Positions 1 to 43,775 are shown, counted from the stretch's first letter. The stretch: 43,775 nucleotides of DNA from a virus (IMGVR_UViG_3300022305_001387:64001-107775), one strand, 5' to 3'. Program-made: numbers and translations. The notes: generated from the letters alone by a model not told the origin.

Positions 1-161
1 TCTCCTACATAAGCCGCCATTTCTATAAACATAGTTCCAGGAGATGGAGAGCTAAAATCATTATAAGCATTAGGGAAATAAGCTTTTGCGTATTCTATTA
101 AATCTGATTTAAATGTAGAAAAATCCCTATTTATGTACTTTATATCCTTATTATTTGTCAT
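1..161 (-). CDS. Baseplate wedge protein, T4 gp6 / baseplate J-like (5' part only, runs off the window)
   Basis: Not in ORF track. Manual translation from ATG at 161: MTNNKDIKYINRDFSTFKSDLIEYAKAYFPNAYNDFSSPSPGTMFIEMAAYVG, the typical gp6-like N-terminus. Starts 1 nt after the gp25-like stop. Confidence 0.85.
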   Translation of the reverse strand, partial: MTNNKDIKYINRDFSTFKSDLIEYAKAYFPNAYNDFSSPSPGTMFIEMAAYVG

Positions 162-162
162 A

Positions 163-573
163 CTATTTTTGTATTTGTATATTAACTTCGTCGTTTTCTC
201 CAGTATTTACAATACTATATGAAAAACTTATCATGATAGATCCCATATCAGCATTTGGATCAACTGTAACTTCTGTTACATTTATTTGTGGAAAAGTTTT
301 TTCTAATTTTGTAGTAAGAGACATTTTTATATCATCTATAGTTTTATATGATATGTGTTCAAATATTTTAGATCTTAATCCTGCTCCAAAAGACACATTA
401 AAAGGTCTTTCTCTAGGATCTGATAAAAGATAATTTATTAAGTTGTATTTTATTTGTTCTTTTGTGCTATACACCGTAGTAAAAACGCTTTGTCCAGAAA
501 ATGGAATTTTCACTCCTACTCCCATAGAAGGTTTCATATCTGCAATTGCTATTTTTTTTATACCGTAAGCCAT
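163..573 (-). CDS. Baseplate wedge subunit, T4 gp25-like
   Basis: QIKYNLINYLLSDPRERPFNVSFGAGLRSKIFE matches the gp25/GPW pattern; 136 aa; adjacent to the gp6-like gene. Confidence 0.88.
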   Translation of the reverse strand: MAYGIKKIAIADMKPSMGVGVKIPFSGQSVFTTVYSTKEQIKYNLINYLLSDPRERPFNVSFGAGLRSKIFEHISYKTIDDIKMSLTTKLEKTFPQINVTEVTVDPNADMGSIMISFSYSIVNTGENDEVNIQIQK

Positions 574-574
574 A

Positions 575-1033
575 TTATATTACACCTTTTTGTGTCATTT
601 TTTTCATTAGTTGAGAATAATCTGGAACTTCATTGATTTGTACCATTGATATATCTGAACTTGGACGAGCTGTTGCAAGCATTCCATTTATATCACCAAT
701 TGCGGCTTCTTTTGGTTGAAACAAAGAAACAGGATTTATGTTATCTGTTGTGTAATTGTAATTATCACTATCATCTTGGTCCATTGATTTTGCTGTTTCA
801 AGTAAAAGACTATTTAGCGGAGAAGAGTTTGCATATTTAAAATCAACGTTTCTTTGATAAGTCTCAGGCGTATTTAAAGTCAAAGGAATTTCTGATTTTT
901 TCATTTCTCTAATGACATTGTTAATTCCTACAGAGTTTTGTTTGGATTCTGATAATATTTTTGGTAACTCTTGTCTTAGTGCCCTTGTAACTTCTTCTCT
1001 AATTAATTTTCTTAATAAATCTATTTTTGCCAT
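575..1033 (-). CDS. Hypothetical protein, candidate head-internal protein
   Basis: Clean ORF with its own ATATTTAT motif 5 nt upstream; N-terminal LLRKLIREE and further L-x-E sites (ILSE, LLLE). Confidence 0.6.
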   Translation of the reverse strand: MAKIDLLRKLIREEVTRALRQELPKILSESKQNSVGINNVIREMKKSEIPLTLNTPETYQRNVDFKYANSSPLNSLLLETAKSMDQDDSDNYNYTTDNINPVSLFQPKEAAIGDINGMLATARPSSDISMVQINEVPDYSQLMKKMTQKGVI

Positions 1034-1038
1034 ATTCT

Positions 1039-1046
1039 ATAAATAT
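1039..1046 (-). promoter_or_regulatory. ATATTTAT motif (candidate phage promoter)
   Basis: Sense-oriented, 5 nt before ATG 1033. Confidence 0.55.
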
Positions 1047-1075
1047 TAATTTTGTTATTTTAAAACTTTACTATC

Positions 1076-3298
1076 TTAAGGTGTAAAACCTGGATCTATC
1101 TTTTTTATATCTTTAATTTTTTGTGTGATTGCATTTTCTAATTCTTTTATTTGCTTTCTAAGAAGCCTTATTAAGGGTATATATGCTGCTGCTCCAACAA
1201 CACTTGCTGCGGCTGCAGCTACAGTGGCTTTTAATTTATCATTAGTTGTCTTAAGTTTATCTTTTAAAACAATTAATTCAGATTTACTAGCATCTAACTC
1301 TGTTTTCTTTGTAGATGGCGCATTTGGATTTGCTTTCTTCATATCATCAGCAACTTTTCTTTTAGATTTTGCCATCTCTCTATGCATTCTTTTACGAAGT
1401 TTTTTACCACCTTTAAGTTTATTCATAAAGCTTTGTAAGCCTAATCCAGTTTCAGTATCATCATCTTCAGAATCTGGATCTTCTGCATCTTCATTTTTAT
1501 CTATTTCTATTGAAACATCTACTGGTTCATCTTCAGTATTTAGATAATTTGATGCCTCTTCTAAAATCGTAAATTCATCTGGCGATAACGCACTTATCAT
1601 ATTTTGCACATTCGCAAGACCGGTTTTTTTTGGTAAAAGTAATTTAACTTCTTCTATTATAACATTATCATTAGTTGCAAAAGTTGGTGTAGATTTGGCA
1701 ACAACAACTTGATTAATGTCTAAAGCCACACCATATCTTCTACGTAGACTTATGCCTTCATCAACTACTTCTTCTTTAAGTATTTCTATTGTGTATTCTC
1801 CAGATCTACGAGTTCTTTTTGTTTTATTGGTTTCATAATTTTCAACAAAAGAATCCATTTCATCTTTTGACTTTATTAATCCTGTTATGGCTTGATTTAA
1901 ATTAGAAATCATGCTATTCTCTTGAGGATTGACTTTATCTTCAGGAGTTATTGAATCACAATTTTGTAAGTTTATTATTATTACTTGTAAACCATTTATA
2001 ATTTCTCCTAATTGTAAAGATCTTTTAGTAAAAAAATAAGTTATAGCAGATAGTATTGTATTTATTTCTTTTATTCTATCCATTATAAAAGCAACTGCTT
2101 TCTTTAGTTTTTCTTTTGCCTCAGCTATTGTCATATGTATTCCAACTGTAGCAAATATACTTGGAAGGGGTAATAATAGTAAAAAATTTATTATTATTTT
2201 TAATACTTTTACGACTACAGTTACTATCTGCACTATAGATCTAGCTTTTGATATAACTTGTAATATTTGTTGTACAACTTTATTTAATTTACTAGCGCCT
2301 TTTTGTATGTCTCTTACTACACTTTCTATTTTTTTAGGATCTATTATCTTATTTAATTTTTGAATAGCTTCTGCTACTTTTCCACCTAAAATAGTATCTG
2401 CTAAAGATATTAAATTAGCTGGGGTTTCTAATCCTTGTATTAATATACAAATTGCTTTTGTTTTATCTATATACTTTAGAATTTTTTGTATATCTTCATT
2501 AGGCAAATTTCTTGGATCAGTATATTGATTAAAAAAAGATGTAGCTACATTTATGTAATTGCTATATGTAGATAATTGCGGGAAAGTATCATTAAGAGTT
2601 GGATCATTAAATAAATCATCTGTTGCTGTAGTTATTTGATTTATCTCTTCAACTATTTTTATTATTGTTTTTTGTAGCTTTGAGATATTATCTGGATTTT
2701 TTGGATTTGTAACCTCTTCAGCGCCGCCATAAAAATCATCTATATACCCTTGTATTTTATACGCAGCATATTGCAATTGCCATTTTCTTCTTCCTAAAGT
2801 AGTTTTTTGTTGACTTTTATCATTAGGATTGAATTTTTTTCCTCCTGGTATTTGATTAATTACATAACTTGCTAACGCACAAAAATCTACAGACGCTAAT
2901 AAATTTATTAACGGAAGAATACCATAATCTAAAGGCTTGAATTTAGTAGAATCTCCTGCTTCAGGATTTCCATATACAGCTCTATCGAAATATTTATCTG
3001 CTATTTTAACATATCCTACAAATATAGCAGTTAATTTATTGAGTCCCTCTGCAGTTGTTCCACCATTTGATTCTTTAAGTTTTCTAAGAGTTTTTTTGTT
3101 TTGTTTAATTCTTTTTGCTTCTGCCTCAGGAGAAAAATAATCTTGAACTGATTTTGGTTGGATAATTTGAGCATTAGAAGTTGCTTGATTAGATTGAATT
3201 AAAGACGGAGCAGTAGCTTGAGATGGTGGCAATTTCCGTGGAGGAGTAGCTACAACCACGACTGGGGTTAGGGTTTGATATTGAGGATTTTCAGGCAT
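1076..3298 (-). CDS. Large hypothetical virion/baseplate-associated protein with coiled coils and hydrophobic helices
   Basis: 740-aa ORF translationally coupled to the gp5-like genes; hydrophobic stretches VVVKVLKIIINFLLLLPLPSIFATVGI and TVAAAAASVVGAAAYIPLIRLL. Confidence 0.55.
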   Translation of the reverse strand: MPENPQYQTLTPVVVVATPPRKLPPSQATAPSLIQSNQATSNAQIIQPKSVQDYFSPEAEAKRIKQNKKTLRKLKESNGGTTAEGLNKLTAIFVGYVKIADKYFDRAVYGNPEAGDSTKFKPLDYGILPLINLLASVDFCALASYVINQIPGGKKFNPNDKSQQKTTLGRRKWQLQYAAYKIQGYIDDFYGGAEEVTNPKNPDNISKLQKTIIKIVEEINQITTATDDLFNDPTLNDTFPQLSTYSNYINVATSFFNQYTDPRNLPNEDIQKILKYIDKTKAICILIQGLETPANLISLADTILGGKVAEAIQKLNKIIDPKKIESVVRDIQKGASKLNKVVQQILQVISKARSIVQIVTVVVKVLKIIINFLLLLPLPSIFATVGIHMTIAEAKEKLKKAVAFIMDRIKEINTILSAITYFFTKRSLQLGEIINGLQVIIINLQNCDSITPEDKVNPQENSMISNLNQAITGLIKSKDEMDSFVENYETNKTKRTRRSGEYTIEILKEEVVDEGISLRRRYGVALDINQVVVAKSTPTFATNDNVIIEEVKLLLPKKTGLANVQNMISALSPDEFTILEEASNYLNTEDEPVDVSIEIDKNEDAEDPDSEDDDTETGLGLQSFMNKLKGGKKLRKRMHREMAKSKRKVADDMKKANPNAPSTKKTELDASKSELIVLKDKLKTTNDKLKATVAAAAASVVGAAAYIPLIRLLRKQIKELENAITQKIKDIKKIDPGFTP

Positions 3299-3741
3299 TA
3301 TCTAGTAAAAGTGGTGTTAGATAAAATATAATTTGGTCCACTTGGATCATCTACTTCAAATTTTAAAGCACTACAAATATTTTCAATATCATGACCAGCG
3401 CCTTTAACAATTAACCATGAAGAAGCATCTCCTGATTTTGAAACTCTTTGTAATTCGTATCCGACTTGTTCTAAAGCATCTAAAAGTCTATATAATAAAG
3501 TTTTTACTTTTTTTCCTAATACTACGGGTTCTCCTTTTAAATATGCTTGAGTTCCTAATTCTATTATATCTGAATCTAATTTTATTGATTCTTTAGCATC
3601 TATATTAACAGTACCATTAGAAGCTAATGCTATCATTTGTTTACCGAATAGAAAAACTCCATCTTCTTTAGCATGTAGTATCACTCTGTCTGATGATAGA
3701 ATTATTTGATTATTTTTATATGGAAATTGTGGATTTAACAT
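3298..3741 (-). CDS. Baseplate hub/spike-related protein (gp5 C-terminal beta-repeat-like)
   Basis: NQIILSSDRVILHAKEDGVFLFGKQMIALASNGTVNIDAKESIKLDSDIIELG short beta-strand repeats; baseplate context. Confidence 0.55.
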   Translation of the reverse strand: MLNPQFPYKNNQIILSSDRVILHAKEDGVFLFGKQMIALASNGTVNIDAKESIKLDSDIIELGTQAYLKGEPVVLGKKVKTLLYRLLDALEQVGYELQRVSKSGDASSWLIVKGAGHDIENICSALKFEVDDPSGPNYILSNTTFTR

Positions 3742-3754
3742 TTTTTATTTTTTA

Positions 3755-4726
3755 TTAACTAACGTCTCCTCTATTTACTATCCCTCTACCAGCTACATCT
3801 CCTTTATTTACTATCGCTCTACCCGCATATTCGTCTTGTTCTAGAGGAGAAATAAATTCATTAGATATAGGAACTTGCTCAGGAATGATAACTGTATTTA
3901 ATTCTGGATCAGTAGCTATATTTAATATCCACGATCTAATTTGAAAATTACTAAGATCTCTTATAATAATATTTTGAGTAGATGTCATATAGATAGACGA
4001 TCCACCACTATTTATATCTTCTACAATAGTTGGAGAATTTATCTCTGCATTAGTAGTTAATTTTTTTTGAGAATTAGTAAATATGGTAATTGGATCTCCA
4101 TTTTTTGATCCTTCATTTTTAGCATGAGCAGACCATGGATTTATAGATCTCAGTTCAGATACTGTAGATCCCATTCTTATAGATTGTCCCCATCGACCTT
4201 GAATAATAGTATCGCCTTCGAATGGTCTTAGAGGTTTTAAATTATCTCTCTCTCTAAATGTAACTCCCACTGGTAAGGCAAAGATTGAAGTATCTTGAGG
4301 AGTATTAGCAGCTGATGCCATTTGGCTTTTAATATAAGATTCATACTCTTCCATATTTGGAAAAGCATTTTGATGAGGATCATTAAATATAGAAAATGGC
4401 GGAAAATAGTATATGTCTTGATTTTGAGCTGAATCATTTAAATCAACAGATGGTCCAGAAACCAATATCACTATCTCAGAAACAACTGGATACTGTCTTA
4501 TAAATGCATGAATAGGATATGCTTTTTTAACTGCGCTTGCTTTTCCACGCACATTATTTTTACCAGCGTATAATATTTCATACGTTATACAACCAATATC
4601 TTTTTCACAAGTGTAATCCGGATCTGGTAAATTATCAGCCATATTTGGACCGAGTACTATTTTTTTTACTCTAGCAATTTGAAGTTGCTTACTGGTGCCC
4701 TTTATATTTTGAAATGGATCAAACAT
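3755..4726 (-). CDS. Baseplate hub protein, gp5 N-terminal OB-fold-like
   Basis: IARVKKIVL...GCITYE...AYP...QYPVVSEIVIL and PFEGDTIIQGRWGQSIRMGST segments; baseplate operon context. Confidence 0.6.
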   Translation of the reverse strand: MFDPFQNIKGTSKQLQIARVKKIVLGPNMADNLPDPDYTCEKDIGCITYEILYAGKNNVRGKASAVKKAYPIHAFIRQYPVVSEIVILVSGPSVDLNDSAQNQDIYYFPPFSIFNDPHQNAFPNMEEYESYIKSQMASAANTPQDTSIFALPVGVTFRERDNLKPLRPFEGDTIIQGRWGQSIRMGSTVSELRSINPWSAHAKNEGSKNGDPITIFTNSQKKLTTNAEINSPTIVEDINSGGSSIYMTSTQNIIIRDLSNFQIRSWILNIATDPELNTVIIPEQVPISNEFISPLEQDEYAGRAIVNKGDVAGRGIVNRGDVS

Positions 4727-5082
4727 TAATTATCTATCTTTTTTACATTGCTAATAGATATCGATTCTACTTCTTTAAATAACTGTTCTATATCTTTTTC
4801 TGATAACACTGAATTATCTTGTCCACCAACTTGCACTTTCTCAGCAGCTTTTTGAAACAAAGAAAGTATTTTCATTAACACTTCATCATTCTTTAAACTT
4901 GAATCAAAGAATCCTTTAAGCAAAGGTACAATTATAATAGCATCACCAGGAGACGCAATAAGTTCAGATAATCTTTCTATTTCTTGAGAAATTTTATTAT
5001 CTTGAGATTTATGTTTTTCATAAACTTCTTTAACTAAATCAGATATTTTTTTATCGTCAAATATAGGTTTATCTAAATCCAT
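4726..5082 (-). CDS. Hypothetical helical protein
   Basis: 118-aa ORF with ATATTTAT 10 nt upstream; stop overlaps the next start. Confidence 0.6.
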   Translation of the reverse strand: MDLDKPIFDDKKISDLVKEVYEKHKSQDNKISQEIERLSELIASPGDAIIIVPLLKGFFDSSLKNDEVLMKILSLFQKAAEKVQVGGQDNSVLSEKDIEQLFKEVESISISNVKKIDN

Positions 5083-5092
5083 AAGTTTTATT

Positions 5093-5100
5093 ATAAATAT
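5093..5100 (-). promoter_or_regulatory. ATATTTAT motif heading the baseplate operon
   Basis: Sense-oriented, 10 nt before ATG 5082. Confidence 0.55.
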
Positions 5101-5103
5101 AAA

Positions 5104-5862
5104 CTAGTCTACATTTTCAATGTGCTCATTGAGTATAGACTTATAAATTTCTTTTAATCTCTTTATAACTTTTGTAATAGTAATAGAATTAACGTCGGCT
5201 ATCTCTTTAACATATATGAATATCGCTTTTTTATTAAAAATGTCTATATTATCTCTTTTTCTAAATATTTCTAATAATGCATCTGCAGCTTTGATTTCTT
5301 CTGGTTTCTCAAAAAGATCAAATAGATTATCATCAACTTTTTTAATGAGAATATCTAATATGTTAAGTCTATCAACCGTAGATGGATTTGGATCTTCTAT
5401 TAAATTATCTATTGTATTAGTTTCATTATGTATTTCTTCAAACTCTGTTCTTGATGTTACTTTTTTATAATTTTTTTGATTATATAGTATCAAATATCTT
5501 TTAACAATAGTTCCAAAATATGAGTATGCTTTTCCTTTTGATTGATCATATAAGTCTATTTTTTGTAATAGAAAAGAAATAACTTCATATTTTAAATCTT
5601 CTATATTTTCTACATCTGTGTAATAAAATTTAAAAGTGTGGATTATATTTTCTACTAATTTATAAAAAGCATAATGAATCTTTTCATTATATAGTCGATT
5701 CTTTTCATCGTAAGTTTCACATTTCCGATATTGTACTATGGCATTTTCAGTATCTTCTGTAAAATACACATTTTTAGTTTTCGGTTTTCTTTTTCTTGGC
5801 TTCCCTACTTTAGTTAATTGCAGGCTTTCAATAGGATCAAGTGATGAATCAATATTACTCAT
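5104..5862 (-). CDS. Phage RNA polymerase sigma factor, T4 gp55-like (sigma70 region 2)
   Basis: VYFTEDTENAI...FYKLVENII...EDLKYEVISFLLQKIDLYDQSKGKAYSYFGTIVKRYL resembles the gp55 region-2 'F D...A.SYF' pattern. Confidence 0.75.
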   Translation of the reverse strand: MSNIDSSLDPIESLQLTKVGKPRKRKPKTKNVYFTEDTENAIVQYRKCETYDEKNRLYNEKIHYAFYKLVENIIHTFKFYYTDVENIEDLKYEVISFLLQKIDLYDQSKGKAYSYFGTIVKRYLILYNQKNYKKVTSRTEFEEIHNETNTIDNLIEDPNPSTVDRLNILDILIKKVDDNLFDLFEKPEEIKAADALLEIFRKRDNIDIFNKKAIFIYVKEIADVNSITITKVIKRLKEIYKSILNEHIENVD

Positions 5863-6127
5863 TGTCTAAGAAATCTTTTATTTTTGATTGTATCTCTTTT
5901 ACTGAATCGAACAAAGATATTAATTCTGGATCTGATTGTACCCATATTTTAGAATCTATTTGTTCAACTGCTTTACTAAGATCTTTAAAAGTAGATAGTA
6001 TCTCGTTAATAAATCGTTGTTGTTTTACTATTGCATTTTCTAATTTAACATTTTTATTATATAAATTATATATTACCCAGCCCAAAATAGTTGTCGGCCA
6101 TAGTATTATCATTATAGTTGTTATCAT
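5855..6127 (-). CDS. Small membrane protein with N-terminal TM helix and coiled coil
   Basis: MITTIMIILWPTTILGWVIYNLY hydrophobic start; overlaps the sigma start by 8 nt. Confidence 0.65.
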   Translation of the reverse strand: MITTIMIILWPTTILGWVIYNLYNKNVKLENAIVKQQRFINEILSTFKDLSKAVEQIDSKIWVQSDPELISLFDSVKEIQSKIKDFLDNE

Positions 6128-6133
6128 ATTTTT

Positions 6134-6772
6134 TTATTTTGATTGATTTTCTATTCGCGATGCTGCCAAATCTGCTTGATGTATTATATATGGTAAATTA
6201 GATTTGATTGAAGCGTCTTCTGAAAATGTTATGTAATATGGTTTATTACCTTCTTCATATAATCCATCATGTAATTTTATTGCTAAGAATTCATTCTCAG
6301 ATACTAGAATATTAGCTTTTTGTAAGTCGAACAAACTTCTATCTGCAACTCTCATATGAATCATTTTATTATTGATTTTATAATGAGCGCCTTGATTTTT
6401 CACATGCCAATCTGAATCATTAGGAATATAGAAGGGCTGATCATTTGTGCCTAATTTACCAAGATCATGGTTAAGACAGGAGAACACTAATTCTTCTAAT
6501 GTATAGTTTTTCTTTTGTTCAAATTTATCCCAAACTCTATCAATAACTAAAGCCATTTCTGTTACTCTAAGAACATGATCTACATATCCTCCTGGAAAAC
6601 AATTGTGATGAGACTCTTTTGTAGAAGCAGGAGATTCAATTAAAGTTCGCTCTATTTCTTTATAGAACGATAATAATTGTGCTTTTCTTTGTCCAATAAT
6701 ATACTTATCAATATATTCATTGAATTTTGTAACATTAGAAAGCATTTGTTCTGGTGTAAGTTTTATTTTCAT
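6134..6772 (-). CDS. HD-superfamily phosphohydrolase (YhaM-like HD domain)
   Basis: HHNCFPGGYVDHVLRV, NHDLGK, KLHDG and HQAD metal-binding motifs. Confidence 0.85.
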   Translation of the reverse strand: MKIKLTPEQMLSNVTKFNEYIDKYIIGQRKAQLLSFYKEIERTLIESPASTKESHHNCFPGGYVDHVLRVTEMALVIDRVWDKFEQKKNYTLEELVFSCLNHDLGKLGTNDQPFYIPNDSDWHVKNQGAHYKINNKMIHMRVADRSLFDLQKANILVSENEFLAIKLHDGLYEEGNKPYYITFSEDASIKSNLPYIIHQADLAASRIENQSK

Positions 6773-6786
6773 AACTGTTTTTATTT

Positions 6787-7101
6787 TTAATATACTAATT
6801 TTTTTATTAATTGCAGCATATTATCTGTCGAGTGACAATAAATGATATTCTTTTGTCTATTGCTATGAACCTTACCAAGTTTTGAATAGTCAGAAGTGAA
6901 TACAAAAAATGTATTATTATTGATAATACACATAGGATATAATTCACATTTAACTATGTCTTCAAAATTATCACACATTGAAGAATTTTCATTATTACTA
7001 CAAATTATTTCTGTGAATTCAATATTTTCTATGTTTAGAATCCGTTTAAATTCTTCGCATTTTGAGCAACCGTTAAGAGTCGCTATCGTTAGTCTCTTCA
7101 T
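6787..7101 (-). CDS. Glutaredoxin/thioredoxin-fold protein
   Basis: TLNGCSKCEEFK CxxC motif near the N-terminus; later LYPMCII (cis-Pro loop). Confidence 0.7.
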   Translation of the reverse strand: MKRLTIATLNGCSKCEEFKRILNIENIEFTEIICSNNENSSMCDNFEDIVKCELYPMCIINNNTFFVFTSDYSKLGKVHSNRQKNIIYCHSTDNMLQLIKKLVY

Positions 7102-7297
7102 CGTCGTAAGTATTATATTCAGGATCTTTCTTTTCTAAAATGCTATCCCACATAACCAATTCCTCATCAGTCATTGACTCATGAAAAAGCGATATATAGT
7201 AATATATAGCCTCAATGTCATTGTTATTTATTTCAATATCATTTACTTTTGATAGAAATTCTTCATTGAAAATGCTGTTGCTGTGGTTGTTTTCCAT
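7073..7297 (-). CDS. Small acidic hypothetical protein (start revised from 7303 to 7297)
   Basis: The 7303 ATG overlaps the ATATTTAT motif (7302-7309). The second ATG at 7297 lies 4 nt downstream of the motif, matching the spacing at other genes. Confidence 0.55.
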   Translation of the reverse strand: MENNHSNSIFNEEFLSKVNDIEINNNDIEAIYYYISLFHESMTDEELVMWDSILEKKDPEYNTYDDEETNDSDS

Positions 7298-7301
7298 ATA
7301 C

Positions 7302-7309
7302 ATAAATAT
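7302..7309 (-). promoter_or_regulatory. ATATTTAT motif heading the glutaredoxin/HD/sigma operon
   Basis: 4 nt before ATG 7297. Confidence 0.5.
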
Positions 7310-7382
7310 TTTACATAGCTGTATTTATACAGGGTGTTATCTTTTTTTTCAAGTGATTCCATTTTAAATTTATTTCTTATTA

Positions 7383-7429
7383 CTTTCGCCCTGCGGAAAT
7401 TACTCCGTCGTTTTACCGATATTCGAAAG
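7383..7429. ncRNA. Candidate three-way-junction structured element in the divergent intergenic region
   Basis: CTTTCG/CGAAAG closing stem enclosing the hairpins GCGGA/TCCGT and TCG/CGA. Confidence 0.35.
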
Positions 7430-7665
7430 ATTTTATAAAATCAATTCTATTTGTATACCTGACGCATATATTAATCTTAACGCCTAGTAGTGCTGTACCT
7501 ATTAATCTAAAACTCGATCATGGAATCTCACCAAGCTACGGTATAGAGCTTAATATCGCACGTTAACTTTTTAAATATCATTAATTATTTTTTATAAAGG
7601 AAAAATTTTTTTATGGTACATAGAAAAAAATATTTTTTAATCCAAAATATAGATTATATTAGATT

Positions 7666-8601
7666 ATGGATAATAGTAAATACATCTTGGGATTATTAGA
7701 ATCAGTACTTGGAAAATCAAAGCCTGATAAAAATGGAAGTGACCACACATTTCATTGTCCTGTATGTAAACACAAGAAACCAAAATTGGTTGTAAATATA
7801 AAAACTGGTCAATATAATTGTTGGACATGCCACCCACCCACTAAAGGCAAAACTCCTGTCAGCTTATTTAAAAAATTGCAAGTCTCTACTGAAATAATAA
7901 TGGAGATGAAACAATATTTTTCAAATGATAAAACTTCTTTAAAAGATTATAATCCAACTAAAGTGTCTCTTCCAGAAGAATTTATACCACTTAGTATAAT
8001 ACCAAAAGGCATAAATCTAGAATATCGGCACGCTATGTCATATTTAAAAAATAGAAGTATAACTAGTTCTGATATTAAAAAACATAATATTGGATATTGT
8101 TCTAAAGGCAGATATAGAAATAGAATTATAGTGCCATCCCATGATAAAGACGGAAACATTAACTACTTCATAGCAAGATCGTTTGAGAAAGAACCAAGGC
8201 TTAAATATGATGCTCCAAGCGTTTCAAAAACAGATATAGTAGGTTTTGAATACTATGTGAACTGGAAGATCCCTGTGATTCTGTGTGAAGGCGTATTTGA
8301 CGCTATAGCCATAAAAAGAAATGCAATACCACTATTTGGGAAAACTATACCAAAAGCATTAATGATAAAATTAGCACAATCAGAAGTAAAAACTGTATAT
8401 ATAGCATTAGATAATGATGCACTAAAAGAATCACTAACTTATGCAGAAAACCTAATTAATATGGGAAAAGAAGTGTATTTAATAGAATTACACGGAAAAG
8501 ATCCATCTGATTTGGGATTTGAACCTATGATAAAGCTTTTACACGAAGCAAAACAATTAACCTTTTCAGATTTATTTTTAAAAAAAATGCAACAATTATG
8601 A
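7666..8601 (+). CDS. DNA primase (DnaG-type, Zn finger + TOPRIM)
   Basis: CPVCKH...YNCWTC Zn finger; ILCEGVFDAI and YIALDNDA TOPRIM motifs; KDPSD. Confidence 0.92.
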   Translation: MDNSKYILGLLESVLGKSKPDKNGSDHTFHCPVCKHKKPKLVVNIKTGQYNCWTCHPPTKGKTPVSLFKKLQVSTEIIMEMKQYFSNDKTSLKDYNPTKVSLPEEFIPLSIIPKGINLEYRHAMSYLKNRSITSSDIKKHNIGYCSKGRYRNRIIVPSHDKDGNINYFIARSFEKEPRLKYDAPSVSKTDIVGFEYYVNWKIPVILCEGVFDAIAIKRNAIPLFGKTIPKALMIKLAQSEVKTVYIALDNDALKESLTYAENLINMGKEVYLIELHGKDPSDLGFEPMIKLLHEAKQLTFSDLFLKKMQQL

Positions 8602-9386
8602 TTCAAAAATCGAACAATATCTTTCGAGATAAACGTTTAAAAATGATCGTACAAACCGATCCAGAACTAAGACAGATAACTCTTCCAGACGCAAGATATT
8701 ATCAAAGATCACCAGGAATTTTTTATCCATCAGTAACTACTATACTTGGGTATTTTCCTAAAGGAGCGTTTTTTGAAACGTGGCTAAAAGATTCAGGCCA
8801 TAATGCAGATTTTATAATGAGAAGAGCAGGAGATGAAGGCACACAAGTACATAATGCAGCAGAGAAGATCCTAAAAGGAGAAGAAGTTCGCTGGATCGAA
8901 TCAGATGGACACGTAAACTATAATACACATGTATGGAAAATGATTTTAAGTTTTTATGATTTTTGGACTACATATAAACCAACTCTATTACTATCAGAAG
9001 AGTTTATGTTTTCTGATGAGCATAAATACTCTGGTACTCTTGATATGTTAGTAGAATTAGAAGGAAAAAAATGGTTAATAGATATAAAAACATCTACATC
9101 GATCCACACAAGTCACTATTTACAAATGTCAGCGTATGTAAAAGCTTATGAAGAAAAATATCTACAAAAAGTAGATCATACAGGAATTCTTTGGTTAAAA
9201 TCAAGTAAAAAAGGTCCAGATAAAACTAAAAAAAGAATTCAAGGCAGTGGTTGGGAATTAAAAGAAGGTGAAAAATCAATTGAAGAGTATTTCCAAATGT
9301 TCTTACATACGTATGAAACATATAAAATGATGCATCCTGATCAAGAGATAGAAATGTTAACTCTTCCTAATAGTATTAAGTTATAA
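8598..9386 (+). CDS. PD-(D/E)xK exonuclease (RecB/Cas4-like phage exonuclease)
   Basis: YPSVTTIL, GTQVH, YSGTLD...LIDIKTS and YLQMSAY motifs. Confidence 0.88.
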   Translation: MIQKSNNIFRDKRLKMIVQTDPELRQITLPDARYYQRSPGIFYPSVTTILGYFPKGAFFETWLKDSGHNADFIMRRAGDEGTQVHNAAEKILKGEEVRWIESDGHVNYNTHVWKMILSFYDFWTTYKPTLLLSEEFMFSDEHKYSGTLDMLVELEGKKWLIDIKTSTSIHTSHYLQMSAYVKAYEEKYLQKVDHTGILWLKSSKKGPDKTKKRIQGSGWELKEGEKSIEEYFQMFLHTYETYKMMHPDQEIEMLTLPNSIKL

Positions 9387-9391
9387 GTTGA

Positions 9392-9399
9392 ATATTTAT
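9392..9399 (+). promoter_or_regulatory. ATATTTAT motif heading the kinase/nucleotidyltransferase/HAD operon
   Basis: 4 nt before ATG 9404. Confidence 0.55.
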
Positions 9400-9403
9400 A
9401 TGT

Positions 9404-10207
9404 ATGGTATCGTTAAAATCTTTGTTTTTAGAAAAAGAAAATTCACAACCTATAGCTGTATTTATGGCTGGTTCTGCTGGAGCTGGCAAAACTTCGTTTA
9501 GGAAAAAATATCTAGATAGTATAGGAGATTTTACTATATTAAATATAGATGATGAGTATGAGCCTCTATTGAAAGCGGCTAATTTACCTTTAGATTTTAG
9601 AAAATATACTTCATCTGATCAACTTTCTACTGCGGCCAAAGCAATGGGAGCAGCTCAAAAAACGCATAGGCAAAAATATTCTAGTGCTAAAGAAAATTTA
9701 GATCACATAATTATTGATGGAACTGGAGCTTCATATAGAGAAGTGCAAAAGAAAAAACAAGAATTAGAAACTCTTGGATATAAAACTTTAATGATTCTTA
9801 TATTTGTAACTCCAGATGTATCTTTACGTAGAAATATTGTTAGAGGAGAAAAAGGAGGAAGAACACTAATGCCAGCGATAATATTAAGAAGTTGGTCATC
9901 TCTTTTTGATAATATTAGTCAATACGAAAATTTATTTGGTAATAATCTTATTATCTATAAGGCGTATGAAGAATCTGATATAGAATTTCCAAACTTTGAT
10001 CCATCTAGTCAAGAAGTAAAGCAAGCTTTTTTTGATCCTTTTAAAGTTAAAGGAAAAGAAAAATCAGCAGACGAGAAAGCAGAATCTTTACAAAAAATAA
10101 AAGATCTTAATGCTAAAATATCGTCTCAGATAACAAAAATAAAGCACGTAGAATTTGACGATCCTCAAACCATAGTTAATAAATTAAATAGATTTGTAAA
10201 TGCGTGA
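9404..10207 (+). CDS. Zeta-toxin-like / AAA_33 P-loop kinase
   Basis: VFMAGSAGAGKT Walker A, LNIDD, IIIDGTG, SLRRNIVRGEKGGR lid arginines. Confidence 0.8.
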   Translation: MVSLKSLFLEKENSQPIAVFMAGSAGAGKTSFRKKYLDSIGDFTILNIDDEYEPLLKAANLPLDFRKYTSSDQLSTAAKAMGAAQKTHRQKYSSAKENLDHIIIDGTGASYREVQKKKQELETLGYKTLMILIFVTPDVSLRRNIVRGEKGGRTLMPAIILRSWSSLFDNISQYENLFGNNLIIYKAYEESDIEFPNFDPSSQEVKQAFFDPFKVKGKEKSADEKAESLQKIKDLNAKISSQITKIKHVEFDDPQTIVNKLNRFVNA

Positions 10208-10790
10208 TTACTCTAAAATAGGATTTGAAATAATAGAAGAGTTACTTAAAGAAGTTAATAATAAAACTGGGCCTTGTTTCTTTCCTGGAAAATTTAAGCC
10301 TGTCCATAAAGGCCATTTTGAAGCCGCGAATTATTTATCAAAGCAACCAAATGTAAATATGGTGTATGTTATAATAAGTAATGTAGAGAAATTTGGTATA
10401 ACTGATCAAGACAGTCTTAAAATGTGGACAGATTATTTAAAAGCATCGCCTAATAATAATATAAAAGTAAAAATTTCAACTGAAGGATCTCCTATCAAAG
10501 ACATTTATAGAGAAGTTAATCAAAATCCTGAATGGCCAAAAATATATGTTGCTGCAGCTAAAGAAGAAGTTGAAAACGAAGGCTACTTCAAAGATTTAAT
10601 AGCTAAATTTCCAGATCGAGTTGAATCCATAATAATACCAGATCAATTTGGTAGAATAAGTGCTACTCAAATGAGAGATGCACTAAAGAGAGGAGATTTC
10701 AAAAAATTTGCTGAGTTTTTACCAGCAGCGGCATATAATAAAGGCATTACTAAAGACGTTTTCGGAATGCTAACAAAGATTATAAAATGA
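10200..10790 (+). CDS. HIGH-superfamily nucleotidyltransferase (cytidylyltransferase-like; NadD/NadM/CoaD fold)
   Basis: FFPGKFKPVHKGHF (HxGH) and RISATQMRDAL (ISSTxIR-like). Confidence 0.82.
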   Translation: MRDYSKIGFEIIEELLKEVNNKTGPCFFPGKFKPVHKGHFEAANYLSKQPNVNMVYVIISNVEKFGITDQDSLKMWTDYLKASPNNNIKVKISTEGSPIKDIYREVNQNPEWPKIYVAAAKEEVENEGYFKDLIAKFPDRVESIIIPDQFGRISATQMRDALKRGDFKKFAEFLPAAAYNKGITKDVFGMLTKIIK

Positions 10791-11671
10791 CAAATGAACA
10801 AAAAGTAGAGATAATAAAAGACTTCTTACTTTATTGTAAAGAGTTTTTAGATATAAATAAGCTTCCTAAAATAAAACTTATAACAGATCATGATTGGGTT
10901 GTATCTCAAAGAAGCTTTGGTCGCTACGAACCAAGAAAAAATACACTTTTTGTGTATATTGGTAATAGAAATTTAGCGGATATATTTAGAACAATATCCC
11001 ATGAACTAACACATCATAAACAAAATGAAGAAGGACGTCTTTCAGCAGGATCTGGCGCTACTGGAAGTGATATAGAGAATGAAGCCAATGCATATTCTGG
11101 TATAATAATGAGAAATTATGGTCAAACAAATGCACTAATATATGAATCAAAATTGATGAATATATTAGAAATGCCAAAAAATACTAGATTTACTATATTT
11201 TGTGATATGGATGGAGTTTTATGTGATTTCAATGCTCAATTTGATCATTATTATGGAAAATCTCCAACAGAATATTCAAAAGAAAAAGGTCCTGAGATAT
11301 TGAGACAAGCTGTAAATGAAATAGGAGAGAAATATTGGTCTCAAATGCCATGGCATCCAGGTTCACAACTTCTTTGGGACTATATTAGTGAATATTCTCC
11401 TATTATAATAACTAGTCCTAGTACATTTGAATTCGCACAAAAAGGAAAATTAGAATGGATAAAAACCCATTTAAATCCGCAACCACAAACAGTAATATTT
11501 AAACAAACAGGAAATAAACACGATGTATTTAGTGATTATGATCCTAAAAAATCTATATTAATAGACGATTATTTTAGAAATACAATGCCTTGGAAAGAAG
11601 CAGGCGGCGTAGGAATAACATTTAGAAATCCAACAGACACAATATCAATACTTAAAAAATTTGGTTTATGA
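10787..11671 (+). CDS. Fusion: HExxH metallopeptidase-like domain + HAD 5'(3')-deoxyribonucleotidase-like domain
   Basis: N-terminal RTISHELTHHKQ...IENEANA; C-terminal FCDMDGVLCDF (DxDG) and ILIDD HAD motifs. Confidence 0.82.
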   Translation: MTNEQKVEIIKDFLLYCKEFLDINKLPKIKLITDHDWVVSQRSFGRYEPRKNTLFVYIGNRNLADIFRTISHELTHHKQNEEGRLSAGSGATGSDIENEANAYSGIIMRNYGQTNALIYESKLMNILEMPKNTRFTIFCDMDGVLCDFNAQFDHYYGKSPTEYSKEKGPEILRQAVNEIGEKYWSQMPWHPGSQLLWDYISEYSPIIITSPSTFEFAQKGKLEWIKTHLNPQPQTVIFKQTGNKHDVFSDYDPKKSILIDDYFRNTMPWKEAGGVGITFRNPTDTISILKKFGL

Positions 11672-12228
11672 GCGTAAAAAAAGAGTTTTCGAAAAGCACA
11701 GTACAAAGAATGAGAAATATTATCACTGGGAATGCAGGTGATAAGACCCAAATACAGACTGGATATGAAAAACATAAAGTTGAAAAACAAGAAGGCGACA
11801 TTTGGGAAGAAGAAGGTAAAAAATGGACTATAAAAAACGGAATAAAACAATCAATTACGAAATTTGATCGATTTAAAGACATTGCAAATATTCCAATATC
11901 TTGCCCAAAATGTAAAAAGCCATTTAAACTTAATGATATTAATAAAAAAATGTATTCTATTCATAGAATGTGTTTAAATTGCGTAACAGAAATAGAAACG
12001 CAAATAAAATTAGAAGGAAATTGGCATGAATATAAATCTAATATCATGAATAATAATAAAAATGCAAGTCTAGAAGACTTTGAAAAGTTTATTGATTCTT
12101 GGATGCTAGAGAATAGTAGTTTTGTTGCTGAAAATGGAGATGTAGAAAGTTGGAGTAAGGTGGATAAGACAAAAGCATATGAAGAAATTAAAAGCAATAT
12201 ACAAAAACTTAAAAACACCAAAATATAG
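11668..12228 (+). CDS. Hypothetical protein with CxxC...CxxC zinc ribbon
   Basis: CPKCKK...MCLNC. Confidence 0.65.
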   Translation: MSVKKEFSKSTVQRMRNIITGNAGDKTQIQTGYEKHKVEKQEGDIWEEEGKKWTIKNGIKQSITKFDRFKDIANIPISCPKCKKPFKLNDINKKMYSIHRMCLNCVTEIETQIKLEGNWHEYKSNIMNNNKNASLEDFEKFIDSWMLENSSFVAENGDVESWSKVDKTKAYEEIKSNIQKLKNTKI

Positions 12229-12229
12229 A

Positions 12230-12237
12230 ATATTTAT
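12230..12237 (+). promoter_or_regulatory. ATATTTAT motif
   Basis: 15 nt before ATG 12253. Confidence 0.55.
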
Positions 12238-12252
12238 TAATAAAAATAGGCA

Positions 12253-12891
12253 ATGCCATATTCTATAGATAGAAAAAATAAGTGCGTCTACAAAAAGAAA
12301 GCTAATGGATCAAGAGGAGAAAAGGTCGGATGCACAAAAGGAAGTCTAAATGATTATGTAGCAGCCTTACAAATACATGCAGAAATGAAAATATTTAAAA
12401 AGAAAACATTAAAAGAGCAATTAGAAAATCCTAAAATCCCAGGAGCGCTTAATCAACTCTATGCAGTTCAAAAACCATATTCTGGTTGCGAATTAACTTC
12501 ATTAGTTAGACCTATTGATCCTCTTATGGGTATCGGAGCTGGCCATGAATTAGTACCCGATCAAATACATGCGGTATTTGCAGATGAAGATATGGCAAAT
12601 GATGTTGCATCTGATCTATATGAAATGCATTCCAAACATCAGCAAGCTTTAGAAGAGAAAAAAGGCGATGTTAGTGACAAATTGAAAAAAGCTATCGATG
12701 TTTTAGAGAAAAAAAGAAAAGAACATATGGAATTGGCTAAAGAAGATCCTAAAAATGCTTCTAAGCACAGAGAACATATAGCTCAAATAATGGATAAAGT
12801 AGACGACTTTATGACAAAGCTAGAAAAAATAGAAAAGTCTAAAAAAGAAATAGTAAAAGAAGAAGATAAAAAGAAAAAAATTAAAAAATAA
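12253..12891 (+). CDS. Hypothetical protein with C-terminal coiled coil
   Basis: 212-aa ORF; ATATTTAT 15 nt upstream; internal KTLKEQLE. Confidence 0.6.
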   Translation: MPYSIDRKNKCVYKKKANGSRGEKVGCTKGSLNDYVAALQIHAEMKIFKKKTLKEQLENPKIPGALNQLYAVQKPYSGCELTSLVRPIDPLMGIGAGHELVPDQIHAVFADEDMANDVASDLYEMHSKHQQALEEKKGDVSDKLKKAIDVLEKKRKEHMELAKEDPKNASKHREHIAQIMDKVDDFMTKLEKIEKSKKEIVKEEDKKKKIKK

Positions 12892-13262
12892 TGGAACAAT
12901 TTGTAAAATTTGTATCGACTCTATTTGCTAGTCGTACCCAAGCGCATGTATTTCATCTACAAACTAGAGGTCCAGGATCTCTTGCAAAACATAAAGCTTT
13001 AAATAGTTACTACGATGAAATTGTTGGATTAGTTGATGGTCTTATTGAAAGCACTCAAGGTAGATATGGAATAGTACGTGGATATAGCGGACCTTCTCAG
13101 TTTAAAGAGGATGACGAACCTTTAACTTATTTTCAAGCGCTTTGTCAATACGTAGAAACTATGAGAAAAAATATTCCTCAAGACAGCTATATTCAAAATG
13201 AAGTAGACGAAATAGTTAAATTGATAGAAAGTACAAAGTATAAACTTGAAAATTTACAGTAA
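12891..13262 (+). CDS. Ferritin/Dps-like four-helix protein (DUF5856-type)
   Basis: QAHVFHLQT...KHKALNSYYDEIVGLVDGLIESTQG resembles the Dps/ferritin H..W/H...H..Y...D..E pattern. Confidence 0.7.
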   Translation: MEQFVKFVSTLFASRTQAHVFHLQTRGPGSLAKHKALNSYYDEIVGLVDGLIESTQGRYGIVRGYSGPSQFKEDDEPLTYFQALCQYVETMRKNIPQDSYIQNEVDEIVKLIESTKYKLENLQ

Positions 13263-13591
13263 TGCATCATTTATACGAATTAAACGAAGGGGAATTTTGT
13301 CCGATGTGTTTGAAAGAGTATATCTTAGAGCACGTATCTAAATTAGAAGAGGCTGAGTATAAAGGACGAACAGTCGCATTAGGAAAACCTATGGCAGGCG
13401 ATGTAAAGAAATTTAAAGTGTACGTAAAAAATAATAAAGGCAACGTAGTTAAGGTAAATTTTGGACAAAAAGGCGTTAGAATAAAAAAGAACAACCCAAA
13501 AAGACGTAAAAGCTATAGAGCAAGACACGGATGCGATAAGAATCCAGGTCCTCGTTGGAAAGCAAATTATTGGAGTTGTCGCAAATGGTAA
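13262..13591 (+). CDS. Hypothetical protein: acidic N-terminus, highly basic C-terminal domain
   Basis: KVNFGQKGVRIKKNNPKRRKSYRARHGCD...ANYWSCRKW; L-x-E sites in the N-terminus. Confidence 0.65.
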   Translation: MHHLYELNEGEFCPMCLKEYILEHVSKLEEAEYKGRTVALGKPMAGDVKKFKVYVKNNKGNVVKVNFGQKGVRIKKNNPKRRKSYRARHGCDKNPGPRWKANYWSCRKW

Positions 13592-13594
13592 AAA

Positions 13595-13894
13595 ATGAAA
13601 CTAAAAGACTTATTAGAAATATCAGGACAAGGATTTACTACTAAACAGACATCGTTTGATAAAGATACTGGTAAAATAGGCTGGGACGTAGAATATTTTC
13701 CAGATTTCTCTGAGATTTTAGATAGTATTGATAGCACTTCTAAAGCTCTAGAAAAAACTATACACGATTATAGCATACAAGACGAAGAGATTGCAACAAG
13801 TTTAAAAGGTCTAAAAGCAATAAAATCAATCCTTTTAAAAACATTAGAAAAAAACCACCCTGATTATATAAAAGACTATCATAGTAAAAAATAG
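13595..13894 (+). CDS. Hypothetical protein with MKLKDLLE leader
   Basis: 99-aa ORF within the operon. Confidence 0.6.
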   Translation: MKLKDLLEISGQGFTTKQTSFDKDTGKIGWDVEYFPDFSEILDSIDSTSKALEKTIHDYSIQDEEIATSLKGLKAIKSILLKTLEKNHPDYIKDYHSKK

Positions 13895-13901
13895 ATAAAT
13901 T

Positions 13902-14405
13902 ATGAGTATTAAATTATCATCTTTATTAAAAGAAGATTTCAATGGAGACACATACAATATTGGAATGAAGCAGTATACTACTTCTAGAGCCAAAATGTCT
14001 CAAGTTGAATCAGAGAAAATAAAAGGTGCAGACGGTACGCCTTGTTGGAGAGGTTATAGATATGCTGGTACTGAAAATGGAAAAGATAAATGCGTCGCTA
14101 TGGGAGAAAGCAAAATGTGTAATGAGTGTGGAGGAATGATGTATGAAACTATGTGTATGGAATGTGGATGGGAAGAAGATATGATATTACCTCATGATAA
14201 TGAATTTGATATGGAACAAGAGCCAAGTCAAGACCATGAAGTGGGTATGGCTCAAAATTTATTACAAGATATAATAAAAAACGCAACTGAATTAGCTGAA
14301 AAAATAGGAAATGAAGAGATAAATCTACCAGGTTGGATTCAAGATCATATATCCCAATCACAAAATTATATAAGTCAAGCTAACGTAGGCTACCACACAC
14401 TATAA
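13902..14405 (+). CDS. Modular hypothetical head-associated protein
   Basis: MSIKLSSLLKE leader; PCWRGY...KCV and CNECGG...CMECG modules; DHEVGMAQ...LPGWIQDHISQSQNYI helical module. Confidence 0.6.
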   Translation: MSIKLSSLLKEDFNGDTYNIGMKQYTTSRAKMSQVESEKIKGADGTPCWRGYRYAGTENGKDKCVAMGESKMCNECGGMMYETMCMECGWEEDMILPHDNEFDMEQEPSQDHEVGMAQNLLQDIIKNATELAEKIGNEEINLPGWIQDHISQSQNYISQANVGYHTL

Positions 14406-14409
14406 TAAA

Positions 14410-16134
14410 ATGAAGATACATAAATTATTACAAGCATTACTTCTAAAAGAAGACAATACTGAAAGAATGGATTTGCCTCCAAAAACTTTCGAAGACGATC
14501 CAATGAATTTTATTCTTAAAAAGTATAGCACTTTGAATGATATACTCATAGAAGTAATGGGAGATAACTACAAAGAGTATTTATTGGGCATCTATGTAAT
14601 AGCAGATAAACCAAGTTGTTTTAAAATAGTTTTACACAATAATCAATATTTTTTTATGACGTTTATGGGCAAAGCTTATCAAGCTACCATAGCTGGTAAA
14701 AATTATTTTCTATTAAATGTTGGTGAGAAGCAAAGAGCAATGATTGCTATAACTAGATTGCTAAGATGGGGAAGTCCTCTAAAAACAAAAGGCGCAGAAG
14801 GAGCAGAGCAAGACGCAACAGCTGAGGATACTGGAACAGAAGAAACTCCACCAGCAGAAACAAGCGATACTGGAGCAGAAGGCGGAGAAGAAGAAACACT
14901 TGCTGAAACAAAAAATGTTTTAAGTCTTTTAATAAATGAAAATAGATTATCAGAATTAGCTAGAAACACATATAATATTCTAAGTGATGATGCAAAAAAA
15001 ATAGCTCAAGATTTATTAACTAGAGTCCCTAAAATTAAAAGATCACAAATTAAACCTGCAAAAGCCAATCACATAGTAATTTATAATGATGATAGGGAAA
15101 ACGTAGTATCTGATATAGAAAATTTAGGAATATATGGAAAACGTATAGATAGATCAGGAGGTTTCAAAATTAAAACAAAAAGCGGAGAAAAAATTACTAT
15201 AACAGTTAAGCGAGATAAAACAAGTGGTGAATATTATGAATTAAAGCCTCAAGCTTTAGGAGTAGATTTAGACGTTTTTGTACCGATAAAAACATTGAGA
15301 TCTGAATTAAAAACTGGTATTGAAAATCATCCAAAATTAAACCCTTCACAAAAACAATTTTTACTTGGTATGATGGGTTTCGCAAAGCCATCTCAAAGAG
15401 TTATTAATTTCTGTTTGCAAAATAAAAAATTTATAGCCGAAATAAATAAAAATTTTGGAGAACCTCTAGGTTCTATATTGTATGCAGAAAAAATAAATGG
15501 TAAAGAGGTATTCTTTCCAAAAGCTGGAAACTATCCAATGATAGATTATAGAGTTAAAAAAGCAAACGGTCGAATTGTTGATGTTAGTGCAAAAGCAGAA
15601 GGTATAAAAGGAAATGTCGTTAAATTTGGAGACGTATTGAAAAAAATACGAGAAAAAAATATAGAAGATCAAATGACTAAAGATCAAAAAATAATTTTTG
15701 ACACAGTATTATCTTCACAAGAGGGAGAAAAAGTAAATGTAGCAGTTAAGATTTTAAGACTCGCAGATAAATTTGGAAAACCCGAAACTAAAAATAGATA
15801 CAAAGAATTTTTGAGAGACAATCCTGGATTTTTAGATTCTTCTAAAAAAGATCTTGAAAAATGGCCTAAATATGGATACGATTCAAGAACAATGGCATCA
15901 ATACAAAAAGATATTTGTAAAGATATTAATAATAACCCTGAATTAAATTTTTCAAAACTATTTCAACAAGCTGTTGGTATAGTATACGTAAAATTTGAAT
16001 TCAATAAACAGACTTTAGAACCTAAAGTGAATGAGTATAAGTCCGAAGATATATCAGTATATCTCGAATCAAAAGCAAGTTTCGATCACGTAGGCGAAAA
16101 TATAGGATTTCAAATTCAAACTAAAACTCACTAA
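14410..16134 (+). CDS. Two-part protein; C-terminal region possibly restriction-endonuclease-like
   Basis: An acidic linker (EDTGTEETPPAETSDTGAEGGEEE) separates the domains; FGEPLG...YPMIDY...VDVSAK resembles a PD-(D/E/S)xK core. Confidence 0.5.
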   Translation: MKIHKLLQALLLKEDNTERMDLPPKTFEDDPMNFILKKYSTLNDILIEVMGDNYKEYLLGIYVIADKPSCFKIVLHNNQYFFMTFMGKAYQATIAGKNYFLLNVGEKQRAMIAITRLLRWGSPLKTKGAEGAEQDATAEDTGTEETPPAETSDTGAEGGEEETLAETKNVLSLLINENRLSELARNTYNILSDDAKKIAQDLLTRVPKIKRSQIKPAKANHIVIYNDDRENVVSDIENLGIYGKRIDRSGGFKIKTKSGEKITITVKRDKTSGEYYELKPQALGVDLDVFVPIKTLRSELKTGIENHPKLNPSQKQFLLGMMGFAKPSQRVINFCLQNKKFIAEINKNFGEPLGSILYAEKINGKEVFFPKAGNYPMIDYRVKKANGRIVDVSAKAEGIKGNVVKFGDVLKKIREKNIEDQMTKDQKIIFDTVLSSQEGEKVNVAVKILRLADKFGKPETKNRYKEFLRDNPGFLDSSKKDLEKWPKYGYDSRTMASIQKDICKDINNNPELNFSKLFQQAVGIVYVKFEFNKQTLEPKVNEYKSEDISVYLESKASFDHVGENIGFQIQTKTH

Positions 16135-16488
16135 ATGTCATTCAATTTACAAAAATATCTAATACAGAACAATTTAACTCTGAGAGCTGTTAGAGCTCTT
16201 AGGGAAGAAGAATCTGATGAGGAAAAAGAACCATCGAAAGAAGATTTAAAGTCTACAGAAACAGACATGAGACAGCTGGATAAAGACAAACAACAATTAA
16301 AGCTGCTTCAAGCCAAAGTAAAAGACATTATTTTCAAGTTCACAAAAGATACTCCAAAAGGAAAAGTATTAACTGATGTGACTGCATACAAGAAAGCAAT
16401 TGGCAATCTTCCAGCTAAAGTAAAAGAATTACAAAAGAAAATAAAAGATATAGAAAATCCATCGACAGAAGAAAATGAAGAAGACTAA
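16135..16488 (+). CDS. Hypothetical coiled-coil protein
   Basis: MSFNLQKYLIQNNLT...ALREEE N-terminus. Confidence 0.6.
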   Translation: MSFNLQKYLIQNNLTLRAVRALREEESDEEKEPSKEDLKSTETDMRQLDKDKQQLKLLQAKVKDIIFKFTKDTPKGKVLTDVTAYKKAIGNLPAKVKELQKKIKDIENPSTEENEED

Positions 16489-17533
16489 TATAATACTGTT
16501 AACTGAATTAATGAGAGAAATCTCGTTTGAAAAAGGACATGCTGCGTCTGATAGTTTATATGACATGTCAAATTCAGCTCTAGCTAATATAGATATAGAT
16601 ACAGATTTAGATAAGGGAACAACAGATGATGAAGGTGATTATCAAGAGCTATCAACTAATCACAAAGTATTTGTAAAATCATTAGCAAAAAAAACAACAG
16701 CTATTGCGCAATCAGGAGGATATACGTTATTGTTAAAAAATGGTGCTAAATCTGAATTTGAATATTTTTTAGTAAATAAATCAGCAAAAAAAATAGGAGA
16801 ATTTTTTGTAGCGTCTATGAGAACTGATATAACCACTTATCGTAGATATAATCTACAAAAAGCTTTTGATGTAGTAGTAGAAACAGTACATTGGTCAAAT
16901 TTAGCGAGCGAATTAAGAGGTCAAGGCATTGGAAAACTATTATACACATTAGTATATGATTATGTGAAAAGCAAAGGTAGAGCATTTGGAAGCGATTATA
17001 TGTTATTTGAAGGATCAGCAGGAATGTGGATGACATATATGCCAAAATTAGCTCCCTATTTTGGAATAGTATTGGATGGAGTAATATTACCAGTATCAAA
17101 AGAAGAGTTAACTATAAAAAATAAACCCATCTTTGATATGTTTGGACTTGATGGTTTTATAGCTATGGAAAATCCTCCAAAATTAGTAAGAAAAATCATG
17201 CATAATGTACAAGGCCTTTCATATATAGGCGGAGAATATGGAGTTGCAAAATCTTACGCCAGCATTAACGATATAATTGAAGTAGATATACCGAGAGAGA
17301 GAGACTTTAAACCTGGAATGAAAGATCCCAAACCAAGAAAGGTGAGGTTTATAGATTACGTAAGCGAATTCAAAACAATAAAAGATCTTCTTAAATCAGA
17401 AGTTGAAAATATAGTTGACGAAATTGATACTGCTAAAAAGAAAAAAAATATAAAAGCACTAATATTTGCATTTGCTGATGCAATGGTAGTTGTAAAACAA
17501 ACTCCAAATGGATTAGTTTCAGTAGTAATATAA
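16475..17533 (+). CDS. Protein with central GNAT-like acetyltransferase motif
   Basis: SELRGQGIGKLLYTLV (R/Q-x-x-G-x-G acetyl-CoA loop), then FGSD...SAGMW. Confidence 0.6.
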   Translation: MKKTNIILLTELMREISFEKGHAASDSLYDMSNSALANIDIDTDLDKGTTDDEGDYQELSTNHKVFVKSLAKKTTAIAQSGGYTLLLKNGAKSEFEYFLVNKSAKKIGEFFVASMRTDITTYRRYNLQKAFDVVVETVHWSNLASELRGQGIGKLLYTLVYDYVKSKGRAFGSDYMLFEGSAGMWMTYMPKLAPYFGIVLDGVILPVSKEELTIKNKPIFDMFGLDGFIAMENPPKLVRKIMHNVQGLSYIGGEYGVAKSYASINDIIEVDIPRERDFKPGMKDPKPRKVRFIDYVSEFKTIKDLLKSEVENIVDEIDTAKKKKNIKALIFAFADAMVVVKQTPNGLVSVVI

Positions 17534-17536
17534 TCT

Positions 17537-17872
17537 ATGAAAAAAAACATATTATATATTATTCTAGCTATTATCGCGGTATACTTTCTTGTATGGATAT
17601 TTACACCAAAATTTGAAATGCCAATTGAGTATAAAAATCTTATAGATTCTCTATCTAAACAAAATGATCAATTACAGAGGCAACAAAAATTAATAGATAG
17701 TGCGATCAATTTATATAGTAATAAAGTAGATTCAATAGATAATAAAATTGATAGTATTAAAGAAAAAACTATTATCATTAAAAAGTATTATCATGAAATA
17801 AGTGCTAAAGTAGATACGTTTCAAACATCACAATTAGATTCATTTTTTAACGCAAGGTATCCAAAACCATGA
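17537..17872 (+). CDS. Membrane-anchored coiled-coil protein (i-spanin-like?)
   Basis: N-terminal TM helix ILYIILAIIAVYFLVWIF followed by heptad coiled coil. Confidence 0.55.
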   Translation: MKKNILYIILAIIAVYFLVWIFTPKFEMPIEYKNLIDSLSKQNDQLQRQQKLIDSAINLYSNKVDSIDNKIDSIKEKTIIIKKYYHEISAKVDTFQTSQLDSFFNARYPKP

Positions 17873-18261
17873 AATATCTATTAATTATATTAATATCACT
17901 ATTACCGCTAGCAACAAAATCTCAAGATACCGCTATTAAAATGTCTATCGCAACTGCTAGAAAGGTCGCTAAAGATTTAATAGCGTGCGATAGCGTTAAA
18001 GCCATATTTGAATTGACTAAAGATCAACTTAAATTAACAGAAAACAAAGTTGAAATCAAAGATAGCATTATACAATCGTATAAAGTAAAGTGTTCTATAT
18101 ATGATACAATAGTATCAAACGAAAAAAAGAAATTTGATGAACAAAATAAGTGGATTCAACAAATTTCAAAAGATAATAAAACTCTCAAAGTTAAATTAAC
18201 ATATACTAAAATATCAATGGGAGCTATTATATTGTTTTTAGGATATTTACTTGCTAAGTAA
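17869..18261 (+). CDS. Secreted coiled-coil protein with C-terminal hydrophobic anchor (spanin-partner-like?)
   Basis: Signal peptide MKYLLIILISLLPLATKS|Q; C-terminus ISMGAIILFLGYLLAK; 4-nt overlap with the previous gene. Confidence 0.55.
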   Translation: MKYLLIILISLLPLATKSQDTAIKMSIATARKVAKDLIACDSVKAIFELTKDQLKLTENKVEIKDSIIQSYKVKCSIYDTIVSNEKKKFDEQNKWIQQISKDNKTLKVKLTYTKISMGAIILFLGYLLAK

Positions 18262-18312
18262 TTTAGTTTTATCACTAAATAGTTATTTGATCTTAATAAC
18301 TGTATAAAATAT

Positions 18313-18320
18313 ATATTTAT
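18313..18320 (+). promoter_or_regulatory. ATATTTAT motif upstream of terminase
   Basis: 15 nt before TTG 18336; lies inside the inverted repeat 18301-18323. Confidence 0.55.
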
Positions 18321-18335
18321 ACAATAAAGCTAGCA

Positions 18336-19934
18336 TTGTCTGAACAAAATACGATAAGAGAAAAAATAAAGGAAGAGTTTGTAAAATGCTCTCAAGATCC
18401 TGTACACTTCATGAAGAAGTATTACATGATCCAACACCCTCAAAGAGGCAGACAATTATTCGATCTATATCCATTCCAAGAAAAAGTTCTAAAGCTTTTC
18501 CAAAAATATCCAGACAGCATCATCAATAAATCTAGGCAGTTAGGTATCTCAACGCTAGTATCGGCTTATTCTTTATGGTTAATGATTTTTAATAAAGATA
18601 AGAACGTACTCGTTATTGCAACTAAACAAGATACTGCAAAGAACATGGTAACTAAAGTACGATTTGCTTATGATAATTTACCAGTGTGGCTAAAGATTGG
18701 AGCTAATGCAACAGAGAATAACAGATTAAGTTTACGATTAACTAATGGATCTCAAATAAAAGCAGTATCAGCAGCAGGTGATGCTGGTCGTTCTGAAGCA
18801 GTATCACTGCTCGTGATTGACGAGGCCGCATTTATCGATAATATTGAAACTATATATACAGCGGCTAAAATGACTTTGGCCACCGGTGGTGGATGTGTAG
18901 CGTTATCAACACCTAATGGTGTAGGTAATTGGTTTCATAAAACATATACTGCAGCACAAAAACAAGATAATAATTTCATACCAATATCATTACCTTGGAC
19001 CGTACATCCTGAAAGAGATCAAACATGGAGAGATCAACAAGATGTAGATTTAGGAAAAAGAAATGCATCGCAAGAATGTGATTGCGACTTTTTAAGCTCA
19101 GGTAATACTGTTATAGATCCAGAAGTTTTAACTTGGTACGAACAAAATTTGATACAAGAACCTATTGAAAAAAGAGGCATTGATAAATCATATTGGATAT
19201 GGGAATATCCTGATCCAATGAAATATTACGCTGTAATAGCTGACGTTGCTCGAGGAGATGGATCAGATTTTTCTGCTTTTCATGTAATAGATATAGATAA
19301 TTTAGTTCAAGTTGCAGAATTTCAATCTCAATTAGGAACTAGAGAATATGCTAATACATTAGTAGCAGCTGCTATGGAATATAATCAGGCCATGCTTGTT
19401 GTAGAAAATAATAATATTGGATGGGACGTTGTTCAATCTATAGTAGAAAGCGGATATGCTAATATGTATTATAGTCTGAAGACAGAAGGAAATTCTGACT
19501 TTGTTACTTATATAAACAAATATCAAAGATCAGATGGATTAGTTCCAGGTTTTTCTATGAATCAAAGAACTAGACCATTAGCGATAGAGAGAATGAGGGA
19601 TTGTATAGAAAATAAAGTTGTAATAATAAGGTCTCGTAGATTGTTAGAAGAGTTTAGGGTTTTTATATGGAAGAACAATAAACAACAAGCGATGAACGGC
19701 TATAACGATGATTTGGTTTTGTCTTTTTCTATGGGAATGTATCTAAGAGAAACCTCTTTGAGATATAGAAAGACAGCAGAAAGCCTAACATATAGCGCTT
19801 TAAATGCATATTCAAAAGTTACAGGAGAAAATGTATTATATAATGCAAATAGCTATGTGAATCAAAATCCATGGTCTATGAAAATAAGTAATTCTCAAGG
19901 TCAAGATAATGAAGACTTGAGTTGGTTAATATAA
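18336..19934 (+). CDS. terL: Terminase large subunit (T4 gp17-like), TTG start
   Basis: KSRQLGIST Walker A, LLVIDEAAF Walker B, LSTPNG, ADVARGDGSDFS and NDDLVLS nuclease motifs. Confidence 0.96.
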   Translation: MSEQNTIREKIKEEFVKCSQDPVHFMKKYYMIQHPQRGRQLFDLYPFQEKVLKLFQKYPDSIINKSRQLGISTLVSAYSLWLMIFNKDKNVLVIATKQDTAKNMVTKVRFAYDNLPVWLKIGANATENNRLSLRLTNGSQIKAVSAAGDAGRSEAVSLLVIDEAAFIDNIETIYTAAKMTLATGGGCVALSTPNGVGNWFHKTYTAAQKQDNNFIPISLPWTVHPERDQTWRDQQDVDLGKRNASQECDCDFLSSGNTVIDPEVLTWYEQNLIQEPIEKRGIDKSYWIWEYPDPMKYYAVIADVARGDGSDFSAFHVIDIDNLVQVAEFQSQLGTREYANTLVAAAMEYNQAMLVVENNNIGWDVVQSIVESGYANMYYSLKTEGNSDFVTYINKYQRSDGLVPGFSMNQRTRPLAIERMRDCIENKVVIIRSRRLLEEFRVFIWKNNKQQAMNGYNDDLVLSFSMGMYLRETSLRYRKTAESLTYSALNAYSKVTGENVLYNANSYVNQNPWSMKISNSQGQDNEDLSWLI

Positions 19935-19943
19935 AATAAAATT

Positions 19944-21848
19944 ATGGAAGAACAAAAAAAACAAAATAATCTGTTTTCAACATTAAGAAGGTTATTTTCA
20001 ACAGACGTTATCATTAGAAATAATGGCGAAGGCTCATTAAAAGTAATAGATGTTGACAGAATACAGACTAATGGTGTAATACAAACAAATGCATTGGTAG
20101 ATAGATTCCACAAAATCTACACAACCTCTACAGCGTATGGAGTAAACCTAAACTTAGCGCAAAACTATCAATCAGCAAGAATTCAAATATATGCAGATTA
20201 CGATGCGATGGATACTGATGCTATTGTGGCATCGGCTTTAGATATTATCGCAGATGAATGTACACTTAAGAATGAAGCCGGCGAAGTATTACAGATTAGA
20301 TCATCAGATGAAAATATACAAAAACTTCTATACAATTTATTTTATTCAGTTTTAAATATAGAATTTACTCTATGGTCTTGGATAAGAAATATGTGTAAGT
20401 ATGGAGATTTCTATTTAAAAATGGAAATTGCTGAAAAATATGGAGTATACAACGTTATACCGTTTTCTGCTTACAATATAATAAGACAAGAAGGATATAA
20501 TATAGAAAATCCTAATGAAGTAAGATTCAAATATGATCCACTTGGAGCGCTAGGTACAACATCAGGTTTCTCCTCAGCTTACAATAATGAAGATCCAGGA
20601 GTTTACTTTGATAACTTTGAAATGGCTCACTTTAGGTTAACTGGAGATGTAAATTACTTACCTTATGGAAGATCTTATTTAGAACCAGGAAGAAAATTAT
20701 TTAAGCAATATACGCTTATAGAAGATGCGATGTTAATTCATCGTATTACAAGAGCCCCAGAACGTAGAACTTTTTATGTAAATGTTGGTGCTATTCCTCC
20801 AAACGAAGTAGAAAACTACATGCAAAGGATGATTAATAAGATGAAGAAGACTCCTCTGATAGATCCTGCAACTGGTCAATATAATTTAAAGTATAATCAA
20901 CAAAATCTTTTAGAAGATTTCTTCATACCAGTTCGTGGTAATGATAATACTACAAGAATTGATACTGCAAAAGGCCTTGAATACAATGCTATTGATGACG
21001 TAACATATTTTAGAGAGAAATTATTTGCTGCTTTAAAGATACCAAAAGCTTTCATGGGATATGAAAAAGATTTGACTGGTAAAGCTACTTTAGCGGCTGA
21101 AGATATTCGTTTTGCGAGAACAGTTGAGAGAATACAAAGAATAATAGTGTCAGAATTAACTAAAGTCGCTTTAATTCATTTATATGCTCATGGATATACT
21201 AATGAATCAGCTGCTAATTTCACGCTATCGTTAACAAACCCTTCTATAATATATGAACAAGAGAGAATAGCTCTATTTAAAGAAAAAGTAGAATTAGCAA
21301 AAAGTGCAATGGAAGGTAATCTACTTCCAAAAGATTACATTTATGATAAAATATTCCAATTCTCTGAAGATCAATACGCAGAATTAGAAGATATGATCGT
21401 AGAAGATAAGAAAAAAGGCTTCAGACTAAAACAAATTGAAGAAGAAGGTAATGATCCAGCTGAAACCCAACAAGTGTTTGGCACTCCTCATCAATTAGCT
21501 AGTCTATATGGAGGAAAAATGGACGGTTCAGTAGATGTGCCAAAAAATTATGATGAAGAAAGCCAAGAAGGACCAGGCAGACCTAAAAAATACCAATCAA
21601 AAATAGGTACAGACGCTTCTGCTTTTGGTAGAGATCCTCTTGGAAAACATGATATGAAAAAGAAAGACGATCAAGGCGAAAATGACAAATTAAAAGTTCA
21701 ATATAAAGGATCTTACATCAATTATGAAAGCACTATGGGAGAATATGCGAAGAATAAAAAAATGTTAGATAAGCTTGGCAGAAAAACAAAATTATTTGAC
21801 GGACCTAATTTATTAAGCGAAGATAATATAAAAACAGATTTACCGTAA
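19944..21848 (+). CDS. Portal protein (T4 gp20-like)
   Basis: SALDIIADE, YGRSYLE, EDAMLIHRITRAPERRTFYVNVG, LLEDFFIPVRG, FREKLFAALKIPK. Confidence 0.96.
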   Translation: MEEQKKQNNLFSTLRRLFSTDVIIRNNGEGSLKVIDVDRIQTNGVIQTNALVDRFHKIYTTSTAYGVNLNLAQNYQSARIQIYADYDAMDTDAIVASALDIIADECTLKNEAGEVLQIRSSDENIQKLLYNLFYSVLNIEFTLWSWIRNMCKYGDFYLKMEIAEKYGVYNVIPFSAYNIIRQEGYNIENPNEVRFKYDPLGALGTTSGFSSAYNNEDPGVYFDNFEMAHFRLTGDVNYLPYGRSYLEPGRKLFKQYTLIEDAMLIHRITRAPERRTFYVNVGAIPPNEVENYMQRMINKMKKTPLIDPATGQYNLKYNQQNLLEDFFIPVRGNDNTTRIDTAKGLEYNAIDDVTYFREKLFAALKIPKAFMGYEKDLTGKATLAAEDIRFARTVERIQRIIVSELTKVALIHLYAHGYTNESAANFTLSLTNPSIIYEQERIALFKEKVELAKSAMEGNLLPKDYIYDKIFQFSEDQYAELEDMIVEDKKKGFRLKQIEEEGNDPAETQQVFGTPHQLASLYGGKMDGSVDVPKNYDEESQEGPGRPKKYQSKIGTDASAFGRDPLGKHDMKKKDDQGENDKLKVQYKGSYINYESTMGEYAKNKKMLDKLGRKTKLFDGPNLLSEDNIKTDLP

Positions 21849-21854
21849 TTATTT

Positions 21855-21862
21855 ATATTTAT
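21855..21862 (+). promoter_or_regulatory. ATATTTAT motif
   Basis: 20 nt before ATG 21883; an overlapping TATTTAT copy lies just upstream. Confidence 0.55.
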
Positions 21863-21882
21863 TAATAGTATAAAATTCATAC

Positions 21883-22734
21883 ATGGCAATAAAGCATTCA
21901 AAGTACCGAAATACAGGGATATTATTTGAACTTCTTGTAAGACAGACAACATCAGATCTACTTAGCAATAAAGAATCAGTATCTGTCAAAATTCTAAAAA
22001 AATACTTTACAAATAGCGAATTAGGGAAAGAGTACAGCCTTTATAATACTCTCGTATCTAATAAAAATCTAAGTGAATCAAAAGCAGAGATACTTATTTC
22101 TACTTTGGTAGAACAATATAAAAAATTAGATATACAAAAATTAGATAAACTTAAATATAATTTAATTAAAGAGATCAAAAAGAATTATGATATAGAAGAT
22201 TTTTTCAAAGCAAAAATAGGTAATTATAAAAACTACGCTTGTCTATATACAATACTTGAATCCCAAAATAAAAAATCTATAGACACAAAACAAGTATTGT
22301 TAAATAAAATTTCTATATTTGAATCATTGACAGAGCAAAATATAAGAGATAAAAGAGCTCCTCAATCAATAATGGAAGATTTCATGAAAGAGGACAAAGA
22401 TGTTAGACTTCTTGCTTATAAAATTTTAGTAGAAAAGTTTAATGAAAAGTATGAGACCTTAAGCGAGATTCAAAAATTAATTCTAACAAAATACGTAAAT
22501 AGCATATCTGATACGAAATCATTAACTACATTTTTAAATGAGAGAATAGAAGATATTACTCATAAATTAAATGGTTTAAAAAAATCCACATCAGACCAAG
22601 TCCTTAAAATAAAATTACAAGAGGTTGTTAAGCTAGTAAAACCATTAGATGCTAATAAGTCTATCAAAGATGAAACAGTTATTGGAATTTTACAATGCTA
22701 TGATTTAATTTCAGAAATAGAAAATACAATTTAA
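21883..22734 (+). CDS. Helical head-assembly-associated hypothetical protein
   Basis: MAIKHSKYRNTGILFELL; located between portal and protease; own ATATTTAT motif. Confidence 0.6.
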   Translation: MAIKHSKYRNTGILFELLVRQTTSDLLSNKESVSVKILKKYFTNSELGKEYSLYNTLVSNKNLSESKAEILISTLVEQYKKLDIQKLDKLKYNLIKEIKKNYDIEDFFKAKIGNYKNYACLYTILESQNKKSIDTKQVLLNKISIFESLTEQNIRDKRAPQSIMEDFMKEDKDVRLLAYKILVEKFNEKYETLSEIQKLILTKYVNSISDTKSLTTFLNERIEDITHKLNGLKKSTSDQVLKIKLQEVVKLVKPLDANKSIKDETVIGILQCYDLISEIENTI

Positions 22735-24314
22735 TGAAAAAAAAGGACATAAATATACAATCTTTTTTTAAGAAACTTACAGAAGAGATAGATGAGTCGT
22801 ACAATAAAAAAGTTGTATTTTCAATAGACGATGAAGATGTAGATGCTTTATTTTCAAAATACTTTGAAGGAGATGTTGAGTACATATATGATGGACCTGA
22901 TGCATATTATGTAATATCCCAAAACGATCTTGATGCATTTGTAGACTACGTAGAAAGTAGAGGATCAAACGCTGATTCAATTCAGATTCAACAATATTTT
23001 AATGAGAATATGACTGGAGGTGGTGAAGCATATTTGCCAGCTATGAATGTGCCTTCAAAAAAACAAAATCCATTTAAAGAATCATCTGAACTTTATGAAA
23101 GCATTGTATCTGGATATGAGCAAGTAAAAGGATTTAGAGCTGGACACACAAAAGATACTGGAGGATTTCAATATAAAGATCTTTGGGGAGTAAATGAAGT
23201 TCAAACAGTCAATTTAAAAAAATCTAAATTATCTTCTAAAGAATATCAAGACGCTAAAAAATTAAAAGATTTTAAAGCTAAAGATTGGAAATGGGATGCT
23301 AAACAAGATCTTTATATAAAATCTTTAAATGAATCAGTCGATGATTTAGAACAAATAAAGCAAAAAGTTATTTCTTGGTCTAGACAGAATCGTAATGAGA
23401 AACAAAGCGCTCAAGCAATCCAATGGTTTAAAGAATTTGAAGACGCTGTAATGAATGCTATTTCAAAACAAGAAGTTAGAGATGCAGTACTTGACGTATA
23501 TTATGCTGATTCTGGTATTTTTAATAAGCTTGGTTTGATGGATCTAGATTATGATGATTCAGAAAAATCAACAGATCCACTCATGAAAAAATCTACTTCA
23601 AATGAAGAAGAGTCGCAAAGAGTACAAGGATTATTAGATAGAGCTAATCAAGAGAAATCCTATTCAGTAATGAGTTCTTACGAAGATAGATTAAAGAAAT
23701 TAAAATTTTTAGTTGCGTTAGAGAAAAAAATAAACGATAAACTTCCATTGCTAAATTTTAGTGATCAGTGGGCAGAATATGCAAAAAATAAATTAGCATG
23801 GAGCGGAAATCCTAATAAATTTTCAGACATAGCAGCTCATGTTCAAGGACTTATGGAACCTCCACATAAGGCTAAGATGGAAACCTTGAATGAAATGAAT
23901 CAAATTGTAGATGAGGTATTTACTCCTCAAGATTATACAAAAGTTTTACAAGTTATAGATAAAATAAAATATACAAACACTAGATTATACAATTCAATAA
24001 TGGATTTGGTTGATGACATATATCCGCACAAATACGGTGAAGTGGAAAAATTAATGTCAATGAATGAAAATTACGCTCGTTTTAGAAACGAAACCAAAAC
24101 ACGTACAAAGCCAGAACAATTCCATGAAGCAGTTAAATCTGTTAAACGTAGAGTGCAAGAGATTAATAAGCTTTATGAATATATGGAAAGATTACAAATG
24201 GAATTAAGTGAGAGTTCTGATGGATTAAAATATAAAAAATATACAGAAAACGCAATTATAAAAATAAAAGAAGCAGTCAAAGCACTGCACATAAAAACAA
24301 AGAAATTAAAATAA
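22734..24314 (+). CDS. Modular prohead core/internal protein
   Basis: Short modules separated by repeated (L/F/V/M)-x-E sites: LTEE, FNE, FKE, LYE, VNE, LNE, LNE, MNE. Confidence 0.5.
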   Translation: MKKKDINIQSFFKKLTEEIDESYNKKVVFSIDDEDVDALFSKYFEGDVEYIYDGPDAYYVISQNDLDAFVDYVESRGSNADSIQIQQYFNENMTGGGEAYLPAMNVPSKKQNPFKESSELYESIVSGYEQVKGFRAGHTKDTGGFQYKDLWGVNEVQTVNLKKSKLSSKEYQDAKKLKDFKAKDWKWDAKQDLYIKSLNESVDDLEQIKQKVISWSRQNRNEKQSAQAIQWFKEFEDAVMNAISKQEVRDAVLDVYYADSGIFNKLGLMDLDYDDSEKSTDPLMKKSTSNEEESQRVQGLLDRANQEKSYSVMSSYEDRLKKLKFLVALEKKINDKLPLLNFSDQWAEYAKNKLAWSGNPNKFSDIAAHVQGLMEPPHKAKMETLNEMNQIVDEVFTPQDYTKVLQVIDKIKYTNTRLYNSIMDLVDDIYPHKYGEVEKLMSMNENYARFRNETKTRTKPEQFHEAVKSVKRRVQEINKLYEYMERLQMELSESSDGLKYKKYTENAIIKIKEAVKALHIKTKKLK

Positions 24315-24315
24315 A

Positions 24316-24438
24316 ATGGCAAAATCAGTTTCGAGCTCAAGTAAACTTAGTTTCGGCAAAAGAAAAAAAGGAAACGCAAAAAAATCTTATAACAAACACA
24401 ATCCAAGACCGAAAAAATATGTCGGACAAGGTAGATAA
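24316..24438 (+). CDS. 40-aa highly basic protein (not in ORF track)
   Basis: MAKSVSSSSKLSFGKRKKGNAKKSYNKHNPRPKKYVGQGR*. Fills the gap exactly: ATG 1 nt after the upstream stop, TAA 2 nt before the next ATATTTAT. Confidence 0.75.
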   Translation: MAKSVSSSSKLSFGKRKKGNAKKSYNKHNPRPKKYVGQGR

Positions 24439-24440
24439 AG

Positions 24441-24448
24441 ATATTTAT
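24441..24448 (+). promoter_or_regulatory. ATATTTAT motif
   Basis: 4 nt before ATG 24453. Confidence 0.55.
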
Positions 24449-24452
24449 TAGT

Positions 24453-26198
24453 ATGAAGACAATAAGCAAACAATACCAAGATCTTTTAGAAGGAAAAATG
24501 AGTAGAGACAATTTCGTTAGAAACTGTCGTCAACAATTTCCTCAATATGTATCTCCTGTAACATCAATAGATGACGCCATTAAAATTCTTAAAGGAAAAA
24601 GAATTATTGCAGAAGCAATGCAGAATATGAATCCTGATGCTGAAAGACAGGGTTATAACGATAATTATGATGGATTTACATTAAAAGATTGTCCATATAC
24701 TGGTATGGACGCGGCTCTATGGAAAGATGGTTGGATGGAAGCCGAGACTGAAAAACAAATGGAACATGATGAACAAACCTATCGTAGAGAAACAGGCGAT
24801 ATGGATTTTGAAATGAATGAAGACGATCGTAGAGATTTAGATCCGAGAGTATTTAGATTACAAAATCAATTTACTCCAGTTCAACTTACAAATAAATTAT
24901 TGCAACAAGGTATGCAAAAATGGGGTAGCGTAGATAACGTGGTTAAATTCGTACAACAAGTATTTCCTGAATTGGATTATGATGCTATTCTTGATATGAT
25001 TAATGCTCATAAAGAAGCTGGTTCTCCAACAGTTAGTATTACTGATGACTTACCATTCTTTGAAAATAAAAAGAAATCTTTGAATGAAGCCACAGAAAAA
25101 TCTGAAGGCAGATATAAAGAAACCATTGGAAAAGATCAATATGGCAGATTCGCCGATTTAGATAATGCAAATCTACAAACTTTTTTAAGAGCTATGGCTT
25201 TTGAAATAAGTCAACAACAAGGATTCGATGATAAAATGCTTCCTAGTTTGATAGAAAAGATTGCAAAAAAAATGAAAAAAGATCCAAATGCTTATAGAGA
25301 ATTAGTAACATCTAATTATGCTGATATAGCAAAGCAAGACGAATCAATGAAAATGGTTCCTGTAAGTGGAAAAAATACCTCAGATAAAGAGAATGCAATG
25401 GAGAAAATAAAAGGACAAGAAAATCCAAAAGCAACTCCAAGCAAAACAGAAAATAGAAAAGGCAAACCTGAAGGTGTAAAAGAAATGGGAATCACGCCTA
25501 AAAAAGCTAAAGGCATTACAGCAGTAATGGATATGCCAGGAAAAGAAAAGATTATAGATCAACTTAAAGAAGCTATAAAAAAATCTTTAAAAGAAGATAC
25601 TCATCCTAAATATAATAGAGGATCTAATGCACATACACCAGATGGTGAAGGCGAAGTAAAAGAAGTTAGAGGCGGAACTATCACTGTAGAATTAAAAGAC
25701 GGGCAAACAAAAGATTATCAAGTAAATACTCTTAATCATTTTGAGAAGAAAAAGAAAGAAGAGGGTATAATGCCAGGAGTTGATTTAGGCGGATCATTTG
25801 AAAAAATGAAAACATCAATGGGAGATGAACAAAAATTCCAAGATCTCGTAAATAAATTTGATTGGTATGCAGAAATGAGCGATGATTCTTCAAAATGGGA
25901 TGCTCAACAAGATATGGAAAATCAAATGAAAGCGTTAGCAAAAACTATTGGAGCTGAAAAAGCTACATCAATTTGGAATGCTAAAGCACCACAAGACAGA
26001 CAAATTAAATCTAATTATTTTATGGAAAAGAAAGAAAAATACGGTAAATTAAAAGAGTATTTGAAAAAAGCTCTTAAGAAAGAAGCAAAGAAATTTAAAG
26101 CAGGAGGAGAAACAATATTCACAAATGATGCTGAAGCGGCTTCAAAAGAAACTGAATTGAAAAAAGCTGGGGTAAAATACACAAAATCAAACGCATAA
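24453..26198 (+). CDS. Modular prohead core/internal protein
   Basis: Leader MKTISKQYQDLLE; modules bounded by IAE, MNE, LNE, LKE, FME, KKE; immediately upstream of the protease. Confidence 0.5.
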   Translation: MKTISKQYQDLLEGKMSRDNFVRNCRQQFPQYVSPVTSIDDAIKILKGKRIIAEAMQNMNPDAERQGYNDNYDGFTLKDCPYTGMDAALWKDGWMEAETEKQMEHDEQTYRRETGDMDFEMNEDDRRDLDPRVFRLQNQFTPVQLTNKLLQQGMQKWGSVDNVVKFVQQVFPELDYDAILDMINAHKEAGSPTVSITDDLPFFENKKKSLNEATEKSEGRYKETIGKDQYGRFADLDNANLQTFLRAMAFEISQQQGFDDKMLPSLIEKIAKKMKKDPNAYRELVTSNYADIAKQDESMKMVPVSGKNTSDKENAMEKIKGQENPKATPSKTENRKGKPEGVKEMGITPKKAKGITAVMDMPGKEKIIDQLKEAIKKSLKEDTHPKYNRGSNAHTPDGEGEVKEVRGGTITVELKDGQTKDYQVNTLNHFEKKKKEEGIMPGVDLGGSFEKMKTSMGDEQKFQDLVNKFDWYAEMSDDSSKWDAQQDMENQMKALAKTIGAEKATSIWNAKAPQDRQIKSNYFMEKKEKYGKLKEYLKKALKKEAKKFKAGGETIFTNDAEAASKETELKKAGVKYTKSNA

Positions 26199-26200
26199 TA

Positions 26201-26839
26201 ATGGATAAAGATTTATTAATAGAATATAGCATATTTACTCCAACAAAAAAAACTCTTTCTGAAGGGCTTAAAAATGGTTCAGTGAATATGATAGTTTCTG
26301 GACTTGTTCAAGCATGCGATAAACCAAATGCGAATAAGAGAATATATCCTTATGATACTCTAAAAATGCAAGTAGATAATTATATAGATGGTCCAATTTC
26401 TGAAAATAGAGCGTTAGGCGAATTAGACCATCCAGAAAGTTCTGTTATAAATTTAAAAAATGTTTCTCATAATATTACAAAACTTTGGTGGGACGGAAAG
26501 AATCTATATGGCGACATAGAAATACTTCCAACTCCATCAGGAAATATTCTAAAACAATTATTTCAAAATAATATTACAGTTGGTATATCATCAAGAGCCA
26601 TGGGAACTGTAACTCCAATAGGCGAAGGCTTAGTCCAAGTAGAAAAAGACTTAGAACTTATCTGCTGGGATTTCGTATCCACACCCTCTACATTTGGAGC
26701 ATATGTAAGACCTGTCCAGAACGCACCAGGACTTCAAGAATCATATATCCACAATACATCTAATAGTAAATATGCTAAAGCAAATAGACTAGTTTCTGAT
26801 ATTATATGCACTTTAGGCGGCTATTGCTGCATAAAATAA
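26201..26839 (+). CDS. Prohead core protease (T4 gp21-like)
   Basis: ALGELDHP (His), GISSRAMG (Ser), WDFVSTPS (Asp); NANKRIYP. Confidence 0.95.
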   Translation: MDKDLLIEYSIFTPTKKTLSEGLKNGSVNMIVSGLVQACDKPNANKRIYPYDTLKMQVDNYIDGPISENRALGELDHPESSVINLKNVSHNITKLWWDGKNLYGDIEILPTPSGNILKQLFQNNITVGISSRAMGTVTPIGEGLVQVEKDLELICWDFVSTPSTFGAYVRPVQNAPGLQESYIHNTSNSKYAKANRLVSDIICTLGGYCCIK

Positions 26840-26881
26840 TATAAATTTCCTAGTCATATTTAGTTTTACATAAATTTTTAT

Positions 26882-26889
26882 ATATTTAT
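26882..26889 (+). promoter_or_regulatory. ATATTTAT motif heading the scaffold-capsid operon
   Basis: 97 nt before ATG 26987, followed by a structured leader. Confidence 0.55.
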
Positions 26890-26986
26890 TGATAATATGT
26901 GCTGATTTACTATTACGGCACTACACTTACGAAATCTTATATTGCTTCAAATACTACAATAAGCAATCGAAAATCCACAAAAAAAG

Positions 26987-28051
26987 ATGGAAGACATGTA
27001 CAAACAAGCGTTATTAGACGCTAAAGCAGTCCGTGCTAGCGCAATGGCCAATGCCAAAGCCAGTCTCCAAGAGGCTTTCGAACCCAGAATCCAAGAAATG
27101 ATTCGTTTAAAATTATCTGAAGAACTCGATGAAGAGTTATATGAAGAAGATGATATTGACGAAGAAAAGAAAAAGAAAATGGAAGAAGAAGCTGATATGG
27201 AAGAAGGCGATATGGATGAGTCCACGCTTGAAGAAATTCTTGCAGAGCTAGACGAACTAGAAAAACAAGAAGAAGGTGAAGAAGATGAAGAAACAGAAGA
27301 TGGTTCAGAAGCAGCTAATGACACAGAAGACGACGACGCAGAAGATGTGCCTGTTGCAGATGATGAAGCAGCGGCAGAAGAAGTATCTGATGAAACTAAA
27401 ATCATCGATATCACTTTAGGAGATTTAAAACAAGTTTTGCAATCTATTGAATCAAATGGAGGAGAAGAAAACTTTGACGACATGGAAGATGAAACTGAAA
27501 TGGGCGACGAAGAAAACTCTGATTTAGAAATTTCTGATGAAATGGACGAAGAAATCGATCTTGACGAAATCTTGAATAGCCTACAAGAAGAAAAAGAAAA
27601 GGCTAAAAAACAAACAAAAGAAGAAGGTAAGAAAATGGAAGAAAGAAAGAAAATGGAAGAGAAGAAAAAACCAGTAGAAGAGAAAAAGAAAATGGAAGAA
27701 ATGAGAACTACTCTCAATACAGCCAACAAAACAATCAATGTTTTAAGAACCCAATTAACTGAGGTTAATCTCTTAAATGCTAAGCTTCTTTACATGAATA
27801 AGATTTTCAAATCCAAGAATCTTAGTGAATCTCAAAAGGTAAATGTAGTTACAGCTTTAGACAGAGCGTCTAACGTTAAAGAAGCTAAAAACATTTATGA
27901 AACATTGAAAGAGAGTATCCAACCAAGGAAATCTCAATTGATAGAATCAAAAGGTTTCGCCTCCAAACCAGCGGGCGTCGCTCCAAAAAAACCAATCGTA
28001 GAAGCAGATGCGTTTGTTTCTAGATGGCAAAAAATAGCTGGAATTAAATAA
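26987..28051 (+). CDS. Prohead scaffold/core protein
   Basis: Very acidic coiled coil between protease and capsid; LTEVNLLNAKLLY; C-terminal RWQKIAGIK. Confidence 0.85.
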   Translation: MEDMYKQALLDAKAVRASAMANAKASLQEAFEPRIQEMIRLKLSEELDEELYEEDDIDEEKKKKMEEEADMEEGDMDESTLEEILAELDELEKQEEGEEDEETEDGSEAANDTEDDDAEDVPVADDEAAAEEVSDETKIIDITLGDLKQVLQSIESNGGEENFDDMEDETEMGDEENSDLEISDEMDEEIDLDEILNSLQEEKEKAKKQTKEEGKKMEERKKMEEKKKPVEEKKKMEEMRTTLNTANKTINVLRTQLTEVNLLNAKLLYMNKIFKSKNLSESQKVNVVTALDRASNVKEAKNIYETLKESIQPRKSQLIESKGFASKPAGVAPKKPIVEADAFVSRWQKIAGIK

Positions 28052-28072
28052 TAAAAACAATCAAACAAAACT

Positions 28073-29770
28073 ATGGCAAACTTAGTACAATCCCTATTGA
28101 ATGAATCAGCTCAAACAGCTTTTTCAGATCAATATAGCGTAGCTGGCCGACTTACTAAAAAATGGGCTAAATCTGGTCTTTTAGAAGGTTTAGCTGATCA
28201 TGATCGCTCAGCAATGGCTGTGATTCTTGAGAATCAAGCAAAACAATTAGTTATAGAATCATCTAGTACAAACAATGGCGGTGGCATTGGTACTGGCGCA
28301 AACTTCACAGCTGGTGCTGGTGAACAATGGGCTGGCGTTGCTCTTCCATTAGTTCGTAAAATCTTTGGACAAATTGCAGCGAAAGAATTCGTTTCAGTTC
28401 AACCAATGAACTTACCGGCTGGATTGGTATTCTTCTTAGATTTCCAATATGGTGGTTCAAACGGAGTTTCTAATCCAAACTTCCCAACAAACACATCAGT
28501 TTATGGTGCACAAACTGCTAACTTCGGTAATGCCGCTTCAGGCGGTCTTTATGATGCAGGCAAATTCGGTTATTCTTTGAATTTATTCTCAGCTTCTCTA
28601 TCGAGTTCAGCAATAGTAAGTTCTTCTGCTACATGGGCAGATGTAAATTTTGACGCAGGAGCTTCAGGATCTATTGTTAGTAAAACAATAACAAAAATAG
28701 CAGTTCCATTAACTTTTTTAAGTGCATCAGATAGCAATACTGTACGTGCTTTTTCTATTATCCCAGCAGCTGCAAATACAACTCAATTTGGTGAAGCAGA
28801 AACTCTTTCTAATTTTACCGCTATCTCTGCTAGTAATGCAGTGTTCTTTATTAATAAAGCAGTTACAACAACAGGCGCTCAAACATTTGGAGTTTTCTAT
28901 AATAAAGCGACTGATTTTAATGCTCGTGGTGATTTCGAAGATCGTTCTACAACGCCTTCAGTACCTAATGCGTATAGTCCATCTAGCATCTCTATACCAG
29001 AAATTAATGTTGGTATGAGATCTGAAACCATTTCTGCTAAAACTCGTAAGTTGAAAGCACAATGGACTCCAGAATTTGCGCAAGATTTAAATGCTTATCA
29101 TGCTCTTGATGCTGAAGCTGAATTAACAGGTCTACTTTCTGAACACGTTTCTTTAGAAATTGATTTAGAAGTTATGGATCTGTTGATTTCAAATGCAGCC
29201 ACAACAGAATATTGGTCAGCTAAAGTTGGTACAACTTTGACAACTGATACAGCCGGCGTTACTACTTATAATGCTTCTACTGCAGCAAGCGTAGCTGGAC
29301 AATATTACACACAAATGACGTGGTTCCAAACTTTAGGTATCAAACTTCAAAAAGTGTCTAACTTGATTCACCAACGTACTTTACGTGGTGGAGCTAATTT
29401 TATGGTAGTATCTCCTACAGTTGCTACAATCCTTGAATCAATTCCTGGATTTGCTGCTGACACAGACGGAGCTGCTGATACTATGAAATATGCTTTCGGT
29501 GTTCAAAAAATCGGCGCTTTGAATAGTCGCTATAAAGTTTACAAAAATCCATACATGACTGAAAACGTAATCCTTATGGGTTATCGCGGTTCAGCGTTCC
29601 TTGAGTGTGGTGCTGTTTATGCTCCTTACGTGCCTTTGATCATGACACCTCTAGTGTACGATCCTAATACCTTCACTCCAAGAAAAGGTATTATGACTCG
29701 TTACGCATTGAAAATGGTTCGTCCTGAATTCTATGGTCGCGTAGTAATCGCAGATACATCTGTTATCTAA
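28073..29770 (+). CDS. Major capsid protein (T4 gp23-like)
   Basis: VSVQPMNLPAGLVFFLDF, AKTRKLKAQWTPEFAQDLNAYHALDAEAEL, YAPYVPL, FTPRKGIMTRY; codons biased to TTC/AAC/GGT/CGT. Confidence 0.97.
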   Translation: MANLVQSLLNESAQTAFSDQYSVAGRLTKKWAKSGLLEGLADHDRSAMAVILENQAKQLVIESSSTNNGGGIGTGANFTAGAGEQWAGVALPLVRKIFGQIAAKEFVSVQPMNLPAGLVFFLDFQYGGSNGVSNPNFPTNTSVYGAQTANFGNAASGGLYDAGKFGYSLNLFSASLSSSAIVSSSATWADVNFDAGASGSIVSKTITKIAVPLTFLSASDSNTVRAFSIIPAAANTTQFGEAETLSNFTAISASNAVFFINKAVTTTGAQTFGVFYNKATDFNARGDFEDRSTTPSVPNAYSPSSISIPEINVGMRSETISAKTRKLKAQWTPEFAQDLNAYHALDAEAELTGLLSEHVSLEIDLEVMDLLISNAATTEYWSAKVGTTLTTDTAGVTTYNASTAASVAGQYYTQMTWFQTLGIKLQKVSNLIHQRTLRGGANFMVVSPTVATILESIPGFAADTDGAADTMKYAFGVQKIGALNSRYKVYKNPYMTENVILMGYRGSAFLECGAVYAPYVPLIMTPLVYDPNTFTPRKGIMTRYALKMVRPEFYGRVVIADTSVI

Positions 29771-29791
29771 TATATGTGATAATATAAAATG

Positions 29792-29818
29792 AAAAGCCCT
29801 CCTTTTGGAGGGTTTTTT
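29792..29818 (+). terminator. Rho-independent terminator after the major capsid gene
   Basis: AAAAG-CCCTCC-TTTT-GGAGGG-TTTTTT: 6-bp GC-rich stem plus T-tract. Confidence 0.9.
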
Positions 29819-29831
29819 ATTGCATTCAATA

Positions 29832-29839
29832 ATATTTAT
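29832..29839 (+). promoter_or_regulatory. ATATTTAT motif right after the capsid terminator
   Basis: Restarts expression 30 nt before the phoH ATG. Confidence 0.6.
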
Positions 29840-29869
29840 ACTATATAAACGTTTCACAAAAAATCATCT

Positions 29870-30523
29870 ATGGAAAACTCAAAGAAAGTATTGAAAAACG
29901 AAATAAAATATAAAGTACAATTAAATGATGAACAAAAAGATGCTAAGCGACTTATAAGAGAAAATCAAATAGTGATAATAACAGGAAGAGCAGGCTGTGG
30001 TAAAAGTTTAGTTTCTGCACAAACAGCATTAGATTTTTTATTTAAGAAAGAATATGATGAGATATTCATAACAAGAGCAGCCGTAGAAGTAGGACATTCT
30101 TTAGGATTTTTACCAGGTAGTTTGAATGAAAAGTTTGATCCATATTTGGAAGCATTTCAAGAGAATCTTATTAAATGTTATGATAAAGTAAAAATAGAAC
30201 AATTAGTTAATGATGAAAAAGTTAAAGCACTGCCTGTACAATTTATACGTGGCAAAACTATTGACGATGTACTTGTGGTGGAGGAAGCCCAAAATCTCAC
30301 TAAATCTGAGATGCTTGCAATTCTTACAAGGCTTGGCAAGAATGGTAGGATTATAATCAATGGTGATAATGAGCAAAAAGATATTAAAGATCCATACAAT
30401 GGACTGTCTTATGCAATAGATTTATCTAAAAAAATACAAGAAATAAAGTGGATTAAATTAAAACATAACCACCGATCAGATTTAGTAGGTAGAATATTAG
30501 ATTACGAATATAACGGAAAATAA
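29870..30523 (+). CDS. phoH: PhoH-family ATPase
   Basis: GRAGCGKSL, ITRAAVE...LGFLPG, FIRGKT, VEEAQN, LTRLG, GDNEQKD. Confidence 0.93.
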   Translation: MENSKKVLKNEIKYKVQLNDEQKDAKRLIRENQIVIITGRAGCGKSLVSAQTALDFLFKKEYDEIFITRAAVEVGHSLGFLPGSLNEKFDPYLEAFQENLIKCYDKVKIEQLVNDEKVKALPVQFIRGKTIDDVLVVEEAQNLTKSEMLAILTRLGKNGRIIINGDNEQKDIKDPYNGLSYAIDLSKKIQEIKWIKLKHNHRSDLVGRILDYEYNGK

Positions 30524-30533
30524 AATAATATAA

Positions 30534-31700
30534 ATGGCAAATCCTTTAATATATACTGGAACTCCTGGCATCATTAGTGGAAGTACGCCTTTTGGATACT
30601 ATGATTTTGATTCACAATTTCAATCTGATGGACCAAAAGTAGCAAACTATGTAGCAAGAAAATTGGGGTATCCTGTTATGGATGTTGAATTACAAGATTT
30701 AAATATCTATGCTTGTTTTGAAGAAGCCATTTCTGTGTATTCAGAAGAACTATATCAATTAGCTATTAAAGATAATTTTTTAAGTTTAATTGGATCGCCT
30801 ACTGGCTCTCCTTTTAATAATCAAGTTATAGTACCAAGTTTAAATAGTGTAGTAACATTAGCAGAGGCATACGGAACGCAAGCTGGAGTTGGAGGATTTA
30901 CAGAATGGTATACTGGATCAATAAGTCTTAGAAATGGTCAACAAGTTTATGATTTACAAGAATGGGGAATTAGCGGAAGCATTATACAACAAGGCGATAG
31001 AATAGTAGTAAAAAATATATTTTATCAAAGCACACCAGCGATAAACCAATACTATGATCCATATATAGGAGGATCAATAAATTATCAAGGAGCATCTGAA
31101 AATTTTGGTTGGGCAAGTTATTCTCCTGGATTAAATTTTACTTTATTTCCTGTTTTTTGGGATATTCAAAGAATTCAAGAGATTGAGATGTCAAATCAAG
31201 TTAGACGATCTGCTTTTACATTTGAATTAATAAATAATAAATTAAGAATATTTCCAAGACCTGAAGTAGATGGTATACCTTTATGGATACAATATTCAAA
31301 GCAAAGTGAACAATCAAATGCTCTTGCAAATAGTCCATATAGTGGAAGCACAAATTTAATAACTAATCCATCTAATGTTCCATACAATCAAATAACGTAT
31401 GCATCTATAAATTCTCCGGGCAGACAATGGATAAATGAATTCACATTAGCTTTAGCATCAGAATTATTAGGTATTATTAGAGGAAAATATTCGAGTGTTC
31501 CAATACCTGGAGCAGATGTAACACTTAATGGATCAGATTTAATTTCAAAAGGTAGAGATATGCAAGAAAAATTAAGAGAGAAACTAAGAACAGATTTAAC
31601 TGACATGAGTAGACAAGCTCAATTAGAAAGAAAAAAATCTGAAACAGATTCTATGACTGATACTCTTAATCAAGTTCCATTATTTATTTATATAGGATAA
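30534..31700 (+). CDS. Neck / head-tail adaptor protein (T4 gp13-like)
   Basis: RKLGYPVMDVEL...CFEEAI; LASELLGIIRGKYSSVPIPGADVTLNG. Confidence 0.8.
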   Translation: MANPLIYTGTPGIISGSTPFGYYDFDSQFQSDGPKVANYVARKLGYPVMDVELQDLNIYACFEEAISVYSEELYQLAIKDNFLSLIGSPTGSPFNNQVIVPSLNSVVTLAEAYGTQAGVGGFTEWYTGSISLRNGQQVYDLQEWGISGSIIQQGDRIVVKNIFYQSTPAINQYYDPYIGGSINYQGASENFGWASYSPGLNFTLFPVFWDIQRIQEIEMSNQVRRSAFTFELINNKLRIFPRPEVDGIPLWIQYSKQSEQSNALANSPYSGSTNLITNPSNVPYNQITYASINSPGRQWINEFTLALASELLGIIRGKYSSVPIPGADVTLNGSDLISKGRDMQEKLREKLRTDLTDMSRQAQLERKKSETDSMTDTLNQVPLFIYIG

Positions 31701-31701
31701 T

Positions 31702-32193
31702 ATGGCACTTTTTGGATCAAATAGAGATATAAAAACTTTTAAAGGAATAGCAAGAGAATTGCTAGAAAATATCATATCGCAGCAATGTGGATATTATAAA
31801 GTAGTGTTAGCTGATACGCCTAAAAATATATATGGAGAAAGCGCAGAGAAGTTCTATGTTGGACCCGTACTTTTAGTGTGTCTTATTGAAAGAGGAGATT
31901 TCTCATTCGATCAAACTGATTTTGGTCCAGATTCAAAAAGATCTGTAGTATTTAGATTTTTAAAAGATCATCTTATAGACGCAAATGTAGTGCCTGAAGT
32001 AGGCGATATAATAACGTATGATGAATACTATTATTTAGTAGATAACGTAAATGAAAATCAATTAGTAGTTGGTAAAGACCCTGATCACACCTATTCTGAT
32101 GGATTACAGAACTTTGGTTCTTCTTATGCTATCATATTAGAGTGTCATCTAGCGTCTCCTGACTCATTGGGCATAACTAAACAGAGACTATAA
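31702..32193 (+). CDS. Head closure / neck protein (T4 gp14-like)
   Basis: NIYGES, VVPEVGDIITYDEYYYLVDNV; position after the gp13-like gene. Confidence 0.7.
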   Translation: MALFGSNRDIKTFKGIARELLENIISQQCGYYKVVLADTPKNIYGESAEKFYVGPVLLVCLIERGDFSFDQTDFGPDSKRSVVFRFLKDHLIDANVVPEVGDIITYDEYYYLVDNVNENQLVVGKDPDHTYSDGLQNFGSSYAIILECHLASPDSLGITKQRL

Positions 32194-33452
32194 TGGCTAA
32201 TAAACCTATACGACCAATAAATAGAAAGGAGTTTATGAATAAGCTCATAATTCCTTATGATTTGCAAGTTGGAAATAGGAATGAAAATTTTTCTGAAAGA
32301 GCTATAATAGGTCAACCTGAAAATAATAGATCAAAAGAAATATCTTTAAAAGGAGATTATGATAAGAATTTTAGTGTTGGAATAAAAGACATGAATGAAG
32401 CAGTAGATTACTACTTTAAAAATGTTTTAAAATTACATGTTATACAGAATGGCTCAAGACTTAATATTCCAATTATATACGGTAATCAAGAAAATTGGGC
32501 ATCAGTTCAAGCAGATGGATTCTATAGAGATGGAGGAGCTAAATTACTTGCTCCACTATTGATGTATAAAAGAACTAATTTAACCCAAAATAGAACTTTA
32601 GGAAATAAATTAGACGGAAATAAAGCCGCAAATATTCAAATTTTTGAAAAAAGATTTAATAAAAAAGTTGCATATAATAATTTTAATGCATTAAATAATA
32701 TAATACCTCAAAAAGAATATGTTGCAGTAGTTACGCCTGATTATGTTACTCTTTCTTATTCGTGCATAATTTGGACATATTTTATAGAACAAATGGATAA
32801 ACTTATAGAAGAAATAAATTATTCTTCTAGATCTTATTGGGGAGATCCAAATAGATTTCAATTTTATTCAGATATAAATTCTTTCGACGATAGTACTGAA
32901 ATAACCTCAGGAGATGATAGATTGGTAAAAACTAGTTTTACAATGACTATAAATGGCTGGCTAATACCAGATTCTATGAATAGATACTTATCGAGTGTAA
33001 ACAGACAAATCGGTATATCTCAAGTTGTTTTTGGATTAGAGACAGCATCGGATTCTGAAACTTATGTAGCTATTCAGAATAAACCAACAGAAAAGAAATT
33101 GTCAAATATAATAACGACAGATTCGCAAAATGTAACCGTTAATCAATTGATTACTAGTATAGGACAAGATTCTTTAACGTATATAAACATAAATAAAGAA
33201 CTTACAGGTACAATACAGAGTGACACCACAGTAACATTTCCAGCTATATGGTTAACGCCTCCAACAGGCTTGCCGCCAACATCTATTGATAGTTTTACAT
33301 TCTTTTGTAATGGTCAATTTATAGAAAAAAGCGCAATAGTTAGTTTCTCTGCAGGAGCAGGAATTAGTACATTAATAATAGATCCAACTCAATTATCTTA
33401 TTCTTTTTCGGCAACGGATGAAGTTATCGCTATTGGTAAATTTAATATATAA
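32193..33452 (+). CDS. Tail terminator / sheath stabiliser (T4 gp15-like) with C-terminal extension
   Basis: NIPIIYGNQE...APLL...PDYVTLSYSCIIWT...QMDKLIE...FTMTINGWL; position after the neck genes. Confidence 0.68.
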   Translation: MANKPIRPINRKEFMNKLIIPYDLQVGNRNENFSERAIIGQPENNRSKEISLKGDYDKNFSVGIKDMNEAVDYYFKNVLKLHVIQNGSRLNIPIIYGNQENWASVQADGFYRDGGAKLLAPLLMYKRTNLTQNRTLGNKLDGNKAANIQIFEKRFNKKVAYNNFNALNNIIPQKEYVAVVTPDYVTLSYSCIIWTYFIEQMDKLIEEINYSSRSYWGDPNRFQFYSDINSFDDSTEITSGDDRLVKTSFTMTINGWLIPDSMNRYLSSVNRQIGISQVVFGLETASDSETYVAIQNKPTEKKLSNIITTDSQNVTVNQLITSIGQDSLTYININKELTGTIQSDTTVTFPAIWLTPPTGLPPTSIDSFTFFCNGQFIEKSAIVSFSAGAGISTLIIDPTQLSYSFSATDEVIAIGKFNI

Positions 33453-33458
33453 TTAAAG

Positions 33459-33839
33459 ATGTCATTATTACAAGTAAAACAACTTACTTCTCCAATAAAT
33501 ATAACTGGATCTTTATTCGGAACAGCGTCTTATGCTAATTCCGCATCTCCTACGTTTCTTATAACAACTGGTAGTATTAAAGCTCAAGTAAATGTAGAAA
33601 CTAATAGCATATTTTTAATAAATTCAGCAAGCACAAATTATTTTAATATTGCAAGCAATGGAAATACTACTATATCTAGCGATATTTTCATAATAAAAAA
33701 TCTTTCAACTCAACAATCTATTTTTAGTATAAGTCAAAGCATCGTTCAATTTGCGACTCATTCGATGCCACCAGAAGATCCTACAGAAGCTGGAACTATA
33801 TGGTTTACTTCGTCTTCTTTATATTTGGGATTAGAGTAA
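33459..33839 (+). CDS. Short fibre/structural protein
   Basis: ITGSLFGTASYA motif shared with downstream fibres; C-terminal PTEAGTIWF. Confidence 0.55.
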   Translation: MSLLQVKQLTSPINITGSLFGTASYANSASPTFLITTGSIKAQVNVETNSIFLINSASTNYFNIASNGNTTISSDIFIIKNLSTQQSIFSISQSIVQFATHSMPPEDPTEAGTIWFTSSSLYLGLE

Positions 33840-33855
33840 TTTTATAAAATATCAA

Positions 33856-33863
33856 ATATTTAT
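33856..33863 (+). promoter_or_regulatory. ATATTTAT motif
   Basis: 19 nt before ATG 33883. Confidence 0.55.
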
Positions 33864-33882
33864 AAACAACAAATCATAATAA

Positions 33883-35166
33883 ATGGCAACAGCAACTTGG
33901 AAAAAAGTAATAGTGTCTGGATCAGACGCGGTATTAAATAAATTAAACGTTGGTACTAATCAAGTAATTACTACATCTAGCACCCAATTAACTGGATCTT
34001 TTACAGGATCATTTAGTGGTGATGGCAGTGGTTTGACGAACTTAAGTGCAACTGCAGTTTTTCCTGCAACGCCTTTAGATTCATTTGGAGATAGTACCAA
34101 AGTTTTTATAAATGATTCTGCTAATAAATTTGTATCTGGATCTCAAGTAGCTGAATATGTTTTTCAAAAAGTATCAGGAGATATTACAATAAGTAATACA
34201 GGCACTGCAACTATTGCTGCTAATTCTGTTGCATTAGGAACAGATACAACTGGTAATTATGTTGATACTGTAACTGCTACTAGTAATGCTGGAATACTTG
34301 TAGGTGGAACTGCAGGAGAAGGTCAAGCAGCTTCAGTTGGATTAAAAAATGCATCTTCTCTATCTGGTAATAAGATATTGAAGTGGGATAATACTAATGC
34401 TCAATTAACAAACACGCTTTTAAGCGATGATGGTACAAATATAACAGGTGCTACTTCAATTCAATTAACAGGCACATCAACAAGTTTAACTGGTTCATTT
34501 AGTGGATCTTTTTACGGAGCAGGTATTGGATCTCTATCAAGCAATTTAACATTGGGGGTTGGTTTAACCAGTTCAGGCAGCACTTTCAATGGTACTTCTG
34601 CTGTTACTGTTGCAGTTGGAGCAGGCACACTGATTACTGCTTCTGGAGCTAGTGTTGCCGTAAAAACTTCTAATCTAAACGAATATCAAGTTCCTTTTTA
34701 TAGTAATGGATTTTTGTCAGGATCTAAAATATCCGATAGCGGTTCAGTAGTTACCATAGGTACAAATTTAAATGTATTAGGCAACATCACAGCTAGCGGA
34801 ACGCTATCTTATTTGAATGTACAAAACTTAGCTGTAACAGATCAATATATAATATTAAATTCAGGATCTAGCGATGCTGCTAGAGATTCAGGTATTATTG
34901 TCAATAGAAATGTACAAACCACATCAGGTTCTGCATTCTATTTGTCTCATGCAGCAGGAACATTGGATCCAGGCAGATGGGCAGTAGCATCTCCAGTGGG
35001 AATAAAAGTTGATAATAGTAATTTAATTGCTAATGAGTGGATGGTAAGTACTAAACTTAATACAATAGATCCTACAACAGAATTACCTCAATGGGGTGGA
35101 ACTACATATGGTAAAGGTAATATGTGGGTAAATACAACATCAGGTGATATATTCATTTATTCGTAA
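33883..35166 (+). CDS. Ser/Thr/Gly-rich fibre or collar structural protein
   Basis: MATATWKKVIVSGS start; GSFTGSFSG repeats; LNVQNLAVTDQYIILNSG...DSGIIVNR module. Confidence 0.65.
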   Translation: MATATWKKVIVSGSDAVLNKLNVGTNQVITTSSTQLTGSFTGSFSGDGSGLTNLSATAVFPATPLDSFGDSTKVFINDSANKFVSGSQVAEYVFQKVSGDITISNTGTATIAANSVALGTDTTGNYVDTVTATSNAGILVGGTAGEGQAASVGLKNASSLSGNKILKWDNTNAQLTNTLLSDDGTNITGATSIQLTGTSTSLTGSFSGSFYGAGIGSLSSNLTLGVGLTSSGSTFNGTSAVTVAVGAGTLITASGASVAVKTSNLNEYQVPFYSNGFLSGSKISDSGSVVTIGTNLNVLGNITASGTLSYLNVQNLAVTDQYIILNSGSSDAARDSGIIVNRNVQTTSGSAFYLSHAAGTLDPGRWAVASPVGIKVDNSNLIANEWMVSTKLNTIDPTTELPQWGGTTYGKGNMWVNTTSGDIFIYS

Positions 35167-35185
35167 TATTTTTAAAAATAAAGTT

Positions 35186-35392
35186 ATGTCAAGTTACAGC
35201 CATATTCGTGCTGCTGCAGAACAGCAAACACAACCTCAAGAAATTGCATCAGATTCTAATAAATTAAATGATAAGGAGATTGCTGTTTTATTAGATATGA
35301 TAAAACGCGCAACTTTTTTAGGAGAAAATGTAGAAGCTGTATATAATATGATATTGAAATTACAAAATCAATACACAAATCAAAATAAATAA
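35186..35392 (+). CDS. Small helical protein, possible fibre chaperone (start revised from 35144)
   Basis: The ATG at 35186 follows an A-rich spacer and avoids overlap with the previous gene. Confidence 0.55.
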   Translation: MSSYSHIRAAAEQQTQPQEIASDSNKLNDKEIAVLLDMIKRATFLGENVEAVYNMILKLQNQYTNQNK

Positions 35393-35400
35393 ATTAGTTT

Positions 35401-35631
35401 ATGAATATCTTTTCAATCGATGTTACTCTAAATGAGTTAACATTTCTTAGACAATCTTTAGACGTAGTTTCAATAAACGGTAAAGACGCTAAATTTCTAG
35501 CAAATCTACAAGTCAAATTAGAACAAGAAATAGAAGAAATACAATCTATGCTTCAGCAAGAAGAATCTAAAAAAAAACAAGAACTCGAAGAGTTAATACA
35601 ACAAGAAACAAAAAAGCCTAGCACTAAATAA
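35401..35631 (+). CDS. Small coiled-coil protein, possible chaperone
   Basis: 76-aa ORF in the fibre operon. Confidence 0.55.
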   Translation: MNIFSIDVTLNELTFLRQSLDVVSINGKDAKFLANLQVKLEQEIEEIQSMLQQEESKKKQELEELIQQETKKPSTK

Positions 35632-35639
35632 TTTTTTAT

Positions 35640-35647
35640 ATATTTAT
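35640..35647 (+). promoter_or_regulatory. ATATTTAT motif
   Basis: 87 nt before ATG 35735, followed by a structured leader. Confidence 0.55.
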
Positions 35648-35654
35648 ATAAAAT

Positions 35655-35717
35655 ACTGTTGGCCTCTAAAAGGAAGTAGGCATATACACGGCATTAGTGT
35701 ATGTATCTAACCGCAGT
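35655..35717 (+). ncRNA. Candidate three-way-junction cis-regulatory leader RNA (family unknown)
   Basis: Nested stems ACTG/CAGT + GTTGG/CTAAC, GCCT/AGGC and ATATACAC/GTGTATGT in a GC-enriched intergenic island. Confidence 0.45.
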
Positions 35718-35734
35718 TTAAATTTTATATAGAC

Positions 35735-37117
35735 ATGCCCAATTGGAAAAAACTCATCACAAGCGGCTCAGCTGCTACATTAAACTCTCTTTACATTACA
35801 GGCTCTGTTGGTATAGGCGTAAAATCTCCTGCATATTCTTTAGATGTTTCTGGTTCTGCTAACATAGTACTTAACAATCCAATAGGGGGTTTTCCTGGAA
35901 ATAAGTTTGCTGTTGCAAATGGTATGCTTAGAATGGGAGGAGATATAGAACCTACATATGGTTGGAGATACATTCAGTTTACAGATACAGCAGATACATA
36001 TGAATACTTTTCTTTAAACTCAGACCAAAGTGGAAATCCTGCTTTCTCTATGGCAAGTGCAGGAAGTTTTAGTATTAATGCAGGATCTGCAAACTTTGGA
36101 TTAGGAACAAAGCTATTAACAGTATTAAATAATGGGAATGTAGGTATTGGTAATAGGAATCCACAAACAAGACTACATGTTGGAGATGGTGGAGGTGGTA
36201 TGGGATTTCCTTATGAAGAATCTATTATAGAAAAAAATGGAGATACTAAGTTTGGTGTATACACTTCTGTAAATGATTTTGGATTAGGAGGAGCAGCTAT
36301 AGTATTAGGTGCAACAAATGTTCGTGATGATAATGGATACTATCCAGGGTTTGAGTTTCAATTTAGTCCTGCTTATGCTTCTACTAATAATTATATAAGA
36401 TATAATTTTATAGAAAGAGATGCAACAGGAGTTGTTGTGAGTTCAAACACTGATCTTTTTGATATATACGCAGATGGTAGAGCGTCTTTTAAAGCATTAG
36501 TTGGTACAGGAACCCAAATGGTGGTTGCTAATAATAATGGATTTATTAGCAGACAAGCAATCCCCGAGGCTAGACCATATAAAGTATATACAGCTTTATT
36601 AACACAGAGTGGTGGGGATGATTTCCAAAGTATTAATTCAGGAGATTTAACTATTGGAGTTACTTACAAAATTAATGTTGTTGATAATGATGGAGACTTC
36701 GCAAATGTAGGAGCTCCAAATAATAATGTAGGTACATATTTTGTAGCAACAGGAACTACACCAAATACATGGGGAACAATTGGAGATTTAAAGTACAATA
36801 ATGGAGCTCCAACAGTAACAGTATTAGAGAATACTATTGGGAATATATGGTTTACTTATATTGGGGTTGGAGTTTATGGTATAAATAATGTTGGTTTATT
36901 TGATTATAATAAAACTTTAATATTGAATGGAGCCGCAGAAGAAGGACTATCTATTTTTAATAGACTTATAGATACCGATGGGAATGGTTCTACAGAAACA
37001 GGTTATTGGATATATTATTCAGATAATACAGCTATAAAGATAAAATCAAAAATTGCTGGAGAATTTGCAGATAGTGTTCTAAATAAAATATTTTTAGAAA
37101 TAAGAGTATACAATTAA
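35735..37117 (+). CDS. Mosaic fibre/adhesin-like structural protein
   Basis: MPNWKKLITSGS start paralogous to 33883; GNVGIG fibre-shaft repeats; C-terminal RPYKVYTALLTQSG module. Confidence 0.65.
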   Translation: MPNWKKLITSGSAATLNSLYITGSVGIGVKSPAYSLDVSGSANIVLNNPIGGFPGNKFAVANGMLRMGGDIEPTYGWRYIQFTDTADTYEYFSLNSDQSGNPAFSMASAGSFSINAGSANFGLGTKLLTVLNNGNVGIGNRNPQTRLHVGDGGGGMGFPYEESIIEKNGDTKFGVYTSVNDFGLGGAAIVLGATNVRDDNGYYPGFEFQFSPAYASTNNYIRYNFIERDATGVVVSSNTDLFDIYADGRASFKALVGTGTQMVVANNNGFISRQAIPEARPYKVYTALLTQSGGDDFQSINSGDLTIGVTYKINVVDNDGDFANVGAPNNNVGTYFVATGTTPNTWGTIGDLKYNNGAPTVTVLENTIGNIWFTYIGVGVYGINNVGLFDYNKTLILNGAAEEGLSIFNRLIDTDGNGSTETGYWIYYSDNTAIKIKSKIAGEFADSVLNKIFLEIRVYN

Positions 37118-37130
37118 AATAAATTAAGTT

Positions 37131-37523
37131 ATGTTAACAGAACAAAAAATAACATGGGGTAATGCTCATTATCTCTGGAACAACTTTAAACTAGGTACTG
37201 AATATCAAAAGTACCTTTTTGATGTTTACGGCATCACCGTTGAAAACGGAGGTCGCGTTATATGGAACCACGTATTTAATGTTGTTGAAGTTGAGATAGC
37301 ATTTGGAGCGGCAGGTCCAGAATATCTACCAGGCGGAATAAAAAAGAAAATAGAAAAAAAGAAGATAAAGCTGATATTTATAATGGGTGATGTTCGTAAT
37401 GAAATTTCTAAAGAAATAAAAGCTATTGTTCCTATAAAAGTAGTTTCGGACATTCAAAATAAAATAGAGGAAATCACAAAAACAAAAATATCTTTGAGCG
37501 ATGTACAAATTATTAAAGGATAA
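37131..37523 (+). CDS. Hypothetical protein
   Basis: 130-aa ORF; ITWGNAHYLWN start. Confidence 0.55.
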   Translation: MLTEQKITWGNAHYLWNNFKLGTEYQKYLFDVYGITVENGGRVIWNHVFNVVEVEIAFGAAGPEYLPGGIKKKIEKKKIKLIFIMGDVRNEISKEIKAIVPIKVVSDIQNKIEEITKTKISLSDVQIIKG

Positions 37524-38064
37524 GTCTAATGAATTTCAATGTGAAATAAGATTAGAAGGAACCACTTCTAAAAATGCCAAAGTCAGATTATTTCTAGAAG
37601 CAGAAGGATGCGAATACTCTTTTAATGGAGAAATTAGTGGAGAAAAGTGTACAGTGCCAATGGGAAAACTAAAGAAGTTTCAAAACTTATTAGAATCAGG
37701 CACCATTAGATTAGAAGTCATTGCAGATGATACTTTATTCGTGCCTTATGAAAATCAATATCAATTAGAAGAAGAGAAAAAAGTAACAGTAGAAGTAAAG
37801 CAACATACAGAGATGATCAAAAAACCTCTTGTAGAAGTAAAAGTAAATGAGCCAATTGCAACCCCGAAAGCTCAACCAAAACCCGCTCAAAAAAATCCAA
37901 TATCTGAAATAAAAAAATATCTAAAAGAGAATACCAGATTTGATGGAAGTAAAAGCAGCTTCATGAATATAATAAAAAATAGTACTCATAAGATATATTT
38001 CAATACCATTTGTGAAAGTAATAAATTAAACAAACTTAGTGTATTGAAACATATATTAAACTAA
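37501..38064 (+). CDS. Hypothetical protein with beta-sandwich-like N-terminal half
   Basis: FQCEIRLEG...VRLFLE...YSFNG...IRLEVIADDTLFVP alternating strands. Confidence 0.6.
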   Translation: MYKLLKDKSNEFQCEIRLEGTTSKNAKVRLFLEAEGCEYSFNGEISGEKCTVPMGKLKKFQNLLESGTIRLEVIADDTLFVPYENQYQLEEEKKVTVEVKQHTEMIKKPLVEVKVNEPIATPKAQPKPAQKNPISEIKKYLKENTRFDGSKSSFMNIIKNSTHKIYFNTICESNKLNKLSVLKHILN

Positions 38065-38077
38065 GTTATGATTAATT

Positions 38078-38326
38078 ATGTCAATACCATCACTATTAGG
38101 ATCTTACATTGATGAAACCTACCAACGCTTAGTTCAAACAGATGGTGTAACTTTTGCAAATGGATTAGGACAAGAAATCACATTTGGAACAATAGCAACA
38201 GGATCTTTCGCTATAACAGGATCAAACATTTTTAAAGCAAATCAAATAATATCTGGATCATTAGATGTATCTGGGTCAATAATTGCGTCTTATTTCATAG
38301 GAACTATTGACTGCGGTACATTTTAA
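38078..38326 (+). CDS. Small fibre-associated structural protein
   Basis: TGSFAITGSNIF...ISGSLDVSGS; ends IDCGTF. Confidence 0.6.
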   Translation: MSIPSLLGSYIDETYQRLVQTDGVTFANGLGQEITFGTIATGSFAITGSNIFKANQIISGSLDVSGSIIASYFIGTIDCGTF

Positions 38327-38327
38327 A

Positions 38328-38335
38328 ATATTTAT
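38328..38335 (+). promoter_or_regulatory. ATATTTAT motif
   Basis: 5 nt before ATG 38341. Confidence 0.55.
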
Positions 38336-38340
38336 AAGTA

Positions 38341-41300
38341 ATGAGTGCAGTAATATCGATAAAAAATAGTTCAGTTGCAGGAAGATCACCGGCCTCTTTA
38401 GCATTAGGAGAAATTGCCATAAATGTACCAGATGGAAAGATATTTGTTGGTGATGGAAGCGGAGTGAAAATACTATCAGTTTCAGGAAGTACTGGCGGAG
38501 GAAGCGGAACAGTAACATCTGTGCAATTGACTCAAGGCACAGGAATAACTTTAAGTGGAACGAATCCAATAACTACAACAGGTAATATTACTGTTACAAA
38601 TGCTGATCCCGGATCTGCCCTTAATTTAATTAACGGTACAGGGATTACTATTACAGGTACATATCCTAATTATACAATTACTAATACAATTGATTCAAGT
38701 ACTTTTTTAAGTAAAACCACATTTAATAATTGGACTGGATCAGTAAATTCTCAATTTGCAGGTACAGCATCATATGCTAATCAAGCAATGAGTGCATCTT
38801 ATGCTACAACTGCATCATACACTTTTAATGCAGCAACCGCTTCAAATATATTAGGTGGTAAAGCAACACACATACCGTTCTTCAAAACAGATACAACACT
38901 AGCTACTAGCTCTCTATATCAATCAGGCTCCAGCACAGTTATAATAAACCAAGACAACGCTACATCAACTAATCCAGAAGCTCTATATGTCTATCAACCA
39001 AGTCAAACATCTTTCAATGTAATAAGCGGTAAAGGCAATTTAAATAACTATTTACAGCTTAATATACAAAATACAAACCAAGGTACTAATGCATCATCAG
39101 ACGTAGTTGCAACAGCAGGAAATGGAAATGAAACTACCAACTACATTGATATGGGTATCAACAGTGATAACTTTATTGGCGATATTGGTGCTGCAAACGA
39201 TGCCTATCTATATTCAACTGGACAACATCTACACATAGGTAATGCTACTCCAAACAAACCAATTCAATTTTTTGTAGGGGGTACTGATACACAAGCTAAT
39301 AGAAAACTAGAATTAAACGCAGATGGCAGACATAATATAACTGGTTCGCTAGATATTAGCGAAAGTTTAAATGTAAGAAAGAATCTAACAAGTAGTGGAC
39401 TGCTGACTAATGGAACTAATACCATATTAGGTAATACTACAATGAGTGGTTCTAGTACCATAATAGGTACTACCACAATGACGGGTTCATTACTAATAAC
39501 CGGTTCTACAACACAAATAGGTAATAATACCTTAATAGGTAATACATTATTATCAGGCAGCATTATAATATCAGGATCAAACCAACCAGGCTCAGTTACA
39601 GCATCAGTAAAAGTGTATGGTGATATTGAAACAACAGGATATCATAGATTTGATCCCGTAACAACAAATATAGACACATCAATATCTGCCTCATACATTT
39701 ACGTATCAGGATCAACAAACGACTTATATTTCAGCCAGAATGGTAGTGGGTTTAATAACGTAACTCGTCTACGTTGGTTAGAGGGTACATTATTTACAGG
39801 ATTATTAAACGGGGCTATAATAACACAAATATCACCAAACAAATATCAAATATCAAGTGGTAGTGGTATTATAGTCACCTTAAATGCCTCCTATAATACT
39901 AATCCCTTCCCTGTAGTAGAATACGTTAACTGGCCTAATATAACAGGAAGTATAGATGCTTTAAGCTCGTCATACGATCAACAATTTGTTGCTATAAATT
40001 CAACAGCAAATATAACTGCTCAAGGAGTACCATATAGTGATGGCCAGTTTAATACTTTAATTCCAATTGGTATTGTTATACATCAAAATAGATCTACAAT
40101 AAATGCAGTACAAACATTCCCTAGTACAGCGTATGGTTGGAAGCAGAGATCATCTGATTTTGTTAGAGCGTTTGGACCGCTAAAAATATCTGGCTACACG
40201 CTAGCACCAAGCGGATCTTCTACAGGAAGTCTAGTACTAAGCGGAGGTACATCGTTTGTGGATGGTCGAAATTATACAGTCGATCCAAATAACCCAAGTT
40301 ATATTCAAGAAGCAACAGGGATCACAACTTCAAAAGTATATAGGTACAGGCAATCTGGTTCAGCAGGATGGATATACGATACTAATGCAGGTGCTGGATA
40401 CGCAACAATAGATCAGGCCAACTATGCTAGACAATCAGACGGAACACTGCAGCCGGTACCTACAAATGATTGGACTATTCAAAGAGTGTTTTACTTCCCA
40501 AACAGCGCTACAAAAGCCTTTTACATATACTACGGTAATGCAACTTATGCAACTAAAGATCTTGCGGTAGCTGCAATAACAACCGAGGCTTTTAATGAAG
40601 CACCAAACACATCAGCAAATGCTGTCTTAGTGGGGTATATGCTATTAAGGCACAATGCCGATTTTACTGTAGCAGCTTCTTACGAATTTAGAGCGGCAGG
40701 ATTATTTAGAGGATCTGGTACAGCAGTGGGTGTTGGATCAACTACTACAACGACGCTTGAAGGCTTATCAGACGTATCTATAACAAGTAAAACAAACCAT
40801 AACCTACTAGCTTATAACAGCAGTACAACAAAATGGGAAAACGTATCGTCAATTACAGCGGGCGTAACTGGAAATGTAACGGGTAATCTGACAGGTACTG
40901 CAGATACAGCATCATATATCTCACCAACATTCATATCAGCTTCAGCAGCAGCATCAGGATTTGGAAGTGGAGGCGGAGGAAGTACAAGTGGACTATTAAC
41001 AACTGCTTCATTTAATAGTTACACCTCATCAACTACATCGCAGTTTGCAGGCACCGCATCATTTGCAACAACAGCATTAAACTTATTAGGATCAGTAACA
41101 TCTGCAGCTACTGCATCCTATGCAACTAATTTTACAATCTCTACAACGCTAATCTTAGATGAAACATTAACAGATTTTGCTAAAGCAGCATCTACAATCG
41201 TAGGATCAAATAATTTATTCCAACAAGCAACCGGGTCTTATACGTCTTTCCATGGCAAATACACAGTGTACAGTGGTGCAAATACAAGAGCAGGTAATTT

Positions 41301-41475
41301 AATAGTAGGGTGGAATGGAGCGAATGTAACATATACAGATGTAGCTACAACAGACATCGGATCAACAACAGATATAACATTCCAAGCATTAATAGACGGA
41401 TCAAATCAAATACAGGTAAACGCTGTAACAGCAACATCGGGATGGACTATAAAGATGATAGCTACATATTTATAA
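38341..41475 (+). CDS. Long tail fibre / receptor-binding adhesin
   Basis: N-terminal PASLALGEIAINVPDGKIF tail-attachment-like motif; GTASYA repeats; LEGLSDVSIT collar-like repeat; 1044 aa, S/T/G-rich. Confidence 0.72.
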   Translation: MSAVISIKNSSVAGRSPASLALGEIAINVPDGKIFVGDGSGVKILSVSGSTGGGSGTVTSVQLTQGTGITLSGTNPITTTGNITVTNADPGSALNLINGTGITITGTYPNYTITNTIDSSTFLSKTTFNNWTGSVNSQFAGTASYANQAMSASYATTASYTFNAATASNILGGKATHIPFFKTDTTLATSSLYQSGSSTVIINQDNATSTNPEALYVYQPSQTSFNVISGKGNLNNYLQLNIQNTNQGTNASSDVVATAGNGNETTNYIDMGINSDNFIGDIGAANDAYLYSTGQHLHIGNATPNKPIQFFVGGTDTQANRKLELNADGRHNITGSLDISESLNVRKNLTSSGLLTNGTNTILGNTTMSGSSTIIGTTTMTGSLLITGSTTQIGNNTLIGNTLLSGSIIISGSNQPGSVTASVKVYGDIETTGYHRFDPVTTNIDTSISASYIYVSGSTNDLYFSQNGSGFNNVTRLRWLEGTLFTGLLNGAIITQISPNKYQISSGSGIIVTLNASYNTNPFPVVEYVNWPNITGSIDALSSSYDQQFVAINSTANITAQGVPYSDGQFNTLIPIGIVIHQNRSTINAVQTFPSTAYGWKQRSSDFVRAFGPLKISGYTLAPSGSSTGSLVLSGGTSFVDGRNYTVDPNNPSYIQEATGITTSKVYRYRQSGSAGWIYDTNAGAGYATIDQANYARQSDGTLQPVPTNDWTIQRVFYFPNSATKAFYIYYGNATYATKDLAVAAITTEAFNEAPNTSANAVLVGYMLLRHNADFTVAASYEFRAAGLFRGSGTAVGVGSTTTTTLEGLSDVSITSKTNHNLLAYNSSTTKWENVSSITAGVTGNVTGNLTGTADTASYISPTFISASAAASGFGSGGGGSTSGLLTTASFNSYTSSTTSQFAGTASFATTALNLLGSVTSAATASYATNFTISTTLILDETLTDFAKAASTIVGSNNLFQQATGSYTSFHGKYTVYSGANTRAGNLIVGWNGANVTYTDVATTDIGSTTDITFQALIDGSNQIQVNAVTATSGWTIKMIATYL

Positions 41476-41511
41476 TAGAACTATTAGTTGGATAGTGAAA
41501 ACTAATTAAAC

Positions 41512-41952
41512 ATGGCAAATGAATTTGTAGCCAAGAACGGGCTAATCTCACAAAATAATACTACAGTTAGCGGTTCGCTAACAGTCACTCAAGGAATAAC
41601 AGGGTCCTTCTCTGGTTCATTACGAGGTACTGCATCTTTCGCAACAGCCGCAGGAAGTAGCGCTTACACAGTTGTGACTGTAATTTCAACGCCCTATAAC
41701 GCTGCACAGACATCAGGAGATGTAGTACTACTAGTAGATGCAGCAACAGCTGGTGTAACAACAATTAACCTACCTACAGCAGTAAGTAATACGGCTAAAT
41801 TTACAGTTAAAAAAGTAGACGGCGGAACAAACACTGTTACTGTAGATGCAAATAGCACAGAAACGATAGACGGAGGAGCAACTGCAACACTATTGATTCC
41901 AAGTGCATCAATAACATTAATATCAAATAATTTAAACTGGTTTATAATATAA
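41512..41952 (+). CDS. Short fibre/decoration protein
   Basis: MANEFVAKNGL start; TINLPTAV...FTVKKVD...VTVDANSTETIDG C-terminal module. Confidence 0.62.
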   Translation: MANEFVAKNGLISQNNTTVSGSLTVTQGITGSFSGSLRGTASFATAAGSSAYTVVTVISTPYNAAQTSGDVVLLVDAATAGVTTINLPTAVSNTAKFTVKKVDGGTNTVTVDANSTETIDGGATATLLIPSASITLISNNLNWFII

Positions 41953-41956
41953 GACT

Positions 41957-42403
41957 ATGGCATATAATCCACAACCTGCATTAGGACAAGCTACAATGAC
42001 TAACTCATTGCCGGTAGCTATTGCATCAAACCAAACTGCTGTTCCTATAACAGTTACATCATCTGCTACAGGTGGCGATACTACATTCCACTTAGTGTCT
42101 GCAGCTAATACAAATCCTACAAACATAAAAGCATCTGCAGGAGTTGTTACAGGATGGTATATATACAATTCTAATGCTAATGCTAGAAAGGTAGCATTTC
42201 ATAATACGGCTGGTACACCAACAGCAGGAGCAAGTGTTTATTTTACTGTTGTTATTCCTGGTCTTGCTGCTACAAACGTAAGTTTTCCTCCAGGTATAGC
42301 TTTTTCTACAGGAATAGCTATTACTACTGTAACAGGATTAGCAGATAGTGATAACACTGCCGTAGCTTTAAATGATCTTAATATTAATATTTATTATAAA
42401 TAA
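41957..42403 (+). CDS. Beta-rich structural protein
   Basis: NIKASAGVVTGWYIYN...GIAFSTGIAI. Confidence 0.6.
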   Translation: MAYNPQPALGQATMTNSLPVAIASNQTAVPITVTSSATGGDTTFHLVSAANTNPTNIKASAGVVTGWYIYNSNANARKVAFHNTAGTPTAGASVYFTVVIPGLAATNVSFPPGIAFSTGIAITTVTGLADSDNTAVALNDLNINIYYK

Positions 42404-42409
42404 AATAAC

Positions 42410-42655
42410 ATGCAGATTACACCTACAGAGTTTGTTCAGCTCCCTTTAGATGGAACAGCTACAGAATTAGAAATTATAGTTCAACCTTTTCCTTTGTTCC
42501 CTACAGAAATACATGTATTTTGGAAAGTGAGTGGAACAGCAGTGAGCAAAGAAGGAATTATATCTCTCCCTCAGTCTATTATTGACAATTGGGGGGTGGA
42601 TGATACTATTGTAGAAAATTATGTATTACAACAACTTGATTTAACTAAAGTATAA
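42410..42655 (+). CDS. Small hypothetical protein, possible fibre assembly chaperone
   Basis: 81 aa; IIDNWGVDDTIVENYVLQQL. Confidence 0.55.
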   Translation: MQITPTEFVQLPLDGTATELEIIVQPFPLFPTEIHVFWKVSGTAVSKEGIISLPQSIIDNWGVDDTIVENYVLQQLDLTKV

Positions 42656-43752
42656 TGGCTATTAAAACATGGGTTGGGACAACTGCTAACTGGAGCGTAG
42701 CTTCCAATTGGAGTCCTGCTGCTGTTCCTACAGCAACAGATGACCTTGTGTTTAATAACTCAGCAGCTTGTAATATAAATACCAATTACGTTTTTAATAG
42801 CATTGATTTTAATGGATATACAGGTGCACTTAGTGGGGCTAATAGTATGACTATAGTAGGATCAAGCACAGGTACAGCTACAGGAGTAGCTATACGTTTT
42901 TCTACAGGAATGACTTCAACTTGGTCAGGTACTGTTGCCTTTACATCAGGGGTTGGAGGATATATATATTCTAATGGAAAATCATTTGGGGGCATTACTT
43001 TTAACAATGCTACAGGAGTTTGGGTATTCCAAGATGTTATGAACCAAGCTGGTAATTTAACTATAACAGCAGGTAACATAACATTTTTAGCCAATTCGAC
43101 CACTTCAGGTACAATAACTCATACAGCAGGAACATTAACAGCACTTAATTGTGCAAATATAACTTTTGGTAGTTTTAATGGTAATAATGCTAACACAAGA
43201 ACTATTAATATGGGTTGTGGGACTTGGACAGCAACAAGCACTACTCCTTGGAATATGGGTACTATAACAGGATTAACATTTAATTCTGAACAAAGTAGAA
43301 TATTAATAACTAATACAAGTGCAACTAATATTAACTTTAGTAGTGGAGGTTTATCTTATTACACTCTTGAAATTGCAAGAGGAAGTAGTACAGCTAGTAC
43401 AGTTATATCAGGTAATAATACATTTGTAAATTTTATAGATAATACATCTACTGCTGCTCATCAAATACAGTTTAATGGTATTACTACAAATAGTTTTTAT
43501 AGATTTATTGTAAAAGGTTCTGCAGGAAATGCAATTACGATAGTAAGAGGTACTAGTGGTGCATATAGTTTAATTAAATTAGGCAGAGATGTAGTGTCAT
43601 CTTCTGATTATATTATATTTGGAAGTAGTTTTACAGCAACACCAAGTAATACTTGGTATATAGGTCCTAATAGTACAAACTTAAGTACAGGATTAATAAC
43701 ATCAAATCCTCCAAGCACTCAGTCTATATTAGGTGCAGGAGGCGTTGGATAA
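42655..43752 (+). CDS. Beta-helix/adhesin-like protein (autotransporter-passenger-like repeats)
   Basis: KTWVGTTANWSVASNWSPAAVPTATDDLVFN start; repeats LTITAGNITF, ITHTAGTLT. Confidence 0.65.
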   Translation: MAIKTWVGTTANWSVASNWSPAAVPTATDDLVFNNSAACNINTNYVFNSIDFNGYTGALSGANSMTIVGSSTGTATGVAIRFSTGMTSTWSGTVAFTSGVGGYIYSNGKSFGGITFNNATGVWVFQDVMNQAGNLTITAGNITFLANSTTSGTITHTAGTLTALNCANITFGSFNGNNANTRTINMGCGTWTATSTTPWNMGTITGLTFNSEQSRILITNTSATNINFSSGGLSYYTLEIARGSSTASTVISGNNTFVNFIDNTSTAAHQIQFNGITTNSFYRFIVKGSAGNAITIVRGTSGAYSLIKLGRDVVSSSDYIIFGSSFTATPSNTWYIGPNSTNLSTGLITSNPPSTQSILGAGGVG

Positions 43753-43775
43753 AATAAATTTGGTTGGTCTCTATC

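Follow-up and report, generated by a model that had tools for sequence, protein, structure and literature searches.

In phage T4, propeptides of 10-19 aa are cut after L/I-x-E, and the diverse internal proteins share only the capsid-targeting sequence (CTS) (PMC9026906, PMC3012670). The CTS of IPI, IPII and IPIII and the propeptide of Alt are removed by gp21, and the cargo also includes an enzyme, Alt (PMC9026906, PMC3012670). The protease gp21, which cuts the scaffold into pieces, itself has LIE-9 (PMC9026906). On T4 structural proteins, comparable starts are MAKINELLRE (gp24), ..LLIE (gp21), ..LIAE (gp22) and ..LVLE (gp68). The exact cut in gp24 is presumably after E10; the database record says only 'cleaved by gp21'. 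In the giant phages phiKZ, 201phi2-1 and SPN3US, a diverged T4-type protease cuts many head-internal proteins after Glu (S/A/G-x-E), and these proteins are ejected into the host cell (PMC9026906). No published description of the tag reported below was found in the Far-T4 genomics paper (PMC4360716) or in open-access full text on the CTS and the prohead protease.

The window, the whole stretch of 43,775 nucleotides that was analysed (IMGVR_UViG_3300022305_001387:64001-107775), is the right-hand 44 kb of the genome of a 107.8-kb "far-T4" myovirus, a T4-related phage. The host is a Flavobacterium-type, Bacteroidota-type bacterium. The G+C content was 30%, and many of the 160 called genes of the genome begin M-K or M-I-K. 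As in T4, the genome encodes an S77 prohead protease, a capsid protein of the gp23 type and a scaffold core (Table 1). The protease scored 87.6 bits against Pfam Peptidase_S77 (cut-off 27) and showed 31% identity to T4 gp21, with GELDHP and GISSRAMG aligned to GELNHP and GVSSRGLG of the latter. The His and Ser motifs, GEL(D/N)HP and G(I/V)SSR, which hold the catalytic residues in this family, are kept. LLIE is found at residue 8 versus residue 9 in T4 gp21, and the leader motif was kept in 36/36 protease orthologues. The start of the capsid protein resembles that of T4 gp24; its orthologues (17/17) begin M..(L/I)(V/I)NSLL(N)E followed by S, and LVIE at aa 59-62, followed by SSS, is a probable delta-domain-type site. 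In the 'core' protein the motif was kept in 27/35 orthologues, and the immuto orthologue begins MRTLQEKYNAIQE. The phage thus has a gp21-type protease, and the claim of an earlier sequence-only reading that the same type of leader is found on head proteins (capsid, protease and core) was upheld.

Table 1. Coordinates of leader-bearing and neighbouring features in the window
Feature	Position (nt)	Strand	Leader or motif	Leader or motif position	Family match or remark
152-aa protein in baseplate cluster	575-1033	-	MAKIDLLRKLIRE	nt 995-1033	
Upstream motif	9392-9399	+	ATATTTAT		4 nt before kinase ATG
P-loop kinase (Zeta_toxin/AAA_33)	9404-10207	+	MVSLKSLFLE	aa 1-10, nt 9404-9433	Pfam Zeta_toxin 1.6e-13
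Cytidylyl/NMN-adenylyltransferase-like nucleotidyltransferase (HIGH-type)	10200-10790	+	...IIEELLKE	aa 1-18, nt 10200-10253	PHROG cytidyltransferase/NMNAT
HELTHH (HExxH) domain + NT5C	10787-11671	+	none		Pfam/PHROG
Zn finger protein	11668-12228	+	none		Pfam/PHROG
Upstream motif, second copy	12230-12237		ATATTTAT		Before gene 12253
Leaderless gene	12253-12891	+	none		Pfam/PHROG
DUF5856 protein	12891-13262	+	none		Pfam/PHROG
Small basic DUF5754-type protein	13262-13591	+	MHHLYELNE		Weak leader
99-aa protein	13595-13894	+	MKLKDLLE	nt 13595-13618	Near-canonical leader
167-aa acidic protein	13902-14405	+	MSIKLSSLLKE	nt 13902-13934	
574-aa protein	14410-16134	+	MKIHKLLQALLLKE	nt 14410-14451	
117-aa acidic protein	16135-16488	+	MSFNLQKYLIQNNLT...ALRE	nt 16135-16206	Second leader class
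GNAT-fold protein	16475-17533	+	MKKTNIILLTELMRE	nt 16475-16519	
581-aa head-module ('core') protein	24453-26198	+	MKTISKQYQDLLE		Between portal and protease
Prohead protease	26201-26839	+	MDKDLLIE and ...TLSE	N-terminal	Peptidase_S77 1e-24
Acidic scaffold protein	26987-28051	+	TLEEILAEL; IDLDEILNSL	aa 80-88, nt 27224-27250; aa 190-199, nt 27554-27583	Tag-like, internal
Major capsid protein (gp23 family)	28073-29770	+	MANLVQSLLNE	N-terminal	Pfam Gp23 4.5e-75

The sequence-only reading held that unrelated proteins of the block 9404-17533 begin with short leaders ending in L-x-E, and every N-terminus that it quoted was found at the gene named. Leaders of 8-24 aa, helical and ending hydrophobic-x-Glu, were present on 8/12 block proteins, while four genes (10787, 11668, 12253 and 12891) had none, here or in orthologues (motif in 2/7, 0/9, 2/9 and 0/11 orthologue N-termini, respectively). 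Across the 160 called genes, [LI]-x-E, the bare T4 motif, was not enriched genome-wide when its Glu had to fall at residues 6-20 (20.6% observed vs 16.1% expected from internal positions), so the caveat that L-x-E is low-information was right. The bare motif was commoner in the block (6/12 vs 27/148, Fisher p=0.018). L-L-x-E was found in 6 proteins of the genome, where about 1 would be expected (Poisson p=5e-4), with 4/12 in the block, 2/27 in the head/tail part and 0/97 in the early region at 1-51.6 kb (Fisher p=3e-4), and a relaxed form of the motif occurred in 9/91 (10%) of early genes. Enrichment was therefore absent for bare L-x-E genome-wide (against internal positions) and stood for the bare motif in the block (against the rest of the genome) and for L-L-x-E. 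The motif alone is not diagnostic, because GLLE stands at residue 12 of the primase as well, with GFIE conserved in its immuto counterpart. The leaders themselves are real and well above chance. The tags of the window are degenerate relative to the canonical MIKL form, and only that of 13902 scored high with a tag matrix trained on other phages only, where it was the best-scoring site of 31,527 genome windows. Leader-bearing genes also lie outside the block, namely 575-1033, the head genes, and genes at genome positions 50053 and 50615, beyond the window.

The comparison across related phages covered 80 loci/phages (960 locus proteins, 254,506 residues), and a family was counted if its members keep hydrophobic-hydrophobic-(x)-Glu at residues 7-22. 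The motif was kept in 54/126 families upstream of terL, 23/52 in the head module and 1/27 downstream of the capsid gene, against 17.8% of internal 24-aa segments (binomial p=6e-11 upstream of terL and 9e-6 in the head module). Of 51 occurrences of the strict core I[KRS]L..[IL][IL].E, 38 were at residue 2-3 and only 13 were internal; each internal copy reads ISL(D/E)E(I/L)LAEL and belongs to a homologue of the scaffold protein. At least 20 non-homologous clusters contain proteins (45 in all) that begin with the strict tag, often in consecutive-gene runs upstream of terL. The consensus is M-I-K-L-x-(D/E)-(I/L)-L-x-E, with L or I at P3 in the canonical form. At least two further leader classes (M.FNL.KFL.ENKLT...E and ..RLQKLAGLL.E) were seen, and a single mature domain can be preceded by one class or another, while the Glu at the junction stays unchanged. 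Codons at every conserved tag residue were synonymous-diverse (six Leu codons; ATT/ATC/ATA; AAA/AAG; GAT/GAC; GAA/GAG), therefore selection acts on the protein. Judged from these comparisons, the leaders are portable, class-exchangeable, N-terminal-specific propeptide-like segments under protein-level selection.

Among the enzymes that the sequence-only reading placed in the tagged set, the zeta/PezT-like P-loop kinase, the HIGH-type nucleotidyltransferase and the GNAT-fold protein are credible by sequence or fold. The closest solved relatives of the kinase were PezT and zeta toxin (1.6e-6, aligned residues 10-146 only), so that homology starts only at residue 10, after the leader; Pfam AAA_33 matched as well, and these matches give the fold class. 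About 47/51 kinase orthologues keep the leader. The 49 full-length ones begin with MI(K/R/S)L..LL.E-type tags in which L4 is invariant and E10 is kept in at least 90%, an example with the canonical tag being MIKLIDILKE followed by VVGGPKAIFLAGSAGAGKT. The nucleotidyltransferase orthologues (120/120) have h-L-x-E at about residue 18, then a linker of 6-7 aa and the first strand GPCF(F/Y)PGKF. The Mel-JY01 cytidylyltransferase-like protein begins MGKLINILLSE, and in immuto the domain lies inside a 907-aa protein without a clear tag. The reason to pre-package a kinase or nucleotidyltransferase is not obvious. The GNAT-fold protein had no match in a Pfam search; the top matches of its model in a Foldseek PDB search were all GNATs (E about 2e-4), as were the leading Atlas matches. 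In an alignment of 25 sequences, RGxGxGK (the GNAT family acetyl-CoA motif being R/Q-x-x-G-x-G/A) and E15 were invariant, with three leader classes alternating upstream of E15. The model and the alignment together predict a GNAT acetyltransferase fold with an acetyl-CoA motif. The AF2 pLDDT was 91 for the kinase (55 at residues 1-10) and 84.5 for the GNAT-fold protein (below 50 at residues 1-22), and in these models the leaders are structurally detached from both bodies.

Other proposed members of the set fared differently. The peptidase/nucleotidase (10787) is one of the four leaderless genes. The label 'putative nuclease' for 14410 found no backing, with no Pfam or PHROG match and with Atlas matches that are all viral clusters without names. 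Pfam, PHROG and Atlas searches gave no support to the 'nucleic-acid binder' labels either. The h-h-x-E of 14410-16134 was kept in 21/21 distinct orthologue N-termini. The 13262-13591 protein has a conserved C-terminal domain and a variable N-terminus, with canonical MIKLLKLLSE in some homologues. No Pfam or PHROG family matched 13595-13894. Orthologues of 13902-14405 begin MIKLKEILTE, MKLKDILKE and MIKLKNLLPE. The second leader class was kept as MSFNLEKYLVENNLT..IREE in 18/19 orthologues of 16135-16488 and is also found on immuto gp076/gp077.

Taken together, the leaders are probably T4-like capsid-targeting and cleavage propeptides that mark head-internal cargo, a reading of moderate confidence. 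Protease substrates of known type share the motif, and the phage encodes the protease. The leader would be an amphipathic helix, this lineage's counterpart of the T4 CTS, and through its likeness to a repeated scaffold segment it would bring the protein behind it into the prohead core during assembly. Removal of the leader by a cut after the terminal Glu, with Leu or Ile at P3, would then fall to the gp21-type S77 protease, whose P1-Glu specificity is assumed from T4 and phiKZ. The mature proteins would remain packaged alongside the DNA and would probably be delivered to the host when it is infected. Core binding, cleavage, virion retention, ejection and a takeover or anti-defence role are steps that we infer, and the likely cargo of the window is the kinase, the nucleotidyltransferase, the GNAT-fold protein and several further proteins, small or large. 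The idea of tagged, head-loaded enzymes therefore survives in its conserved portable leaders, its protease and its three credible enzymes, but not in the labels for 10787, the nuclease and the nucleic-acid binders, nor in its confinement to 9404-17533.

As in the T4 IPs and Alt, short N-terminal propeptides ending L/I-x-E are carried by unrelated, fast-evolving proteins, and the leaders lie at the extreme N-terminus. In sequence, however, they differ from the IP CTS, being MIKLxDILxE and two other classes. The window leaders match the pattern M-x-K-h-x-(D/E)-h-L-x-E and are nearer to the starts of T4 gp24, gp21 and gp22, which suggests a tag that is CTS-like in its working and of another sequence family. 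Whereas such starts are found on structural proteins in T4, here they also open enzymes and numerous small accessory proteins. Each genome has more tagged genes than T4, most of them in an array lying between the exonuclease gene and terL; a P-loop kinase, a nucleotidyltransferase and a GNAT are among the putative cargo, the host is Bacteroidota-type, and the system is known from sequence alone. The ejection and inner-body proteins of the giant phages, whose genomes are 2-3 times larger, differ in their small P3 residue, often long propeptides and lack of a single portable 10-aa tag.

Two other protein-level explanations were weighed against the propeptide reading. It is unlikely that the leader is only a scaffold-like assembly helix giving transient entry to the prohead core, with the protein then degraded or expelled like T4 gp68 or most of gp22, nothing delivered, and the enzymes acting in the infected cell or prohead. 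The tag does resemble an internal scaffold segment, several tagged proteins are acidic, low-complexity and scaffold-like, and several core proteins of T4 do not stay in the head once they have been cleaved (Table 1 of PMC9026906). Well-folded enzymes such as the kinase and the GNAT are nevertheless improbable scaffold material, internal cleavage motifs form no pattern in their bodies, and in T4 the proteins that have a single N-terminal CTS (IPs, Alt) stay in the head and are ejected. An N-terminal tag shared by unrelated phage proteins can also mean other things, and the kinase, nucleotidyltransferase and NT5C resemble a single metabolic module. A handle for a non-capsid partner (a modifying enzyme, a chaperone, timed cytoplasmic proteolytic activation or inactivation, or an oligomerisation helix of a multi-enzyme complex) is nonetheless quite improbable, given that the tag always ends in a T4-type protease motif, is common to the capsid protein, protease and scaffold, and is confined to late and head-proximal genes, with no candidate modifying enzyme co-occurring in the block.

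The leaders might also be a by-product of composition or nucleic-acid signals, either because starts of the ATG-ATT-AAA-TTA type (M-I-K-L) are favoured in a genome that is AT-rich and has no Shine-Dalgarno sites or because a conserved DNA seam serves cassette exchange. The low G+C content and the many M-K or M-I-K starts fit this, but the synonymous codons at each conserved residue do not, nor do early genes of the same composition that are without the motif. A by-product of this kind leaves unexplained both the Glu conserved at position 10 and the copies inside the scaffold. Codon diversity and the regional distribution of the motif largely refute this account, which we regard as having very little chance of being correct.

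Since the tag most likely loads proteins into the capsid as in T4, injected proteins may be readable from sequence. If so, the capsid-carried, injected proteins of a large environmental phage group could be listed without other data, and these would be the effectors that a host encounters first and a pool in which anti-defence functions are likely to be found. The T4 CTS principle, studied almost only in T-even phages, would extend to Bacteroidota phages with new kinds of enzyme cargo. A concrete targeting mechanism, a tag imitating a scaffold segment, is also suggested, and capsids of non-coli phages could then be loaded with foreign proteins by means of a natural tag of 10 residues. A broader proposal is tentative and on balance doubtful: the MIKL-type leader and its sister classes may be a general label of the injected proteome in far-T4 and related uncultured myoviruses, the tag mimicking a scaffold oligomerisation segment. 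In this phage it would deliver, at DNA entry, the zeta-like kinase, the NMNAT-like nucleotidyltransferase, the GNAT and a ParB-like nuclease-type protein (outside the window) as a pre-emptive takeover or anti-defence kit, for example for repair of nucleotide or NAD-type metabolites or acetylation of host targets.

The motif ATATTTAT is found directly upstream of most late and structural genes. That the block shares it was borne out before 9404 and 12253, with absence at the primase/exonuclease, while its count in the window (19) was not above that in shuffles (13.5 +/- 3.4), and only its placement is non-random. It also lies 5 nt upstream of gene 575-1033, whose location in the baseplate cluster, despite its leader, counts against a head-cargo reading. 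The syntenic immuto gp114 begins MKLDLLKKLIKE followed by AVKEAVREELTVILSE.

The window, positions 64,001-107,775 of a single 107,775-bp contig, has 30% G+C, and no Shine-Dalgarno sequences were found before its genes. Its genes code for a T4-type large terminase (TerL) and portal, PhoH and an acidic scaffold; the prohead protease is of family Peptidase_S77 (1e-24) and the major capsid protein of the gp23 family (4.5e-75). The capsid proteins of Flavobacterium phage immuto (53% identity), Microcystis phage Mel-JY01 and Rhodothermus phage RM378 were the nearest among named phages, which places this phage in the Far-T4 group. Gene order in immuto was the same as here: primase, exonuclease, variable block, terL, portal and head genes. 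The block DNA had no megablast match in phage records. A search with the portal as query gave 80 related loci at 61-86% portal identity; the 574-aa protein of gene 14410 alone gave one relative only. The terL gene (18336) showed an apparent TTG start, which was preferred over a downstream ATG because the orthologues have their N-terminal MSEQQSIKEKIKEEF at the corresponding position.

The sequence-only reading had proposed that the variable block (9404-17533, 12 genes, named here by their start in the window) encodes enzymes packaged in the capsid by means of N-terminal leaders ending in L-x-E and cleaved by a gp21-like protease. The premise of such a protease holds, since the enzyme shares 31% identity with T4 gp21 over 153 residues and retains the GEL(D/N)HP and G(I/V)SSR motifs. 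Leaders were found on tagged genes that include the kinase, the nucleotidyltransferase and the GNAT protein, and were absent from four block genes: 10787 (the peptidase/nucleotidase), 11668, 12253 and 12891. Identified block genes are listed in the table; 13595, 13902, 14410 and 16135 had no recognisable family or function in Pfam, PHROG and Atlas searches. The labels "putative nuclease" and "nucleic-acid binders" received no support from any computation here, and 14410 was dropped as a nuclease, its sole basis being Atlas leads at 0.85.

Coordinates of block genes and short motifs in the window
Feature	Position	Evidence or remark
P-loop kinase	9404	Pfam Zeta_toxin 1.6e-13 and AAA_33; PezT and zeta toxin are best solved relatives
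Cytidylyl/NMN-adenylyltransferase-like protein	10200	PHROG matches; HIGH-type motif directly after first strand
HELTHH domain and NT5C nucleotidase fusion	10787	Pfam/PHROG
Zinc-finger protein	11668	Pfam/PHROG
DUF5856	12891	Pfam
GNAT fold	16475	RGxGxGK invariant; AF2 pLDDT 84.5; top PDB matches all GNATs
ATATTTAT, 4-5 nt before ATG (three of the four copies before leader-bearing genes)	9392-9399, 24441-24448, 1039-1046(-), 38328-38335
Scaffold TLEEILAEL, residues 80-88	27224-27250
Scaffold IDLDEILNSL (second internal leader-like motif)	27554-27583	ISLDEILAEL in relatives

The bare [LI]-x-E motif was without overall enrichment near the N-termini of this genome (20.6% vs 16.1% expected), as the earlier caveat about its low information had anticipated. 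The longer L-L-x-E, with Glu at residues 6-20, occurred in six proteins vs about one expected (p=5e-4); four were block genes and two head genes, with none among 97 early genes. De novo motif discovery (ZOOPS-EM) over this genome's 141 N-termini gave a degenerate K/L/I-rich profile not separated from shuffled controls beyond expectation; the method was uninformative at this sample size, and comparative tests were therefore used instead. Across the 80 related loci, hydrophobic-hydrophobic-(x)-Glu at residues 7-22 was kept in 54/126 gene families upstream of terL and 23/52 head-module families, against 1/27 families downstream of the capsid gene, 17.8% of internal segments and 9/91 early genes of this genome (p=6e-11, 9e-6 and 3e-5). 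This comparative evidence is much stronger than the within-genome counts.

Related phages carry the leader in a canonical version, M-I-K-L-x-(D/E)-(I/L)-L-x-E, at the head of 45 proteins from 20 non-homologous clusters; commonly a run of neighbouring genes immediately upstream of terL bears it. The enzymes of the window are part of the same system. When a rigid 12-column matrix was trained on these tags, it ranked 13902 alone at the top in this genome, the window's own tags being too diverged or offset for it, and orthologue N-termini were therefore used. Orthologues of the window's tagged proteins carried the same kind of leader, though the letters drift. About 47/51 kinase orthologues start MI(K/R/S)L..LL.E (for example MIKLIDILKE, with VVGGPKAIFLAGSAGAGKT after the predicted cut), with L4 invariant and E10 conserved in at least 90%. 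In 120/120 nucleotidyltransferase orthologues h-L-x-E was kept near residue 18, with a short linker between it and the first strand. The GNAT family is the most telling case: its mature start ISF.KGHA is preceded, depending on the phage, by MIKLTDLVKE, by MKKTNIILLTELMRE (this window) or by M..RLQKLAGLL.ESEDLEE, and the junction Glu was invariant in 25/25 aligned sequences. A further class, M.FNL.KFL.ENKLT...E, was present on 16135 and on immuto gp076/gp077. Because leader classes alternate before the same mature start with an invariant junction Glu, the leader is an exchangeable module and not part of each protein's fold. The structure models agree with this: predicted confidence (AF2 pLDDT) was 91.2 for the kinase overall and 55 for residues 1-10, and 84.5 for the GNAT protein overall and <50 for residues 1-22. 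Kinase homology to PezT/zeta toxin begins only at residue 10.

Several observations link the leader to the head. Leader motifs were kept at the start of the capsid protein (MANLVQSLLNE, 17/17 orthologues), the protease (MDKDLLIE, 36/36) and a 581-aa head-module protein (..YQDLLE, 27/35). In 254,506 residues (960 proteins of related phages) the strict tag core occurred 38 times at residue 2-3 vs 13 times internally, and all 13/13 internal copies were ISL(D/E)E(I/L)LAEL in scaffold homologues, which are orthologous and so represent few independent events. The T4 scaffold gp22 is cut into pieces by gp21 after L/I-x-E, and LIE-9 of gp21 fits its own cleavage logo (PMC9026906). An Asp at P1 stops cleavage in T4 and leaves targeting intact (PMC9026906). 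The T4 record gives the N-termini MAKINELLRE (gp24), MNEPQLLIE (gp21), MLKEQLIAE (gp22) and ..HELVLE (gp68); the far-T4 tag is closer to this propeptide pattern of proven gp21 substrates than to the capsid targeting sequence of T4 internal proteins.

The most economical reading is a narrowed form of the sequence-only one, with the leaders as capsid-targeting and cleavage propeptides. The predicted mature N-termini are K11 (kinase), V19 (nucleotidyltransferase), I16 (GNAT protein), I9 (13595), D12 (13902), D15 (14410) and E25 (16135). That the leader is a prohead-directed signal removed by the protease is probable; that the tagged enzymes are delivered into the host is a more tentative proposition, at slightly under even chances. 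The likeness of the leader to a scaffold segment suggests that targeting could proceed by co-assembly with the scaffold. Several points weigh against propeptides. The P1 specificity of the protease is assumed. G(L/F)(L/I)E is conserved at residue 12 of the primase, which is implausible as a head protein, and the baseplate cluster includes one tagged gene, 575-1033, whose conserved counterpart in immuto is gp114. The four leaderless block genes also point against it, as does immuto, where the nucleotidyltransferase domain lies within a 907-aa protein without a tag. There the NT5C protein bears an LLLEE leader, so cargo status evidently varies between related phages. Complex prediction pairing the protease with the N-terminus of the 13902 product (residues 1-40) scored 0.00, which is evidence neither way.

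As an origin of the leader, pure composition was rejected by the within-genome and region-by-region motif counts. Among canonical tags, 32 distinct ones used several synonymous codons at every conserved residue (Ile ATT/ATC/ATA, Lys AAA/AAG, Leu six codons, Asp GAT/GAC, Glu GAA/GAG); this indicates selection on the protein and excludes a DNA-level seam or an mRNA start element as the main cause. A Sec or lipoprotein signal was rejected as the leaders have no hydrophobic core; true signal peptides were found on 17537 and 17869. The packaging-propeptide principle is already known from T4 (PMC9026906, PMC3012670), and giant phages use the same principle with other motifs. No published account of the tag, or of enzyme cargo in Far-T4 phages, was found in the open-access full-text literature.

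The short motif ATATTTAT was not more frequent in the window than in shuffles (19 vs 13.5 +/- 3.4), and its placement with respect to start codons alone is informative. It lies in sense orientation ahead of most late/structural genes, with spacings of 4 nt to the kinase start and 15 nt to gene 12253; the primase and exonuclease genes have no copy in front of them, in line with the distribution described from sequence. This placement is consistent with the block being expressed late, together with the head genes. Such proximity to the ATG would be unusual in a -10 element: a classic -10 followed by a 5' UTR needs more room, which implies that late mRNAs are near-leaderless or that the motif serves some other purpose. 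A further copy stands 4 nt upstream of 50053-50610, outside the window.

That gene (L083:4053-4610, a locus of the same genome) encodes a 185-aa protein with the leader MKLMSILLE, then ADAE and two long hydrophobic transmembrane-like stretches, and could be a membrane-inserting ejection-type protein. It precedes 50615-51544 (L083:4615-5544), whose 309-aa product has the leader MKKEYLKRLIEGLLE before AEEEE and also contains "VIDGHHRW", a motif of ParB-like nuclease type (Pfam ParBc_2 only 0.0093); it is possibly another tagged enzyme. The HELTHH domain fused to NT5C in 10787-11671 is zincin-like; in immuto (L002:27131-30455) the 907-aa "NadR/NMNAT" protein contains the HExxH part, and a separate gene encodes NT5C with a MKKVMGNLADLLLEE leader of its own. 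In Mel-JY01 (L085), a cytidylyltransferase-like protein (10215-12134) begins MGKLINILLSE and a 241-aa protein (25712-26437) begins MISLKSLIKH.., and the tag system may thus reach beyond Bacteroidota phages to this more distant cyanobacterial far-T4 relative.

Directly upstream of terL, 17537-18261 holds two overlapping small genes that resemble a lysis or spanin-like gene pair: one product has an N-terminal transmembrane helix, the second a signal peptide plus a hydrophobic C-terminal tail. Their families had no leader (0/16 and 0/11). In the head module, immediately before the 581-aa core gene, 24316-24438 encodes a very basic 40-aa peptide without a leader (pI 11.3, ..FGKRKTG.AQKSFNKH..), kept in 21 relatives, which may be a DNA-binding head-internal peptide.
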